A stretch of 64,000 bases of DNA from Escherichia coli (GCA_020819635.1 GCA_020819635.1_4533.1), one strand, 5' to 3'; shown: positions 1 through 64,000, numbered from the stretch's first letter. The notes: generated by a model not told the origin, from the letters alone. Translations and numbers: made by a program.

Positions 1-37
1 CAGATTAACAGAAGAGCAGAAAGCAGATATCCTTAGT

Positions 38-955
38 ATGAGTGCAGAGGGTATGTCTTCTCGCAATATTGCAGCAATTGTTTTAGGTAGTCCAACAAGA
101 AAAAGCACAGTGAACGATTTCCTTGCACGATTCGGAGCAAGTAAACAAGAGCCAGTTAAAAAGAAACAACCAGTTATTAAAATTATTGATGTTGAAACTG
201 CACCAGAGATTGCATATACTTTCCGTCGATTCAAAGCCTTCATTTCTCCAGATCAAGTAATTCGTAGGGGTTATTTGTTATCTTACTCTTCTGCCGACCT
301 GTATACTGGTGAAGTGGAAGGTAAGAACTTGTCTTCTTATCCTCTTTTTGATATTGATCATACAGATGATTGGGAGCTTTGCCAAGATCTTTGGAACCTT
401 CTGAATGAGGCAGATGTAGTTGTGGCACACAACGGATATAAGTTTGACCGTGCATACATTAACCAACGATTTGCATATCACGATATGGCTCCTCCTTCTA
501 ATTATGTAGTTGTTGATACATTGAAGGCAGCTAAGAAACAATTTGCACTTCCTTCCAACTCCCTTAAAGAAATGGGAGCATATTTCGAAACAGAAAGTGA
601 AAAACTGGATAACGAGGGGTTCCCTTTATGGAAAGCATGTTGTGAAGGTGATCGTGATGCTTTTGAACGTATGCAGATTTACAATGACGGTGATGTTGTT
701 TCACTCCGTGATTTGTATATGAAAATCCTTCCGTGGATTCCACAGCATCCTAACTTATCCGCTTATTACCCAGATGAGAAAGTCCGTTGTTCTCGTTGCG
801 GCAGTGATCATGTTCACGTTGTTACTGGTAAGCAATACCACACTGCGGTAAGTTCTTTCGATATCATTCGTTGTGAATCTTGTGGAGGTTTGTCACGTAG
901 TAGAGCAAACACCAGATCCAAAGATAAACGAGCAGCAACTATTATTGGAATCTAA
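38..955 (+). CDS. 3'-5' exonuclease, DEDD/DnaQ-like, with C-terminal Cys4 zinc ribbon
   Basis: Exo I-like IIDVETAP, Exo II-like VVAHNGYKFDRAYI, Exo III-like YNDGDVVSLRDLY; C-terminal CSRCGS...CESCGG. Confidence 0.5.
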   Translation: MSAEGMSSRNIAAIVLGSPTRKSTVNDFLARFGASKQEPVKKKQPVIKIIDVETAPEIAYTFRRFKAFISPDQVIRRGYLLSYSSADLYTGEVEGKNLSSYPLFDIDHTDDWELCQDLWNLLNEADVVVAHNGYKFDRAYINQRFAYHDMAPPSNYVVVDTLKAAKKQFALPSNSLKEMGAYFETESEKLDNEGFPLWKACCEGDRDAFERMQIYNDGDVVSLRDLYMKILPWIPQHPNLSAYYPDEKVRCSRCGSDHVHVVTGKQYHTAVSSFDIIRCESCGGLSRSRANTRSKDKRAATIIGI

Positions 956-960
956 TAATC

Positions 961-984
961 AGGGAGCTTATTGCTCCCTTTTTT
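961..984 (+). terminator. intrinsic terminator
   Basis: GGGAGC-ttatt-GCTCCC hairpin followed by TTTTTT. Confidence 0.6.
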
Positions 985-985
985 A

Positions 986-1014
986 TTGACAAAAATTTTA
1001 TATTAGTGTATACT
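986..1014 (+). promoter_or_regulatory. sigma70-like promoter
   Basis: TTGACA, 17-nt spacer, TATACT. Confidence 0.6.
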
Positions 1015-1041
1015 CTGCTAACCACAATAAAAGGAGGAAAT

Positions 1042-1269
1042 ATGAGCATTACATTAACAGGTAACGAAATTTTCGAACTGTTTGAAATGTTAGGTTTAAA
1101 CTATACCATCGAGAAAGACCCAGATTTACTTGACGTTAAAATAACAATTCAAGAAGATACAGCAATCTACAATGATGATGGTGATGTTATCTATCAAGGT
1201 AGGGTAGCTTATTACACAGATTACCCAGAAGAAGGCGCAGTAGGAATTCAGGAGGAAAATTATGTCTAA
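1042..1269 (+). CDS. hypothetical protein
   Basis: ORF starting MSITLTG with AAGGAGG RBS; the ORF-table start at 1006 lies upstream of the predicted transcription start. Confidence 0.45.
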   Translation: MSITLTGNEIFELFEMLGLNYTIEKDPDLLDVKITIQEDTAIYNDDGDVIYQGRVAYYTDYPEEGAVGIQEENYV

Positions 1270-1663
1270 TGCTTTTGATAATCAGGTTGACGGTGATCAC
1301 TACACAAAAATGGCAATGCAACCTATTGAACTAGCTTATTTGGTTGGTGGCACACCTTGTTTTTGCAAATTGGCAAAATACGCAACACGTATTAAAGGTG
1401 AACGTCAGATTAACCTAGATAAAGCTATTCATTGTATCGAACTAGAAAGAACCCTTATGCAAAATAACACGTATATGGTTCGTGAAAATTATCCATCTAT
1501 GACAAATGCAGCTAAACATGATCAAGCTATGCTTCTTATTGATTTCTTCACAAAAGATCCTTTAATCCGAGTGGCACTGAAACACATGTATAACTCTTCT
1601 TATGTAGATGCAATCGAAGCTATTAAACAACTTAAGGAACGTATTAGTGGCGAGCAATACTAA
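1262..1663 (+). CDS. hypothetical protein
   Basis: 133-aa ORF, overlaps the upstream gene stop. Confidence 0.5.
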   Translation: MSNAFDNQVDGDHYTKMAMQPIELAYLVGGTPCFCKLAKYATRIKGERQINLDKAIHCIELERTLMQNNTYMVRENYPSMTNAAKHDQAMLLIDFFTKDPLIRVALKHMYNSSYVDAIEAIKQLKERISGEQY

Positions 1664-1753
1664 ACAATATGGAGCAGGAGAAGTTTATAAAATATTCAAC
1701 CGAAAAGGTGATAAACTTTTACTAACTTTGACTATTCCAGAAACAATGTGCAA

Positions 1754-1781
1754 GGCGGGGTTAGACCGCCTTTTGTTTTTT
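1754..1781 (+). terminator. intrinsic terminator
   Basis: GGCGG-ggttaga-CCGCC hairpin followed by TTTTGTTTTTT. Confidence 0.55.
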
Positions 1782-1851
1782 AAACACAATATCCCACCAG
1801 GGGAATATACAGCTAAAAAGGTGAGCAATATTGGCAGGTGAACCAAAAATA

Positions 1852-2406
1852 ATGTGGGGTGAAGGAACACCCTGGAAAACACAAGCGGAATTTTATACTT
1901 ATCTTAGGGGATGTTTTAGAAAAGCATGGATGAGACACCCTAATAAAATTAAGGTTATCAATGCAAGGCGTTTTAAAGTTGATCGCGTAGATAAAGACGG
2001 CAATGTAATACTAGATAAGAAAACTGGAAAACCAAAACAAGTTTGGAATTGTGAGTGCGAAATATGTGGACATAGAGGAGGAATGAAAGACTTCCAAGTG
2101 GATCATATTCACGCAGCAAAACAACTTCAATGTTTTGATGATATTCCTCTTTTTGTTTTCCGTTTGATCTATGTGAAAGAAGAAGATTTGCGAATGGTTT
2201 GTAAATTGTGCAACTCTATTCTTGCTTATGCAGACAAGCAAGGCATATCTTTTGAAGAAGCAAAAGCTGAAAAAGAAGCGATAGCTTTGTGTAGAGCTAA
2301 GAAAGATAAAGCATGGCTGAAGAAGCGTAAAATAGAACCTGAAAGCACAGTAGCAAAACGCCGTAAACAAATAGTCAAAATCCTATTGCAGGAAATTGAA
2401 AGTTAG
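1852..2406 (+). CDS. HNH endonuclease, endonuclease VII-like zinc-binding type
   Basis: CECEICGH ... VDHIH ... CKLCNS motif arrangement; start uncertain (ORF opens at TTG 1831, first ATG at 1852). Confidence 0.5.
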   Translation: MWGEGTPWKTQAEFYTYLRGCFRKAWMRHPNKIKVINARRFKVDRVDKDGNVILDKKTGKPKQVWNCECEICGHRGGMKDFQVDHIHAAKQLQCFDDIPLFVFRLIYVKEEDLRMVCKLCNSILAYADKQGISFEEAKAEKEAIALCRAKKDKAWLKKRKIEPESTVAKRRKQIVKILLQEIES

Positions 2407-2442
2407 TATAAGATAACTATACTAAAAGAGAGAGGAGGTTTT

Positions 2443-3051
2443 ATGCAGATAGTATGTGATTGGGATTTAGTTGTGGCTCCGTTAGATGTTGCTTGGTTAG
2501 AATGGTTGAATAAGATTAGTGGCCTTGGTGTTAAAATCGACACATTCACAAAAAATGCAGATTATGATCTTACCAACTATTTTCCTGGTTTCAGGGAAGA
2601 GTTCAACATAGATCCTTACGGATTTCTGGATAATCCTCATCTCTACGATACAATGGGTTTTGTTCCAGGTATGCCAGATTTCTTAAAGTATGTTTCAAGG
2701 AAAGGTAGCAATCTTTTGATCGCGAGTGTGACAAAAGGTGGTCACTTAAGTTCTAAACATAAGCATGTTTTAAGAACATTAGATACGATTGATTTTAGCA
2801 AAGGATCTGGCAACGGCTTTTTTGCTACGAAAGAAAAATACTTATTGCCTTGTGATATAGCAATAGATGACAGGGCTGATAACCTACTATATTTTCCAGA
2901 TGAAGTGGTTAAAATATATTTTAATACGCCTTATAAAGATAACCATCTAGAAGAACTAAAGAAAAAACCAAATGTTGTGATCACAGGTTTAGAAGATCAG
3001 TGGCTAACATGTTTGGATGTTTTTAACACTTTGAACAATTTTAAAAACTAA
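2443..3051 (+). CDS. putative 5'(3')-deoxyribonucleotidase-like HAD hydrolase
   Basis: N-terminal CDWDLVVAP (DxD-like) and C-terminal IAIDDRADN resemble NT5C/HAD motifs; weak. Confidence 0.35.
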   Translation: MQIVCDWDLVVAPLDVAWLEWLNKISGLGVKIDTFTKNADYDLTNYFPGFREEFNIDPYGFLDNPHLYDTMGFVPGMPDFLKYVSRKGSNLLIASVTKGGHLSSKHKHVLRTLDTIDFSKGSGNGFFATKEKYLLPCDIAIDDRADNLLYFPDEVVKIYFNTPYKDNHLEELKKKPNVVITGLEDQWLTCLDVFNTLNNFKN

Positions 3052-3060
3052 GGAGAAAAA

Positions 3061-4059
3061 ATGACAAAACAGATTTCGGCTAGTATTATTGCGCATTCCA
3101 TCACTGAAGACGGAAAAGAGATTGTAACTTTTGAACTAGAATATCCACGTATTATTCATTCAGAATTGATGACTCACCGCCTGTTCAGTCGTAATGCTGC
3201 TTCTAGCCGTGCTATACCTGTTAAAACACTGATTGAAATGGTGCGAAATCAACCTGCTCGTCCTTATCGTTTTGGGGCTAACCAACCTGGTATGCAGGAT
3301 AAAGGTGTTGATCATGACGCTCTTATTGATGCAGGTTATACTGCTCAAGAGTGGTGGGATCTTGCCGCGCTTAGTGCAGCACGTTTTGCAGAAGAATTTT
3401 CTTTGGCAGGGTACCACAAACAAGTTGCAAACCGTCTTCTGGAACCTTTCCAACGAATTAAAACAGTTCTGACAGCAACAGAATATGAAAATTTCTGGTG
3501 GCTACGTGATGACAAAGAAGCCGATCCTACTATCGAAGCTTTGGCTAAAGAGATGCACAAAGAGTATGAAGGATCTACACCAGAAGTGCTGAAACCAGGG
3601 CAATGGCACACACCTTATGTAGACCATTTCTATGATACTATTGGCACAGAAGGTGACGATCATTTTGTTTTTGGTGGATACTACGTTCAAAATGAATCTG
3701 GAGAAGTCGTTGTGCTTACTTTGGAAGAAGCCAAAGCTATTTCAGCTTCGTGTTGTGCACAGGTTAGCTATCGTCGTTTAAATGCAACTAAAGATAAAGC
3801 TTTAGATATCTATGGTCGCTTGCTGACTGGGCGCAAGGTTCATGCTTCTCCGTTTGAACATCAAGCCACTCCAATGCAAGAAACATGCGAACAATATGGA
3901 GAGAACTGTTTTGAAGATTTGTTTATCAATGCTCCTTGGGATTTTAACTCTTGGGAACCAGGTATTACCCATGTAGATCGTAATGGTAAGTTTTGGTCTG
4001 GCAATTTCAAAGGCTGGATTCAACATCGTCAACTTTTAACAAATCATACTAAATGGTGA
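3061..4059 (+). CDS. flavin-dependent thymidylate synthase (ThyX)-like protein, divergent
   Basis: THRLFSRNAASSRA matches the ThyX signature RHR-x7-S...R, but the first Arg is Thr. Confidence 0.5.
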   Translation: MTKQISASIIAHSITEDGKEIVTFELEYPRIIHSELMTHRLFSRNAASSRAIPVKTLIEMVRNQPARPYRFGANQPGMQDKGVDHDALIDAGYTAQEWWDLAALSAARFAEEFSLAGYHKQVANRLLEPFQRIKTVLTATEYENFWWLRDDKEADPTIEALAKEMHKEYEGSTPEVLKPGQWHTPYVDHFYDTIGTEGDDHFVFGGYYVQNESGEVVVLTLEEAKAISASCCAQVSYRRLNATKDKALDIYGRLLTGRKVHASPFEHQATPMQETCEQYGENCFEDLFINAPWDFNSWEPGITHVDRNGKFWSGNFKGWIQHRQLLTNHTKW

Positions 4060-4075
4060 TCTGTTTAAATAGTTA

Positions 4076-4103
4076 TTGACTTTAGTATTAGTTTTAGTAT
4101 AAT
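4076..4103 (+). promoter_or_regulatory. sigma70-like promoter
   Basis: TTGACT, 16-nt spacer, TATAAT. Confidence 0.55.
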
Positions 4104-4157
4104 ATAGCACAATACTGGGAGGAGGTGAGTCCTCCCATTCAAAATGAAGGAGAAAAT

Positions 4158-4568
4158 ATGTCATTAGTAAATACTACAACTTGGGCTACCGTAAGCATGT
4201 CTACTGTAATGTCTACCCCTATCTGGAAACTAGAATCAAATAAACACAATGGCAATATCCCACACGAGAAACAAAATGCTGTTATTAGAGCGTCGCTTGT
4301 AATGCTGGGTATGGCTGAAGATTCACACTATTCTGTTGAGCGTAATGTGAATATCCGAAGCAATAACGATAAGCGAGTAGTGTTTGCAAATACAACGCTT
4401 TTCACTTTCCCTGTTTCACCTAATTGTGGTTTTAAACGAATCTATCAAGAAAATGATATTTTTCATTTTGGTGATGAAGAATTTACAGGTTGGGGTGCGT
4501 CACATATTAAGATGGATGATTTCGGTAACTCTTATGATCCTGCGAAAGCAGATGATACTAATCAATGA
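4158..4568 (+). CDS. hypothetical protein
   Basis: ORF from MSLVNTT with AAGGAG RBS. Confidence 0.45.
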   Translation: MSLVNTTTWATVSMSTVMSTPIWKLESNKHNGNIPHEKQNAVIRASLVMLGMAEDSHYSVERNVNIRSNNDKRVVFANTTLFTFPVSPNCGFKRIYQENDIFHFGDEEFTGWGASHIKMDDFGNSYDPAKADDTNQ

Positions 4569-4819
4569 GAGGGACAATGACTGATAATAAATATGAAGGC
4601 TGTGAAATCGAAGTCTATTTTGATGAAACTGTTGGTTGTAATGTAACTGTAATTCTAGACACTTCAAAACGTTTATCTCCTAAAAGACAAGAAGCAGACC
4701 GTCGAGCAAAAGCAAAAGGGTTTGATGACATAACTCATTTTGAAGGTTTTCTATATGCTAATGGACTTTTTAATGAAATGAAGTTCGGTTATGATGTAGA
4801 TGTTTTGAATATGCATTAA
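4565..4819 (+). CDS. hypothetical protein
   Basis: 84-aa ORF, ATGA overlap with upstream stop. Confidence 0.45.
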   Translation: MRGTMTDNKYEGCEIEVYFDETVGCNVTVILDTSKRLSPKRQEADRRAKAKGFDDITHFEGFLYANGLFNEMKFGYDVDVLNMH

Positions 4820-4835
4820 TAATAGGGAGGAGAAG

Positions 4836-7076
4836 TTGATTCGTTTTGTAACTAAATCTAATGGTAAGACAGAGGAGTTTAATCCAGAAAAACTTCGTAA
4901 GTGGTCTGAATTTGCAGCAGGTAAACTAAACTGGTCTGAAATTGAATTAGAAGCTGTGAAGCGGTGTTATGACGGTGTGTCTACACGTGATCTGCATAAA
5001 GCAATGATTGCAGCGTGTATTGACAAGAAAACACAAGCTTACAGTGATATGGCAGGAAGACTTCTTCTGGGTATGATTTACAAACAGGCTCATGGGGGAT
5101 ACCACAGTATCCCTTCACTGAATACCTTTTATCATGATATGGTAGAACGTGGACATTGGGCTAAAATGGATTATACCGATGAAGAGATCAAAGAAATCGG
5201 TAAGATTGTAAAGCATAATAAAAATCTAACTTATGGTTATTCTGTTTTACGTCAGATGGTAGATAAATATCTTATTCGAGATGCAGTAAACGATGTGGTG
5301 CATGAGTCTCCACAGTTTCTTTTCATTGGTATCGCAATGAAGGTTATGGAGATCCAACCAAAAGAACGCCGTATAGAAGATATTAAAAAACTTTATACTT
5401 ATGTTAGCGATCTTAAGATTAATCTGCCATCGCCGTATCTGACAACTCTACGAACTCCAATCAAAGGAAGTGCGTCTTGTTGTTTATTCCGTGCAGACGA
5501 TACGGCAGAGTCTTTAGCCATTGCTAATTACTTAGCTCATGAGTATACGTTGAATAACGCAGGTATTGGTGTTAATCTTCAAACTCGTGCCACAGGTCAA
5601 GGTGTTAAGAATAATCGTATTATTCATGGTGGTCTTCTTCCGTATCTGAAATGGATGGAAGATAGTGTTGGAGCTTCAAAGCAAGCAAGTCGTGGAGGTA
5701 GTGCTACAGTTACCTTTACCATACTTGAACCAGACTTCGACGATCTGATTCGACTGAAGAATCCAACAACACCTATAGATAAACGAGTAGACAAACTGGA
5801 TTATTCTATTGTTGTTAACCGTTCGTTCTTGCGTCGAGCAGCTAAAAACGAAGACTGGATGTTAGTTAGTTGTGATGATGCTCCTGAACTTTATGAAGCT
5901 TTGTATAAAAGTGAAGAAGAGTTTGATGCAGTTTATGACAAAGTAAGCCGACGTCGCATTAAGAAAAAATTCGTCAAGGCTCGTGATCTTCTTACAGAGA
6001 TTATTGTTCAACGTGCAGAAACAGGACGTATTTACATGTTCTTTGCTGACAACGTTAACAACCATACACCTTTCTTGGATACGGTGTATCAATCAAACCT
6101 GTGTCAAGAGATCTTCTTACCAACTAAAGCTTTCCACAGTATGCCGGATCTCTTTACTGGTGAAAATACAGAAGATCAAGAATTGGCTTTATGTTTCTTA
6201 TCTTCTATTGTTGCTGGTCGTGTATTACCTGAAGAATATGAGGATGTTGCATACTACACTGTATTGACAATTGACAACGTTATTGAAACAATGGATTATC
6301 CATTTAAACATAACGAAATAACTGCTAAAGCACGTAGATCTATTGGTGTAGGCATTACAAACTTAGCACATTACTTGGCAAGTAATTTTGTAAATTATTC
6401 AGATGATTATGCTAAAAAATTAATGCATGAACTTGCAGAACGTCATTACTTTTGGTTGGCAAAAGCCTCTTTGCGTCTGGCTAAGGAAAAAGGTAATGCA
6501 GAATGGATCGATAAGACCAAATGGCCTCAAGGTTGGCTACCAATTGACACCTATGCTAAAGCAGTAGATAGTGTCGGTAACTTTGATCTTAAAATGGACT
6601 GGGAAGGTTTACGTGCTGAAATCATTGAACAAGGTGGTATCCGTAATAGTGTCTTGGCTGCTATTGCACCTAATGAGTCCAGCAGTTTGGTAAGCAATAC
6701 TACTAACTCTCTGTACCCTGTTCGTGATACTATTATGTATAAACAAAGTCAGAAAGGTAGTGTATTATTTATTGTTCCAGACTACGAAAAACTGAAAATG
6801 TTCTACCAATCCGCCTGGGATACTCCGGCTAAAGATCTTGCAGAAATGTATGGTATCTTTACCAAGTTTACGGACCAAGGAATTTCTTGTGATTCTTGGC
6901 TAGATTATTCTAAATTGGTAGGTGGACGTTTATCAGTGAAAGCCGAGATGCAGTTTATTCTGAATTTTGCTAGATTGGGTGGCAAGTCATTGTATTACCT
7001 TAATAGTAGAACAAAATCAGCAGATTCTTTAGCACAAGAAGATTCTGATGGTGGTTGTGAAGCTTGCAAGATGTGA
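4836..7076 (+). CDS. nrdA: ribonucleotide reductase class I large subunit
   Basis: N-terminal ATP-cone-like region, active-site SNLCQEIFLP, C-terminal CEACKM cysteine pair; TTG start with GGGAGGAG RBS. Confidence 0.9.
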   Translation: MIRFVTKSNGKTEEFNPEKLRKWSEFAAGKLNWSEIELEAVKRCYDGVSTRDLHKAMIAACIDKKTQAYSDMAGRLLLGMIYKQAHGGYHSIPSLNTFYHDMVERGHWAKMDYTDEEIKEIGKIVKHNKNLTYGYSVLRQMVDKYLIRDAVNDVVHESPQFLFIGIAMKVMEIQPKERRIEDIKKLYTYVSDLKINLPSPYLTTLRTPIKGSASCCLFRADDTAESLAIANYLAHEYTLNNAGIGVNLQTRATGQGVKNNRIIHGGLLPYLKWMEDSVGASKQASRGGSATVTFTILEPDFDDLIRLKNPTTPIDKRVDKLDYSIVVNRSFLRRAAKNEDWMLVSCDDAPELYEALYKSEEEFDAVYDKVSRRRIKKKFVKARDLLTEIIVQRAETGRIYMFFADNVNNHTPFLDTVYQSNLCQEIFLPTKAFHSMPDLFTGENTEDQELALCFLSSIVAGRVLPEEYEDVAYYTVLTIDNVIETMDYPFKHNEITAKARRSIGVGITNLAHYLASNFVNYSDDYAKKLMHELAERHYFWLAKASLRLAKEKGNAEWIDKTKWPQGWLPIDTYAKAVDSVGNFDLKMDWEGLRAEIIEQGGIRNSVLAAIAPNESSSLVSNTTNSLYPVRDTIMYKQSQKGSVLFIVPDYEKLKMFYQSAWDTPAKDLAEMYGIFTKFTDQGISCDSWLDYSKLVGGRLSVKAEMQFILNFARLGGKSLYYLNSRTKSADSLAQEDSDGGCEACKM

Positions 7077-7084
7077 TGAAACTA

Positions 7085-7104
7085 GGGGCTTCGGCCCCTT
7101 TTTA
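7085..7104 (+). terminator. intrinsic terminator with UUCG tetraloop
   Basis: GGGGC-TTCG-GCCCC followed by TTTTT. Confidence 0.6.
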
Positions 7105-7120
7105 TTGAGGAGAATTTTAA

Positions 7121-8209
7121 ATGGCAGCAATTAATTTACACAATGAAGTTTACAAAACAGGAAAATATCCAGTATTTTTAGGGGAACAATTAGGGATTTT
7201 TGATTCTGTTAACGTAACTTATCCAGAGATGCACAAACTCTACAAACTTCAAAAAGCACAAGATTGGGATGAGAATGAAGTCAATCTGGATCAGACACGT
7301 AAAGATTTCGTAGCTTGTTCTAAAAACAATTATGATGTTATGATTAAAAACTTATCGTTCCAATGGGAAAATGATTCTCTTGCAAAATCAATCATCACTT
7401 TGTTCTCTCCATTCTTGAGTAACAATGAAGCCTGTGCTATGATGATGAAGCAGAGTGAAATGGAAGTTCTCCATGCGTTAACGTATTCTGAAATAATCCG
7501 TCAATGTACTCCAGATCCAATCGAAGTCATCAATCAGATTATGATTAATGATAAAATTTTCAATCGTATGGGTATCATTGCTGATATCATGGGTCAGTTG
7601 GAAGAAGCTGGTCATAAGTATGCTCTAGGATTGATTGAAGCTAACGATGAACTTCGACTGCTGATTCTTAAAGGGATGGTAGCCCTGATTGGATTAGAAG
7701 GTATTCAGTTTATATCTTCCTTCTCTGCTACTTTTGCTATGGCAGAACAACAACTGTTTGTTGGGGCTTGTAAACTGATCCAGAAAATTATGCTAGATGA
7801 AATCTTGCATGTTAAGATGGATTATGCTGTAATTGATGCATTGATGCATGACCCAATTTGGCGTAAAATTTACGAAGACAATATTGAAGAGTTGACTTTG
7901 ATCCTCGACACTGTTGTTGAACAAGAGGAACAGTGGTGTGACTACCTGTTTAGTGAAGGTCGTTTTATTGTAGGTCTTAACGCCGAATTGTCTAAACAGT
8001 GGGTTTATTTCAATGCTGCTCCTATTTATCGTCGATTGAAAATGAAAGCCAAGTTTAAAGCACCTAAACATAGCCCTTTAGCTTGGATGGAAAAATGGTT
8101 GAATCCTGATTTGATTCAGTCAGCAGCCCAAGAGATTCAGTTAACTAACTACAAATTGAATTCAGCTAACAAAGATCTCTCTGATGATGAGGAGCTTGAC
8201 TTCGAATGA
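7121..8209 (+). CDS. nrdB: ribonucleotide reductase class I small subunit
   Basis: Iron-ligand ExxH motif (SEMEVLHALTYSE); acidic C-terminal tail DDEELDFE typical of R2. Confidence 0.85.
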   Translation: MAAINLHNEVYKTGKYPVFLGEQLGIFDSVNVTYPEMHKLYKLQKAQDWDENEVNLDQTRKDFVACSKNNYDVMIKNLSFQWENDSLAKSIITLFSPFLSNNEACAMMMKQSEMEVLHALTYSEIIRQCTPDPIEVINQIMINDKIFNRMGIIADIMGQLEEAGHKYALGLIEANDELRLLILKGMVALIGLEGIQFISSFSATFAMAEQQLFVGACKLIQKIMLDEILHVKMDYAVIDALMHDPIWRKIYEDNIEELTLILDTVVEQEEQWCDYLFSEGRFIVGLNAELSKQWVYFNAAPIYRRLKMKAKFKAPKHSPLAWMEKWLNPDLIQSAAQEIQLTNYKLNSANKDLSDDEELDFE

Positions 8210-8415
8210 TTTTGAAATGTGTTGGTATAATCGACACATTCAAAGACGTTTTTGATAAAGGGGCTTCTTATGAAGCCTCTGAAATGAAGAATGGTTTTTG
8301 TGATGTATTCGGTAAACGCCTGAAGAAAAACGGCGATCCTTGGCTAGGAGTTATGTCTTGTGGTCATATTATTGTAAATGGTGTTGCCAAATTTGAAATA
8401 ATTAAGGAGGAATAG
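8206..8415 (+). CDS. hypothetical small protein
   Basis: 69-aa ORF overlapping nrdB stop. Confidence 0.4.
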   Translation: MILKCVGIIDTFKDVFDKGASYEASEMKNGFCDVFGKRLKKNGDPWLGVMSCGHIIVNGVAKFEIIKEE

Positions 8416-8567
8416 TGGCTGAAAAACTTATTTTTTGTCCTGTGTGCGGTGGGACGGGACAGATGGAAGTGGAAATTATGGTAACATTTCCTTGCCTGAA
8501 TTGTCATGGTGAGGGACGAGTAGTAGTCTTTGAAAAAGAAGGGTTGGAGGTAGAAGATGGAGAGTGA
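8415..8567 (+). CDS. small zinc-ribbon peptide (50 aa)
   Basis: GTG start after AAGGAGG; CPVCGG...CLNCHG. Confidence 0.3.
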   Translation: MAEKLIFCPVCGGTGQMEVEIMVTFPCLNCHGEGRVVVFEKEGLEVEDGE

Positions 8568-8710
8568 AAAAGAGTATGTTCGCATTCCACGAGAATTAAC
8601 AGATCACATTGCAGAAGCAATAGCTTTCGAAGCTAGATGTTGTGGAGGCATTGCTTACGATATTTATGAAGCAATTATTAAAGCTGCGCAAGAAGAGGAG
8701 GAGATGAAAA

Positions 8711-9037
8711 ATGGGTATTGATATCGAATGGCGTATGTTACAGGGTGCACCTTTTAATAAGTGGGAAGAGGCTGTAGGAGAAGATCCTAGAATTGAAGAA
8801 GAATTTGACGGAGATTTTAACTGGTTCTTACAAGAAGGTCTTGACTTAAGCCGCATCTCTCCTTTCTACGATGCGGATGAGTCTTATTGCATATATGGCC
8901 TTGATTTAGAAGGCGGAGAAGGAAGCATAGCTGTAGATCTTGAGCAATTGAATGAGAATGCAAAAGAAGCCTATGCAAAGCTACTTGAAAAATATAACAT
9001 TAAAACGGAAACTATTATTTCTCAACATGTCTGGTAA
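8711..9037 (+). CDS. hypothetical protein
   Basis: 108-aa ORF. Confidence 0.45.
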   Translation: MGIDIEWRMLQGAPFNKWEEAVGEDPRIEEEFDGDFNWFLQEGLDLSRISPFYDADESYCIYGLDLEGGEGSIAVDLEQLNENAKEAYAKLLEKYNIKTETIISQHVW

Positions 9038-9046
9038 GGAGAACTG

Positions 9047-10039
9047 ATGCGCTATCTGGTAACAGGTGGTCTTGGTTTTATTGGGAGTGCCGTGGTGCGC
9101 TCTCTTTGTCAAGATCCCAATAACGAAGTTTTTGTCGTTGATAAGATGGGCTATGCAGCAGATATTGAGAATGTAGGCGATATCACTCACGTTAAACTAA
9201 GCATAACAGATTTGGCAAACGAAACCCAGGTCAAAAGTTTAGTAGTAGAGTGCAATCCCGATTTCATCATTCACTTAGCGGCAGAGAGTCATGTGGATAA
9301 TTCTATCAAGAATCCACGAGTTTTCATCGACTCCAATATTATTGGTACATACAATTTATTGGAAGCTGCAAGGCTCCTCCCAAAAAATAAACTTAAGATG
9401 TTCGTACATGTCTCCACAGACGAAGTGTACGGCGATATGGCAGACTCTGGCGTTCCCTTTACCGAAGAGACAGCTTATGCCCCTTCAAGCCCGTACAGTG
9501 CGTCTAAGGCAGCATCTGACCATCTTGTGAAAGCTTGGTACCGTACCTACGGTTTACCTGTTGTGATAACCAACTGCTCCAATAACTTTGGACCTTATCA
9601 ACATCCAGAAAAGCTGATCCCAAAAATCATCACAAGTATCTTGACGAATAAAGAGATTCCGGTGTATGGTAAAGGCGATCAGGTGCGAGACTGGCTTTTT
9701 GTTGAGGATCATGCGCGAGCTATTCTTCAAGTGGCAACAGGTGGAGAACCAGGTCAAACGTATAATGTTGGAACACGTAATCCCAAAACCAATATGGAGA
9801 TCATCTATATGGTTTGTGACTACATGGATGCTGTACATCCAGAAGCAGGAACCTACCCTTCTTCCAACTTGATAACTTTTGTTGAAGATCGTAAAGGACA
9901 TGACTTGCGTTATGAAATCAATCCTTCTAAAATAGAGTCTGAACTGGGTTGGAGTGCAAACTCTACATTTGAACAAGATCTCTACTCAACGATTGAATGG
10001 TACTTAAACAACCCTCAATGGTGGAGTAAGAAGATTTAA
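9047..10039 (+). CDS. rmlB: dTDP-glucose 4,6-dehydratase
   Basis: N-terminal Rossmann motif [10 protein letters not shown]; family-typical [24 protein letters not shown]. Confidence 0.9.
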
Positions 10040-10047
10040 GGAGGGTT

Positions 10048-10926
10048 ATGAAAGGTATTATTTTGGCGGGAGGAAGTGGAACCCGCCTTCATCCGGTAAC
10101 ACGCAGTGTGAGCAAGCAATTGCTCCCTGTGTATGACAAACCCATGATCTACTACCCCTTATCGGTATTGATGTTGGCTGACATTAAGGATATCTTAATC
10201 ATCACCACACCAGGCGATCAGGAAGACTTTGAGCATCTTCTTGGAGATGGGTCTATGTTTGGGATAAAACTCACTTACGCAATCCAATCCGAGCCACGAG
10301 GTCTTGCGGACGCTTTCATCATCGGTAAAGATTTTATCGGAGAAGACTCTGTTGCTCTTATTTTAGGTGACAACCTATTCTTCGGACAAAGCTTTGGTAA
10401 ACTACTGATTAACGCTAGTGAGATGGTAGATGTTTGGGGCGGAGCTTGTATCTTCGGGTGTTTGGTGAAAGATCCTGAACGATTCGGTGTGGTTGAATTT
10501 GGGAGTAATCGTCAAGTTATTTCTATTGAAGAGAAACCTGAAAATCCTAAATCAGATTATGCTGTCACAGGTTTGTATTTCTATGATAACTCTGTTATTC
10601 AACGTGCATTAGAAGTAACCCCTTCCGCGCGTGGAGAACTGGAGATCACCGATATCAATCGCAGCTACCTCGAAGACAGGAAGTTACAAGTAGAAGTTCT
10701 CGGACGAGGATTTACTTGGCTTGACACAGGAACACACGCCAGTCTGATGGAAGCTGGTCAATTCGTGCAGACTATTGAGAACTGTCAAGGATTGAAGATT
10801 GCGTGCCTGGAAGAAATTGCTTTCAAAAAAGGGTGGATTTCTTTAGAGACTTTGGTCTACCATGGAAACTCACTGAAGAAAACAGAGTACGGGCAATACC
10901 TACTCAAATTAGCGGAGGGAAAATGA
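10048..10926 (+). CDS. rmlA: glucose-1-phosphate thymidylyltransferase
   Basis: [18 protein letters not shown] nucleotidyltransferase signature. Confidence 0.9.
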
Positions 10927-11489
10927 AAGTAGAAAAAACAAAAATTGAAGGTGCGGTAATTATCAAACCAGACGTTTATAAAGATGACCGTGGTTTCTTT
11001 TTAGAAACATATAATGAACAAAAATACGAAGATATCATTGGTAGACAAACTTTCGTTCAAGATAACATGTCTAAATCAAACTTCGGTGTTTTGCGAGGAA
11101 TGCACTTTCAAACAAATAATCCGCAAGGTAAGCTTGTTCGTTGTGTAAGTGGGGAAGTATTGGATTTCGCTGTAGACCTACGTAAAGATAGTCCTACTTA
11201 CGGTGCTTGGGACGGTGTTGTTCTTCGTGCACGACACCATACACAGTTCTGGCTTCCACCTGGTTTGGCACATGGTTTTATAGTGTTGAGTATGGATGCT
11301 ATCTTCGAATACAAATGCACAACTCCATACGACCCTTCCAGCGAACAAAGTTTACGTTGGGATGATCCTGATATAGGGATTGATTGGGGCTTCGATATGA
11401 TTTTTGACGAAGATTTTAAACCTATCTTATCAACAAAAGATGCAATGGCTAAGTCTTTTCAACAGCTACGTAGCGAGGGTGTATGCTAA
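10923..11489 (+). CDS. rmlC: dTDP-4-dehydrorhamnose 3,5-epimerase
   Basis: ATGA overlap with rmlA; cupin-type RmlC sequence (GMHFQ...); ORF-table start at 10803 is upstream extension. Confidence 0.85.
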
Positions 11490-12325
11490 CATATCTGGTA
11501 TTGGGTGGTAATGGACAACTGGGACAAGCTTTACGTAAAGTGGCTCCTTCAAATGTGTCTTTAATTTATCCTAAAGAACGTGTAGATATTACAAATTTTG
11601 AAGCTGTGCGAAACGCTATTATTGAAGATTATGTAGATGGTGTTATTAATTGCGCTGCTTATACGGCTGTAGATAAAGCAGAACATGATTTTGCTACTGC
11701 TTTGGCTGTTAATGCCTATGGCCCTGCAAATATTGCGGCAGTGTGCAGCAAACTTAAAATTGATTTTGTGCATATTTCTACAGACTATATTTTTAATTAT
11801 TCTCATCCTATTTTTGAAGATACTACACCTAACCCGATAAACAATTATGGGTATACGAAAGAACTCGGTGAAAAAATGGTGCGAGGAGTTAACCCGAACG
11901 CATATATTATTCGAACAGCGTCTGTATATAGTGAATTTGGAAATAACTTTCTAAAAACTATGTTGTCTCGCTATAATGATGGACAACGTGATTTTACTAT
12001 CGTTGCAGATCAGTTCTCTTGTCCAACATATGCCCCAGATTTAGCAGAAGCTATTTTTGAAGTATTAAAAACAGGTTGGTCAAGATCTGTAAAGACTTAC
12101 CATTTTGCAGGAAGCCATCTTATTTCTTGGGCGGAGTTTGCGGAAAAGATCTTGACACAGATGCCAGAACCTGTTAAGATATCGGCGGTATCAGCTTCAA
12201 CCTATAATGCTCCAGCAGCACGTCCGGTGAAGTCACAACTAGTAACCAGTCACTATCTTACAAAATCAGATTTAAATAAAGGTATTGAACGGTCTTTAGC
12301 AGTATTACTTAATAAGGAGAGGTAA
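11483..12325 (+). CDS. rmlD: dTDP-4-dehydrorhamnose reductase
   Basis: N-terminal LVLGGNGQLG Rossmann motif; position after rmlC. Confidence 0.85.
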   Translation: MLTYLVLGGNGQLGQALRKVAPSNVSLIYPKERVDITNFEAVRNAIIEDYVDGVINCAAYTAVDKAEHDFATALAVNAYGPANIAAVCSKLKIDFVHISTDYIFNYSHPIFEDTTPNPINNYGYTKELGEKMVRGVNPNAYIIRTASVYSEFGNNFLKTMLSRYNDGQRDFTIVADQFSCPTYAPDLAEAIFEVLKTGWSRSVKTYHFAGSHLISWAEFAEKILTQMPEPVKISAVSASTYNAPAARPVKSQLVTSHYLTKSDLNKGIERSLAVLLNKER

Positions 12326-12585
12326 TGGAATTTGTAATTTTTGGTAAACCTAACTGTCAATTTTGCGAAATGTCAAAACAACTATTAACCATGCGCAATA
12401 AACAGTTTGAATATTTAAGTCTTGACCAAGACTACGATTTAGAATCAATGACTAAAACAGTTGTTGATCTTACCGGAGTTCCTCCACGCACATTTCCACA
12501 AATTTTGTCTGAAGTGAACGGGGAGGTAACATACGTAGGCGGTTTTACCGAACTGCGTGATCTCATGGCTCAAATTGCGGAGTAA
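12325..12585 (+). CDS. glutaredoxin/NrdH-like redoxin
   Basis: 86 aa with CQFC active site; context next to RNR genes. Confidence 0.65.
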   Translation: MEFVIFGKPNCQFCEMSKQLLTMRNKQFEYLSLDQDYDLESMTKTVVDLTGVPPRTFPQILSEVNGEVTYVGGFTELRDLMAQIAE

Positions 12586-12747
12586 CAATTATGAAAAGTA
12601 AACAGAAACGTAAGATCTTTTCTCGTGCTTTGGCAAATGAGCTGAAGTCCAACATAAAGAAAACGAAACCAAAACGTGAAACTTCTCCAGAACATCTGTT
12701 GTTTAATGAGTTGGATCACGGAGTAGGAGACGACGAATAGGAAGTAA

Positions 12748-13248
12748 ATGGCTAAAGTAGTAGATGAGTTTGATATGCTACGAGTCGATGAAGGACTGAA
12801 GCTTACTGTTTATCAAGACCATCTTGGTTATTGGACAGTCGGCATAGGACACCTTCTGACTAAAATAAAAGATAAAGCAAAGGCTATTCAAATCTTAGAT
12901 ACTCTTCTTGGTCGTAAGACTAATGGAGTTATCACAGAAAAAGAAGCCCGTCAAATCTTTGCTGACGATGTTGCAAAAGTGAAGAGAGACATAAAAAACA
13001 GTACTATCTTATCACCAATCTATGATAAGGTTAGTGATACTCGTAAATTGGGAATAATCAACATGGTTTTCCAGTTGGGGTTAAAAGGTGCTGAAGGGTT
13101 TCAAAATAGCTTGACTTTAATCAGCAATGCATATTATACTCAAGCAGGTAAAAACATGCGTAAAAGCCGATGGTATAGCCAGACGCCAAACCGTGCTGAA
13201 CGAGTAATTAAAGTTCTGACTTCTGGAACTTTAGATGCTTACAACTAA
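12748..13248 (+). CDS. T4-type lysozyme (glycoside hydrolase family 24 endolysin)
   Basis: EFDMLRVDEGLKLTVYQDHLGYWTVGIGHLL closely matches the T4 e lysozyme N-terminus. Confidence 0.85.
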   Translation: MAKVVDEFDMLRVDEGLKLTVYQDHLGYWTVGIGHLLTKIKDKAKAIQILDTLLGRKTNGVITEKEARQIFADDVAKVKRDIKNSTILSPIYDKVSDTRKLGIINMVFQLGLKGAEGFQNSLTLISNAYYTQAGKNMRKSRWYSQTPNRAERVIKVLTSGTLDAYN

Positions 13249-13252
13249 TAAA

Positions 13253-13270
13253 GGGGCTTCGGCCCCTTCT
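13253..13270 (+). terminator. intrinsic terminator with UUCG tetraloop
   Basis: GGGGC-TTCG-GCCCC then TTCT. Confidence 0.5.
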
Positions 13271-13285
13271 AAAAGGAGTGCTACT

Positions 13286-14044
13286 ATGGGAAATAAAACC
13301 GCAGCTAAAACACAACGGCAGAAACTGGCTAATTCAGCAAAGATTGAAAGCCGTTATGCAGCAAAAGCGGTAGGTAATGACGATTACCGTTTAGATGAAT
13401 TTATGCCTGAAGGGGACCAAAATAAGATTGTTCAAAGCATGATTTGGAATGATCTGACTGTTGTAAATGCTCCGGCAGGGACTGGTAAAACCTCTGTTGC
13501 TTTATGGAAAGCTTTGCAGATGCTTCGTTCAGGAGACTTCCGTAAACTACTTTTTATCAAGAACCCTACTGAAGTCGGAGATGACCAGATTGGTTTCTTG
13601 TCTGGGGATAAAACAGATAAACTAGCAGCACACTATGAATCTACAAAACGTATTTTCCAGCAATTCATGACAGCCAACAAATTGGAAAACGATATTGGAT
13701 CAGGTAAGATCGAATTGAATATTCCTAACTATTTGTTGGGGGCTACCCTGGATAATACAATCGTCATTATTGACGAAGCACAACTTATGTCAACAGAAAC
13801 ACTTAAACTTCTTATTGAACGTGCAGGTATTAATACGCATGTTATTGTATTAGGCGATGTTCGCCAGACATATGCAATTAAAAAACGTAGCAATGGTCTG
13901 CATCAAATTTTGGAACTTTTATATCCAGAAAATGAAGAAGGTGTTCGTGAGCCAATTGTAGATTTTATTGGATACGTTGAACTGACAACGGACGATAATA
14001 AACGTGGACGTTTGTCTAAACTGATTACTGAAGTGTTTATTTAA
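13286..14044 (+). CDS. phoH: PhoH-like ATPase
   Basis: Walker A NAPAGTGKTS and IIDEAQLMS; start set at ATG after AAAAGGAG. Confidence 0.85.
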   Translation: MGNKTAAKTQRQKLANSAKIESRYAAKAVGNDDYRLDEFMPEGDQNKIVQSMIWNDLTVVNAPAGTGKTSVALWKALQMLRSGDFRKLLFIKNPTEVGDDQIGFLSGDKTDKLAAHYESTKRIFQQFMTANKLENDIGSGKIELNIPNYLLGATLDNTIVIIDEAQLMSTETLKLLIERAGINTHVIVLGDVRQTYAIKKRSNGLHQILELLYPENEEGVREPIVDFIGYVELTTDDNKRGRLSKLITEVFI

Positions 14045-14076
14045 TAATGTGGCAGGGAAGCCATTTATAAGGAGGA

Positions 14077-14580
14077 TTGATGGGTGTAGCAACAATAGCT
14101 ATCGGAAGAAGCGGTATAGATGAGTGCTATCAAACGGGACTCGTAAAACCTAACGAATTTCGTCAAATTTGTGTAAACCATATTGAAAAAGAGATTGCTC
14201 TTACTTTAGAGAATATGACCCTCCGAGATAAACTGGAAATGTTTAAATGTTGGTGTCTAGGAGAAGATTGGCTTTTAAACCATTTTCAAGAACTTTCTGA
14301 TAGTAAAGAAAGCTTGTTTGATTGTATAATAGGAATAGCTGGCTCCGATCCTAGCCTTCTGCACATAACAGAAGAAGAGGCGAAGTTACTGTTCTTAAGT
14401 AATTTGTTTAATAAGAAAGCACTGCTTGTTCGTGATTGTAGTGATCTTCTTAATAACCCGCTCGCAACGTCTGATCAAATTTTTGTTGACAAAGAGACAC
14501 TACGTGCGATAGAATACATCTGCAAATATGTGAATGGCGGGAAAGCGGTTCTTAAAACATTAACAGAGGAGGAAGAATAG
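14077..14580 (+). CDS. hypothetical protein
   Basis: 167-aa ORF. Confidence 0.5.
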   Translation: MMGVATIAIGRSGIDECYQTGLVKPNEFRQICVNHIEKEIALTLENMTLRDKLEMFKCWCLGEDWLLNHFQELSDSKESLFDCIIGIAGSDPSLLHITEEEAKLLFLSNLFNKKALLVRDCSDLLNNPLATSDQIFVDKETLRAIEYICKYVNGGKAVLKTLTEEEE

Positions 14581-15272
14581 TGACGACAATTATTGCAACC
14601 AAAAATAAGATTTTGAGTGACGGTAAGGTAACTTTTGGTGGACGTGTAGATTCTATTAATTTCAAAAAGGTCCGAAAAATTGGAGATTACCTTGTAGGTG
14701 GTGCTGGTCGTCTGACCTCCGTGCTTTCTTTCTTTCAATGGTTTGAACAAAATCTACAGTGCGAAGCAGCACGTGATGCTGTCCCTGGTTTGATGATTCA
14801 CTCTGATCCAGATAAAGAAGATGAAGAGTTTATTGCACTTGTTGTTCATCCAGACGGACGTATTTTCCTGCACGAAGGTAATAACCCAACACGTGCATAT
14901 CCGATTGATGAAGAATATTATGCGGTAGGAAGCGGGTCAGACTTTGCTTTAGCTGCTCTTGATGCAGGGGCAACACCAGAACAGGCTATGGAAGTAGCTA
15001 AAAAGCGAGATGCTTTTTCTGGTGGTGAAACATTTATTGAAGAACAAGACGAGATTATTGAATTAACAGATGATGATTTAGAAAACTTCTCCAAAGAAGA
15101 ATTGATCAATCTTTTGAAATTCGGTAATCCCTACGGTGAAGAAGAACCTCGTAACGTGGCAGGTAACGAGGCGGATACTGAAGAAAAATCTGTTGCAGAA
15201 AACAACTTGACTTCTAAATCTGAAAATATTAATCTCGTAAATGTGGCGGATTTCGAAGGAACCGCTATTTAA
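14580..15272 (+). CDS. HslV-like N-terminal-nucleophile peptidase with acidic C-terminal extension
   Basis: GTG start; TTIIATKNK after Met (Thr1 nucleophile), KKVRKI (Lys33 equivalent), AVGSGSDFALAA as in HslV. Confidence 0.6.
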   Translation: MTTIIATKNKILSDGKVTFGGRVDSINFKKVRKIGDYLVGGAGRLTSVLSFFQWFEQNLQCEAARDAVPGLMIHSDPDKEDEEFIALVVHPDGRIFLHEGNNPTRAYPIDEEYYAVGSGSDFALAALDAGATPEQAMEVAKKRDAFSGGETFIEEQDEIIELTDDDLENFSKEELINLLKFGNPYGEEEPRNVAGNEADTEEKSVAENNLTSKSENINLVNVADFEGTAI

Positions 15273-15277
15273 CAAAC

Positions 15278-15299
15278 TGCCCCTTCGGGGGCATTTCTT
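15278..15299 (+). terminator. intrinsic terminator
   Basis: TGCCCC-TTCG-GGGGCA followed by TTTCTT. Confidence 0.55.
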
Positions 15300-15317
15300 A
15301 AACATAGGAGATTAATA

Positions 15318-15752
15318 ATGTTACAAGTTCCTGCTAAGTTTGTTGAAGGCGCTATCCACTCTTACCGTCAAACATGTAAGAGGGCAAGAAACTGTTTAGA
15401 TGGTCTGGTGGCAAAAACCTATACTGTTGAAAAGAAGAAACGTTGGTTTGGCAAAGATGTTTACGAAGTTAATATTTTTGGTGAACATAAACTAAACCAC
15501 GATACTCCTGAAAACATGTTAGAAATATTTCTAAGAGATGACAAAATATCTCCTATGGATTACCAACTTTTAAAATTTTATGATTCTTCTTTGGCTATTG
15601 ATAAGTTTGTTGAAGATATTCTGTCTAGAAAAACAGATAAAAACACTTATCCTCTAGAGGCTGATCAAATAGGATTATTAAACGAGATTTCATCCTTTAA
15701 AGAGTTGGATAATATTACAAAAGAGGAGATTTTAGATGGCATTAGATTATGA
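15318..15752 (+). CDS. hypothetical protein
   Basis: 144-aa ORF. Confidence 0.5.
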   Translation: MLQVPAKFVEGAIHSYRQTCKRARNCLDGLVAKTYTVEKKKRWFGKDVYEVNIFGEHKLNHDTPENMLEIFLRDDKISPMDYQLLKFYDSSLAIDKFVEDILSRKTDKNTYPLEADQIGLLNEISSFKELDNITKEEILDGIRL

Positions 15753-16245
15753 TCGCCCAACGAGCGATTATTATCCGACACCGCAAAAAGCAATCAATAG
15801 TTTGTTTAGTGTTATAGATTTCAAAAATCTAAAGGAAGAAGGTTGGGTTTTTGCAGAACCTTGCAGAGGTGAAGCTGAAGCGATTTATCGCCATTTTCCT
15901 GAAGGTTCAGAATATTGCGAACTTGAAGAAGGTAAAGATTATTTTAGTCATGAATGGGAAAATCGTCCCGACATTATAATCACAAATCCTCCATTTAAGT
16001 TAGCAATGGAGTTCTTGGAAAAGAGCTTAAAAGAGGCGGATGTTTGTATTTATCTTCTTCGGTTGGGCTTCTTGGAGTCAAAGAAACGACGAGAGTTCCA
16101 TCAAAAGAATCCACCAACAAACCTTATAGTCCTTTCAGAACGGCCTTCGTTTGTTGCAGGTGGAACAGATAAGACAGCATACGCTTGGTATGTATACGAC
16201 CCAAAGAATCGTTTGGGCCTCTCTCAACCATTTTATTTTGTTTAA
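15736..16245 (+). CDS. putative SAM-dependent methyltransferase, N6-adenine MTase-like, minimal size
   Basis: motif I-like FAEPCRGEAEA followed by motif IV IITNPPF; only 169 aa. Confidence 0.4.
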   Translation: MALDYDRPTSDYYPTPQKAINSLFSVIDFKNLKEEGWVFAEPCRGEAEAIYRHFPEGSEYCELEEGKDYFSHEWENRPDIIITNPPFKLAMEFLEKSLKEADVCIYLLRLGFLESKKRREFHQKNPPTNLIVLSERPSFVAGGTDKTAYAWYVYDPKNRLGLSQPFYFV

Positions 16246-16257
16246 GGAGTGTGAACT

Positions 16258-16494
16258 ATGGGTAAACTAATTATGACAGTGGCTATTGATTTTGATGAAG
16301 TAGATGAAAGCCTCAACCTTTCACTTTCTACTGACGTAGATGGCGAAATGGATAATATTGAAGCAGCTACTGCTCTTTTCTTCAAAAAAGCCATTGAAGT
16401 TTATGCCGAACATGCTGCAAATCAGGCAGTAGATTACGGTGGTATCGTGCGAGCTTTAGTTCACTCTACCGAGGGCAATGACTGGGAAGATTAA
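16258..16494 (+). CDS. hypothetical acidic protein
   Basis: 78-aa ORF. Confidence 0.4.
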   Translation: MGKLIMTVAIDFDEVDESLNLSLSTDVDGEMDNIEAATALFFKKAIEVYAEHAANQAVDYGGIVRALVHSTEGNDWED

Positions 16495-16697
16495 TGGCTT
16501 ACAATTATTACTGCATTTATGCACATGAAAAGAAAAAAGGTGACACTGGGACTAACGTTTATGCAGAGTCCGAATCTCATGCAAAAGAGATTGGTGCTAT
16601 CCTTTTATCACGTTGGACTGGAAATAATTACAGTGCAGAAGATATGTTTGCAGAAGTGGATTCTAGTATCCAAGAAGACAACATAACAACTACGTGA
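16494..16697 (+). CDS. hypothetical protein
   Basis: 67-aa ORF. Confidence 0.4.
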   Translation: MAYNYYCIYAHEKKKGDTGTNVYAESESHAKEIGAILLSRWTGNNYSAEDMFAEVDSSIQEDNITTT

Positions 16698-16705
16698 TAT
16701 ACTTA

Positions 16706-16733
16706 TACTCCCTTTTCGGAGGGAGTATTTTAA
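16706..16733 (+). terminator. intrinsic terminator
   Basis: ACTCCC...GGGAGT hairpin followed by ATTTT. Confidence 0.5.
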
Positions 16734-16742
16734 GGAGGGATT

Positions 16743-16937
16743 ATGCAGAGCGGAGAAGAACTTTTAGAGAAACAATTCTCAACGCGTCAACAAGCTTTAA
16801 GTTACATGGTTTTTCTAAGCAATCTTGATGTGAATGAGATACTTTTACGGCGCGAAGGTAATTTCTGGAGCGTTAAATATCATGCAACAAGGTCTGTAAT
16901 CTACCTGGAAGAGGCGGAATTCTCTTTGGTAGAATGA
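16743..16937 (+). CDS. hypothetical protein
   Basis: 64-aa ORF after GGAGGGA RBS. Confidence 0.4.
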   Translation: MQSGEELLEKQFSTRQQALSYMVFLSNLDVNEILLRREGNFWSVKYHATRSVIYLEEAEFSLVE

Positions 16938-16951
16938 TCCGAGGAGTAGTT

Positions 16952-17524
16952 ATGCGTTCAACTTTCACTGGCAAAATAAATGCTGGTTTGATTTTTACAG
17001 CAGTAAGCATTCTTAGCAAAAAGTTTAAAGTTGTTAACTTACCTGTGTGTGTCGATTTCGATCATGTTTTTGATCCTTCGAACCCCACTCGTTGCATAGT
17101 AAGGAGTAATGTTGAAAACCCAACAGAAAATCTTTTTTATGTAACAAAACCATCTCAAAGCATACTTAACCAGGTTGAGGCGAAATTGATACCTAACGGT
17201 AAATATTACTCCTTTTTACCTTGTAAGTCGGTTGAAGTAGAGAATAGCAATACTTTCGCTAATAACTTGTCTGTATTCGTTTTCTTTGTTTCACAGGAAG
17301 ACGAAACAGATGAAATGGTAGCAACAGTGAGATCACTTTATGACTCTTTAGGGGTTGTTTATAGTCAACAGGTGTGCGAAAATAATAAATCCTGTGTAGA
17401 TTTCATTATCAACGGTATTTGTGTTTGTAGAGTAGAATCTTTTTGGCTGCACGATACATATGTGACTGTAGCAGAGGTTATATCTGAACCAAGATTTAGT
17501 CATGCGGTTTCGTTAATAATTTGA
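16952..17524 (+). CDS. hypothetical protein
   Basis: ORF from MRSTFTG after GAGGAG RBS. Confidence 0.45.
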   Translation: MRSTFTGKINAGLIFTAVSILSKKFKVVNLPVCVDFDHVFDPSNPTRCIVRSNVENPTENLFYVTKPSQSILNQVEAKLIPNGKYYSFLPCKSVEVENSNTFANNLSVFVFFVSQEDETDEMVATVRSLYDSLGVVYSQQVCENNKSCVDFIINGICVCRVESFWLHDTYVTVAEVISEPRFSHAVSLII

Positions 17525-17534
17525 GGAGGAAGGA

Positions 17535-17864
17535 ATGGAAATTACTACAGAACAAGCCCTTATCGACGAGGGTCGTAAAATCTTAGAAAAGTATTTAGGG
17601 GAGATTCATAAAACCCCTGGCTATTTGGGTTGGAGAATTGTTGAAGCTGTAGATTTCCTTCCTCGTAACAGTAAAAGCGTCGAAATGCGATCTCTTTTCT
17701 TATTAGTAAAGGTGGATGGGGATACACCTTTTAAAGATGCCGCAGAACATATTGAAAAAGTTGAAGAGAAAGCTTATGCAGAATTTGCCGATCTTGTTTT
17801 AGAACAAGAGATTGAAGGAAAGGTGAATATTTTTATTTTCTTAGATTTTGAGGAGGATAAGTGA
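17535..17864 (+). CDS. hypothetical protein
   Basis: 109-aa ORF. Confidence 0.45.
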   Translation: MEITTEQALIDEGRKILEKYLGEIHKTPGYLGWRIVEAVDFLPRNSKSVEMRSLFLLVKVDGDTPFKDAAEHIEKVEEKAYAEFADLVLEQEIEGKVNIFIFLDFEEDK

Positions 17865-18604
17865 TCATACACAGAGAAATTACTGTTAAAAGCGATCAAG
17901 ATCTTTTTATAATTGGAGATCTACACGGTTGTTATAATTTGTATGAAAAAGGAAAGGCAAAGTTAGGTATCCGAGATACAGATGTGGTTGTATCTCTAGG
18001 AGATCTTACTGACCGTGGAAAGCAAAACTTTCGTTGTGTTTTAGAATTTACTCGTAAACACAATCGCTACGCTATTCGTGGCAATCATGAAGACATGATG
18101 ATTAAAGGTATGCTGGAAGGAGATCGTAGCTACTACGAGTGTTGGTATCAAAATGGAGGATATACGGTCTTTGAAGAATGTGGTGAAGAAGGAGCTACAG
18201 CCTTAGCAATGATGACAGAAGATTTACCTGTTGTTCTCATTGTTAACTACAGAGGCATGAAACTTGCGTTTATTCATGGTGGGTATCCATCTTCTTTGGA
18301 ATATCTCCCTGTAACAGATATTCCAGAATACATTTCGAAGATGACAAAAACACAGGAAAACCGTTTTGCTGAAGCACTTATGTGGGACAGAGATATGGTA
18401 GACTGTGCTAAAGAGGGAATGAAACTTCCTGTTGTGATGGGTGTGGATTATGTGTTTCATGGACACTCTTATGTAAAAACACCTATTATCAATGCGAATC
18501 GTGTTTATATGGATACTGGATCTGTGTTCAATAATAACTTAACATTTGCTTATTTCGATATGGACGGTGGTCTTCAATTTTATTCAACTCTTGAGGAGGA
18601 TTAA
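17861..18604 (+). CDS. Ser/Thr protein phosphatase (calcineurin-like metallophosphoesterase)
   Basis: GDLHG and GNHE metal-binding motifs; GTG start. Confidence 0.75.
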   Translation: MIIHREITVKSDQDLFIIGDLHGCYNLYEKGKAKLGIRDTDVVVSLGDLTDRGKQNFRCVLEFTRKHNRYAIRGNHEDMMIKGMLEGDRSYYECWYQNGGYTVFEECGEEGATALAMMTEDLPVVLIVNYRGMKLAFIHGGYPSSLEYLPVTDIPEYISKMTKTQENRFAEALMWDRDMVDCAKEGMKLPVVMGVDYVFHGHSYVKTPIINANRVYMDTGSVFNNNLTFAYFDMDGGLQFYSTLEED

Positions 18605-18912
18605 TGTATAAGATTACAATTATTCAAAGTGTAGGTAATATCCGTAAAGAAGTTATCTTAGAAACAGAAGATGTTAATCTTGTTCGTGAGATTGTTCTTA
18701 AGGAAGATAACCTGCAAGCTGTAGAATCAGATGCACCGAATCTTATGGTGGATCAAGAATATTCTGAACTTCGTCGTATTTTTGAAGAGATTCAGAAGAA
18801 AGAAACACAACCGACCATAAAACCTTTTGGTCCTTATGATCCGAGCAATCCTAGCAGTCCTTGGATCATGAGAAATACGGAACCGTATACACCTTTTGAA
18901 ATTACTTGTTGA
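18604..18912 (+). CDS. hypothetical protein
   Basis: 102-aa ORF. Confidence 0.45.
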   Translation: MYKITIIQSVGNIRKEVILETEDVNLVREIVLKEDNLQAVESDAPNLMVDQEYSELRRIFEEIQKKETQPTIKPFGPYDPSNPSSPWIMRNTEPYTPFEITC

Positions 18913-18919
18913 GGTGATT

Positions 18920-19501
18920 ATGGCAGAACTGTTCTATACGGGAGTTGGAAGTAGAGACATATCCGAAGAAGAGTGGGCTTTGATGGTAGGCATAGGGAAA
19001 TGGCTTTCAAACCTTGGGTTTAAATTAAGGTCTGGGAAGGCAGAGGGTAGTGATTCTGCTTTTGAAACAGGTGTCCAAGAGTCTGAAAATCCTACTAACA
19101 AGGAGATTTATGTTCCTTGGGAAAATTTCAAAGGTAATCAGATTCCAGGGGATGTTATTGTTCTTGCAAAACCAGATACAATGAACTATGCTATCTCTGT
19201 GCAATGGATCAAAGATGTTCACCCAGCCTATGAAAAGCTTAAGCAGGGTGCTAGAAAATTGCACCAACGTAATGTGCATCAAGTGTTAGGTAGAGATTTG
19301 GAGAATCCTGCTCCATCATGTTTCTTGTTGGCTTGTGCTAATACTGATAAACATGGAGATGCAAAAGGTGGAACAGCTACGGCTTGGAAGATAGCTAAAG
19401 CCAATAATGTTCCTTGTTTAAACATTCGTGGGAAAACAAAACAAGAGATTTACGATTTTCTACGACCTTTGGTAATGAGGGCAATAACAAGTGATTCCTA
19501 A
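18920..19501 (+). CDS. hypothetical protein
   Basis: ORF from MAELFYTG after GAGGTGA RBS. Confidence 0.45.
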   Translation: MAELFYTGVGSRDISEEEWALMVGIGKWLSNLGFKLRSGKAEGSDSAFETGVQESENPTNKEIYVPWENFKGNQIPGDVIVLAKPDTMNYAISVQWIKDVHPAYEKLKQGARKLHQRNVHQVLGRDLENPAPSCFLLACANTDKHGDAKGGTATAWKIAKANNVPCLNIRGKTKQEIYDFLRPLVMRAITSDS

Positions 19502-20003
19502 ACGTAAACGTGGTGAACAAAGAACAAACTTGGCAGAAATCTTAGATTACAACATGGTTAATGATGTGACAAAAGAAATTCTGCCTGTTGTAGAAGATAT
19601 TCTTCAAAGAGGGTTACGATTCTGCTCGGATCGGGTGCATTTCATGTGGACACATAAAAGTGACTCCGCTTTGAATTTCTATCCTTTGGATTATACTCTG
19701 AACAATACAGAGATGAAAGATATCAACAAATACTTAATGGGATATAAAGATATAACCGAAACCGTTCTTGGAGAATTGGCAGAAATCTTGGCTAACGATA
19801 TCCTTAGAAATATTAATAAGGCTCTTGACAGAAGCCCAGCAGGAGTAGTAGTATCTTTTGCTGTGCCAGATATGGTTAAATATGAGTCTACAATACCTAA
19901 TAAAGCTTATGCCTTTCTTCGGAGAGACGTTCGTGGAAATGTGTTGGAGATGGAGTCAAACTACAAGATTGAGGAGGTTTTATGGCAGAGTTCAGATCAG
20001 TAA
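19491..20003 (+). CDS. hypothetical protein
   Basis: 170-aa ORF, GTG start. Confidence 0.45.
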   Translation: MIPKRKRGEQRTNLAEILDYNMVNDVTKEILPVVEDILQRGLRFCSDRVHFMWTHKSDSALNFYPLDYTLNNTEMKDINKYLMGYKDITETVLGELAEILANDILRNINKALDRSPAGVVVSFAVPDMVKYESTIPNKAYAFLRRDVRGNVLEMESNYKIEEVLWQSSDQ

Positions 20004-20272
20004 CAAGTTTTGAAAGTAACTTCGTTACCGCTTGGGAAGCTTGGGATGAAATGGGTGTTGGGGAACTTTATTTTTACAATGTAACACTACGTCCAGAGTA
20101 TGCTTACCTGGTACCAGAAGGAACAGTTCAAATTGGCATGTATCTGTCTTCTCAAGACGGTGTTGTTCAATTTGAGTTTTATTCAAACACAACGGACAAC
20201 GAATTTACATATCGTGCATTTCATGTCAACATGTCTTTAGGAGAGGAGAAATTTTATGACGACCAAGTTTAA
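19982..20272 (+). CDS. hypothetical protein
   Basis: 96-aa ORF. Confidence 0.4.
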   Translation: MAEFRSVTSFESNFVTAWEAWDEMGVGELYFYNVTLRPEYAYLVPEGTVQIGMYLSSQDGVVQFEFYSNTTDNEFTYRAFHVNMSLGEEKFYDDQV

Positions 20273-20453
20273 AACAGTAGAAGAAGCCGTAAAAGCAGCT
20301 TATGAGGCTTTAGCGGAAGCAGAGCAGTTAGCAGATGAGACTGGTAAAGGTTTCCGTTTCTCCCCTGAATATGGGATGGGTGGCTATTATGATCCAGAAG
20401 ATGAAAATGAGAATACTGGAACAAATTGGCATCCATCTTCTTTAAGTTGTTAA
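20256..20453 (+). CDS. small acidic protein, C-terminal W-x-SS-x-SC tail (paralog group of three)
   Basis: ends ...NWHPSSLSC. Confidence 0.4.
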   Translation: MTTKFKTVEEAVKAAYEALAEAEQLADETGKGFRFSPEYGMGGYYDPEDENENTGTNWHPSSLSC

Positions 20454-20464
20454 TAGGAGGTAAA

Positions 20465-20740
20465 GTGGGAATCGAAGATATCAAAGGTTATAAGGCGCAT
20501 ACTGACGATAAGATTGGCAAGGTTAACGCTATTAAAGATGCAGAAGAGCGTTTAGGTTTAATCTTCAAAGCTTTAGAGGAAGAGTATTGTGAAGCATATC
20601 ATGGGTATTTTGACGGCACAGAAAAAGAATTAGATCTTGCATACGAACGTATTGATCAAATCCGTTGTGCTATTAAACATTTAAAAGAAGCTAGTATGTG
20701 GGCTTGTCGTTCAGTTTTCCAACCAGAGGAGAAATACTAA
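20465..20740 (+). CDS. hypothetical protein
   Basis: GTG start after TAGGAGGTAAA. Confidence 0.4.
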   Translation: MGIEDIKGYKAHTDDKIGKVNAIKDAEERLGLIFKALEEEYCEAYHGYFDGTEKELDLAYERIDQIRCAIKHLKEASMWACRSVFQPEEKY

Positions 20741-20958
20741 TGAGTGATCGTAATGTTGAAGAATTAACTGAAAAAGCCCAAGCTATTATGGCTTTAGTGG
20801 ACGAACTTACAAAAGAAGCTGAAGATGCTGGTTTTGGTCTTAGTTTAGAAAATGACGCAATCTGTTTTGAAGATTGGCAATCCTCTTCTTGTTATGGTGA
20901 AGGTGATGATGGTTTCGTCGTTAATTCTCAAGGCGTTTGGCACAGTAGTAGCTGTTAA
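20740..20958 (+). CDS. small acidic protein, C-terminal W-x-SSS-C tail (paralog group of three)
   Basis: ends ...GVWHSSSC. Confidence 0.45.
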   Translation: MSDRNVEELTEKAQAIMALVDELTKEAEDAGFGLSLENDAICFEDWQSSSCYGEGDDGFVVNSQGVWHSSSC

Positions 20959-20967
20959 GGAGAGATT

Positions 20968-21240
20968 GTGGAGTCTGAAGGCGAACTGCTGATAAAAAAG
21001 AAAGTTAAAGAGATGGAACAAGCACAAAGAAAGTTTCGTAAGGAGATTGAAGAACTTTGTGAACAGTTTCAGGAACAAGCTTGGATAGGCGACTACGGTA
21101 ACGGAGAAACTTATTACCCTACAGGAACGCCAGCCGCAGATCACTATATTGATTTCATTTGTGAAGATTATGGTGTAGAGTTGGATGAAAATGGTTTAAC
21201 CACAAGAGGTGTTTGGATCTCTTCTTCCTCAATGTGTTAG
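20968..21240 (+). CDS. small acidic protein, C-terminal W-x-SSS-x-C tail (paralog group of three)
   Basis: ends ...GVWISSSSMC. Confidence 0.45.
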   Translation: MESEGELLIKKKVKEMEQAQRKFRKEIEELCEQFQEQAWIGDYGNGETYYPTGTPAADHYIDFICEDYGVELDENGLTTRGVWISSSSMC

Positions 21241-21248
21241 TAAATAAT

Positions 21249-21271
21249 AACCCGCTTCGGCGGGTTTTTTA
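21249..21271 (+). terminator. intrinsic terminator
   Basis: AACCCGC-TTCG-GCGGGTT followed by TTTTTT. Confidence 0.6.
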
Positions 21272-21300
21272 TTGACAGGAATCTGGAAGCTTGATAAACT
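21272..21300 (+). promoter_or_regulatory. sigma70-like promoter
   Basis: TTGACA, 17-nt spacer, TAAACT. Confidence 0.5.
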
Positions 21301-21330
21301 TAACCTATCAACCAATAGAGGAGAAATATT

Positions 21331-22272
21331 ATGGTGTTAATTGGTAGCCGTGCATTGCAAATTCATGCTATGGACATGGGAAAAGACTTGTATCGCCCTT
21401 GTGTAGATTTAGATTACCTGTGTACAGAACAAGAGTGGGAAGAATTATCAAAAATGTTCTCTCAAGAGGAGTTTGTTGAACTTGTAGAACGTAAAGGAAA
21501 CAAAGGCCATGTCAAAATGATAGCTGGTGCACATTTGGAATACGATATTGCTTCTCAAGGAGATAGCACAGAAGCTTTGATTAGTTATTGTGAAGATTCT
21601 GATGATGTTCGTCGAACTTACGCTGGACATGTTGTTGCTCCTTTAGATGTGCTCTACCTTCTTAAAATGAGTCATCGTTTTAAAAAGGATAGTCCTCACT
21701 TCTTTAAAACTATGAAAGATATTCATTTCATGCGGTCACTGGGCGCAAAGATCCCAGAAAATCTTAAGAGTATTTATGAGTTGCGTGAGAAAGAAACATA
21801 CACTTACTCTCATCCGAACTTAAACGTAAAAAGTAAAGACTTTTTTAAAGGTGATGAGGTTCCGTATGTTTATGATCATGATTCTATCCATGAAGCAATC
21901 GCGGTAATGGATGCTCCGGCATATAAATCTTATATGAAAGATGGAAGTGAAGTTATGACCAGCAAAGAAAAGTTTTTTGCTCAACCAAAACATGTGCGCC
22001 TGTTAGGTGTTTATGAAGAAGCGTGTGTTTTGGCTTTGGAACGTTCACAAATTCCTTTCGGTGGAGAGATCGGAGGTCCAACCCCTAAGCAAAGTTTTAT
22101 AATGGCTTTATCTAAAGTCTGCACATCCATCACTAGTGGTTGGTTTAGGGAATATGCTTGGGAAAACTTTTATGTTGTTATTAAGCTATATGAAAACATG
22201 GGCGAAAACGACTATGTTGAACGTTTTAAAGCTAATCAACATGTAGTAAAGCCTTTTGAAGGAGGTTATTAA
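21331..22272 (+). CDS. hypothetical protein, possible nucleotidyltransferase-like N-terminus
   Basis: 313 aa; LIGSRAL...DLD loosely resembles a Pol-beta-type GS...DxD motif; weak. Confidence 0.45.
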   Translation: MVLIGSRALQIHAMDMGKDLYRPCVDLDYLCTEQEWEELSKMFSQEEFVELVERKGNKGHVKMIAGAHLEYDIASQGDSTEALISYCEDSDDVRRTYAGHVVAPLDVLYLLKMSHRFKKDSPHFFKTMKDIHFMRSLGAKIPENLKSIYELREKETYTYSHPNLNVKSKDFFKGDEVPYVYDHDSIHEAIAVMDAPAYKSYMKDGSEVMTSKEKFFAQPKHVRLLGVYEEACVLALERSQIPFGGEIGGPTPKQSFIMALSKVCTSITSGWFREYAWENFYVVIKLYENMGENDYVERFKANQHVVKPFEGGY

Positions 22273-22273
22273 T

Positions 22274-22669
22274 ATGTGTGGATATCTTTCAGAAAGTTAT
22301 TTCAAAGTGACGCACGAGGATTTAGAAAAAGCACGATTGAAACTGACAGCTATTATTGAATACTCTAATACTGTTGATCACAGATTAAAGACTACTAAAG
22401 TATCTGTTCCTTGTTGGTTAGGTTTACGGCATAAAATAATGTCTCAACATGACCATGTTGTTCGAGAGATGCATGGTTGGTGTTGGTTTCACGATGTGGC
22501 TCTGCATTTTGGTTATATTACAGAAGAAGAGCATAGATTCTGTGAACTAACGTATCGTATTCCAACCCTTCACGATTTAGATTTGTGGAAGAAAGCAAAC
22601 GAGATTTTTCTTACAGAAAGTGATTGGCGTAAAGTTATGGCTTGTCTTGAATGGAGGGGTAATGAGTAA
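22274..22669 (+). CDS. hypothetical protein
   Basis: ORF from MCGYLSE after GAAGGAGG RBS. Confidence 0.45.
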   Translation: MCGYLSESYFKVTHEDLEKARLKLTAIIEYSNTVDHRLKTTKVSVPCWLGLRHKIMSQHDHVVREMHGWCWFHDVALHFGYITEEEHRFCELTYRIPTLHDLDLWKKANEIFLTESDWRKVMACLEWRGNE

Positions 22670-23345
22670 AACAGTTTTGTCTATGTTTGACGGATCTGGG
22701 ATCATGGTGTTACGTTATGCCGAAGCAGGTCACAAGTGTTTTTGTGTAAACGCTGATGAAGGGGATCACGGTAAATACGAGGTTAGGATGGAGCACCCAA
22801 ACATAACCTATGTTAATGCCTGGATAGATTCTACATTCAACCCTGAAGATCATGGGATACCTAAACCCGATATTATTTTTGGATTTCCACCTTGCACTAT
22901 GTTAGCAGGTAGTGGTAGCAAACACGAACGCAGCACAGAGGAATTGGATGAAGCTTTAGCTAATATTCGTGTAGTGGAAGCTTTGGGTAACAAATATAAT
23001 GTTCCTTGGATGATTGAGAACCCAGTAGGTAAACTTTCAACCTTATGGCGTAAACCCGATTTTTACTTTGATCCTTATGAGTATGGTGGGTATTTGTTTG
23101 AAGAGGAAGGAAGCTTTCATCCTAAAATGCCTACCCGTGATGGGTATACAAAGAAAACTTGTATTTGGCACGGCAATGGTTTTGTTCAACCAGTGAAGAA
23201 ACCAGTAGATCATATAGGCTGCTTCTGGGGTTGGAAAAGCTTAGGTGGAGCTAGTGCAAAAACAAAACAACTTAGATCACTAACCGCACGTGGTTTTGCT
23301 CGTGCAGTGTTTTTGTCTAACAATATTCTAGATAAGGAGAAATAA
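22662..23345 (+). CDS. C5-cytosine methyltransferase-like protein, minimal (catalytic core only)
   Basis: motif I-like LSMFDGSG, catalytic PC motif GFPPCT, ENV-like WMIENPVG; only about 228 aa, no recognisable target-recognition domain or motifs IX/X. Confidence 0.5.
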   Translation: MSKTVLSMFDGSGIMVLRYAEAGHKCFCVNADEGDHGKYEVRMEHPNITYVNAWIDSTFNPEDHGIPKPDIIFGFPPCTMLAGSGSKHERSTEELDEALANIRVVEALGNKYNVPWMIENPVGKLSTLWRKPDFYFDPYEYGGYLFEEEGSFHPKMPTRDGYTKKTCIWHGNGFVQPVKKPVDHIGCFWGWKSLGGASAKTKQLRSLTARGFARAVFLSNNILDKEK

Positions 23346-23998
23346 TGTTAAATTCAAAACCAGTGGTTGCTTATCAAGTAGATCGTAATGATGGTGAAGG
23401 AAGTGTTGTTATTTTCAGTACACACGGTCTTGAGGCTCGTCGAAAAGGTGCATATCGTTTAGAATGTGAGTTTGAAGACTGCACAAGCCACCGTGTCAAA
23501 CAATTCGATCAATATGCTGATAAAGGCTTCGTCCCTATCAAAGCGTTACTGGAAGATGGTTGGTGGGTATATTCTGCTTTTGATTACTCAAAACTGGAGG
23601 AGTCAGCTTCGTGCGCCTCCGAGATCGAATATGATGATTACTATGACACTCTATACCTTCCAGAATGGCTTGTCTTTTCTCCTGATGAGAGAAGTGTCTG
23701 GAAAACGTGGGAAGAAATGGAGAGACATGCGTATAGCATCAATGAAGCTTTAGATCGTAAAGCTTGGTTTATTGAGGCAGTAAAGGCGGCATACCCCCAA
23801 TTCTCATTCTGTGATTTCACTGGCGGCCCAGGATACATTACACATACAGCCTCTTTTGAGTTTCCTGGTTCACGTTATAAGGGTAATGTTTATTGGGACT
23901 GGGATGAAAATAAACAACCTTCGGCTCAAGACTTCCGTTGCTATGTTTGTCAAGGCGATCAAGAAGCCCTTGACAAATACCTACAAAGTCTGGTATAG
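23345..23998 (+). CDS. hypothetical protein
   Basis: 217-aa ORF, ATGA-coupled to upstream MTase-like gene. Confidence 0.5.
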   Translation: MLNSKPVVAYQVDRNDGEGSVVIFSTHGLEARRKGAYRLECEFEDCTSHRVKQFDQYADKGFVPIKALLEDGWWVYSAFDYSKLEESASCASEIEYDDYYDTLYLPEWLVFSPDERSVWKTWEEMERHAYSINEALDRKAWFIEAVKAAYPQFSFCDFTGGPGYITHTASFEFPGSRYKGNVYWDWDENKQPSAQDFRCYVCQGDQEALDKYLQSLV

Positions 23999-24015
23999 TG
24001 CCAGCATCTGAACAA

Positions 24016-24046
24016 AGCCTCCTGTTTCAGGGGGCTTTTCTTTTAT
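24016..24046 (+). terminator. intrinsic terminator
   Basis: AGCCTCCTG...CAGGGGGCT imperfect hairpin followed by TTTTCTTTT. Confidence 0.5.
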
Positions 24047-24056
24047 AGGAGGGAAT

Positions 24057-24542
24057 ATGTTTCAAGTAAATGTCAATGTGCATAATAGTTACTCTGATTG
24101 TGAAACGTGTGGCTATAATTCATCTAATGTTATTCGTATTAGTGGCGATTTAGGAGAAGCTTCTTTTGGAGAAGAAGCAAGTTGCTTTAGTGGTATGGAT
24201 GCAGAATGGAATGATATTGCACATTGGTTAGTGAGCAAACTAAAAGAAAAAGAGAAACCATTTCCTACTCTGCTTGATCGTTCTCTTGTGGAAGATGCAG
24301 GTAAAGCATATGCAGACTATGCGTATGCAGACGGGAAATATTTGGAAGATGATAAGGCTAACCATTTGCTTTATGTTTACTATGAAGCTGAATCTGCCTA
24401 CGATAATTATTACAGCATGTCTAACATCCTACGTCTGTTTGCAGAGTTTGATATTTATTTCGAAGTAGAATTTTCAGAAGATGATACTTACGAGTACAAT
24501 TCTTATGATCCATTTGAGGAGGAAGAATGCCAAGACGAGTGA
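24057..24542 (+). CDS. hypothetical acidic protein
   Basis: 161-aa ORF, D/E/Y-rich. Confidence 0.45.
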   Translation: MFQVNVNVHNSYSDCETCGYNSSNVIRISGDLGEASFGEEASCFSGMDAEWNDIAHWLVSKLKEKEKPFPTLLDRSLVEDAGKAYADYAYADGKYLEDDKANHLLYVYYEAESAYDNYYSMSNILRLFAEFDIYFEVEFSEDDTYEYNSYDPFEEEECQDE

Positions 24543-25342
24543 TTTTTGTAAGCGGTGCAGGTTTAAGTGCAGACAGTGGGATTCGAACATTTAGAACAGA
24601 CACAGATAGTGGTCGTGCTTTATGGGAAGAATATGATTTAGAAGAGGTCTGCGATATTGGAGCTTTCCAAGCAGGTTATCGTGTTAGAACATCTCCAGAT
24701 CTTCCAGTGGTCGGTGGTGTAGACGAGAACGGTATGGATTTGTATGCCAAAACACACGAATTTTATAACAAAAGACGTGTTGAGCTTAAAGATGTACAAC
24801 CTAATGCTGCACATATTCAAATAGCAAAGTGGTTTAAGGAATATCCTAACCAAATAGTAAACTTGACAACAAACGTTGATGATCTACTAGAGCGAGCAGG
24901 TGTAGACAGAGATTCTGTTATTCACGTACACGGATATCTTCCTGAAGTAGTTTACCGTATGCATCCTGGAGATTACAAAACACTGGTAGATATTGGTTAC
25001 AATAGTATAAACATAGATGATTATAACTGGGTGAAGCCTAATGTTGTATTTTTTGGTGAGGCTGCACCTTTGTATGCAGATATGGCTCACTTGTTCGATA
25101 CTTTGACCATGCAAGATTTGGTTGTAGTAGTAGGATGTTCAAACCAAGTTATCAATTTTAATTGGGAATTATTTCCTGCACTTAGTATGGGTACAAAAAT
25201 GGTTGTAGTTAACCCTGGAGTTAATTACGAAGAAACACTTCTCTATGAAGATCGTGGAGTTTTTGTTTACCGAGAAAAAGCTGCAACAGCCTTCAGCAAT
25301 GAAGGTTTCATTAAAATGGTCGAAGACCACTTAAACAAATAA
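24527..25342 (+). CDS. Sir2-family (sirtuin-like) NAD-dependent protein, lacking zinc ribbon
   Basis: GAGLSADSGIRTFR, TTNVDDLLERAG, HVHG, VVFFGE motifs match the Sir2/CobB catalytic core; no CxxC...CxxC zinc module. Confidence 0.75.
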   Translation: MPRRVIFVSGAGLSADSGIRTFRTDTDSGRALWEEYDLEEVCDIGAFQAGYRVRTSPDLPVVGGVDENGMDLYAKTHEFYNKRRVELKDVQPNAAHIQIAKWFKEYPNQIVNLTTNVDDLLERAGVDRDSVIHVHGYLPEVVYRMHPGDYKTLVDIGYNSINIDDYNWVKPNVVFFGEAAPLYADMAHLFDTLTMQDLVVVVGCSNQVINFNWELFPALSMGTKMVVVNPGVNYEETLLYEDRGVFVYREKAATAFSNEGFIKMVEDHLNK

Positions 25343-25351
25343 ACCACTCAA

Positions 25352-25373
25352 GGGGCTTCGGCCCCTTTCTTAT
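25352..25373 (+). terminator. intrinsic terminator with UUCG tetraloop
   Basis: GGGGC-TTCG-GCCCC followed by TTTCTTATT. Confidence 0.6.
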
Positions 25374-25385
25374 TAGGAGAATAAA

Positions 25386-25658
25386 ATGACTGAAGAAATC
25401 CGTGATTACTACCTTGCACATTACGTTTACTACTTTGCCAATGCTACACAAAAAGGGGAAGGTAATCTTTACTTGGCAACAGGACATGGAACAGGCGTTA
25501 GGAAATCAAATATTGATAATGCCTTGGCTCAAGTGGCTGCGGGGCTAGAAGATAAACTTCAAACACCTGTAGTTGTAGTGATGCAAAATATAAGTTACCT
25601 AGCAAGTTGTACTGAAACCGAATTTAACGCGTCTGAGACGCAATCTAACGAAGAATAA
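25386..25658 (+). CDS. hypothetical protein
   Basis: 90-aa ORF, last plus-strand gene of block. Confidence 0.45.
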   Translation: MTEEIRDYYLAHYVYYFANATQKGEGNLYLATGHGTGVRKSNIDNALAQVAAGLEDKLQTPVVVVMQNISYLASCTETEFNASETQSNEE

Positions 25659-25662
25659 AACA

Positions 25663-25695
25663 AAGGCACCCACTTGGGTGCCTTTTCTATTTTAG
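25663..25695. terminator. bidirectional intrinsic terminator at convergent block boundary
   Basis: GGCACCCA-cttg-GGTGCC flanked by A-run upstream and T-run downstream. Confidence 0.6.
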
Positions 25696-25727
25696 AGCGT
25701 CTCTGTTCGATTTAGGTGGGTTCTAGC

Positions 25728-25958
25728 TTACTTGTGTAGTGCTCTCTCGTATAACTCAATGATCAATTCATCCTCTACTGTAATACGCGCCATTTGATCC
25801 GTCTTAAGTATTGTTGGTTGGTAGTGGTGCATTTCACTATTGATACTACAATCCCATTCGTCATAACCTAAATACTCTCCTACATGGACCTTAACCATAA
25901 AGGGAAACGGGTTATCTACCAAAAATGCCATACAACCTTCTTCGATTTTATTTAACAC
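25728..25958 (-). CDS. hypothetical protein
   Basis: 76-aa ORF. Confidence 0.4.
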   Translation of the reverse strand: MLNKIEEGCMAFLVDNPFPFMVKVHVGEYLGYDEWDCSINSEMHHYQPTILKTDQMARITVEDELIIELYERALHK

Positions 25959-25987
25959 ATGACCTCCTATTACTACAGATATGAAAA

Positions 25988-26007
25988 AACCCGCCGAAGC
26001 GGGTTCT
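25988..26007 (-). terminator. intrinsic terminator
   Basis: minus strand AACCCGC-TTCG-GCGGGTT followed by TTTTTT. Confidence 0.55.
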
Positions 26008-26049
26008 ATTGCTACGATAGGATCACTATCCTATAGTATTGTTTCTGTG

Positions 26050-26331
26050 TCAAGCCTTAGCGTAGAAAAACTTCTCATATTCAGATTTTGTTACGATTGT
26101 GGGGCAACCTTTTGTTCCATCCTCGATAACAGGGGCTTCTACCATTCTGGTGTTGAATAAGCAATAAGTTCCACGCATGTAAATACCCAGTTTTGTTTCT
26201 ACGATGTGCTCTTTACTTACGCTTGAAAACTTAATCTCACCATCAGAGTCTCTTATAGCAATAAGTGCATGTTCGGGCCAATCTTTTCCTTTTGCTCCTA
26301 AAGCATTATACAATTCTTGAACGAGTTCCAT
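26050..26331 (-). CDS. hypothetical protein
   Basis: 93-aa ORF. Confidence 0.45.
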   Translation of the reverse strand: MELVQELYNALGAKGKDWPEHALIAIRDSDGEIKFSSVSKEHIVETKLGIYMRGTYCLFNTRMVEAPVIEDGTKGCPTIVTKSEYEKFFYAKA

Positions 26332-26343
26332 ATGACCTCCTTA

Positions 26344-26517
26344 TTAAATAACAAATTTTTCTTCTTCTGGCTTATCGTAATCTGGAGAATAAACATGTGC
26401 GGGATTAAAACCTTTAAAATTTCCGCGACCTTTACGTGGACAGTTGAATGTGCGAGCTTGATGATCCCCAAAAGATTTCCCACAATGCATACATTTAAAA
26501 TCAGTGCGTTTAGTCAT
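26344..26517 (-). CDS. small zinc-finger protein
   Basis: MTKRTDFKCMHCGK...FNCPRKG; AAGGAG RBS. Confidence 0.45.
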   Translation of the reverse strand: MTKRTDFKCMHCGKSFGDHQARTFNCPRKGRGNFKGFNPAHVYSPDYDKPEEEKFVI

Positions 26518-26570
26518 GCCATATCTCCTTTTAAAAGGCTGCACCTATTGAAGATGCAGCTTTGATAGAT

Positions 26571-26672
26571 TATTTAGATGAGTCTAAAATGTCTTTTACT
26601 TTTGCCGTGATAACGTCTTGATATTTGTTAATAAGATAGCCTACAACTACACCTACGATAAATGAAACCATT
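26571..26672 (-). CDS. small hydrophobic peptide (33 aa)
   Basis: MVSFIVGVVVGYLINK after GGAGAAATA RBS; below ORF-table size cutoff. Confidence 0.3.
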
Positions 26673-26680
26673 ATTTCTCC

Positions 26681-27289
26681 TTATTTAAGTGGTGAGAGAA
26701 CAATCTCTCGGTTTTTTAAGAACCAAAGCATGTCATCTTGATCATAGTCTGATCCCTCTGTAGTAGAATTTTTGATAGAATCAAAAAACCAACGAGGTAT
26801 ACCAAAACAACTTCCAGATGACTGCATGTCTTTCTGCGACATTTTAAATGTGATTGGAAAATCACAATTATCAATCTCTCGGATATCTGCTGAAGATAAG
26901 ATTGTAACTTCAACCAGTTCGTCGTTAGATGTAGTATCGTTGTCTTCCTGAATAATGTCAAATGCTTTTTGCACATCTTTTGCATCTAATGTTAAACCTG
27001 TGGCTTTCTGAAAAGCCGAAACAAAAATTAGAGCTTCTTCAGAGCAAGGGGCTTCCAGCAAATGAGCCATAATAGGTGACAAGCAAATGTTAAGATCTTT
27101 GTCATACCAACGAACAATCCACACAGGCGTTGCTCCGTTTTGTTTGTCACGAGCCAAAATTGTAACGTGCTGGCCTTCTTCTGGTATATGATACAAACCA
27201 GAAAAACCAGGACCTGTAGTAGATTTTTTGACACGTGCTACGTGTCCAACTTCTAAAGGATCTTTACCATCCCAAATCTTCTCTTCCAT
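26681..27289 (-). CDS. hypothetical protein
   Basis: 202-aa ORF. Confidence 0.5.
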   Translation of the reverse strand: MEEKIWDGKDPLEVGHVARVKKSTTGPGFSGLYHIPEEGQHVTILARDKQNGATPVWIVRWYDKDLNICLSPIMAHLLEAPCSEEALIFVSAFQKATGLTLDAKDVQKAFDIIQEDNDTTSNDELVEVTILSSADIREIDNCDFPITFKMSQKDMQSSGSCFGIPRWFFDSIKNSTTEGSDYDQDDMLWFLKNREIVLSPLK

Positions 27290-27297
27290 ATAACCTC

Positions 27298-27561
27298 CTA
27301 AATAACATCTTTGAAATAGTGAATCACTTCAATATTATGGTACAAAGTGCTTCGCTCTTTTGTGTACTCTGTTTTAGTAACAAACACTTTTGCAATACCG
27401 TACTTATGTGCTGGTAGGTTTGGATTGGTTTGCATAATTTCTTTCACTACACTTATAGTTTCGTGCTCGGATTCCCAATAAGTGAAGTAACCCTCACTAT
27501 CAACGATTAAAGACTCGTTTTCAAGATCTACAAAACAGAAAAATATTGACGGATGGCTCAT
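27298..27561 (-). CDS. hypothetical protein
   Basis: 87-aa ORF. Confidence 0.45.
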   Translation of the reverse strand: MSHPSIFFCFVDLENESLIVDSEGYFTYWESEHETISVVKEIMQTNPNLPAHKYGIAKVFVTKTEYTKERSTLYHNIEVIHYFKDVI

Positions 27562-27721
27562 TCTTTTTCTTCAACCTTCCTCAAAGCTTTTTGATCGAAT
27601 ATAGCGTGTTGCAACTCCCCGTTTTCATCAAACCAAGTTACTTTACAAGATTCACCATAACTTTCTATTACTGTCATTTGTTTGTTTGCACCTTTAAGAC
27701 AAACCACATCACCTACTTGCA

Positions 27722-28171
27722 TCATGATTGAGTTCCTTTTTGTTTTTCAATAGCTGCACGAATTTCTGCTAAAGGCTCTGCTACCAGATCTTCAACTTCT
27801 TGGATTTGTTCATTCATTACGTCACGAACCATTTGAATCCGCTCTTCAAGGGAAACAGCAAGTTCATCTGCATAAGCCATATTAAGAACGTGGTAGAAAT
27901 TTTCTTGTGCACTTAAAGCACCAGATAACAAATAATCCTGATCTTCCTCTGGTAAAAGCATGTGTTGCTCATATTCAGCAAAAGTGTTTTTGTTAATCTC
28001 AAGCAAAGCACCCATCATAACATCATACTGATAATCTTTATGACCAGGATTGTTTAAAATAACATCTTCAAAGATATTAAGAAGAATCTTAGTAACAAAA
28101 GCATTGTTTTCGGCACCTTCCATCTGACGGATTACCGTGATTACTTCTTTTTCTTTAGCGTTTTGGCTCAT
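27722..28171 (-). CDS. hypothetical protein
   Basis: 149-aa ORF. Confidence 0.5.
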   Translation of the reverse strand: MSQNAKEKEVITVIRQMEGAENNAFVTKILLNIFEDVILNNPGHKDYQYDVMMGALLEINKNTFAEYEQHMLLPEEDQDYLLSGALSAQENFYHVLNMAYADELAVSLEERIQMVRDVMNEQIQEVEDLVAEPLAEIRAAIEKQKGTQS

Positions 28172-28361
28172 AGTGTTTCTCCTCTGATTCTATTTGGATA
28201 TAACCTGTGGTTTTGCACGGGTTACACTCGTAAATTTGACCTACATCCGCCATAACATATCCTGCACCACCACAATAGGGGCAAGGCATAGGAGGACAAG
28301 GTATGGACGTAGTGATTGTTACGACATTATCAATTTTCAACATTTTCGCCATTATTACCAT
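28155..28361 (-). CDS. small zinc-ribbon protein
   Basis: CPPMPCPYCGG...CNPCKTTG. Confidence 0.4.
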   Translation of the reverse strand: MVIMAKMLKIDNVVTITTSIPCPPMPCPYCGGAGYVMADVGQIYECNPCKTTGYIQIESEEKHYEPKR

Positions 28362-28603
28362 TCCGCTATTAACGTCAAACCAAGTGCATCGTTAAAACGC
28401 TCAACATTTGAGTATAGGTATGGAGGGGTTATTTGCTCTAAAATTTGTGCTGCTTCCACTTGGTGCTCTATGTTTTGAGAAGTTCGGGCATAAACTAAGA
28501 CACCCATTTTATTCAAAATAAAAACAGAATCAGACCCATCTAGCTTATCAACGGCTGCATACATTTTAGTCATATCTTCTCCTGGATTACCATTCAGCAA
28601 CAA
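28355..28603 (-). CDS. hypothetical protein
   Basis: 82-aa ORF. Confidence 0.4.
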   Translation of the reverse strand: MLLNGNPGEDMTKMYAAVDKLDGSDSVFILNKMGVLVYARTSQNIEHQVEAAQILEQITPPYLYSNVERFNDALGLTLIAEW

Positions 28604-28802
28604 GACTAGGATTCATAGCAAAAGCTTTGAAAGTTGTTATGTCATGACTAACATTAAAACTAACACCTTTTACTTTCTCTAGTATTTGAACTTTCGTCTC
28701 TCCGTCCCACGGTAGGATGATAACACCATCTTCTGTGATCAACCACCAGTGGTTCTCTCCATCTCGTGAATCTTTTGCTTTGTATAGAAAATTGGAACTC
28801 AT
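28587..28802 (-). CDS. hypothetical protein
   Basis: 71-aa ORF. Confidence 0.4.
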   Translation of the reverse strand: MSSNFLYKAKDSRDGENHWWLITEDGVIILPWDGETKVQILEKVKGVSFNVSHDITTFKAFAMNPSLVAEW

Positions 28803-29162
28803 TCTTCCTCCTGTTTGGTATTATTCACTTGTGAGACACAATGTAACATAAGCTTTGTGAGTTTGTCAAGGATCTAATTACATTCTACAGAAGAAGAGGG
28901 TTAATAACTATAGGAATAGTCTTACTATAGGTGCAATACTAGTTAAGAGTTAGATTGATAGGTAAGACTTATCTTAAACAGATAATTGATAGGTGAATCA
29001 GCATTGACTTTTTCAAAAAAATATGGTACCCTAAACATATGTTTACGAGCGATAGCGAGTAGTAGATTTCTATATAATAATGTTTCATGTTACTCACGAT
29101 AGTGAGGTATGAAACGTAAGTGAAGGTAGATAAACTATGATCATCTATCTACCATCTATTAA

Positions 29163-29372
29163 TCAATATAGATCTAATGTTAGACTAACAGTTATCCAAC
29201 AAACAATAGCAGTCCATATAACAAGTAATGATCTACAAACTACATCCCATTCAAATACATTGTATGTTAACCATTCTCCCATCACAACAGAAGAACCCAA
29301 CCAACATCCAACAACAACTATAATCCAATAAAAGAATCCTACAGTAGAGTATACAGCAAAAGCTTTTAACAT
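29163..29372 (-). CDS. small membrane protein
   Basis: 69 aa, two hydrophobic segments; GGAGGAAAG RBS. Confidence 0.45.
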   Translation of the reverse strand: MLKAFAVYSTVGFFYWIIVVVGCWLGSSVVMGEWLTYNVFEWDVVCRSLLVIWTAIVCWITVSLTLDLY

Positions 29373-29785
29373 CTTTCCTCCAGAAGTTGTTCAACAGTTT
29401 GACGAGTATGATTGTCCCAGTAAACCTTAGTGAAGTCAAGAGTTCCTTGTTTGTTTCTCTTAGTTTCGAAGAAGTATCCGCCTTCTCTTTCTACTCTGTC
29501 TCTAATGTGCTCTATGAGGTGCTTTTTACAAGATGCTGATAAACAATAGTCATACTCCCCACGAAGCAATGCTATAGCTGCAAGTCTGTTATCACCAACT
29601 TGGGATATTGTCCAAGAAAGCATACTACCTTCTATACCTAAAGGTGTTTGTCGAATGGAATATCCACCATGCCGACTGATAGAAATTATGGCAAGTGGTT
29701 CTCCTGTTAGAGATCTTCCTAATGCACCTTCTGTTGGACTTCCTTCAATAATACGTTTGAAAAAAGCTTTGATCTTACCTAACAT
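29366..29785 (-). CDS. hypothetical protein
   Basis: 139-aa ORF. Confidence 0.5.
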   Translation of the reverse strand: MLGKIKAFFKRIIEGSPTEGALGRSLTGEPLAIISISRHGGYSIRQTPLGIEGSMLSWTISQVGDNRLAAIALLRGEYDYCLSASCKKHLIEHIRDRVEREGGYFFETKRNKQGTLDFTKVYWDNHTRQTVEQLLEERC

Positions 29786-29929
29786 AAGTCCCCCTTAAAA
29801 ATTTACTTGTTTAAAGTATCTCTTACTTGTTCTGCTTGACGTTTAGTAATAAAAGTCCCAACCGAAACGTTAAACTCATTGACTACAGAGAACGATCCAT
29901 CACGATTCTCACGAATATTAAACAATTTC

Positions 29930-30133
29930 TTACTCATTTCTACCTCCTCCGATGCTTTGTGCAGTACCATCCCAAGCCATTAGAATATTTGCCAATAGTT
30001 CACGAGGCTCTTTAAACCAAACTTCCATTTCATCAAGAATCTCGTCCGTGTCGTAAGTATAACCTGGAACACCAAGTTCCCATTTCTTAATATAACTTTC
30101 TAACCAATGGTGATAATTCTTAACCCCATTCAT
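29930..30133 (-). CDS. hypothetical protein
   Basis: 67-aa ORF. Confidence 0.4.
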   Translation of the reverse strand: MNGVKNYHHWLESYIKKWELGVPGYTYDTDEILDEMEVWFKEPRELLANILMAWDGTAQSIGGGRNE

Positions 30134-30458
30134 ACTGTGCTACCTTTTCTTTTACCCAATCTACGCGATCTTTGTCATAATGTTGAGTGCCAAGAAAAAG
30201 ACCGTTGTGGAAGCTTTCAGCACCGAAAGGATAAATTGGATCTAAACCATCTTCTTCAAATAACATTTTTAATCTGTTTGATGTAGATTTCTTAGTTTCT
30301 GAATCGTAGCTTGTGGTTATAAGCCAATCTTCCAAACAACGACATAACCCTTGACGAGAATCCCAAGGAAAAACACAATCTCCAACAGGAGCTTTTTCCG
30401 CCCATTCTAACCAGCCTTTAAAAAAGTTATACAGTATGTAGTCTTCAGTGTAATACAT
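30120..30458 (-). CDS. paralog-family protein, member 7 (unknown function)
   Basis: shares GLC...PF...R(V/I)xWVK(D/E)(R/K)(I/V) motifs with six other ORFs; AAGGAGG RBS. Confidence 0.55.
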   Translation of the reverse strand: MYYTEDYILYNFFKGWLEWAEKAPVGDCVFPWDSRQGLCRCLEDWLITTSYDSETKKSTSNRLKMLFEEDGLDPIYPFGAESFHNGLFLGTQHYDKDRVDWVKEKVAQYEWG

Positions 30459-30510
30459 TAGCGCCTCCTTTACATATACAATAACACCCCCGCAGAACGG
30501 GGTGCAACTG

Positions 30511-31122
30511 TTATTTAATCTGTTTGAAAATTTCGTTTGGAACGGTACCGTTTAAAATACCTTCTACGATCTCTTGTGCAGATGTGTAAGAGAGTCCAAA
30601 AGAAGCTACGCCTAAAATTGCCTCCTTCAAAGGATCTGGTAAGGGTTCAAAATTACCTGCAACAAATCCTCCCGCACAAGCAGCACCTTCATCATCCCAG
30701 AAAACAACTGCTACTTCATTACCATGTGAAGTTGTGCGATGTGCAAGAACTTCAACTTCAGTACCTTCTTTAGGAATAGAATAAGAGGTGTCCCAGGAGT
30801 ATCTTTCCAAATCGGGGACAAAAATAACCTTCTCACCTACTGGCGGCAGTTCACAACGATAATACCAAGAATTTTTTTCGTTCATTGTTTTATTTTCCTC
30901 CACGTCTTCAAAAGTAACGATCCAATCATAACCGTAAGAAAACGGATATTTTAGATCTAAAGAATAAGTTTGACCTAGATCGTCCTCAACAAGAACCATC
31001 CTGTCAAAGTTTGCGATGTTAGGATTATGTTTAATGACAGGGTATGTTTCCCCTACAGTAAATTGTCCCAAATGGTAAAGTTCGTCTCTCCAAGTGATTT
31101 TGATACGAGTGCATTGAATCAT
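30511..31122 (-). CDS. hypothetical protein
   Basis: 203-aa ORF. Confidence 0.5.
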   Translation of the reverse strand: MIQCTRIKITWRDELYHLGQFTVGETYPVIKHNPNIANFDRMVLVEDDLGQTYSLDLKYPFSYGYDWIVTFEDVEENKTMNEKNSWYYRCELPPVGEKVIFVPDLERYSWDTSYSIPKEGTEVEVLAHRTTSHGNEVAVVFWDDEGAACAGGFVAGNFEPLPDPLKEAILGVASFGLSYTSAQEIVEGILNGTVPNEIFKQIK

Positions 31123-31126
31123 AAAA

Positions 31127-31399
31127 TTACCCCCAAGAAATAGCTATGTATCTTACAATGTTTGCACTGTCTAAAGCCATGTTTGCACCACACCCACGCT
31201 CGCGCCAGTAACTAACAATACCTTCACAAATACTCTCTTGCATCTTCTTATCATTTGGCATTTCTAGTATAAGACTTGGGTTGTGGATGTTTATGTTATA
31301 ATATCCTTCCTCTGCGGCTTGAGCTACCAATTTACTCACTTTTTCAAAGTACGGGGAATTAGTGGCATCTGCCATTGTTTTTAAGGTTTGTCTATCCAT
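31127..31399 (-). CDS. hypothetical protein
   Basis: 90-aa ORF. Confidence 0.45.
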   Translation of the reverse strand: MDRQTLKTMADATNSPYFEKVSKLVAQAAEEGYYNINIHNPSLILEMPNDKKMQESICEGIVSYWRERGCGANMALDSANIVRYIAISWG

Positions 31400-31764
31400 T
31401 ATTCTGCCTCATCATAAAAGAAATCCAACTCTTGTTCCAGTTGTTTAACTCGATCTTTAACCCACTGTATACGTTTTTCATTAAACATGCAACGTTTTTC
31501 CTTACACTCTTGCTCAAAAGATTTTGCTGTGTTAAACGGGAAAGTTGTATCTAAACCAGCGTTTTCAAAACTGGCTAATTGCATACCATAAACAGAATAT
31601 GCTAAAGAATGCTCGGCCCGAAATTCATCGCTTATATACATACGTAGACCTCGGCATAAGCCAACATCAGCGTAACCACTTTCTCTTGGAAAGAGACGGA
31701 GGTGTTCTAACCAATTATTATAGAAATCTAAAAGAATCCTCTTACACTTCAAATCGATTGTCAT
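31399..31764 (-). CDS. paralog-family protein, member 6 (unknown function)
   Basis: LLDFYNNWLEH...GLCRGL...TFPFN...KRIQWVKDRV; start set at MTIDLK after GAAGGAGAAA RBS. Confidence 0.55.
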   Translation of the reverse strand: MTIDLKCKRILLDFYNNWLEHLRLFPRESGYADVGLCRGLRMYISDEFRAEHSLAYSVYGMQLASFENAGLDTTFPFNTAKSFEQECKEKRCMFNEKRIQWVKDRVKQLEQELDFFYDEAE

Positions 31765-32164
31765 AAAAAGTTTCTCCTTCATCGAACAAGTTGGCAAGAT
31801 TGTTCACGGCAATCTGGGTGGAAAGAAGACAACTGTTTGCAGACACATAAGCACGAGCTATTTTGTAAACATAGGCTTTCGTATTACAATTGTCTAGGAT
31901 CGGAAGACTTTCGTCGATAGCATCTATAACACTAAACATCACATCTAAAACTTTAATGGTGAGTGTTGTATTTGTATCTTCGTAACCTTTTTCAATCCGA
32001 CCTGAATAGAAAGCATAGTCCTCAACAGTTCGTCGTTTAAACTGGCGCATAAAATCGGAACCATCTGTAGCAGAATTGAACAAATTTTCAAAAAATACGT
32101 CCCATCCGGCAAAAAGGGCTGACAGCATGATTAAGTGATCTACAGATTCATTTTCTTGTTTCAT
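31742..32164 (-). CDS. hypothetical protein
   Basis: 140-aa ORF. Confidence 0.5.
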   Translation of the reverse strand: MKQENESVDHLIMLSALFAGWDVFFENLFNSATDGSDFMRQFKRRTVEDYAFYSGRIEKGYEDTNTTLTIKVLDVMFSVIDAIDESLPILDNCNTKAYVYKIARAYVSANSCLLSTQIAVNNLANLFDEGETFYDNRFEV

Positions 32165-32172
32165 ATCCTCTC

Positions 32173-32844
32173 CTATTTAATGTTCAGTCTGGCACACAAA
32201 CGAGAAACAGTTTTAGCATCCCATTTACCACCACGTGCTGTTGCTATTTTCTTACTATTGAATTTTTCAGCAATAGTTTTGTAAGGTGTATTTAAATCTC
32301 TAAGGATCTCCAAGCGTTCACGGAATGTCTCTGCAAAAGCGTCTGCTTTAACAGAATTGTATTCCATTTTTCCTTTTCTACGTGCAGCGGCAGTTTTAGG
32401 ATTAGCACTGCCTAATAAAACACCTTTGCTTTTTGCTACAGCAAGACCCTTTTTAATACGATCAGCAATACCTCTAACTTCTTGTTCAGCCAGAACAGAC
32501 AGAAGCTGTATAACCATTTTATCTGCGTCTGGCATGATGGCTATCTTAACATCGATCATTTCTAGAAGAGTTGCTACAGAGGCGTTGTTACGACCCAAGC
32601 GGTCAACTTTAGCTACCAATAAAGTTGCTCCGGTAGCTTTACACATTTCAACCGCTTTAACCAGTTCCTTACGTTGCTTCCAATCGCCCTTGCCCGAATA
32701 GTATTCAGAAAATTGACCAATAACTTCCGCATCAGGCACAGAGTCTAAGAAGTAACGGATATCATTCTCTTGGCTCTCCATACCATATTGTGCCTCACCT
32801 TTTTTCTGTTTAGAAAGACGACTGTAAACAACAAACTTTTTCAT
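32173..32844 (-). CDS. small serine recombinase (resolvase/invertase family)
   Basis: catalytic VYSRLSKQ (Ser nucleophile), VDRLGRN, C-terminal HTH ATARGGKWDAKTVSRL; own TTGACA-17-TAAAGT promoter upstream. Confidence 0.75.
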   Translation of the reverse strand: MKKFVVYSRLSKQKKGEAQYGMESQENDIRYFLDSVPDAEVIGQFSEYYSGKGDWKQRKELVKAVEMCKATGATLLVAKVDRLGRNNASVATLLEMIDVKIAIMPDADKMVIQLLSVLAEQEVRGIADRIKKGLAVAKSKGVLLGSANPKTAAARRKGKMEYNSVKADAFAETFRERLEILRDLNTPYKTIAEKFNSKKIATARGGKWDAKTVSRLCARLNIK

Positions 32845-32914
32845 AACCACTCCTAAACCATTGCTGTATTCTCACTTTACAAAACGAATAAACACTTGTC
32901 AAGGTATTTATTAT

Positions 32915-33127
32915 TTACAGCCATTCTACTCTTAAGCAGTATTCCTCGACATGTTGTTTACGCTTGTTTTTGTCTATGTAAGTGTATTCAACAAATGTCC
33001 CAAGATAGTCCTTGTCTACATTGTGTGGGCTATTGATTGGACATTTAGTACGACAAACCCGTTGCCACTGACGAAGAATTACGGTTTTGTTTTTAGGATC
33101 AAAGGGATGAGGGTAATGTACCTTCAT
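32915..33127 (-). CDS. hypothetical protein
   Basis: 70-aa ORF. Confidence 0.4.
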   Translation of the reverse strand: MKVHYPHPFDPKNKTVILRQWQRVCRTKCPINSPHNVDKDYLGTFVEYTYIDKNKRKQHVEEYCLRVEWL

Positions 33128-33451
33128 TCACGCCCCCTGTTTTAGTCGAAAAATATTTTGAATAACTAGAGATGTATAGTTATCACCTAGTCCCATAAGT
33201 TGTACTTCCAAGTTTCGAATATCTTCCACCGTAGGAGGATATGTTGGTAAAAATGCTTGAGCATTGCCAGATCCAACCTCATTGCTGTAAGCAGTTGTAA
33301 AATTGTAAGATACAAAACATGAAACACCTTTTTGTCGGTACCCGATTAATCGACGAATACACCAGATAAGAGCCAAACCTATGAGAACACCTCCTAAACC
33401 AGCTAACAAAAAGGATAAGTTCATAATAGCTTCGTTAACAACTGCTTGCAT
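33128..33451 (-). CDS. membrane protein
   Basis: 107 aa with a hydrophobic helix LSFLLAGLGGVLIGLALIWCI. Confidence 0.45.
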   Translation of the reverse strand: MQAVVNEAIMNLSFLLAGLGGVLIGLALIWCIRRLIGYRQKGVSCFVSYNFTTAYSNEVGSGNAQAFLPTYPPTVEDIRNLEVQLMGLGDNYTSLVIQNIFRLKQGA

Positions 33452-33461
33452 TCTTTTCTCC

Positions 33462-33761
33462 TTAGTTATGTAAACCCAAATGTGCTACAACTTCTCTACG
33501 ATAAGATAACTGCATAGCGATTTTATAGCCAGGATGAAAACCATTTACATCAATGTCATCAAACCAAACCTCAAACGAACCGTGCTTAAGAGTCATTAAG
33601 TTGATATACCATTCGATAATATAATGATCGTCAGCAATACCTTCGATGTAAAATTCTCGGCAACAGTGAGATAGGTCTTCACTTGTTTCACGTTTCCAGT
33701 CCTTGATAGCACCTTTCTCTTTAGCTTCATTCAAAATTTTGATCAGGTCTTCAACTTGCAT
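33462..33761 (-). CDS. hypothetical protein
   Basis: 99-aa ORF. Confidence 0.45.
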   Translation of the reverse strand: MQVEDLIKILNEAKEKGAIKDWKRETSEDLSHCCREFYIEGIADDHYIIEWYINLMTLKHGSFEVWFDDIDVNGFHPGYKIAMQLSYRREVVAHLGLHN

Positions 33762-33814
33762 ATCTATCTCCTTTGTGGTTAATCTTTATATTTTAAATAT
33801 TGTACCGTCTTCGC

Positions 33815-34228
33815 TCAAATAGCCTCTTTCTCTAAAACAACTCTTTGGATCACAACATCTTCAATGTTTGCCAAACAATGACCCAAAGTCAATCCCGCCT
33901 TGAAAGGTGCTTGTAGTTTGGATTCAGCTTCTACGCGAATAGAATGTTCCGCTCCGCACATGGTGTAATCTACACGGTAAACGTTTAAACCTAAGAACAT
34001 AGATTCTTCTTCCTCACAACAAGGATTGAGTTCAGCCCATTCCCAAGCATCTCCTTCTAAAGCAAACGGAGTGTTGTAATTGAAGAAAGTGCAGCGCGGA
34101 TATTCCCCGTTGAAAGAATCTTTCAGCAAAATATACTTCTTACCGTTTGCGTGGAATAGTTCTCCTTTGATAACCTTACCTACAAGGATATCACTGTTAG
34201 TGGAACGGGTGCAAATAAACTTTTTCAT
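33815..34228 (-). CDS. hypothetical protein
   Basis: 137-aa ORF. Confidence 0.5.
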   Translation of the reverse strand: MKKFICTRSTNSDILVGKVIKGELFHANGKKYILLKDSFNGEYPRCTFFNYNTPFALEGDAWEWAELNPCCEEEESMFLGLNVYRVDYTMCGAEHSIRVEAESKLQAPFKAGLTLGHCLANIEDVVIQRVVLEKEAI

Positions 34229-34282
34229 GATTTTCTCCTCTTTGTTTCGATGAGATGATTATGACAAAGACAGATCCTTCTG

Positions 34283-34603
34283 TCAACTATTTATTTCTTC
34301 TGCTACACGTTCTTTTACCCAGTTCACACGATCCACATTCAAGTGACAGCGGCTTTTTTCCGCTTCTAAGGTGTACTTTCCAAAATTACTGTTGAAAGGC
34401 AACACCATAACCAAATCTTTGCGGTAGAACTGCTCATGCATTTCATCCAGTACTGGTTCGTATCGTTCGCTTTCACCCATATCATAAAAATCATAGAGGT
34501 TCGAGCACAAACCTGTGCAACGGGTGAACGGTTCACCTTCAGGAGCACCAGCTTCCAACCATGCCAAATACGTGCGGTAAAATGTTAATAGTTCTTCGCT
34601 CAT
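34283..34603 (-). CDS. paralog-family protein, member 5 (unknown function)
   Basis: FYRTYLAWLEAGAP...GLCSNL...LPFN...CHLNVDRVNWVKERV. Confidence 0.55.
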   Translation of the reverse strand: MSEELLTFYRTYLAWLEAGAPEGEPFTRCTGLCSNLYDFYDMGESERYEPVLDEMHEQFYRKDLVMVLPFNSNFGKYTLEAEKSRCHLNVDRVNWVKERVAEEINS

Positions 34604-34812
34604 TTCCCCTCTCCTTCGTGATAGTAAACCTCAAAAGAATAGTAAGTGAACATGCTCATCGTGACACCTGCCATTTCTGGATCAACGGAAGTGTTGTTAT
34701 ACATGTCAACTACTGCCTGACCCGCTGCTTTGGCATGTGCTGCCGAATCACAGGCACAAACATCTTTCTCCCACGGAAACTTGCCATCATACTTAAGACG
34801 GACAATCCACAT
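34600..34812 (-). CDS. hypothetical protein
   Basis: 70-aa ORF. Confidence 0.4.
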   Translation of the reverse strand: MWIVRLKYDGKFPWEKDVCACDSAAHAKAAGQAVVDMYNNTSVDPEMAGVTMSMFTYYSFEVYYHEGEGK

Positions 34813-34814
34813 GT

Positions 34815-35042
34815 TTATTCCTCCATCTTAAACCATTCAGGGAACACTTTGTGGAAGACACGAGTTGTTTCCAAAAGGAATTCCAATTCTTTTTCCTGAT
34901 CTGTGTCCCAACCATTTATTTTAACACGGTTTGCTAATGCACTTGCACGATGACTCAACTCTTGACAAATCGGATCACGCAAGAATATTGCATCATAAAA
35001 CTGACAAACAGCTTCAAGTTCATACCAATTATAAGCAGCCAC
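34815..35042 (-). CDS. hypothetical protein
   Basis: 75-aa ORF. Confidence 0.4.
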   Translation of the reverse strand: MAAYNWYELEAVCQFYDAIFLRDPICQELSHRASALANRVKINGWDTDQEKELEFLLETTRVFHKVFPEWFKMEE

Positions 35043-35368
35043 TATTCATTCTCCTCTGCAATACGATCTTTCACCCAATTAATCCTGTCCACGTTCAGGT
35101 GACAGGCATCTGCGTCTGACTCTAAAACATATGCATCATAGTTCTCATTGAAAGGGAGTTCTTGACTCAACCCTTTATAGTGGAACTGCGCGTGCATTTC
35201 ATCTGATAAGGTCGTTATAATGGGGTTGTAATTGTCTCTGTGCACATAATCGAACAAGTTGGCACACAAACCGCAATCCCGCCGAAAAGGTTTACCATCA
35301 GGAGCACCAACATCAATCCATGCTAGATAAATTTTATAAAACTCCATCAACCTTGCGCTTGTTTTCAT
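35042..35368 (-). CDS. paralog-family protein, member 4 (unknown function)
   Basis: FYKIYLAWIDVGAP...GLCANL...LPFN...CHLNVDRINWVKDRI. Confidence 0.55.
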   Translation of the reverse strand: MKTSARLMEFYKIYLAWIDVGAPDGKPFRRDCGLCANLFDYVHRDNYNPIITTLSDEMHAQFHYKGLSQELPFNENYDAYVLESDADACHLNVDRINWVKDRIAEENE

Positions 35369-35606
35369 TTAGCCACCTCGTTAGTTTTTCTTGCTCTTTG
35401 TTTGCGCGTTCTAAGTTTCTAAACTTTAAACAAAGGGAACGAGAATCCCTACCCATGCACAAGCTTTCATCTAAGCTGTGCTCCCCAACCAACCAAAGAG
35501 AATATGTTTGAACATCTAACCCATAGTTTCTGTCTTTCCATAATCTCACCCCAAGAACATCAAAAGGCGCTTCCGCGACTAAAGAAAGAAACCGATCTTT
35601 ATTCAT
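35334..35606 (-). CDS. hypothetical protein
   Basis: 90-aa ORF. Confidence 0.4.
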   Translation of the reverse strand: MNKDRFLSLVAEAPFDVLGVRLWKDRNYGLDVQTYSLWLVGEHSLDESLCMGRDSRSLCLKFRNLERANKEQEKLTRWLNENKRKVDGVL

Positions 35607-35668
35607 ATTACACCACCTTGCTCACGTTGATAATGTATGTATACCATACATAAAATAAATGTCAAGGC

Positions 35669-35869
35669 TTATCGACACAGATAGTTGTAACGATCTGCTT
35701 TATCCTCTGCTTCAGCAAAGTCAGCAATCAAGGAAGTTTTGAGTTCTTCCAACTCTTTCACCCAAGAGTCGTAATCGTCCTGTGTTTCTCCAATAGTTTG
35801 GAGAAAACAATCGTCGTAGCCAATAGACATGGCTAACTCGATAATACGTTCCAGTTTTTCTTCCATCAC
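35669..35869 (-). CDS. hypothetical acidic protein
   Basis: 66-aa ORF. Confidence 0.4.
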   Translation of the reverse strand: MMEEKLERIIELAMSIGYDDCFLQTIGETQDDYDSWVKELEELKTSLIADFAEAEDKADRYNYLCR

Positions 35870-36228
35870 TTCTCTCCTTCTACAGACTTCTGTTTAACAT
35901 AAAAGTAAGCACCGCGAGCAAGATACAAATCATGTTCAATATCGCTCACAGGAAAACCATCTGGATTTTTAAAACCATCTTCTACAGCCAAAATGAGAGA
36001 TCGTAAACTAATAGCTAACAACTCCATTTGATCTTGTAGTTTTCTATTTTCTGCATAAAGGTTTTTGCATTTTTGTTCTGCATTTTTCCATTGTTCTAAT
36101 GCATGATCATAGCGGTGCATAAGAATAGCTTTTTCTTGTTCACGCTTAAAAGTTTCTTCACAAATGAAACCCGTGCCTAAACCAGTTTCTTCATCTTTGA
36201 CAAATACTTCAACAAAATCTTTAGACAT
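35866..36228 (-). CDS. hypothetical protein
   Basis: start set at MSKDFVEV after AGGAGA RBS; longer ORF-table version overlaps upstream gene. Confidence 0.45.
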   Translation of the reverse strand: MSKDFVEVFVKDEETGLGTGFICEETFKREQEKAILMHRYDHALEQWKNAEQKCKNLYAENRKLQDQMELLAISLRSLILAVEDGFKNPDGFPVSDIEHDLYLARGAYFYVKQKSVEGEK

Positions 36229-36229
36229 A

Positions 36230-36493
36230 TTATCTCCTATTTGCTTTTGGATACTCCCAACCCTCTGGGAGATCTTCTTTACACATCCACTCAAAAGGCC
36301 AGCGACAATAACTATGCCACTTCCCATCAAGATACAAGCAATCTTCATCTACTGGTCCACAAGGGTTGATAACTACAACACACCCTTTCGCTCGCCAATA
36401 TTGAACTATTTCAGGGTAAAAACAAGAAACGTCGGTCCACTCCCAAATACGCTCATCATTCAAACGATATGCTGCTGGCAATGTTTCTTCCAT
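36230..36493 (-). CDS. hypothetical protein
   Basis: 87-aa ORF. Confidence 0.45.
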   Translation of the reverse strand: MEETLPAAYRLNDERIWEWTDVSCFYPEIVQYWRAKGCVVVINPCGPVDEDCLYLDGKWHSYCRWPFEWMCKEDLPEGWEYPKANRR

Positions 36494-36497
36494 ATTA

Positions 36498-36956
36498 TTA
36501 AACCTCTGTCAAAGAGAAACGCCAATTACGGCTGTCTCCTTCTCCTAAATACCAACAATCTGCAACATTGATTACTTCATAAGGAATACGCCAAGCATGA
36601 ACGAAATCTGGAATCTCTGGCTTATGACTGTAACCATAACGATCACCACTTGAATCTGTTGTAATATAATTAACAAATTCAGGAACATCTAGAGTTTCAC
36701 CTTGATATTGCACACGCTTAAACCCTTCTTCTACCTCCTTTGGCAAACCTTCTACTAGACAAGCAAGAAGTTGAATGTGAGGGCAAGTGAAGTCTTGTCC
36801 TGGATAACGTGAACGAATATCGTCTAACAATGCGATCACAGCATCTAATAATTCTTTATAATCCTCGTATCTTACAAATGTCCCTTCTGTAGGGTCATCT
36901 TTACATAGAGGCCAAGCATCACTCCAATTTACACCATAATGTTTAACTTTAGACAT
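36498..36956 (-). CDS. hypothetical protein
   Basis: 152-aa ORF. Confidence 0.5.
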   Translation of the reverse strand: MSKVKHYGVNWSDAWPLCKDDPTEGTFVRYEDYKELLDAVIALLDDIRSRYPGQDFTCPHIQLLACLVEGLPKEVEEGFKRVQYQGETLDVPEFVNYITTDSSGDRYGYSHKPEIPDFVHAWRIPYEVINVADCWYLGEGDSRNWRFSLTEV

Positions 36957-37043
36957 TTAAACTCCTATTCATAAACTAAGCTACCTAAAAGAAATATACA
37001 CACAGTGAAAAATATGATTTCGAACATCTTACGGTGAACTCTC

Positions 37044-37442
37044 TTAGTGTTGAGTACAATCAGCTTCTAGAGTAAGAACATTTGTTATTGTTTTATCATT
37101 TTTAAGAAATGCAAACCAAGCTAAAGTGTCCCGATATTCTGTGCGTAGCATAACCACTTCAGTGGTGCCAATAAACTGTTGTGAACCGTACATAGCACTA
37201 CCATCTTTACTCTTTTCTCCTGTGTGTTGCAGAACACCACTCATCAAAGCACCACCTGAATTTTTAAGGATAAAGGAGTTATCTTTATTAATGACAACAG
37301 AAGCCATTTTCTTAGGACCAGAAATCACTTCACCTTTCAGATTTTTAACAACCACATCTGACACACACTCATAAACTTGAGACGCATTTGCTGTTCCAAG
37401 TGATGCGATGAGTAACAAGAAACCTACGATGATCTTTTTCAT
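37044..37442 (-). CDS. secreted protein with signal peptide
   Basis: MKKIIVGFLLLIASLGTANA signal-peptide-like N-terminus. Confidence 0.5.
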   Translation of the reverse strand: MKKIIVGFLLLIASLGTANASQVYECVSDVVVKNLKGEVISGPKKMASVVINKDNSFILKNSGGALMSGVLQHTGEKSKDGSAMYGSQQFIGTTEVVMLRTEYRDTLAWFAFLKNDKTITNVLTLEADCTQH

Positions 37443-37537
37443 ATAAACTCTCCTCTTTATTTACCCGACGCGCCCCTGTTGGGCGGAAAGGGTTGTACGC
37501 AAAATTTTTAGCTCCAATCGTCGGGTGTCCCGACTCC

Positions 37538-37744
37538 TTACGCTTTTAATGTTTTAACAGAATGACAAGCTTTGCAAACAATAACCGGAACAAGTTCATC
37601 TCCATTATCTGCATAAATCACTGTTTTCTTCATTCTGCCACCACATGAACAATACTCTGTATGATCTGCTGGAATATTAAATATTCCGTAATCACTTTCA
37701 TACTGTTTCTTACATACGGACACTGCTTTTGTAAAACAAGACAT
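37538..37744 (-). CDS. small Cys-rich protein
   Basis: CKKQ...CSCGG...CKACH. Confidence 0.4.
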   Translation of the reverse strand: MSCFTKAVSVCKKQYESDYGIFNIPADHTEYCSCGGRMKKTVIYADNGDELVPVIVCKACHSVKTLKA

Positions 37745-37746
37745 AC

Positions 37747-37968
37747 CTACTCCGCAAGAACATTCACTTCGTCAGAGAAAAATACGTAATCACAACCTTC
37801 CCAAACATCTTCTTCAAACCACTCCCATCCCTCAACTTTGGACATTTCTTCTATCGTAACAAAGAATGTTGTCATATCATCACTAACAAGATGTGCTTCA
37901 ACAATAAAAGGAATCTGAACATTCTCAAAACCAACATAACCCAATACATCACAAACTCTAATTTTCAT
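37747..37968 (-). CDS. hypothetical protein
   Basis: 73-aa ORF. Confidence 0.4.
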   Translation of the reverse strand: MKIRVCDVLGYVGFENVQIPFIVEAHLVSDDMTTFFVTIEEMSKVEGWEWFEEDVWEGCDYVFFSDEVNVLAE

Positions 37969-37969
37969 A

Positions 37970-38170
37970 TTATGCTCCTTTGTAGATTATGTTGGTGCGT
38001 TCACACTCTGCCACCAGCAAGCGATTCGCAATGTTATCCATAGGAACATCAATCTCTACGCTCCAGGCATTGATATACACTTCTTCAATTTTTGCTCCAA
38101 ACGTTTGTGCGATCAAGGCAACAGCCCCGGCATATTCAAGTTTAATCTCAATTACCATTTTGCACCTCAA
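37970..38170 (-). CDS. hypothetical protein
   Basis: 66-aa ORF. Confidence 0.4.
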   Translation of the reverse strand: MRCKMVIEIKLEYAGAVALIAQTFGAKIEEVYINAWSVEIDVPMDNIANRLLVAECERTNIIYKGA

Positions 38171-38172
38171 GG

Positions 38173-38409
38173 TTATTTATCTTGCTTGTATCTTACAAGG
38201 CGATCACACTCCAGGTCAAGAAATTTCTCCGCATTTCGTTCATGTTTGAGCACAATACATTGTTCTTTCCAGTCTGTAGCTCTTTGCTGCGCTGCTCCTG
38301 GGTCAAAATCCCAAAGCCATGCTGCGAAAAGAACAACTATAACAATTACCAAGAAACTAAACACTATTGGCATTGCACATCCTCCTGTGTAGCATGATCT
38401 TTTACCCAT
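38173..38409 (-). CDS. small membrane protein
   Basis: hydrophobic IVFSFLVIVIVVLFAAWLW segment. Confidence 0.4.
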   Translation of the reverse strand: MGKRSCYTGGCAMPIVFSFLVIVIVVLFAAWLWDFDPGAAQQRATDWKEQCIVLKHERNAEKFLDLECDRLVRYKQDK

Positions 38410-38678
38410 TTTATACGGGCAGCATTCAAATGCAATAGCCCGTTTCTTTGTGCAAAATCATATTTAAACCAATCTCCGTCATCAAACGGGTATTCTTCAG
38501 ACAATCCTGCCTCACGGAATTGCATTTGCATTTCATAATTTAGATCATCGTAACCACCAGTCCAAAGGTAGAGGCAACTACATAATCCTTTATCATGCCA
38601 GAAAGGATTATTATCTGGAGCACCAGCTAATAGCCAGTTATGATATGCCTGATAAAATTCTTTAAGTTCCTCTGACAT
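38364..38678 (-). CDS. paralog-family protein, member 3 (unknown function)
   Basis: FYQAYHNWLLAGAP...GLCSCL...YPFD...ARIKWVKDH. Confidence 0.55.
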   Translation of the reverse strand: MSEELKEFYQAYHNWLLAGAPDNNPFWHDKGLCSCLYLWTGGYDDLNYEMQMQFREAGLSEEYPFDDGDWFKYDFAQRNGLLHLNAARIKWVKDHATQEDVQCQ

Positions 38679-38870
38679 TTAACCTCCTGTATACAGTGTT
38701 GAAAGATACGCAGCAAAAGCATTCTCGGCTGTTTTCACCTCCTCTTCAAGATCTTCACGCTCTGCTGGCGTTAATGCATTCCGCACAGCAGCGTCTGCTT
38801 CTCGGATTTTTCTTACTAAACGTGAAACATCTTTCAATTGTTGAAAAGTAGCCATAATCTTTCTCCTGTT

Positions 38871-39155
38871 TTAGTGAGTATCACGCCATTCGGCAATCTC
38901 TTCGGCTAAACGATCACAAGAATCGAAAGCCACTTTACCTTTAGTCTGATTTTCATATCGTACTTCCTTCAATGCGAGTAATGCATTCACCAGATTATCA
39001 ACACCTTGATCATCCAGTGCAATAACATCAAAGTTAAACCCTGTATCAGTTGGGACTTTACGTTTTATGGTGTAATAGTCTCCTTCATGACGTTCAACAT
39101 CCGCGTATGGGTAACTGCTGTTTGGATCATGTTTTACGCGAATAGATGTTTTCAT
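38871..39155 (-). CDS. hypothetical protein
   Basis: 94-aa ORF. Confidence 0.45.
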   Translation of the reverse strand: MKTSIRVKHDPNSSYPYADVERHEGDYYTIKRKVPTDTGFNFDVIALDDQGVDNLVNALLALKEVRYENQTKGKVAFDSCDRLAEEIAEWRDTH

Positions 39156-39170
39156 GTTTTGTTCTCCTCT

Positions 39171-39404
39171 TTAATCAAACCAGTTGTATTCGGAAGGGTA
39201 ACGAGCGTAGTTTGGCTTATACCCCAGCCTTTTCATCTTAACAGACATACGAGTGAAGCCAAAGGTTGTTTTGCCCTTAGACATAAACTTCTTCCCACTC
39301 TTCATTGGCTTCTTAGGGTCTTTGATCGTCTGGTGTAACGCTCGCGCAAGCCACAAAGTGTATGCACTCGGCACTTGATTAACTTTCATCTTATTACCTT
39401 TCAT
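39171..39404 (-). CDS. small basic protein
   Basis: start set at MKGNKMKV after AAGGAGG RBS; K/R-rich. Confidence 0.45.
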   Translation of the reverse strand: MKGNKMKVNQVPSAYTLWLARALHQTIKDPKKPMKSGKKFMSKGKTTFGFTRMSVKMKRLGYKPNYARYPSEYNWFD

Positions 39405-39414
39405 CGAAACCTCC

Positions 39415-39642
39415 TTAGTGAACTTCGTGCCAAGTGCCAAACTCTTCTGCTGATACTTTAGGAACGGCATGAGTTTCTCGATATTTGTTTAAAGCTTTCT
39501 CAATGGCTGTAGCAAAAACATCTTGTGATTTATAAGGCATATAATAAGAGCGTCCCATGTATGCCACTGCATCACGTAATTCTTCTGCTTGCTCTTGTGT
39601 AACTGTCAATGTGATAGTAACCATTATTTCACCTCCGACCAA
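39415..39642 (-). CDS. hypothetical protein
   Basis: 75-aa ORF. Confidence 0.4.
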   Translation of the reverse strand: MVGGEIMVTITLTVTQEQAEELRDAVAYMGRSYYMPYKSQDVFATAIEKALNKYRETHAVPKVSAEEFGTWHEVH

Positions 39643-39923
39643 TCAATAGTGATCCACTCGTATGCCCCGTTCAGATCCATTTCTTTATAAACAATAAGCC
39701 CACGCTCACGAAGAATTGCTACTGCTTCATCCATCCACTTCACCTGATTGTAGATCTCCCCTGGGTGGGTAGGGGAATTATCCAGACCAAAATCAGATGG
39801 CGTGAAATTTCTTGAAGAGTTTCCCGCTCGTGCTTCAGCAAAACATGTCTCGATCACTTCTTCAACAGGGAAGTTGAAGGAAGCTTCTTTTGCAATACGG
39901 CGTAACTGTTCGGTCAGATTCAT
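39624..39923 (-). CDS. hypothetical protein
   Basis: 99-aa ORF. Confidence 0.45.
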   Translation of the reverse strand: MNLTEQLRRIAKEASFNFPVEEVIETCFAEARAGNSSRNFTPSDFGLDNSPTHPGEIYNQVKWMDEAVAILRERGLIVYKEMDLNGAYEWITIDWSEVK

Positions 39924-39950
39924 CTTATTCTCCTTTCGTTGTGCGAAACA

Positions 39951-40388
39951 TTATAACAGATCTAATGCTTTCAACTCTTCTTTTAATGATTCAGGCAGGT
40001 CACATTCAATGTCAATCAGAGATAACAAGTGACCAACAATGCCTTCCAGATGTTGATACTCACTATAACTTATAAATTCAGAATTGTAAACAGAAACATC
40101 CTTAGTTTCTTTCACAACTTCCCCCGCAGACACGCACATAAAAAAGTTACGCTCTCCGCGAGCTAACAATATCTCCCAACTCCTGAACGGATACTGTCCA
40201 GCTTCAATAATATCCCCGCTGTCCAATAAAGTCAATGAGCAAACAGACCCTGATTCACTAACATCTTCGACGCGGAAACAAGACCCTTCAATCAAAGCTG
40301 CCATTTTGAAATTTTCATCAGAGATCATAGAGAAAGCTTCACAGGCAGCTTTACTTTTGAAACAGTAAACAGCATTAACTTTAAACAT
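39951..40388 (-). CDS. hypothetical protein
   Basis: 145-aa ORF. Confidence 0.5.
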   Translation of the reverse strand: MFKVNAVYCFKSKAACEAFSMISDENFKMAALIEGSCFRVEDVSESGSVCSLTLLDSGDIIEAGQYPFRSWEILLARGERNFFMCVSAGEVVKETKDVSVYNSEFISYSEYQHLEGIVGHLLSLIDIECDLPESLKEELKALDLL

Positions 40389-40400
40389 AACATTCCCCTT

Positions 40401-40859
40401 TTAAACAAAAGATACACCGATGGTAGCAACAACCATACGTTTATAAACTTCAACCTCTTCTGTAGGATTAGCCATTTTATGCTCTGCTGCTTCTTTCAAA
40501 GCTTCTTCATAACTTTGAGATCCAGAGATACAGGTGTCACCAGTCATTACAACATACCACTCTTCTTTTGTTGTATCAATAGGTTCTTCTTGGGGTTTTC
40601 CACGACCACCACGAACACCACCGTCAACAAAATAATCTATATGAGCAGAATTGATTACGTAACGATCCCCATCACCAGCAGTGATAATACCGTCTCTCAT
40701 ACCTATTACAACCATTGACAAGATATTACCATTTGCATCAGTGCTCAACACCTCGAAAAAATTCTCTCCAATGATAGCAGCAATACTGTTATCAAAGGTA
40801 GAATATAGTCGCATATAATCTTCATCCTGGAAACGGTAGACATGACCTTCTTTAAACAT
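40401..40859 (-). CDS. hypothetical protein
   Basis: start set at MFKEGHV after AAGGAG RBS. Confidence 0.5.
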   Translation of the reverse strand: MFKEGHVYRFQDEDYMRLYSTFDNSIAAIIGENFFEVLSTDANGNILSMVVIGMRDGIITAGDGDRYVINSAHIDYFVDGGVRGGRGKPQEEPIDTTKEEWYVVMTGDTCISGSQSYEEALKEAAEHKMANPTEEVEVYKRMVVATIGVSFV

Positions 40860-41046
40860 GATGTGCTCCTTCTTGTTCAAGAGTAAAAGGAATGATTTCA
40901 CCGTAGCTGTATCGCATAGCATCAACTTCTGCTTCTGCACGTTGTGCTAATTCCAGTGTTGCACAGATTTTATATGGAGTTGTTGTGCACTGACTCCAAC
41001 CTGGGGTGTTCTTAGTCACTAAATATACAGTAGTTCCTTTATTCAT
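40852..41046 (-). CDS. hypothetical protein
   Basis: 64-aa ORF. Confidence 0.4.
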   Translation of the reverse strand: MNKGTTVYLVTKNTPGWSQCTTTPYKICATLELAQRAEAEVDAMRYSYGEIIPFTLEQEGAHHV

Positions 41047-41500
41047 AACTTTCTCCTCCTAGTTCATCATACCATTTCAAAGCGTCTTTTGGAAGCATAC
41101 CAAAATCTTCTTTTAGTTCTTTTTCAATCTCTTCTTTCAGTTCATTCAACACTTGTAGTTGGCGTATTTTCTTCCGTAACAAAGCTTCCTGCTCACTGTT
41201 GTTTGGCGTTACTTCGTTTGCTGTTACCATTACATATCCTGTCGGAGAGCAAGGAAGATAATCATCAATATTTTCTAAAGCATAACGATAATTGGAGTCC
41301 AGGAAGTTTACATGCACTCGATCACATCCAAACAACGTGGCACGAAATACTTCATAACGAGTTTCAGATAAGATATGTTGCACACAGACAATACCTACAT
41401 CGTTTTGCACTGCACAGGTTACATTCAACAAACTTGAGTGTTCTTTGACATAATCTACAACACATTGCACATGCGCTTCTAGTATAGATAGTTGTCTCAT
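41039..41500 (-). CDS. hypothetical protein
   Basis: 153-aa ORF. Confidence 0.5.
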   Translation of the reverse strand: MRQLSILEAHVQCVVDYVKEHSSLLNVTCAVQNDVGIVCVQHILSETRYEVFRATLFGCDRVHVNFLDSNYRYALENIDDYLPCSPTGYVMVTANEVTPNNSEQEALLRKKIRQLQVLNELKEEIEKELKEDFGMLPKDALKWYDELGGESYE

Positions 41501-41736
41501 TTTCTACCTCCCCATAATGCTAACATTTTATTGAAAATGGAAACGCGTCGTGCGCGAGATGCTAATGTTATATTATCTTCCTCGGCACGTTGCAAGTAGC
41601 GATCACACTTAATCAAAGCTTGCGTCTTCTCTTTTAAAGTTTGCGTGTTCATCCACTCTGTCTCAGAGTAGTGATTGTAGAAGTATTCTGTATCCAGAAC
41701 ATTCATAGCTATCTCATTATCTACTGGAAGGATCAT
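41497..41736 (-). CDS. hypothetical protein
   Basis: 79-aa ORF. Confidence 0.4.
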   Translation of the reverse strand: MILPVDNEIAMNVLDTEYFYNHYSETEWMNTQTLKEKTQALIKCDRYLQRAEEDNITLASRARRVSIFNKMLALWGGRK

Positions 41737-41954
41737 TGTACCTGCTCCGCATCCTTCAAGTTTTTAATGAAGTAACGACCAACCGGATTCCCTCGGAAGT
41801 ATTCGTTAATGAAATCGATAACACACGTTTCACTGCCTGTCACAACGGACGGCTTAAAGTTTTGGAATTCTACAGCTACACGGCTGGCTTTAGCCAGTGC
41901 TTGCACACGTGTAGGATTAGTCAAGAACATTGTGACAGTTTTCAAATTCTTCAT
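41733..41954 (-). CDS. hypothetical protein
   Basis: 73-aa ORF. Confidence 0.4.
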   Translation of the reverse strand: MKNLKTVTMFLTNPTRVQALAKASRVAVEFQNFKPSVVTGSETCVIDFINEYFRGNPVGRYFIKNLKDAEQVQ

Positions 41955-42003
41955 TTCATCTCCTCATTGGCTATCTGTTATGTCATCCATTATACAAACA
42001 TCT

Positions 42004-42372
42004 TTATTCAATGCAAGCATTATTTGCATCTTCAATGCGATCTTTCACCCACTGAATACGTAACTCGTTGGTATGACACGCCAAGTTTATACACTCTGAA
42101 AGGTAATCCATGCAATCTGCATTGAACGGAAGATTGTAGTCCAGCCCTGCACATGTAAATTGTTTCCTCATTTCATATTTCAAACGGTCTAACAAATGAT
42201 CACGCCATCTTCTATCTTCTTCTCTAGTTGTCTCACCAACAAAATCATCTATATAGTCTACCAGACAACCACATAAGCCACTCGTTGTGCGATTCATTGC
42301 AGGATAGTTGGCAATCCATGCTTTATAGAAGCGAAGCAATGTTGCACTGCTCAACGGAATACTATTTGTCAT
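42004..42372 (-). CDS. paralog-family protein, member 2 (unknown function)
   Basis: FYKAWIANYP...GLCGCL...LPFN...CHTNELRIQWVKDRI. Confidence 0.55.
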   Translation of the reverse strand: MTNSIPLSSATLLRFYKAWIANYPAMNRTTSGLCGCLVDYIDDFVGETTREEDRRWRDHLLDRLKYEMRKQFTCAGLDYNLPFNADCMDYLSECINLACHTNELRIQWVKDRIEDANNACIE

Positions 42373-42706
42373 TTTTCTCTCCTTCGTAATCTTGAATTCT
42401 ATCTAGCACCCATTGTATACGATGTTTATTTTTATGGCAAATATGTTTTTTATGTTCGAAGGTGTATTCCTCATAACCACCTTCATTAAACGGGAAATTG
42501 TAATCCAATCCTGCACTAATAAACTGTGATTTCATCTCCTGTTGTAGACGAGGTAACAGTTCATCAGGATATGTTCCCTCTACATACTTAATCAAACATA
42601 TGCACAAACCACTCGTTGTGTGACCTTCTACCTCACCAGCAAGCCAAGCTTTGTAAAACTTCATTAGACGTAAACTACTCAACGGAACATTTTTACTCTT
42701 TTGCAT
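42362..42706 (-). CDS. paralog-family protein, member 1 (unknown function)
   Basis: FYKAWLAGEV...GLCICL...FPFN...CHKNKHRIQWVLDRI. Confidence 0.55.
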   Translation of the reverse strand: MQKSKNVPLSSLRLMKFYKAWLAGEVEGHTTSGLCICLIKYVEGTYPDELLPRLQQEMKSQFISAGLDYNFPFNEGGYEEYTFEHKKHICHKNKHRIQWVLDRIQDYEGEKNDK

Positions 42707-44250
42707 GACAATCTCCTCTCATCGTTAGCCATCTTTCATGGCAATCATCAATCACCAACATCATACGATCAATCTTAGGGAATTACAATCGAATTATCAT
42801 AGGGGATTCCTATCAATTATCCCATATATACCGATTATTTTTGACACCCCACTCTTGTATAAAAAGTAACCCAAAATATCTACGGGGAGAGATTATTTCG
42901 ACACACCCTGTTTCATGGCAATCGTGGCAAGAATATCTAATAGAATCAATATCATATGGCAATAATCATGGCGTATACGTAAGAAGTGCTTAACGCGAAT
43001 TTTCGGGCCGTCAGGTCCACGCAGCGACAATTCCCAAATATCATGAGAATGAGAATAATTATCATTCGTATTCAATGACTTATGCAAGGCTCATGCCAAC
43101 ATAGCGACAAGGTGGGCCACTTGATTATAAATCACACAAACACTTATTTATCAATGGTTTGGCAACTTCATCATATGACGGAACAATGTCAACCGATCCT
43201 GCTCATGACAAGCAGACTATTATTTATATGAGAATGATTATTATTTAAACGTTTATTAACATAAAAGCCAAAATAAATCAAGAATTTTCTGATTTTATTT
43301 ACGTTTAAGAGAACGTGCTCAACATATCGCTACGCGATAGTATTCGCCCCCAAAAGATTAGCCTTTATTTTCTTATATGTTTATACACTATGTGCACACT
43401 ATGCAACCTGTCGCTATTCGCTCATGTTGCTACGTGCAATTATTCATCTTGCTAATGATTTCATCTTGTAATTACCACAATGATTATTGTTATTGCGCTA
43501 ATGTTATGATCTTGGTAATTACATATAATGCTAATAATAAGCCAGCGCAATAAGTGTAAGCGTCATTACGCTTGCAATTATTGCAAGCTACGCAGTAACA
43601 AGAAATAACCGTCACCGATGGTTATGATTGTTGGGGTGTAGTTGGCTTATTATTAGCTCGCTATGTGTCCGGCATAGCGTGCTAATGATGACTCTATGAA
43701 TGATTCGTTTTGTAATGATTTCATTCAGGCACTATTATGGCAATAGTTATTATTTTAATGGTTTCGTTTGTTATTGTTCGTTAGTTGGTTGTTTTGTCGT
43801 GTTATCGTTATCCTGCTTAGTATTCATCATGGTTTGATTGTTTGTCGTTATCAATCATCTTGCTACTATTCCTTTGATTATGATTAGTTTGCTTATTGTT
43901 TTACGTTGTTTGTTGGTTAGTTGTTGCGAACTATTATCAACATTATAGTTATGCGCTTATATTGCATAGATAATCATGGATAGATGATAATGGTTATCAT
44001 TGCACTAGAAAGGAGGTAAAAGGGTGTTTTTGATGGTTTGTTGTTGGTTGTTGATCGATTTTAACCGCTCTAAATAGCTCTCTAACAGTTTGTTACCCTG
44101 GGAGGTATGGTTATTCGTTTAATGGTTGATTAGCTCGATACCGCGATTTATTCAGTTTTGTTCTGTGTCGGTTTTTCATAGGCGAAAGCTATCAACATTA
44201 TTCGGGCAAAAAGAAAGGGCGCTTGATGCGCCCCCTTATTTTGTTGTCGA
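42707..44250. other. non-coding AT-rich island with short palindromes and strand-skewed GT-rich tract
   Basis: no ORF of 60 aa or more over about 1.2 kb; palindromes TTGCAATTATTGCAA, CGCTATG...CATAGCG; three copies of the AGAAT(C/G)A..TCAT motif also found at 55.7 kb. Confidence 0.5.
44214..44245 (-). terminator. intrinsic terminator
   Basis: minus strand GGGCGC-atcaa-GCGCCC followed by TTTCTTTTT. Confidence 0.55.
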
Positions 44251-44670
44251 TTATAACGCTTCATAGATTGAGTAGATCCGGTTTGCCAGGTCATTACGAA
44301 AGCGGAATTTTTCATCACGTTTGATCATCAGATCCTTAAAACCGCATTCTTTCAAGGCTTCATTAACTTTATGGCGGCAAACGTTCATATTATCCTGCGC
44401 GTCACCAATAAACTTATTGCTGTGATGCATTGCTTTGATCTCTTCCTCTAATACCAGGGCAACTACACGGACCGGATCAAGCTGATATGCGGTAACATCC
44501 ATGCGGCATTGTAAACGGCTTTTAACATCGTTTACCGGATATACTGCAACCTCTTCCCCGTCAACGTTCACGATAACCAATTTACCATCGATTTCGAAGC
44601 CTTTGGCGGCGCTACCGTGACAAAAAGCGTTATCGAAGGAGTAAGCTGGATTATTTGATTTAATGTTCAT
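44251..44670 (-). CDS. hypothetical protein
   Basis: 139-aa ORF. Confidence 0.5.
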   Translation of the reverse strand: MNIKSNNPAYSFDNAFCHGSAAKGFEIDGKLVIVNVDGEEVAVYPVNDVKSRLQCRMDVTAYQLDPVRVVALVLEEEIKAMHHSNKFIGDAQDNMNVCRHKVNEALKECGFKDLMIKRDEKFRFRNDLANRIYSIYEAL

Positions 44671-44781
44671 GGTGTTGTCCTTTGTTTCGTTTCGTTGTTT
44701 GCTGCCAGTGAGTTAAATATAATATAACGCCGATCCCCTGTCAATAGGGGATAGCGCATTATTTACATTTCTTTACGTTAA

Positions 44782-44810
44782 AGGGCGCTTAGTGCGCCCC
44801 CTTGTATAAT
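44782..44810 (-). terminator. intrinsic terminator
   Basis: GGGCGC-actaa-GCGCCC hairpin with flanking T-run. Confidence 0.5.
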
Positions 44811-44811
44811 C

Positions 44812-45180
44812 TTACTTTGTGCGGTTGTGAACGTTATCGCGTTCAACCATCAGGGCAAGGCGGATCAGTTGATCAGTTGTATCGCGTAAATTGTCGGGCC
44901 ATGTTTTACTGTTCCAGCTATCCAGGTTTGATTGTATATAGGTTTCAATGGCTTGATCCATATTATCAAACAAGTTTTCCTCCAGGCTCTCGGCTGTTTC
45001 ACACTGGAAAGCATTAGCGACACTATTAATCAATAAGCAAGCCAGTAAATCAGCATTGCGCCAATTTTTACGGATAGTTTCATCTGTCAGATAACCGATC
45101 AGATTAACCTTTGCGCCAGTGGTAGACGTTGCGATCACTTCTTGCGCTTTTTCAACTGCTTTAATTGCTGATTTGCTCAT
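44812..45180 (-). CDS. hypothetical protein
   Basis: start set at MSKSAIK after AAGAGGAAAA RBS; ORF-table N-terminus translates the promoter cassette. Confidence 0.5.
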   Translation of the reverse strand: MSKSAIKAVEKAQEVIATSTTGAKVNLIGYLTDETIRKNWRNADLLACLLINSVANAFQCETAESLEENLFDNMDQAIETYIQSNLDSWNSKTWPDNLRDTTDQLIRLALMVERDNVHNRTK

Positions 45181-45197
45181 CTTCTTTTCCTCTTTGT

Positions 45198-45258
45198 GGG
45201 CTTGCTGTATTGCTCGCCCTACGTGATAAATAATAATGTAAGCGTGATCCGGTGTCAA
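45198..45258 (-). promoter_or_regulatory. promoter plus stem-loop cassette (PeSL-like), degenerate copy
   Basis: minus strand TTGACA, 17-nt spacer, TATTAT, then GGGCGAGC...GCAAGCCC. Confidence 0.5.
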
Positions 45259-45564
45259 TAGGTAGAATTGTAAAGATTTGATAGTTTGTTCCTTTGATGT
45301 TTTGTTGTTTGATAGGCGTTAGTTATCAATATATAGCGGGGTCGTCCGGTGATTATCTTCCCCTGTTTCCAGGTGCCGCCCGTTCAATAAGTATAACAAA
45401 AAACAGGACAAAAACAAGCCCTGTTTATTTATCTTAAAACCAGTTGCCAACCGTTTCCAATAGGTCACTGACTACCAGGACAACATTGATCAGCACATGT
45501 TCAACCATGAAGGGGATAAGCGCCAGCGTTGCTACTACGATCCCCATTGTGATGATTACCTTTC

Positions 45565-45855
45565 TCATTGTTGGCGGTTTACGTAAGCTTTACCGTTTAC
45601 GGTCATCGGCATGGCCTCAAGGTCTGGATCTTCCTTAAGGTCGCGTGAAAGCTCACCGCAGCGGATACCCTCGAATCCGTAGTACTCTGTTGTGCCGTCC
45701 TGGAAAGTTTTAGCGGCAAGGCATAGGCGATAATTAACACCGATCCGGTTTACCGCGTTGATATCGGTTAACGTGATGGATTCAGGCAACTCCTTAGCTA
45801 TTACAGGCGCGTTAATACCAACAACCAGGGCAACTACTGCGATCATCTTTTTCAT
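45565..45855 (-). CDS. secreted protein with signal peptide
   Basis: MKKMIAVVALVVGINAPVIA. Confidence 0.5.
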   Translation of the reverse strand: MKKMIAVVALVVGINAPVIAKELPESITLTDINAVNRIGVNYRLCLAAKTFQDGTTEYYGFEGIRCGELSRDLKEDPDLEAMPMTVNGKAYVNRQQ

Positions 45856-45885
45856 GCTTTCTAGCCTCTTCCTATTGCGTTTAAT

Positions 45886-45903
45886 GGGGCGTTACCGCCC
45901 CGC
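45886..45903 (-). promoter_or_regulatory. 5'-UTR stem-loop (hairpin-only copy)
   Basis: GGGGCG-ttac-CGCCCC between genes, no clear -35. Confidence 0.4.
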
Positions 45904-45910
45904 TTATGGT

Positions 45911-46147
45911 TTATTGATTGATGTTATAATGAAAGTTATTTTCTTCAATTGCTTTTAAAATAAAAGCTGTGATCGCTTTCGTGTCTACTTGTTCGAACGT
46001 ATCAGAATAGCACCAATAATGATCATCCCCTACTTTCGGCGGGTAAACCTGGACAAGGAGATCGCCACCTGGTTGATCTATAATCTCAACATGTAAGCCG
46101 GATGATTCAGCGGTTTTAACGGCGGTTAATACTGTTGCAACACTCAT
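45911..46147 (-). CDS. hypothetical protein
   Basis: 78-aa ORF. Confidence 0.45.
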   Translation of the reverse strand: MSVATVLTAVKTAESSGLHVEIIDQPGGDLLVQVYPPKVGDDHYWCYSDTFEQVDTKAITAFILKAIEENNFHYNINQ

Positions 46148-46166
46148 AATCTTTTCCTTTCTGATG

Positions 46167-46184
46167 TGGGGGCGTTGCCGCCCC
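46167..46184 (-). promoter_or_regulatory. 5'-UTR stem-loop (hairpin-only copy)
   Basis: GGGGCG-ttg-CCGCCCC. Confidence 0.4.
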
Positions 46185-46192
46185 TTTGTTGA

Positions 46193-46492
46193 TTAGATCG
46201 CTGTTTCCAGTAGTTCGGCTAACGTCTTACCGCCTGATAGTTGGTCTAACGTTTGCTGTTCCGGCAAGAAATTAGCTGATATTAATCCGACTTGATTCCC
46301 TTTGTGCCAATTAGCTTGACGGATGATTCCATCCTTTAAGGATTTTACCGCCATTGTGCAACCGTCGCCAAATGATTCATTTTTATGATCCATCACTTCA
46401 TAAGCGCCCAGCTTGCTGCTGTTAGGTACCATTAACGCGAATACATCACCAACAACCAGTTTTTCTACGGTAACAATAGCGATAGTTTCCAT
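46193..46492 (-). CDS. hypothetical protein
   Basis: 99-aa ORF. Confidence 0.5.
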   Translation of the reverse strand: METIAIVTVEKLVVGDVFALMVPNSSKLGAYEVMDHKNESFGDGCTMAVKSLKDGIIRQANWHKGNQVGLISANFLPEQQTLDQLSGGKTLAELLETAI

Positions 46493-46510
46493 TTTATTTT
46501 CCTCATTATC

Positions 46511-46567
46511 GGCGGCACCATTGCCGCCCTACGTGGTAAATATTATCACACTGGCGATCCGTGTCAA
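46511..46567 (-). promoter_or_regulatory. promoter plus stem-loop cassette (PeSL-like)
   Basis: minus strand TTGACA, 16-nt spacer, TAATAT, then GGCGGCA-ATGG-TGCCGCC. Confidence 0.6.
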
Positions 46568-46573
46568 TACTTT

Positions 46574-46960
46574 TTATTCAATATAAATCAAATTATCTTC
46601 ACCAATGTAAGCCGACACGTTCGGCATAAACTTAGCTGCATTGGTTAAGCGGTTGGCTGTGTTAGTGGTGTATATTTCAGGGCGATCCCAAAATCCTACG
46701 CCGTGACCGTTACGGGTAAAATGTAAATCATTCCCGATTTGGTTGGCTGTAGCGCCGTCGCTCATTGCCTCAGAGATAGCGGCAAGATTAGCATTAATAA
46801 AGGCTGTTACATCCTGGGCGATCCGTTGATGGGCTTGATCTGAAAAATCATAATCAGTCATGTCATCTATAAAATTACCTTTGTGATCCCTGGCTGATTC
46901 AGCAAAAATAAAGGCTTCTTTGTAGCCGTTGATGATTTCAATAATGATTTCTGTTTTCAT
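46574..46960 (-). CDS. hypothetical protein
   Basis: 128-aa ORF. Confidence 0.5.
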   Translation of the reverse strand: MKTEIIIEIINGYKEAFIFAESARDHKGNFIDDMTDYDFSDQAHQRIAQDVTAFINANLAAISEAMSDGATANQIGNDLHFTRNGHGVGFWDRPEIYTTNTANRLTNAAKFMPNVSAYIGEDNLIYIE

Positions 46961-47181
46961 GCTGTACGCTCGACAATAATAATAGTTTGCGGGATCTCGT
47001 TTTCTACTACTAACAAGGCTTTTTTCTGCGTAATAGATATTTTAACACGTTGTAACGTGGCGGTAAAGTCTTTCATCTCATTATGCGCGGATTTAGTGCA
47101 ATGCCATATTTCAGGTTTACCAATTTGCAAGCCGCGTAAAAATTCTGTTTTACCTGTCTTATTCGTGATCATTTGATTCAC
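46957..47181 (-). CDS. hypothetical protein
   Basis: 74-aa ORF. Confidence 0.4.
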   Translation of the reverse strand: MNQMITNKTGKTEFLRGLQIGKPEIWHCTKSAHNEMKDFTATLQRVKISITQKKALLVVENEIPQTIIIVERTA

Positions 47182-47307
47182 CTTAACCGATACCGTGGGA
47201 AGATAGGATCATGTTAGCCATAGTTGCAACCACTCCAACCGATAACGCCAGGCCCACTATTACAACCGTGAAAATTTTCTCTAACATGATTCTACCCTCA
47301 TTAATGG

Positions 47308-47350
47308 GCGTTGCCTTATTGCCCCGCCCTATTGACGGCGGGGAATACTC
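47308..47350 (-). promoter_or_regulatory. tandem GC-rich stem-loops (hairpin-only copy)
   Basis: GGGCG...CCGCCC and GGCGGGG...CCCCGCC; coordinates approximate. Confidence 0.35.
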
Positions 47351-47365
47351 CCCCCGCCTCATTAA

Positions 47366-47572
47366 TTATTCTTCATCGTCGCCGTTATAGTATTCAATGC
47401 CGTTTTCATCGGTTACAGTGATGTTAACGCCACCGATAGCAACACGATCACGGGCAAACGTCATAGCTTCATTTAAATCTTCAGACCAAAAAATATTGTG
47501 ACCTTTGCGCGATACATAAAACATAGTCGGGATCATGATTTGTTTCTCTTCTGTTGTGAGCGGCTGGACCAT
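47366..47572 (-). CDS. hypothetical protein
   Basis: 68-aa ORF; start uncertain (ATG lies inside the cassette hairpin). Confidence 0.4.
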   Translation of the reverse strand: MVQPLTTEEKQIMIPTMFYVSRKGHNIFWSEDLNEAMTFARDRVAIGGVNITVTDENGIEYYNGDDEE

Positions 47573-47622
47573 TCCGCCGCTCTATGTAATAAACTTTACT
47601 ACGTTGTTTGCCTACTGTCAAA
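47559..47622 (-). promoter_or_regulatory. promoter plus stem-loop cassette (PeSL-like)
   Basis: TTGACA, 17-nt spacer, TAAAGT, then GAGCGGC...GCCGCTC. Confidence 0.5.
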
Positions 47623-47907
47623 TTATTTTTTAATGTTTTGCCCTACAAAATTGATCACTTCCTTAAGCTGTCTCTCTGTCATGATCGTACCTGGTAATTC
47701 TTCTTTTATTTCTTCCGGTAAATAGATATTACCGCGCCAGGTTAACAAACAACCGTTTTGATCTTCGCAGATAGAATAAGAAAACATCCATTCGCAATCA
47801 TTTTCAAGCTCCCAAAAACACAAAAAGTCTTCTTTCCCTAAGTTTTCAACGGTTAAACATAATCCGCGACGTGCTGCATAATTAGTTAGGCTTTTTGTGA
47901 TTTTCAT
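47623..47907 (-). CDS. hypothetical protein
   Basis: start set at MKITKSL; ORF-table extension translates the hairpin. Confidence 0.45.
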   Translation of the reverse strand: MKITKSLTNYAARRGLCLTVENLGKEDFLCFWELENDCEWMFSYSICEDQNGCLLTWRGNIYLPEEIKEELPGTIMTERQLKEVINFVGQNIKK

Positions 47908-47928
47908 GATTTTTCTCTCTTCTTGTGA

Positions 47929-47985
47929 GCGGCACCATTGCCGCCCTACAAGATACATATTACCAGACTACGCGGACTTGTCAAA
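47929..47985 (-). promoter_or_regulatory. promoter plus stem-loop cassette (PeSL-like)
   Basis: TTGACA, 16-nt spacer, TAATAT, then GCGGCA-ATGG-TGCCGC. Confidence 0.6.
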
Positions 47986-48105
47986 CTATTTTTTCTTTTT
48001 CTTTGCTTCCAACCGTCTAAGGTTACGGCTTGACTTATTGCGCAAGGCGCTTAGATCATCATACCCTTTCCAGGCTTGCATGTCTTTCGGATTCATGTTA
48101 TCCCC

Positions 48106-48384
48106 TTAACGGTTGTAAATATTGTGGATAGTGATAAAGGCGCTACGGTCATAAGCTGCCAAATCAGGATTGATCCAAGTGTTATCTAACAGTGTTTCAA
48201 GGATAATCGAATCATCATGAATAGCATCATAAAAATCGGGGCTAACAATAGTGTCAATATCATTTTCCGTTAATTCTGCATTCAGCTTGCAAACCGCTTG
48301 CAAATCTGCTTCACGCTTCCAATCTTGCAGATTAGTAGTCAGCACTTGTTCGATTTCTTCGGTGGATAATTTGGTGATGGTCAT
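48106..48384 (-). CDS. hypothetical protein
   Basis: 92-aa ORF. Confidence 0.5.
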   Translation of the reverse strand: MTITKLSTEEIEQVLTTNLQDWKREADLQAVCKLNAELTENDIDTIVSPDFYDAIHDDSIILETLLDNTWINPDLAAYDRSAFITIHNIYNR

Positions 48385-48403
48385 GATTCTATCTCTCTGT
48401 TAG

Positions 48404-48460
48404 GCGGGGCGCTTGTCGCCCCTATGTGATACATCTTATCAGGTTGATTCAGCTTGTCAA
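48404..48460 (-). promoter_or_regulatory. promoter plus stem-loop cassette (PeSL-like)
   Basis: TTGACA, 16-nt spacer, TAAGAT, then GGGGCG-acaag-CGCCCC. Confidence 0.6.
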
Positions 48461-48461
48461 G

Positions 48462-48662
48462 TTATTTGTTAGCCGGATTATATGCCAGGATCGCGCCACT
48501 TGCTTTCACGCTTTCCGTTTCATAGCTGCGCAAGTTGTCTTCTGTAAGATTGAGCGCGATCACTTCCTCGATCTCAACGTCAGCGGCAAGGGCGATCTCT
48601 TTGATAATGTCTGTTGTTTTCATAGTATGTACCTTATAAGATGATTGATAAGATAGTGACAA
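48462..48662 (-). CDS. hypothetical protein
   Basis: 66-aa ORF. Confidence 0.45.
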   Translation of the reverse strand: MSLSYQSSYKVHTMKTTDIIKEIALAADVEIEEVIALNLTEDNLRSYETESVKASGAILAYNPANK

Positions 48663-48777
48663 CGAAAGCGATTATACTGATGGCAAATGTCATCTTTTTA
48701 CCTTCGGATACTGCCGGATTTTCTACCGTGTATTCTACTGTGTACTTGCTCATCGTGTAATCCTCTCGTTTGCTTTG

Positions 48778-48833
48778 GGAACTATTCCCGCCGCCTTATG
48801 AATTAAATATACACTATCTCAAAATTATTGCAA
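48778..48833 (-). promoter_or_regulatory. promoter plus stem-loop cassette (PeSL-like)
   Basis: TTGCAA, 16-nt spacer, TATATT, then GGGAA-tag-TTCCC. Confidence 0.5.
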
Positions 48834-48848
48834 GCCTTTTCTAAATTT

Positions 48849-49133
48849 TTATGCAGTAAACAAACCATCATTTACAACGGCGGCGATGATCTCCCGTGCC
48901 ATTGATTCAGGGAAAGGGGCGCTATAGTCCTGGCTTGTCTCGTCGGTATCAGTGATCCAATGATAAGCTAACGAGTAAAAGCCTTTACTAACTGTTTTCA
49001 GTGAGATGATGATCACTCGGTCAAGCTTATTGGTGAATGTTGCCGTTAATGTGTTACCCTCCTGCGTCATGTTGGACAAGTAAGCGGGATCATTAATCAG
49101 GGAAAACATTAGCACGGTGTTAGCTTTACTCAT
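48849..49133 (-). CDS. hypothetical protein
   Basis: start set at MSKANTV. Confidence 0.45.
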   Translation of the reverse strand: MSKANTVLMFSLINDPAYLSNMTQEGNTLTATFTNKLDRVIIISLKTVSKGFYSLAYHWITDTDETSQDYSAPFPESMAREIIAAVVNDGLFTA

Positions 49134-49149
49134 GATTGCATCCTCAAAT

Positions 49150-49168
49150 GGGCGCGGCACCATTGCCG
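49150..49168 (-). promoter_or_regulatory. 5'-UTR stem-loop with weak upstream promoter
   Basis: GGCGGCA-ATGG-TGCCGCGCC; -35 not canonical. Confidence 0.4.
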
Positions 49169-49204
49169 CCCTACACGATAACTATAACACAATGTAAAAC
49201 AGGA

Positions 49205-49411
49205 TCAACCTTTATTTTTCCACGGTGTCAGTTTGTTAATCATTGGTGATAAATAACGTTTACCAACGTAAAACAGCACGCCAACTGATGCAACGGCGGC
49301 GATCTCATGCATAGCCGACGGGAAACGGGTATCATAATAAGATCCAATAATAGCAATAGCGGCAACGGCTGCAACGTCGATAATGATTTTTTCTTGTTTT
49401 GCGGTGATCAT
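49205..49411 (-). CDS. small membrane protein
   Basis: 68 aa, hydrophobic AAVAAIAIIGSY segment. Confidence 0.45.
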   Translation of the reverse strand: MITAKQEKIIIDVAAVAAIAIIGSYYDTRFPSAMHEIAAVASVGVLFYVGKRYLSPMINKLTPWKNKG

Positions 49412-49433
49412 AATATTTACCTTTTTGTATGGT

Positions 49434-49490
49434 GGGGAACTATTCCCCGCCTGATGTAATACAGTTTAACAGGTCCGGTTATGGTGTCAA
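49434..49490 (-). promoter_or_regulatory. promoter plus stem-loop cassette (PeSL-like)
   Basis: TTGACA, 16-nt spacer, TAAACT, then GGGGAA-tag-TTCCCC. Confidence 0.6.
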
Positions 49491-49496
49491 CCACTT

Positions 49497-49682
49497 TTAA
49501 AGATATTTTATACTGATAACGTTTTCCGGTTTAACCTTGTTGTGATGTGCATCAACATAGATCAAACCATCGTCAGAAAAGCCCAGGATCACGCCCTGCG
49601 CAATAAAACCGTATTCGTCACGGTAACGCACGGCTATTTTTAATGTTGCGTTGTAGGCTGTTTTAAGCTCGTTTAAAGTCAT
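49497..49682 (-). CDS. hypothetical protein
   Basis: 61-aa ORF. Confidence 0.4.
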   Translation of the reverse strand: MTLNELKTAYNATLKIAVRYRDEYGFIAQGVILGFSDDGLIYVDAHHNKVKPENVISIKYL

Positions 49683-49702
49683 TTTTGTTTATCCTCTACA
49701 TG

Positions 49703-49735
49703 TAAAAAGAAAGGGCGCTAGATGCGCCCTTGTTA
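49703..49735 (-). terminator. intrinsic terminator
   Basis: GGGCGC-atcta-GCGCCC hairpin with flanking T-run. Confidence 0.5.
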
Positions 49736-49902
49736 TGTTAATCCTCTAAATCCATCCAATTATATTTGTCACTCTTCCCGCGCTTTGTTTTATTGCGCTT
49801 GTCGCCTTTGCGGATCACTTCCTCATTCCAGGCCTTGCGGATCTTGGAAGATTGAATTTTTTCTGCGCGATTAGATGTATTCATTTTGTTTCCTCTTTAT
49901 AT

Positions 49903-49957
49903 GAGCGGCACCATTGCCGCTATATTATTAATTTAAACTGTTTTGTAAAATTGTCAA
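49903..49957 (-). promoter_or_regulatory. promoter plus stem-loop cassette (PeSL-like), compressed
   Basis: TTGACA, 16-nt spacer, TAAATT, hairpin GCGGCA-ATGG-TGCCGC. Confidence 0.5.
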
Positions 49958-49963
49958 GGTTTA

Positions 49964-50317
49964 TCATTCATAAGAGCAAGCAAGGATCACGCCTGCAATA
50001 TAAAGCCAATAATTTTCCCTTTCTCGTTGGATTTTATCATCGCTGCTATTCTCTTTAATGTATCCCCAGGATGTTAACAAGCGATCCACTTCCCAATATT
50101 CGAAAGCGATATTAATGTCTGATGGCAAACCTTGTAACCATGATGCAAGTGCTTTAACAATACTATAATTAAAACGTGATTGGTTATCAGGGTACCAGTA
50201 TTCGGAATTAAAACGGCGCATCAATTCCGCGATCTTCTCTTTTTCGGTTGTAATACCATAATCATTAAAATCGATAGCGGCAAGGATGTACTCTTTAATT
50301 GCATTTTGTGCTTTCAT
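49964..50317 (-). CDS. hypothetical protein
   Basis: 117-aa ORF. Confidence 0.5.
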   Translation of the reverse strand: MKAQNAIKEYILAAIDFNDYGITTEKEKIAELMRRFNSEYWYPDNQSRFNYSIVKALASWLQGLPSDINIAFEYWEVDRLLTSWGYIKENSSDDKIQRERENYWLYIAGVILACSYE

Positions 50318-50336
50318 GGTCTTTCTCTCTTTTTTA

Positions 50337-50393
50337 GCGGGAACTCTTCCCGCCCTATGTGTAACAGTTTACTGAAAATTAAATCTGTGTCAA
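50337..50393 (-). promoter_or_regulatory. promoter plus stem-loop cassette (PeSL-like)
   Basis: TTGACA, 16-nt spacer, TAAACT, then GCGGGAA-gag-TTCCCGC. Confidence 0.6.
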
Positions 50394-50396
50394 GTT

Positions 50397-50618
50397 TTAT
50401 TTTGTTACTACCATTTGGTACCCTGTTTCAATGTTGCTAAACACTGTTATCCCGTCCTGGCGTTCACTCATTAGCATACAAGGCGCTAACATCCTTTCTA
50501 CTGCCTTGCACTCGTTGTAAACGGCGGTTATATCTCCTGCTGCCTTGTCTTCTGTAGTAAATGTCTCATTTACGTAAACTTGACCAGCGACAACGGCGAC
50601 AATAGCAAAAGTGATCAT
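50397..50618 (-). CDS. hypothetical protein
   Basis: 73-aa ORF. Confidence 0.45.
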   Translation of the reverse strand: MITFAIVAVVAGQVYVNETFTTEDKAAGDITAVYNECKAVERMLAPCMLMSERQDGITVFSNIETGYQMVVTK

Positions 50619-50691
50619 GATGTTTTTCTCTTTATGTGTTTCGATTAGTTGATATTACAGCAATTCACAGATTAGTTTTTAGCAATTCGTG

Positions 50692-50910
50692 CTATTTACT
50701 CATAACAGTATCGAAAACAAATTTTTCTTTGTTGTCAAAGCTCACGTATCCGATTCGACCACGCAAGCCGCGAGTAGTGCCGTATTCGTAACCGTCAAGA
50801 CCTTTAACCTTCCAATCCACGCCCATTAAAACCGCATTATATTTCTGACCAACTACAAACGCGCCACCAGTTGATTCAATGCAAACAACTTTAATTTTAC
50901 GGATTGCCAT
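50692..50910 (-). CDS. hypothetical protein
   Basis: 72-aa ORF. Confidence 0.45.
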   Translation of the reverse strand: MAIRKIKVVCIESTGGAFVVGQKYNAVLMGVDWKVKGLDGYEYGTTRGLRGRIGYVSFDNKEKFVFDTVMSK

Positions 50911-50950
50911 TTTCTTTCTCTCTTTCTGGTGATTGGTTTCTCTTCTCTAT

Positions 50951-50985
50951 AGCGCCCATTATAAGGCGCTATAACGAAAAGTCAA
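50951..50985 (-). promoter_or_regulatory. sigma70-like promoter with -10 inside a palindrome
   Basis: TTGACT, 16-nt spacer, TATAAT; the -10 sits in the loop of TATAGCGCC...GGCGCTATA. Confidence 0.55.
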
Positions 50986-51178
50986 CGATTATTTTTAAGG
51001 CTTAAAGTACCTAACTTGTCAGCATGACGCAGACCAGGGAAGATCCATTTTCCTGATTCATCTTTTACAGGGGCTTTAAGCGTAGCGCCTAGGTTGGCGG
51101 CGTTAACTTTACGTGCAACGTTGCGAGCGGCTTCACGGGTAGCGAAAGTGATCATGGTGTTTTCCTCTTCTCTTTGTT

Positions 51179-51241
51179 AGGCGGTGGACCATTCCGCCGC
51201 CTTGATGTAATACAGTTTACTTTATTTTTGCAGTATTGCAA
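51179..51241 (-). promoter_or_regulatory. promoter plus stem-loop cassette (PeSL-like)
   Basis: TTGCAA, 16-nt spacer, TAAACT, then GGCGGCGG...CCACCGCC. Confidence 0.55.
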
Positions 51242-51247
51242 GCGGTT

Positions 51248-51460
51248 TTATGAAATAATCGTCAAAGTAAAATTGTAATCACCTGATTGATATAATACTT
51301 TATCACCGAACGTTCCAACACGTTTAACATTGCAATATATACCCATAACACTTTTTACATCTTTGATATTCTTCACGCCTGTAATGTCTTTATTGAAATA
51401 CTCGTCATCTGAAAATAAAACTTGACTTGCATTTTTTAACAGTGTGCGGATATTAGCCAT
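51248..51460 (-). CDS. hypothetical protein
   Basis: 70-aa ORF. Confidence 0.45.
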   Translation of the reverse strand: MANIRTLLKNASQVLFSDDEYFNKDITGVKNIKDVKSVMGIYCNVKRVGTFGDKVLYQSGDYNFTLTIIS

Positions 51461-51483
51461 CGTAATAATCTCTCTTCTGTTGT

Positions 51484-51541
51484 GAGCGGCACCATTGCCG
51501 CCCTATGTAATACAGTTTACTCTTTTTCTTTCCGGTGTCAA
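51484..51541 (-). promoter_or_regulatory. promoter plus stem-loop cassette (PeSL-like)
   Basis: TTGACA, 16-nt spacer, TAAACT, then GCGGCA-ATGG-TGCCGC. Confidence 0.6.
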
Positions 51542-51550
51542 CAATCTTTT

Positions 51551-51778
51551 TCAGATCAATTCATCCAGGCATAACAGGCGATCAACGTTGAGATCGGTTA
51601 GGCTGATGGTTGGCACCTGGTAGGATTCGATGTACTCGACGCTTGCATATTCCCCAAAATTAGCAATAGCCCACTTATTCAAGATCTCACATACATCATT
51701 AATCTTTTTGTTTGTTACAACTGCAATAACCTGGGAAGTGCCAACGGTGCCGGATACGCGAACAATATTGATAGCCAT
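51551..51778 (-). CDS. hypothetical protein
   Basis: 75-aa ORF. Confidence 0.45.
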   Translation of the reverse strand: MAINIVRVSGTVGTSQVIAVVTNKKINDVCEILNKWAIANFGEYASVEYIESYQVPTISLTDLNVDRLLCLDELI

Positions 51779-51799
51779 AATCTTTAATCTCTCTGTTGT

Positions 51800-51859
51800 T
51801 GGCGGGAAACCACTTCCCGCCCTATGTGATACATCTTACACTAATTTTAAACGTTGTCA
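51800..51859 (-). promoter_or_regulatory. promoter plus stem-loop cassette (PeSL-like)
   Basis: TTGACA, 16-nt spacer, TAAGAT, then GCGGGAA-gtggt-TTCCCGC; near-identical to the copy at 54746. Confidence 0.6.
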
Positions 51860-51869
51860 ACTGTTTTTA

Positions 51870-52109
51870 TTACATTCCAACCATTGCAGCACGGATCGCC
51901 GTAGTGCTATACTTGAATCCGTCCGGCGTTGTAGTAGTACCGTTGGCTTTTAATCTGCGGTACATACATTCCGCAGCAATATCTTTAGTTCTACTTTGTG
52001 CGATGCAACTTTGAGCAAGCCGATACAATGACTCACCGTTATTAATCCATAAGGAAACATTCCAATGAGTTTTGTTTTTGTGACCTAAGAACATTTTAGA
52101 TTTAGCCAT
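51870..52109 (-). CDS. hypothetical protein
   Basis: 79-aa ORF. Confidence 0.45.
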   Translation of the reverse strand: MAKSKMFLGHKNKTHWNVSLWINNGESLYRLAQSCIAQSRTKDIAAECMYRRLKANGTTTTPDGFKYSTTAIRAAMVGM

Positions 52110-52132
52110 GATTTTTCTCTCTTTTTCAGTGA

Positions 52133-52192
52133 GGCGGGAAGTGTTCCCGCTCTCTATGTAATACAGTTTACTCTTTTTATTGGTGCTGTCAA
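52133..52192 (-). promoter_or_regulatory. promoter plus stem-loop cassette (PeSL-like)
   Basis: TTGACA, 16-nt spacer, TAAACT, then GCGGGAA-cac-TTCCCGC. Confidence 0.6.
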
Positions 52193-52198
52193 TGCTTT

Positions 52199-52564
52199 TT
52201 ATAAATCTTTTTTACGTTTAACATCGCTCGCATGACTGTATACAGTGATCCCATTGTCACGGCAAAAACGGGAAAGATACGCGCCGCGTGAAAACTCTTT
52301 ACCTTCCATATTAATAACCTTGCTAAACTCTTCCAGGGCGACGGTATCAAAATGATCACCATAGCCATATTGAAACGGAACGTTAACCACCTCGATCAGT
52401 TTACCGCCGATCTCAACGTCAACCATTAAAGAAAAATATGTGTTACCGTAGGACTGTTGAAACCAGCGACGGGCGCTAATATGCACCGCCTCAATGCTGG
52501 ATAATTCAATTTTAGCCGTGTTAGCCAGGGTAGCATAAGCGGAAACATTGATATTAATAGCCAT
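52199..52564 (-). CDS. hypothetical protein
   Basis: 121-aa ORF. Confidence 0.5.
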   Translation of the reverse strand: MAININVSAYATLANTAKIELSSIEAVHISARRWFQQSYGNTYFSLMVDVEIGGKLIEVVNVPFQYGYGDHFDTVALEEFSKVINMEGKEFSRGAYLSRFCRDNGITVYSHASDVKRKKDL

Positions 52565-52590
52565 GGTGTCACTCTCTCTTTTTGGTTAGT

Positions 52591-52642
52591 GGGAAGTATT
52601 CCCGATAAAAGTTATTATGCTTATACTATCACTCATTGTCAA
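52591..52642 (-). promoter_or_regulatory. promoter plus stem-loop cassette (PeSL-like)
   Basis: TTGACA then CATAAT/TAATAA -10 region, hairpin GGGAA-tac-TTCCC. Confidence 0.5.
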
Positions 52643-52870
52643 TAGTATAAGACTAAAACTTTTAACGATAATCGTTATAGGCTTTATTGACCTGGCGAAT
52701 GTAACATTCGAAAGCAAGATCAATGTATTCGTATTCACGCACATAATCACCATAGGTCACTACATACATTTTTAAAGTTTCCTCATAAGCCAGGAGGATC
52801 GAATCTAAACCTATAATCTCAGTTTTTGCAATGATAGCCATGATGTTAACCTTTTATTGTTGGCGGCACC

Positions 52871-52927
52871 ATTGCCGCCCTACGTGATAAACTATACCAG
52901 AAGTTTAAACAGTGTCAACCGTTTTTA
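52871..52927 (-). promoter_or_regulatory. promoter plus stem-loop cassette (PeSL-like)
   Basis: TTGACA, 16-nt spacer, TATAGT, then GGCGGCA-ATGG-TGCCGCC. Confidence 0.6.
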
Positions 52928-53287
52928 TTCGTAAATTTTACCGCTTTCGGCCCATACCATAACGCGGCGCATACTATCCCAAGTGTTTTGATCCAGGTTT
53001 AAGCCGTGCAACTCTTCGGTACTTCCCAGACCAGGTACCGCCTTGTTATAAGTTGCATATAAGCGCCCTTGATACTCATACGCTAGGGTGAGATCCGTTT
53101 GAATCATCTTTTTAAGCATAGCATTAAGCATCGTGTTAGCGGCATATTGATCACGTTTTAGCGGTAACATGTCAATAAGGGCGCGATAAGCTGAAACATG
53201 AATATCAACCGTTTCACGTGGTAAATTTTTCATATCGTCGCGGAAAGATACCAGATTAAACATGATAGTATTGATTTGCTTGCTCAT
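52925..53287 (-). CDS. hypothetical protein
   Basis: 120-aa ORF. Confidence 0.5.
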   Translation of the reverse strand: MSKQINTIMFNLVSFRDDMKNLPRETVDIHVSAYRALIDMLPLKRDQYAANTMLNAMLKKMIQTDLTLAYEYQGRLYATYNKAVPGLGSTEELHGLNLDQNTWDSMRRVMVWAESGKIYE

Positions 53288-53308
53288 TGTGTTACCCTTT
53301 TTTGTTTT

Positions 53309-53369
53309 GGCGGGGAAGTATTCCGCCGCCCTATGTGATACATCTTATCAGATTAAAAAACGTTGTCAA
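53309..53369 (-). promoter_or_regulatory. promoter plus stem-loop cassette (PeSL-like)
   Basis: TTGACA, 16-nt spacer, TAAGAT, then GGCGGCGGAA-tac-TTCCCCGCC. Confidence 0.6.
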
Positions 53370-53501
53370 GAATATTTTTTAGAAAATAATAGCCGCTACT
53401 ACAACCCAAAATGGAACGGCGAAAATGATAGCGTTAATCGTTCCAACCGTCAAGCTATTTTCTTTATTAATCATTGTAAACCTCTTGCATAATTTCACTA
53501 T

Positions 53502-53560
53502 GAGCGGCACCATTGCCGCCCTACGTGGTAAATATTATGCCAGTGGCGGCGATATGTCAA
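53502..53560 (-). promoter_or_regulatory. promoter plus stem-loop cassette (PeSL-like)
   Basis: TTGACA, 17-nt spacer, TAATAT, then GGCGGCA-ATGG-TGCCGC. Confidence 0.6.
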
Positions 53561-54123
53561 AGACTATTTTCAAAGTTTTCTAGTGCGATCCTTTTTTCTT
53601 CCTCTGTCGGCTGATAATCAGGAAAAGCATCAACACACAACAACGGCGGGATCTCTTCGTACTCTTCCTCTTCCGTTGTCTCCTCGTCTTCCTCCTGGGC
53701 TATGGCTGCAATTTTGGCTAATTTTCTTTCAGCTTGAATCAATTTACCATCAAGTACGTTTTTTGCCATGTTGTAAGCGGTCCAGGTGATGCGCTTACTT
53801 TCCAATGCTTCATCAAGCGCCGCTATCTTGCTGGGGTATTCATCCAGGACACGAAAAGCCGGATCAATTTTGTACAAAGGATTATCTTTCGCGCCGTCGC
53901 TCGCATCTTCCGCACTGGATAAATCAGCGTTACCATTTGCCAGCCAACCAGGGCGCACATAACGCGCTTTTACGTTGCCGTTACTACGTGCTAATCTGTT
54001 ACCTATTTGCTCACCGCTATATCCCGTGGATTCATCGATAAGATGATCGGGAATGATGCGCGGATCATCTGCTTCATGTTTTACCCAAGACTGGATCACA
54101 TATTCGCGGCCCATATTAACCAC
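53557..54123 (-). CDS. hypothetical protein with acidic C-terminal region
   Basis: 188-aa ORF; start uncertain. Confidence 0.5.
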   Translation of the reverse strand: MVNMGREYVIQSWVKHEADDPRIIPDHLIDESTGYSGEQIGNRLARSNGNVKARYVRPGWLANGNADLSSAEDASDGAKDNPLYKIDPAFRVLDEYPSKIAALDEALESKRITWTAYNMAKNVLDGKLIQAERKLAKIAAIAQEEDEETTEEEEYEEIPPLLCVDAFPDYQPTEEEKRIALENFENSL

Positions 54124-54373
54124 CTTTTTTCAACAATTGGCATACTTTAAAAAGACTTGCTGAATCCTTGCAAGGGTAGAAAGATGTACGATAATCACGT
54201 ACGCCAACCTTGCGGATCTCGATGTTTTCGCATGTTGTTTGATCAAAGATATTTATTTCATCACGCCCCCTTATATAAACATAGTGGGGATGTATTAACG
54301 CATATTTTGCTAATCTGTAAAAAGCGTTATCTTTGAACGCGATCACGTGACCTTTTAATTTGATGTAAAACAT
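54116..54373 (-). CDS. hypothetical protein
   Basis: 85-aa ORF. Confidence 0.45.
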   Translation of the reverse strand: MFYIKLKGHVIAFKDNAFYRLAKYALIHPHYVYIRGRDEINIFDQTTCENIEIRKVGVRDYRTSFYPCKDSASLFKVCQLLKKGG

Positions 54374-54390
54374 TCTACCACCTTACAAAT

Positions 54391-54446
54391 AGCGGGAACT
54401 ATTCCCGCTTTATGTAACATATTAACAAATTATTCGTTAATGTCAA
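54391..54446 (-). promoter_or_regulatory. promoter plus stem-loop cassette (PeSL-like)
   Basis: TTGACA, 16-nt spacer, TAATAT, then GCGGGAA-tag-TTCCCGC. Confidence 0.6.
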
Positions 54447-54449
54447 GCC

Positions 54450-54722
54450 TTAAAGCAAAAACGCTACATCTTGCGCTTTTAGTGTAGTATCAACCATTTT
54501 TGGGCTTTTATAATCAACAAAGCGCGCGGTTTTTTCAATAGCGAAACCGAGATAATCTTGTTTATTGAATTTACATTCTTTCTTAAATGTTTCCCGCGCC
54601 ACGGTGATCGCTGCGTCCAGGGATAAACGCCCGTCAATGTTGATGTTAGCGAAAGATCCGCCACCGCTCATAGGTTTACCAGTTGTGCCAGCTACGATCA
54701 TTGTTGCGCTATATGATGCCAT
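54450..54722 (-). CDS. hypothetical protein
   Basis: 90-aa ORF. Confidence 0.45.
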   Translation of the reverse strand: MASYSATMIVAGTTGKPMSGGGSFANINIDGRLSLDAAITVARETFKKECKFNKQDYLGFAIEKTARFVDYKSPKMVDTTLKAQDVAFLL

Positions 54723-54745
54723 GATGATAATCTCTCTTCTGTTAC

Positions 54746-54806
54746 GAGCGGGAAACCACTTCCCGCCCTATGTGATACATCTTATCAGGTTGTTGTTTGT
54801 TGTCAA
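54746..54806 (-). promoter_or_regulatory. promoter plus stem-loop cassette (PeSL-like)
   Basis: TTGACA, 16-nt spacer, TAAGAT, then GCGGGAA-gtggt-TTCCCGC. Confidence 0.6.
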
Positions 54807-54812
54807 TAGTTT

Positions 54813-55012
54813 TTATTCTATTCCTGCGATTTGATTAACGCGCTTGCATTTTGTAGCGTGCTGGTCTTCTGTAATGACTCCCATTTCTAACAGGGAATCA
54901 ATGAAAGATAAAACCGTTTCATGATCATCCTGGGGGTGACTGAACTCAGTAAAACCGTTTACCACTACGTTGATTTGTCCAGCTTTCGCCACAATGTGCA
55001 ATGTTGCCATGA
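54813..55012 (-). CDS. hypothetical protein
   Basis: start set at MATLHIVAK; ORF-table extension (LVGRQWCRS) translates the hairpin. Confidence 0.45.
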
Positions 55013-55028
55013 TCTTAACTCCAAATAG

Positions 55029-55088
55029 TGAGCGGCACCATTGCCGCCCTACAAGATGAATACTACGCCGCCGCCTGGTTAACGTCAA
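55029..55088 (-). promoter_or_regulatory. promoter plus stem-loop cassette (PeSL-like), first of array
   Basis: TTGACG, 17-nt spacer, TAGTAT, then GGCGGCA-ATGG-TGCCGC. Confidence 0.55.
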
Positions 55089-55196
55089 CCATTTTTCAAT
55101 CTTTTTTATTTTCTTTTTGCTTGCTATATATAAAGAAAAGGGCTATTATCTTTCTACCGCGCCAACCAGGGCGCACAACAAAGAAAGGGCGATATC

Positions 55197-55463
55197 ATGA
55201 CAAATACTACATTACACCTTATGCACTCATTGGGCTGGCAAGGCGGCACGGTGCACCAGGTAGCAAGCGCAACGGGCTTAAAGGTTGAAACCGTTCTCAA
55301 CCTGGGCGATCATAAGGTGGAAGAGATAGATCATTTTGATACGTTCGCAAATGGTTATCTATGGGCTTGCAGTGGCGGCGGGGAAAGCAAGATACCACCA
55401 GGGGCGCGGGGCGATATGTATTTTTGGTTAGGTGTCCTATCCTGGCAAGAAAACAAAAAATAA
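55197..55463 (+). CDS. hypothetical protein (isolated plus-strand ORF)
   Basis: 88-aa ORF with AAGGG RBS; GC-richer than surroundings; reality uncertain. Confidence 0.3.
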   Translation: MTNTTLHLMHSLGWQGGTVHQVASATGLKVETVLNLGDHKVEEIDHFDTFANGYLWACSGGGESKIPPGARGDMYFWLGVLSWQENKK

Positions 55464-55465
55464 TC

Positions 55466-55494
55466 TTGACAAGCCCAGGGATCGGGCTTATACT
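55466..55494 (+). promoter_or_regulatory. strong sigma70-like promoter
   Basis: TTGACA, 17-nt spacer (itself an AGCCC...GGGCT inverted repeat), TATACT. Confidence 0.5.
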
Positions 55495-55499
55495 GTTTT

Positions 55500-55700
55500 A
55501 CATACAGAAGAGGAAGCGCCACCCCACGGCGTAAAGGCGGGGCTAACATACCAGGGGGCACTGGTTGGAAGGTTGATCGCCGGTAGGCTGGGTGCTATAT
55601 ATTTGTAAAGAAATGTAAAGATAAAATAATCGCTTGCTTTCCTGGCTGGATCTGTTATTCTTATTACATGGCGAGGGGACACGGGAGCGCGAGACAAACA
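55500..55700 (+). ncRNA. candidate small non-coding RNA, GC-rich and structured
   Basis: directly downstream of a consensus promoter; no plausible ORF; locally GC-rich in an AT-rich genome; only Pro/Arg-rich antisense ORFs. Confidence 0.2.
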
Positions 55701-55722
55701 CCGCCCCTGCGCGTCATTCTCT

Positions 55723-55838
55723 AAATGAGAATGATTGTCATTTACCTTATTAAATAAGAATCAATCTCATTTATAAACTTAAATGCGAATCATTATCATT
55801 TGCATTTCCATATGAGAACTCTTCTCATTTTCACCTGC
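55723..55838. repeat. four tandem 29-bp repeats with palindromic core (operator or iteron-like)
   Basis: copies start at 55723, 55752, 55781 and 55810 (exact 29-bp period); core aAATGaGAATnaTtnTCATTT with inverted-repeat symmetry. Confidence 0.6.
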
Positions 55839-55851
55839 ATAAAAATTTTTG

Positions 55852-55910
55852 TAAACTTTAAATTTTGCTTTTGTACTTTCATTTTTGTAAAAGCAAAAAA
55901 ACTTTAAATA
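55852..55910. repeat. AT-rich direct repeat, copy A (about 58 bp)
   Basis: TAAACTTTAAATTTTGCTTTTGTACTTTCATTTTTGTAAA...ACTTTAAATA; about 85% identical to copy B. Confidence 0.5.
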
Positions 55911-55989
55911 CTGTGGGCGCGCAAAATTTTTAAAATTTTCCTTGACTTTTGAGTTTTGTTTTGTATCTAACATTTTAAGATAATTTTCC

Positions 55990-56047
55990 TAAACTTTAAA
56001 TTTTGGTTTTCAACTTTCACTTTTGTAAATTCTTAAAAAGTTTAAAT
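55990..56047. repeat. AT-rich direct repeat, copy B
   Basis: TAAACTTTAAATTTTGGTTTTCAACTTTCACTTTTGTAAA...GTTTAAATA, 138 bp downstream of copy A. Confidence 0.5.
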
Positions 56048-56177
56048 AATTTGAGGGATTTTTGAGATAAAAGATAGTGGGAATTTGATATAACCTTTAA
56101 TCTTATTGGTAAACCTTCAGGAACCCACTCAGATCGAATCCTAGTGATGCAAACTGAAAAAGACAAGGGTTTGTATA

Positions 56178-56216
56178 GGACAAAATAACAGGCTCTCTAC
56201 GGTGCTGTAGGAGCCT
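56178..56216 (-). terminator. intrinsic terminator of the minus-strand operon
   Basis: minus strand AGGCTCCTACAGCACCGTAGAGAGCCT hairpin followed by GTTATTTTGT. Confidence 0.5.
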
Positions 56217-56271
56217 TATTTCTGTGCTACAAAGTGACACCTTTGTTCTAAAAATGAAAAAAGTTAAAATA

Positions 56272-56814
56272 TCACAAATATCGTCTTTGCGGTATTTTGT
56301 CTGGGAAAAGTATTTCGATCAGTTTATTATGATATTTGCCTAAAAGATTCTGCCCTTTCCAGGTAGCAGGGTTTAGCACCCCTGGTTCATACATTCCCAT
56401 TCCAATACCGTAAACCTTATCGTAAGGACTTGCTTCAACAAACGTTTTGTATTGGTAAAGGTGTAAATCTGCATACAAATCTGGATTCTGTACATATTTC
56501 AAGCATAAGCCTCGCATAACAATACGCTCACGGTTCTCTTCCCACATATCATTATTAAAACCAGATACCGCTCGACCCATACGTTTGTAGTATGCTTGTT
56601 TCCTCTCGTTGTCACGTATAGTTGAGTGATCAAGGATAGCTGCTGCAATCGCATGATCCTTGAACAGCAAAGCCTTACGCCACATCATATATTGCTCAAC
56701 ACAACAGAAAGTCTCATTGTAACCTGGTTCAGTTTCTGTAAAGGGTGCAATATACCAATTACTAAACACATCTTTATGTGAAAAGAAGAATACATATTCA
56801 TCAGTTATTCTCAT
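56272..56814 (-). CDS. NADAR-domain protein (YbiA-like)
   Basis: VFFFSHKDVFSNWY and VEQYMMWRKA match NADAR family hallmarks. Confidence 0.75.
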   Translation of the reverse strand: MRITDEYVFFFSHKDVFSNWYIAPFTETEPGYNETFCCVEQYMMWRKALLFKDHAIAAAILDHSTIRDNERKQAYYKRMGRAVSGFNNDMWEENRERIVMRGLCLKYVQNPDLYADLHLYQYKTFVEASPYDKVYGIGMGMYEPGVLNPATWKGQNLLGKYHNKLIEILFPDKIPQRRYL

Positions 56815-57026
56815 TTTTTCATGCCTTCTAAAACTTTAGCTTGCCCGTCTTGAAAAGCTTTCATCAGAACTATCTTAAGATTGACTTCCAAACGTTCTTC
56901 ATCCTCTCTATAACAATCCAACACTGCTTTAAGTTCATCATAGTGGTTCAGAATAGGTTTAAAGATTTCATGATCTGCTAAACGTGCCATAGTTTCTCCT
57001 TTGTTAGTCCATCCACCAGTAGCCAT
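56811..57026 (-). CDS. hypothetical protein
   Basis: 71-aa ORF. Confidence 0.4.
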   Translation of the reverse strand: MATGGWTNKGETMARLADHEIFKPILNHYDELKAVLDCYREDEERLEVNLKIVLMKAFQDGQAKVLEGMKK

Positions 57027-57369
57027 AAACTGCGTCTGCGTCGATGAGTTTGTGTTTGTTGTTCCGCATGTAGTCTAAGATAAGTAGACGTTTATTGTAT
57101 CTGGAGAGATTATGACCCTCTTTTCCGCCATAGTCAAAATATTTTGCAAGATCTTTACACTCAAACAAAATCAGTTCGGGAGTTTCTTCACACTGGTCTG
57201 TCTGGTACACTTGACGAATGATCATGTATACATCGTCGTCTTCCGCTAAATGCTCTACTGGTCCACATCCAGCAGGAACAAATTCATAGTCCCATCTGAT
57301 CAGATGTTTCTCTACTGCTTCAAAGAAGTCCATTCTTTCGTTGCGCATAATTTGAACGTCAACTAACAT
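57004..57369 (-). CDS. hypothetical protein
   Basis: 121-aa ORF. Confidence 0.45.
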   Translation of the reverse strand: MLVDVQIMRNERMDFFEAVEKHLIRWDYEFVPAGCGPVEHLAEDDDVYMIIRQVYQTDQCEETPELILFECKDLAKYFDYGGKEGHNLSRYNKRLLILDYMRNNKHKLIDADAVYGYWWMD

Positions 57370-58823
57370 GTTTCCTCCTCTCTCATTATTCCACCTGCTT
57401 GGTTGATAGCACTTAAGACGATAGCCAAATCCTCGCGCAGGAAGGTTTCACTATGACCATCTTTCATGTGCAAGCGTTCTACACAGCCAATAGACGGTAG
57501 AATCTGATCAGTCTTAGACTTTAGCTTACTCTCTAACGCCCTGCAAGCTTGGTAGGACGGCAGATCGAACAATGCTATACGGCGCATAGAGTAATTGTTG
57601 TTTGCATTCTGCCCTTTGATCCTGATATCACTGTCCTTTGCAATCCCCAACTTGTAAGCTCCCGTGTCTTCTCCGTACTCATCAAGAATAATATTGATGT
57701 AAAATTCTTGCATATTTCTGTTCTTACAGCCTGGACAACCTTTCCCATTGAGATAATCGGTAGGTGTGATCGTTTGCTCTCCATGCTCCCTACATAGATA
57801 TTTAAACTTGCTGTTATTGCTTACCTTATCAATGAATCCTATAAATTGATCCCCTCGTTCCTGGCAAGCTTTGGTCATACGGTAGGCCCATTGTTCAGGA
57901 GTGTAATGATAATATTTAGAACAACGGCAAGGAAGGCCACCCCTTTTCAAATGACTCATCTTCATCTCAAATTTATTATCGCATAAGCCTTCTTTACAAT
58001 AATCATCCTCTGCACATATAGGACATTCTACAATCCAGTAAACCTGACGACCTAATCTATCTACTCTATCGCTACGATAATATTTACGCTCTACATTATC
58101 AGGACAAGCTTTTATAAAATCTTCAACATGTTGTTTATCCTCCATTGTATTCCTTTGTTTCGTCATTTCTCTTTGACAACTGTAGCATCCAGTCCCTTGT
58201 TTAGCACTGTTTACAGTGGTAGTGCACCATTGACCATGAACCTTACACTCACAAATCAACTTAGTGCGGGAACCGTTCCACGGTTCCACATAGCCTCTAA
58301 CAATCCAGGGTTTTTCTTTATAAGCTTCTTCTACTTCTTCTTTATGTTTCTCCCATGCAATCGATGTTCTTTCTCTGTTTGCTTCTCCCATACACTTCCT
58401 GCATCCACTCCCGTTTTTCGCAGAAGATATAGAAGTAGACCTCCACTCCCCATGTAAAGCACAACAACAAACCAGTTTAGTATTCCATCCTTTCCATTCT
58501 CCGTGCCATCCTGTAACAGTCCAAAACTTACCTGCCTGATTGTAAGTGGTTTGCACTTCTTCTTTATATTGCTCCCAGGTTTTTGATTTGTTTATAGATA
58601 CTGCTTTACTTATAATCTCCCTACCGCATTCTGGACAACCCCTCCCTAGTTTAGCGGTATTTATGCTTGTTGTTTTCCATTCTCCATGCAGAGCACAGAT
58701 GCATCTAAGTTTAGTTTTATTGCCGTTCCACGGCTCAATATAATCTACAACAGTCCAAGACTTACCTTGATAAGCTTGTTTTATATCTGTTTTATATTGT
58801 TCCCAAGTGACTATTTTTGGCAC
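57363..58823 (-). CDS. Cys-rich protein with three tandem zinc-ribbon-like repeats and a possible GIY-YIG/T5orf172-like C-terminal region
   Basis: three ~60-aa repeats W..Y...W...W.G..TKL.C.C..HG.W..T......K.G.GC..C; C-terminal YKLGIAKDSDIRIKGQN; putative homing-endonuclease-like. Confidence 0.4.
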   Translation of the reverse strand: MPKIVTWEQYKTDIKQAYQGKSWTVVDYIEPWNGNKTKLRCICALHGEWKTTSINTAKLGRGCPECGREIISKAVSINKSKTWEQYKEEVQTTYNQAGKFWTVTGWHGEWKGWNTKLVCCCALHGEWRSTSISSAKNGSGCRKCMGEANRERTSIAWEKHKEEVEEAYKEKPWIVRGYVEPWNGSRTKLICECKVHGQWCTTTVNSAKQGTGCYSCQREMTKQRNTMEDKQHVEDFIKACPDNVERKYYRSDRVDRLGRQVYWIVECPICAEDDYCKEGLCDNKFEMKMSHLKRGGLPCRCSKYYHYTPEQWAYRMTKACQERGDQFIGFIDKVSNNSKFKYLCREHGEQTITPTDYLNGKGCPGCKNRNMQEFYINIILDEYGEDTGAYKLGIAKDSDIRIKGQNANNNYSMRRIALFDLPSYQACRALESKLKSKTDQILPSIGCVERLHMKDGHSETFLREDLAIVLSAINQAGGIMREEETC

Positions 58824-58911
58824 ACCTCCCCCTTTAGCTATTAGTGCGAGCCTACAACAAAAGAATAACTAAAATCCCTCCATAACAAATGCCCCTTGCG
58901 GGGCATCTTTA

Positions 58912-60051
58912 TTAGAACACGCTACCAAGTGTAGTGGAACGTTGTGTTACAGGCTCCAGCACCACTCGCAAAGTGTTTCCTGGTGTAGTGCTCATAACCA
59001 GAATCTTACCACCTTCAATCAGATCACAAGTTAGACCATCAGCCGTTGCACATAGATCAATATGTGGATCACCATCTTCATCCAGGATAACATAACTGTT
59101 GGTTTCCATTGCTTCCACTTCATCATCTTTCAAACTTTGTAGATAGATGTTCAGGGAACAAGCGCCCGACAAAAACTTAGTAGGGGTGAAGTCGTGCCAG
59201 TTATTGATCCAATTCACCTTCAAGGTTTTGCCATTAGCTACGATAGAAGCCACATTCCATTTAGCATCGTTCCCTAAAGAAATACCCATCATTTCAAGAC
59301 ATTCTTTAAAAGTCATTTTTGGATAGAAATTCAATTCTTCTACAATGCCTTGAATAACATCGAAAGACAACTCTGTGCTAACATCCCATAAACGTTGGAA
59401 GTTATCTACGTGCTTTTTATTTACCAAGTTCTTATCCAAGTAATCTAACATAGTTTCACTAGACAGTTTATCGTAATTGAAACTGTAGTAGATACGACTA
59501 GGACGGTTTACAAAATATTCCGAGATATAACCACTATTTTTAGTGAGGATGTAAAGTTTATTCCCACTTCCTGTTCCATCCAACAAGGTCAACAGTGCTT
59601 CCTGATCTTCTTTCTTAGCGTACACTTTATCAAATTCGTCAAATAAAACAACAGCACGATCTGTAATTTTACTCATAAATTCTAAGAAGCCAGCATCTGT
59701 GTAAGGCTGTGTAACCAAAATGGTTGGAATACCTAAACCTTCTGTGGACATTAGAGACATGCTAATTAGTTTAGCTAACATCGTCTTACCACTGCCTTTT
59801 GTCCCTGTCAGTAACACCCCAGTATTTTTACCTTCTTTACTACGACGAGCAAATGTTTTAATAACATGTGCGGCGCGATCTTTAGTTTCCCCATAAAGAG
59901 TGTTCGGAAGAGAGAAACTTTCACCACGCACTAAAGAGTAGTTACCGTGCGGATCGCAGTTGACAACCCAAACTCCAGCAGGAAGTTTATTAGCTTCAAC
60001 GCCATATTCCTTATTTACAACAGCTACATCTCCAAAAATAGTGTATTTCAT
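58912..60051 (-). CDS. AAA+/P-loop ATPase
   Basis: Walker A GTKGSGKT and Walker B VVLFDEFD. Confidence 0.6.
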   Translation of the reverse strand: MKYTIFGDVAVVNKEYGVEANKLPAGVWVVNCDPHGNYSLVRGESFSLPNTLYGETKDRAAHVIKTFARRSKEGKNTGVLLTGTKGSGKTMLAKLISMSLMSTEGLGIPTILVTQPYTDAGFLEFMSKITDRAVVLFDEFDKVYAKKEDQEALLTLLDGTGSGNKLYILTKNSGYISEYFVNRPSRIYYSFNYDKLSSETMLDYLDKNLVNKKHVDNFQRLWDVSTELSFDVIQGIVEELNFYPKMTFKECLEMMGISLGNDAKWNVASIVANGKTLKVNWINNWHDFTPTKFLSGACSLNIYLQSLKDDEVEAMETNSYVILDEDGDPHIDLCATADGLTCDLIEGGKILVMSTTPGNTLRVVLEPVTQRSTTLGSVF

Positions 60052-60407
60052 TAGAACGTTTCTCCTTTTAAAATAATTACTGTAAACTTTGCAGTTTTTT
60101 CACTCTTAATATTCTTGACTAATAAGTATTCTCCTCCAGGGGCATCTTTGTATTGTTTAATAGCTACTATTTCATTTTTGCAAGTAGCTATAATCGAATA
60201 AAAAGGACGTTCCGTGTTATCTTCTTTTCCCGTATATGCCTCAACATCTTTACACTCTTCTAGAACACCATTCCCAAGTGTATAGTAAAACTTGTTGCCT
60301 GTGATCACAACATCTTTACCAATATCTGTTTTAACTGCTACAAATTTTTGAGCGTAAGTGGTGAAGCTTACGGTAGCCAGCAATGTGGCTAAGATTAGTT
60401 TTTTCAT
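60051..60407 (-). CDS. secreted protein with signal peptide
   Basis: start set at MKKLILATLLATVSFTTYA after AGGAGGGAAG RBS. Confidence 0.5.
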   Translation of the reverse strand: MKKLILATLLATVSFTTYAQKFVAVKTDIGKDVVITGNKFYYTLGNGVLEECKDVEAYTGKEDNTERPFYSIIATCKNEIVAIKQYKDAPGGEYLLVKNIKSEKTAKFTVIILKGETF

Positions 60408-60418
60408 AAACTTCCCTC

Positions 60419-60583
60419 CTATTCCCACAACATACAAATCGCAGCGACAAACATATTAGCAATAGCCGCACCAAGAACTATAAACATCGCCAGTTCAGAA
60501 CAATATTCACCAACCAAAGGGGATACTATTGCACAGAGTAACCCCAATGTCAAACACAAGTTGATGATGAAGTTTAAAATCAT
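60419..60583 (-). CDS. small membrane protein (54 aa)
   Basis: MILNFIINLCLTLGLL... after GGAGAGAAT RBS; below ORF-table cutoff. Confidence 0.3.
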   Translation of the reverse strand: MILNFIINLCLTLGLLCAIVSPLVGEYCSELAMFIVLGAAIANMFVAAICMLWE

Positions 60584-60592
60584 ATTCTCTCC

Positions 60593-60784
60593 TTACAACC
60601 AACCTTTTGCCTGATAGCCTTTAGAAAATCCATCTTCCCATTCTTCGAATTCCTTTTTGTGTGTCATTGGACAATATGGATTTACTTTATTAAACATACC
60701 AAACTTGAACCCTGCGGTATACCCCTTCTTAAAAGCTATTGATTCTAAAGAGATCATATTCTTTCTCCTCTTAGAACTCGACAA
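60593..60784 (-). CDS. hypothetical protein
   Basis: 63-aa ORF. Confidence 0.4.
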   Translation of the reverse strand: MSSSKRRKNMISLESIAFKKGYTAGFKFGMFNKVNPYCPMTHKKEFEEWEDGFSKGYQAKGWL

Positions 60785-61022
60785 TGATTTTGTCTAAGTG
60801 TTCTGCTTCAACTTGGGATAATGTTAACACCTGCACCAAACCTCTGTCAATACCAATTTTAATGACTTGCAAATAATCACCAAAAAGATCTGATAAAGAA
60901 ATAGCATGTTCCGTAACTACAATAACTTCATTACCTTTAGTGTATTCTTTCCACACCCGACCACATTTATAAATGTAATCTTTTTGATCTTCAGTAATCA
61001 TTTTAGGTTTGATACTTAACAT
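60771..61022 (-). CDS. hypothetical protein
   Basis: 83-aa ORF. Confidence 0.45.
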   Translation of the reverse strand: MLSIKPKMITEDQKDYIYKCGRVWKEYTKGNEVIVVTEHAISLSDLFGDYLQVIKIGIDRGLVQVLTLSQVEAEHLDKIIVEF

Positions 61023-61387
61023 TACATACTCCCGTATTCTGGTTCAATATTATGTTTACGACAAATGGTATCCCAACGTTCATTACCAAAACTTCTTCCA
61101 TGTAGAGCGTTAAATGCGAAATGCTCTGCCAACCACAATACTACATCATCAGGATCTGTGTCAAGAGGAATTCTAAACTCTCGATCATAACGCATACGCA
61201 GAATAAAATCCTTATCATCTTCAAGGAGATACATGTGACTTTTAGCCCGTGATGCCAAATCAAAGAAAGGAGGCTCATCTTTCCAAACGTGACGCTCAAC
61301 TTCAACACCATGATCTACTACCAGAGTAGCGATCACCTCTCTCATTTCTTTACTAAACATATTACCTCCATTAACCAATGAGTTCAA
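61022..61387 (-). CDS. hypothetical protein
   Basis: 121-aa ORF. Confidence 0.5.
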   Translation of the reverse strand: MNSLVNGGNMFSKEMREVIATLVVDHGVEVERHVWKDEPPFFDLASRAKSHMYLLEDDKDFILRMRYDREFRIPLDTDPDDVVLWLAEHFAFNALHGRSFGNERWDTICRKHNIEPEYGSM

Positions 61388-61559
61388 CTGCTTTGCAGAT
61401 GTAGATCCAAACCGGAGTGAGCATAAGAGCTATACCGAATGCACAATTCCACTTAATTCCCATTTCCTCTATTAGAGACATGATTAAGCCAACAGCACTA
61501 ATAATCAGATAGATCCCTAAGAAAGCCATTGTGAAGAATTCAGACATATTTAGCTCCAA
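61371..61559 (-). CDS. small membrane protein
   Basis: 62 aa, hydrophobic. Confidence 0.4.
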   Translation of the reverse strand: MELNMSEFFTMAFLGIYLIISAVGLIMSLIEEMGIKWNCAFGIALMLTPVWIYICKAVELIG

Positions 61560-61906
61560 AGATTATCAAAATAACTAGCGAATAAAAGACGGCCCTCTAA
61601 CCGTGCCTTCCTTTGATCTTCAGCATACACGATTTCTGGATTACCACTATCAATAAAAGCATTCTCCATCTTTTCTAAAATATTTAACCACTCTCTTCTA
61701 CCTGTCTCCTCTTCTTCATCTGTATACGGCGCACTTCTATTTGGATACAAAACACGCATCAGTTTAGTGGGGATCATGACAAACGTGCTATTGTTTGCCT
61801 TCTCACGGAAGGCTTTAATTCCTGCATAGATTACCTTCCCCAAAGCTGCATCCAAATCCATCAGGTCACTTTCTTCTATTTGAATTTCATCGTGTACAAT
61901 TTTCAT
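61550..61906 (-). CDS. hypothetical protein
   Basis: 118-aa ORF. Confidence 0.5.
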   Translation of the reverse strand: MKIVHDEIQIEESDLMDLDAALGKVIYAGIKAFREKANNSTFVMIPTKLMRVLYPNRSAPYTDEEEETGRREWLNILEKMENAFIDSGNPEIVYAEDQRKARLEGRLLFASYFDNLWS

Positions 61907-62190
61907 CGTGCCTTCTCCCGATCTGCGTCCAATTTCAACAAGAAGGTTGCATACTCTTCTGAGCCTTGATGCAAGAACATACGATAAGAACTTACCAGTT
62001 TCTTGGTCGTTGTATAACGTTCCATTTCCCCAACAACACCTCCACCCAGGGTGTAGAGCACAACACCCTCAAACCCAACATGAGTTACTACTTCAACCAA
62101 GTCTGTGTTATCCCAATGGTAGTTAGGTGACACAATAAGATCGCCAACTGCCAGTTTAATGTTTGCTACTTCATTTTGTGAATAATACAT
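61903..62190 (-). CDS. hypothetical protein
   Basis: 95-aa ORF. Confidence 0.45.
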   Translation of the reverse strand: MYYSQNEVANIKLAVGDLIVSPNYHWDNTDLVEVVTHVGFEGVVLYTLGGGVVGEMERYTTTKKLVSSYRMFLHQGSEEYATFLLKLDADREKAR

Positions 62191-62202
62191 TTGGTTCTCC
62201 TC

Positions 62203-62496
62203 TCACATTAAGACACGTTTTGTATCGATGGGTGCATTATCAAACATGTTAAGAACATTGTCAAGCAGTTTTACTAATTCATTTGTAATTTGTTCTTTTG
62301 AACGGGAGGAAGTGAGCACTTTGCTTTCACCAACGATATGCATAACTTTTATAGGAGCATCTAAAATAATGTTGTGCTGACGATCCTCTTCAAAAGAAGC
62401 CAACCATTTCTCGTTGTTACCGTGTAAGGCTACAATGACACCAAAACCGTTAATTGTCTCAGAAATATTCTTAGTTGCTAAAGTAATGTTCATCAT
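62203..62496 (-). CDS. hypothetical protein
   Basis: 97-aa ORF, first gene of minus-strand block. Confidence 0.45.
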   Translation of the reverse strand: MMNITLATKNISETINGFGVIVALHGNNEKWLASFEEDRQHNIILDAPIKVMHIVGESKVLTSSRSKEQITNELVKLLDNVLNMFDNAPIDTKRVLM

Positions 62497-62552
62497 CTAC
62501 CTCTCTTGTTAATGTTCATATATGATACCTGAAAATAATTTCAGATCAAGTA

Positions 62553-62580
62553 TTGACATGCTTTTTAGTCCTGTTAAGAT
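62553..62580 (+). promoter_or_regulatory. sigma70-like promoter in divergent region
   Basis: TTGACA, 16-nt spacer, TAAGAT. Confidence 0.5.
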
Positions 62581-62610
62581 CAACTCATACAAAACAAGAG
62601 GAGAAAACAA

Positions 62611-63045
62611 ATGCAAAACATCAAACTGACTTGGACCGAAGCTAAAGAAGCAATGAAGGAAGGTAGACGTGTTGAGCACAGTTATTTTTGCGGTGGTGAA
62701 TGGTTTGAGATGCGAGATGGTGTTATTCTCGACGAACAAGGTTATAACATGGAAACTTGGTTCAGAGGGGAAGCTTGGCAGGAAGAGGGTTGGTCTGTAA
62801 TTGAAAAAGAAGACAGTAAGGAAGAAGGCGTGTTGTCTAATGTAGAACGCAAGATGAGGGAAACAAAGATACCTGCTTTGGATTTTGTATACCTGGAAGA
62901 ACTTGTGGCAGCATCTTTTGTAGCAGGAAATCTTTGGAATACACCTGTTAGCCGACTGGAGAACCAAAATAACCCATCTGCTCGTAATCACAAGCTTTAT
63001 AAGGGTAAAGGTCACAACAAATTAAAGAAAGGAAAGAAGAAATGA
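62611..63045 (+). CDS. hypothetical protein with basic C-terminal tail
   Basis: 144-aa ORF after GAGGAGAAAA RBS. Confidence 0.5.
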   Translation: MQNIKLTWTEAKEAMKEGRRVEHSYFCGGEWFEMRDGVILDEQGYNMETWFRGEAWQEEGWSVIEKEDSKEEGVLSNVERKMRETKIPALDFVYLEELVAASFVAGNLWNTPVSRLENQNNPSARNHKLYKGKGHNKLKKGKKK

Positions 63046-63188
63046 TCTACAAAAACAAGTTCACTGGTTGTCTCCGTAAATTTATCGATAAGAAAGGGTA
63101 TGTTTCTCTTGACAACGGGGTTACATGGACAGAGAATGGCACTTCAGAACAGCTGATCAAAGCTTTGCCTTACTACGAGGAGGTTTAA
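63042..63188 (+). CDS. small hypothetical protein (48 aa)
   Basis: ATGA-coupled ORF MIYKNKFTG...; below ORF-table cutoff. Confidence 0.3.
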   Translation: MIYKNKFTGCLRKFIDKKGYVSLDNGVTWTENGTSEQLIKALPYYEEV

Positions 63189-63512
63189 ATGTCAAACAGT
63201 TTGTTTAGCGTGTCAATTGCACCACGTGTCAACATCCGTTGTCAGTTTGTTACTTTACCTGGTGTAACGCATATCACATTAGAATACGATCCTCGCTCAC
63301 GAGACAACCCAATCACAGGGAAAATTGATTGTGCTTATGGAGACTTTGTTATGGATCACCAAACCCTCTTATGCTGTGTGCAACGCTTACAGGCAGGATC
63401 TTTATACATCTTTAAGAAAACAGTGTTCCAAGAGATTGCTCAAGCAGTTGAAAGCGGTATGGAGACTCTTAACGTTATGATTGAAGCAGCCAACCAGAAG
63501 GAGGTTTTATGA
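63189..63512 (+). CDS. hypothetical protein
   Basis: 107-aa ORF. Confidence 0.45.
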   Translation: MSNSLFSVSIAPRVNIRCQFVTLPGVTHITLEYDPRSRDNPITGKIDCAYGDFVMDHQTLLCCVQRLQAGSLYIFKKTVFQEIAQAVESGMETLNVMIEAANQKEVL

Positions 63513-63766
63513 CACTTTATCACGTAACCACTGAAGGCGATACCGAAGGTCGTACTACGAAAGATTTAGGGTATGTTGAAGCAGATTCCCCTGAACACGC
63601 AATTAAGTATTTGCATTCCATCGGTAAATATGCGACTTATGAATATACTATCTACAAGGTTGAAGTTAGCCCTATACAAGTGGCAACTCCTATGGTAGAG
63701 TTGAAACATCTTAAGGCAAAAGTAAGACCTGGTATAGTGTCCGATTACAAAGGGGAAGTAAAGTGA
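63509..63766 (+). CDS. hypothetical protein
   Basis: 85-aa ORF. Confidence 0.45.
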   Translation: MTLYHVTTEGDTEGRTTKDLGYVEADSPEHAIKYLHSIGKYATYEYTIYKVEVSPIQVATPMVELKHLKAKVRPGIVSDYKGEVK

Positions 63767-63975
63767 GTGGATGGATTAAAGTATCTGGTACCGAGGATGT
63801 TCCTATCGGAGAGTGGCTTGTAATCATGGCAAACGGCAAGAAGGGATTCTGTGAAGTTAACAAAACACGCAATGGCACGATAGCTGTTATCAATGGTCAT
63901 TTTTATTTTGACTTGGCACCTGTGATCGCATACCATGCACTACCAACATATGAAGAGGAGATTAACAATGGCTAA
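63763..63975 (+). CDS. hypothetical protein
   Basis: 70-aa ORF. Confidence 0.4.
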   Translation: MSGWIKVSGTEDVPIGEWLVIMANGKKGFCEVNKTRNGTIAVINGHFYFDLAPVIAYHALPTYEEEINNG

Positions 63976-64000
63976 CAAAGAACCACATGTATACACTGCA

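Follow-up and report, generated by a model that had tools for sequence, protein, structure and literature searches.

The window, i.e. the whole 64-kb stretch of Escherichia coli DNA that was analysed, encodes on its minus strand a protein of 486 aa with 28 Cys residues, at exactly the coordinates given in a preliminary description of this DNA (Table 1). The whole ORF matches PHROG 681, named 'endonuclease', with an E value of 8.8e-84. The same ORF is annotated in the RefSeq record of ESCO13 as gp171 with the product name 'endonuclease', and the identical 486-aa ESCO13 protein appears in the structure library under the UniProt name 'CapR homology domain-containing protein'. For the 2.2 kb around the gene, 23 GenBank/RefSeq records show 98-100% identity (100% for vB_EcoM_3A1_SA_NWU and 99.9% for ESCO13); all are from phAPEC8-like E. 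coli myoviruses of the genus Phapecoctavirus, subfamily Stephanstirmvirinae. No paralogue of the gene was detected elsewhere in the window by tblastn, and the protein had no match in PADLOC. Judged from its sequence, the ORF is a predicted CapR-array/T5orf172-like endonuclease and belongs to a family of selfish phage nucleases that has been described before.

Table 1. Features of the endonuclease locus; positions are counted from the first nucleotide of the window and protein domains are predictions.
Feature	Residues (aa)	Position	Strand	Remarks
Endonuclease ORF	1-486	57363..58823	minus	486 aa; GTG start at 58823, TAG stop at 57363-57365
N-terminal zinc module 1 (predicted)	1-76	58596..58823	minus	CxC (41, 43)...CxxC (63, 66); self-BLAST and shuffle test
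N-terminal zinc module 2 (predicted)	77-152	58368..58595	minus	C119-C121...C141, C144
N-terminal zinc module 3 (predicted)	153-228	58140..58367	minus	C191, C193...C213, C216
Core zinc module 4 (predicted)	229-305	57909..58139	minus	CxxC (267, 270)-28-CxC (299, 301)
Core zinc module 5 (predicted)	306-372	57708..57908	minus	degenerate copy of the N-terminal unit
T5orf172-like GIY-YIG nuclease domain (predicted)	373-486	57366..57707	minus	
AAA-family ATPase, upstream neighbour		58912..60051	minus	379 aa; Pfam AAA, E 8.7e-7
121-aa ORF, downstream neighbour		57004..57369	minus	start overlaps the endonuclease stop; kept in all loci examined
GC-rich terminator-like hairpin ATGCCCCGCAAGGGGCAT		58889..58906	minus	just past the ATPase stop codon
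Shine-Dalgarno region of the endonuclease gene AAAGGGGGAGG		58825..58834	minus	RBS annotated at the equivalent ESCO13 position
Downstream cassette boundary		57367..57380	minus	GAGGAGG Shine-Dalgarno and ATG of the next gene

The gene lies between two conserved neighbours. Genomes with unrelated endonuclease alleles have an upstream ATPase of 98-99% identity, and the downstream ORF has no assigned Pfam family. The hairpin that follows the ATPase gene is the sole robust element in the RNA fold of this region; it is annotated as a terminator in ASO2A and constitutes the upstream edge of the cassette in some of the junction alignments. At the other end, the GAGGAGG sequence and the ATG of the next gene are contained within the last codons of the endonuclease gene (REEETC), a stretch that is kept in all alleles. 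A leader RNA structure able to mask the ribosome binding site scored no better than shuffled sequences (z -0.27), and no sigma-70-like promoter was found between the ATPase and endonuclease genes. The endonuclease gene is a self-contained ORF and neither of its neighbours is disrupted, in agreement with the earlier proposal of a possibly free-standing gene, in this case as a cassette that extends from the ATPase stop codon/terminator to the Shine-Dalgarno sequence of the next gene.

The N-terminal region of the protein is built from three similar modules. In BLASTP comparisons against the whole protein, residues 1-80 aligned with residues 155-220 (module 3; 50% identity, E 6e-27) and with residues 79-155 (module 2; 49% identity, E 1e-23), and Smith-Waterman comparisons between the three units gave 186-219 vs 28-31 +/- 6 for shuffled units (z 27-35). 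The shared pattern noticed initially, with the core W.G..TKL.C.C..HG.W..T.....K.G.GC..C, was found in all three copies (W32-C66, W110-C144, and W182-C216), the Cys pairs being ordered CxC...CxxC. These units had been described as three tandem repeats of about 60 aa: the three repeats are real, but their period is 75-76 aa and the ~60 aa correspond to the conserved core. Based on the AF2 secondary structure, module 1 is laid out as a helix followed by three strands, and module 2 was predicted with a pLDDT of ~88-90. Module 3 is common to all members of the family and aligns with the lone N-terminal module of homologues of 330-340 aa.

Tandem Repeats Finder detected no DNA-level repeat in the endonuclease gene, which argues against a recent duplication. 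At the protein level the three repeats show up to 67% identity to the N-terminal modules of other alleles vs 48-51% to their own neighbours, and module 2 is closest to the lone N-terminal module found in other alleles (63-67%). On these grounds a recent tandem duplication was rejected; the proximity of each repeat to modules of other alleles suggests that the repeats are either old or were gained by recombination.

The nature of the modules was indicated by Pfam searches, in which the whole protein matched the CapR family (PF21817) in five stretches with 99.3 bits (cut-off 24.2, E 1.4e-28). The first repeat alone also passed the gathering score of this family (26.4 bits, E 8e-6), and weaker matches were obtained with the related zinc-finger families DUF723 and DUF4379. 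The best CapR stretch corresponds to residues 257-302, which display the canonical CxxC...CxC arrangement; in CapR domains the two Cys pairs, both present here, are ~24-28 residues apart. The four cysteines of this module 4 (C267, C270, C299, and C301) are invariant among 18 homologues. Module 5 was recognized by the similarity of module 1 to residues 308-366 (BLASTP E 4e-6; shuffle z 4.4-10), and its putative ligands C344, H347, C363, and C366 do not vary among family members. Modules 4 and 5 had been overlooked in the preliminary description. In the AlphaFold model of the protein (pLDDT 83.6) every module starts with a helix, continues with three strands and a short helix, and ends in a linker helix. 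By profile match, then, the repeats are CapR homology domains, a DNA-binding domain of the zinc-finger type, and by analogy the modules may bind both zinc and DNA.

CapR itself is a repressor encoded by PLE, a phage satellite of Vibrio cholerae, and acts on the capsid operon of phage ICP1; its paired Cys are required for DNA binding and its sequence-specific binding was shown by EMSA (PMC8096241). CapR is most closely related to the N-terminal parts of a group of ICP1 proteins, considered to be homing endonucleases, in which a T5orf172 or T5orf172-like domain forms the C-terminal end (PMC8096241). In a survey of T5orf172 HEGs, 87% of 229 contained CapR, DUF723 or DUF4397 zinc fingers, often several per protein (the figure legend for the same zinc-finger families has DUF723/4379), an arrangement of repeated zinc fingers for which Barth, Dunham and Seed (2023) used the term 'beads on a string' (PMC10448857). 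The same study reported an in-frame deletion of 228 bp between such zinc-finger repeats in ICP1 gp174 (PMC10448857); 228 bp correspond to 76 aa, the same period as that of the Phapecoctavirus repeats.

The C-terminal domain is more divergent. Searched against Pfam, the last 119 aa gave a sole match, to T5orf172 (PF10544), with an E value of 0.088 over positions 3-86 of the 101 of the model and a score of 13.8 bits vs a gathering threshold of 20. Equivalent domains of 12 family members behaved similarly, with T5orf172 matches in 10 (best E 0.0022) and matches to MUG113, the sister family of T5orf172, in 4, all of them sub-threshold, and ICP1 Gp165 itself reached only 18 bits against T5orf172. 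Structure prediction, one of the checks suggested initially, gave for residues 366-486 a model (pLDDT 91, pTM 0.84) whose C-terminal fold matches that of GIY-YIG nucleases, with a beta-beta-alpha-beta-alpha-alpha order, a three-stranded sheet and flanking helices. Compared by Foldseek with predicted viral structures (BFVD), this model had 57 matches at E <= 0.001, including proteins named 'Homing endonuclease', 'GIY-YIG domain-containing', 'T5 Orf172 DNA-binding domain-containing', and 'MUG113'. The YKLGI...R pattern that had been likened to GIY-YIG/T5orf172 domains lies at residues 390-401, in agreement with fold and homology.

Homology to an enzyme of demonstrated activity was traced in two steps. 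Direct hhalign comparison of the C-terminal profile of the family with the single Odn sequence gave no signal, and therefore the link to Odn was made via Gp165. In pairwise comparison the protein matches ICP1 Gp165 with an E value of 2e-30 over residues 182-479, which include the C-terminal domain, and Gp165 is 51% identical to Odn in the nuclease domain (E 3e-33). In a joint alignment, K-V-G, Arg, and E180 of Odn correspond to K391-x-G393, R401, and E431. Among T5orf172 proteins, Odn is the one for which cutting of DNA in vitro has been shown, and its cleavage is abolished by the E180A substitution (PMC8263062). Residues Y375, K391, G393, R401, Q405, N406, E431, and E459 are invariant in 18 homologues with 34-68% identity; R401 and E431 are located in helix 1 and in the helix after strand 3, respectively, the places of the catalytic Arg and Glu. 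Of the classical GIY-YIG motif, the second Tyr has not been kept, the conserved place being taken by K391. Because the sub-threshold Pfam matches, the fold, the homology to Gp165/Odn and the conserved catalytic residues point in the same direction, the domain is treated here as a probable divergent T5orf172-type GIY-YIG nuclease domain in which the catalytic residues are kept. Together with the CapR domains this supports the earlier reading of the product as a modular, putatively DNA-binding nuclease.

It could be argued that the protein is a Cys-rich structural or metal-binding protein whose resemblance to nucleases arose by chance. A search of PDB sequences with the family and C-terminal profiles retrieved no nuclease and no GIY-YIG chain, the best match being the zinc-ribbon ribosomal protein bL31 (E 0.012), otherwise a chance match, and the protein has no match in NCBIfam. 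This explanation is contradicted by all the family, fold and homology evidence and is considered highly improbable. A second database search with the C-terminal profile retrieved close members of the subfamily only, one of them named 'GIY-YIG nuclease family protein', and no precomputed T5orf172 annotation was present among these.

The same data bear on the idea that the product is a DNA-binding regulator which does not cleave, in which the array would bind promoters and the C-terminal domain would serve as a dead scaffold, as may be conceived from CapR or from I-TevI acting as an autorepressor. That CapR is a repressor derived from the same family, that the T5orf172 HMM score is sub-threshold, and that a Lys stands in the conserved place while the second Tyr is missing would all be in line with such a role. 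However, the Arg and Glu needed for catalysis by Odn and I-TevI are invariant in 18/18 homologues, CapR became regulatory through the complete loss of its nuclease domain, and K-x-G instead of Y-x-G is the normal form in T5orf172/MUG113 proteins (Odn has IKVG). A purely regulatory function is therefore regarded as very unlikely.

Among known systems, the closest likeness is to ICP1 Gp165 and Gp174, which share the order of CapR-type zinc modules first and T5orf172-like domain last, the repeated unit of 76 aa (228 bp) that can be gained or lost, and the occurrence as free-standing genes that adjoin conserved phage genes. Gp165 was described as a putative homing endonuclease with CapR and T5orf172-like domains (Netter et al., 2021; PMC8096241). 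The 486-aa protein is only 29% identical to Gp165, and differs from Gp165/Gp174 in having three well-preserved N-terminal modules plus two core modules, in a nuclease sub-branch that falls below the Pfam T5orf172 threshold, and in being encoded by an E. coli myovirus, where one or another of several divergent alleles always fills the slot. With Odn (Gp88) it has in common the T5orf172-type catalytic domain, whereas the DNA-binding part of Odn is a RepA_N domain taken from the satellite, with no CapR array, and Odn is a proven origin-directed weapon against the satellite (PMC8263062). PLE CapR has the same type of zinc-finger DNA-binding domain, marked by paired Cys motifs (PF21817), but is a 15.5-kDa single-domain repressor without a nuclease domain instead of five modules followed by one. 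In I-TevI and the T4 Seg proteins the order is reversed, with an N-terminal nuclease and DNA-binding modules of the NUMOD and helix-turn-helix types, and they have no detectable sequence similarity to the 486-aa protein. The match to SLX1 and At-HIGLE (11-13% identity) is one of fold only; these eukaryotic repair nucleases are structure-specific, contain a RING-type partner domain and are unrelated in their biology.

The comparison of the insertion site across related phages, which the preliminary description had suggested, revealed a hypervariable cassette slot with divergent alleles between near-identical flanks. In comparisons with ESCO5, UP17, and tuntematon, 97-99% identity extends through one flank to positions 57379-57381 and resumes at ~58882-58907 on the other side, and no DNA similarity to their alleles was found inside the cassette. 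The proteins encoded by these alleles are 402 aa (ESCO5), 400 aa (UP17, from annotated CDS coordinates) and 332 aa (tuntematon) in length; those of ESCO5 and tuntematon show 33-35% identity to the 486-aa protein and 61% to each other. Over the 71 matching records the slot falls into four size classes, which correspond to two lineages with one to three N-terminal modules.

Exchange at this locus is evident from several genomes. UP17 carries another allele between flanks that are 98.7-99.5% identical (99.5% in the left flank), while WPEC4 and ASO2A carry the allele of the 486-aa protein at 98.3% with left flanks of 89-93% (89.2% in WPEC4). Allele type is thus uncoupled from flank haplotype, the mark of horizontal exchange. 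Phage phiWec179 has a one-module version of the lineage to which the 486-aa protein belongs (68% identical); at the DNA level its identity drops from 97% (left flank) to 88% (nuclease domain) and then to 64-75% deeper in the gene, with 72-76% in the ATPase gene, a pattern that places a recombination boundary inside or beside the gene. Two types of terminator hairpin follow the ATPase gene, and ESCO5 combines an A-type hairpin with a B-type gene, i.e. a mosaic intergenic region. The features of the locus fit the published picture of nuclease genes at the boundaries of genetic exchange. The final 120 bp of the ATPase gene contained no substitutions consistent with allele type, as might mark an allele-specific target or immunity site. 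A possible multi-copy spread of the gene in WPEC1 (nine matching places) was discarded, as it consists of scrambled 155-bp pieces at the end of the record and is probably an assembly artefact.

No intact empty site was found among the 71 Phapecoctavirus records, in 70 of which the slot is filled, so that the presence/absence pattern of a homing gene, with an intact empty target site in relatives, is not seen here. The sole record without the gene, EP57, has a deletion of 1540 bp (57382-58921, with a junction overlap of 2 bp) in which the stop codon of the ATPase gene is lost as well, so that the ATPase and the 121-aa ORF form one in-frame fusion. EP57 carries other deletions too, and this one is secondary and does not represent a clean empty site or a homing target; it does show that the gene is dispensable for propagation. 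A homologue is located directly after the ATPase gene in Justusliebigvirus alia, of a sister genus. This homologue, together with the lack of an empty site, suggests that the gene is possibly a long-term resident, and possibly a useful one, and not an invader. The preliminary description had considered that its reading would be refuted by the combination of a missing nuclease-family match with conservation of the gene at the same locus in all relatives. A nuclease-family match is present; the second observation is partly true, the locus being occupied in nearly all relatives, with very different alleles.

A nuclease that benefits the phage would account for the long residence and the conserved catalytic residues as well as the continual replacement of one selfish allele by another would. 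In the former case the product would be an active CapR/T5orf172 endonuclease that no longer homes and is kept as a weapon in the manner of ICP1 Odn, directed for instance at satellites, plasmids, the DNA of the host or rival phages, and the divergent alleles would reflect diversifying selection on its specificity. Besides the occupation of the slot in Phapecoctavirus and in Justusliebigvirus alia, such domestication would explain why the catalytic residues are invariant across alleles that are 33-35% identical, given that decay is expected after fixation of a selfish element; the gene is also embedded in an operon and overlaps the start of the next gene, and precedents are provided by Odn and by RepA_N-T5orf172 proteins of phapecoctaviruses, e.g. 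that of Mt1B1_P17. However, the DNA-binding region is of the CapR type that is typical of putative homing endonucleases and is not borrowed from a satellite, the EP57 deletion indicates dispensability, and a clean replacement of the cassette uncoupled from its flanks is what endonuclease-driven exchange predicts. We consider domestication rather unlikely, although it is the strongest of the rival explanations.

The presence of very different alleles of one family in the same slot leads us to propose that the gene encodes a homing-type selfish or competitive nuclease, with a probability of roughly 60%. This proposal builds on what was observed directly, i.e. the architecture, family relationship, predicted fold, residue conservation, cassette boundaries and allele shuffling, and adds zinc and DNA binding, cleavage, a target and homing by analogy with the EMSA data for CapR, the cleavage by Odn and the I-TevI paradigm. 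The five CapR-type modules, three similar N-terminal ones and two in the core, would be arranged like beads and read an extended DNA target, and the array would hold the C-terminal T5orf172-like catalytic domain beside this target, where the DNA would be cut via the Arg401/Glu431 pair. During mixed infection, relatives with another allele would be cut, and recombinational repair with the nuclease-carrying genome as template would copy the cassette and nearby flanks. A change in the number of 76-aa modules may retune the target.

A bolder extension of this homing-type scheme, which we put forward as a speculation that is probably not correct as it stands, is that the post-ATPase slot of Stephanstirmvirinae is a permanent battleground in which mutually exclusive alleles would cut and replace their rivals, and in which gain or loss of the 76-aa module (1-3 copies) would serve to retarget them. 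If true, the locus would offer a natural series of tunable 'zinc-finger nucleases' and a tractable model of HEG-allele competition in which no empty site takes part.

Overall, the initial reading of this gene was essentially right and the finding is an ordinary one: both the family and its arrays of repeated zinc fingers are already in the literature, as is the part it plays at boundaries where phages exchange genes, and the identification matters little beyond correct annotation. In the supplements of Barth et al. (2023) the Phapecoctavirus slot gene is unlisted, apart from the different protein of Mt1B1_P17 (PMC10448857). What is added here is modest, namely the description of the Phapecoctavirus locus as an always-occupied slot with at least 2 allele lineages that are 33-35% identical. 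Since the number of zinc modules varies within each lineage and the flanks are nearly identical, these phages constitute a convenient natural series to relate module number to the target specificity of T5orf172 enzymes, and the same series could be used to test nuclease-driven allele replacement in E. coli phages that are candidates for therapy. The variation in module number is also seen in the wider family: a search of 5.8 billion proteins retrieved only 28 relatives, most of them of 330-340 aa with one N-terminal module and six of ~400 aa with two, three N-terminal modules being present in the 486-aa protein and in its homologue of Justusliebigvirus alia, while one relative of 669 aa consists of two such genes fused end to end.

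The terminator hairpins found behind the gene of the AAA-family ATPase, located upstream of the endonuclease gene, suggest where recombination has taken place at this locus. Comparison of window positions 58882-58911 with their counterparts at three loci of other phage records (L002, L004, and L010) showed that the ATPase stop codon is followed, depending on the phage, by one of two unrelated hairpins, ATGCCCCGCAAGGGGCAT or CCCGCTTCGGCGGG. Phage ESCO5 carries the first of these together with an endonuclease allele that is paired elsewhere with the second, and this mixed arrangement points to a crossover inside the approximately 30 bp of intergenic DNA.

In phage vB_EcoM_EP57 (OR544956; locus L003, 3358-4863) a deletion of 1540 bp, corresponding to window positions 57382-58921, eliminated both the endonuclease gene and the stop codon of the ATPase, and the AAA ATPase was thereby fused in frame to the downstream 121-aa ORF, the product being annotated as a single CDS of 501 aa. 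The genome of this phage, of only 130.7 kb, bears a further deletion at window positions 56507-56878.

Among the relatives of the endonuclease, P0002 (669 aa, encoded on a metagenomic contig) is a single predicted protein made up of two complete family members joined head to tail; each half has a single N-terminal module in addition to the core and nuclease domain. This protein represents either a genuine tandem pair in which a stop codon was lost and read through, or a gene-calling artefact. The record of phage WPEC1 (PV659873; locus L008, 19848-21539) contains nine places matching the endonuclease region; fragments of the gene, present as 155-bp tandem duplicates, lie at the end of the record and adjoin an unrelated gene. 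This array can probably be put down to an assembly artefact, not to true multi-copy spread.

The features detected beyond the 121-aa ORF are listed in the table. The NADAR-domain ORF contains a divergent patch (56501-56800) with 82% identity to ESCO5 and phage tuntematon, compared with 97-99% in its surroundings. In several GenBank records this ORF is named "GTP cyclohydrolase II," apparently through misannotation. The repeats are located in an AT-rich stretch of about 800 bp (55470-56270) without a convincing ORF, which could represent an origin of replication or a promoter cluster. The counterpart of this stretch is annotated as "repeat_region" in the tuntematon record.

Repeats and NADAR-domain ORF located at window positions 55470-56814
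Feature	Position	Strand	Details
Direct repeat, 72-nt	55844-55915 and 55982-56053		Two copies, 82% identical
29-nt unit	within 55470-56270		Three copies
Inverted repeat, 23-nt	55722-55773		
NADAR-domain protein, 180-aa ORF	56272-56814	(-)	PF08719, E 3e-35

Neither tRNA genes nor Rfam families were detected across the whole window (1-64000). Over the same interval, the sign of the GC skew flips near 26000 and again near 62000, coinciding with switches in gene orientation.
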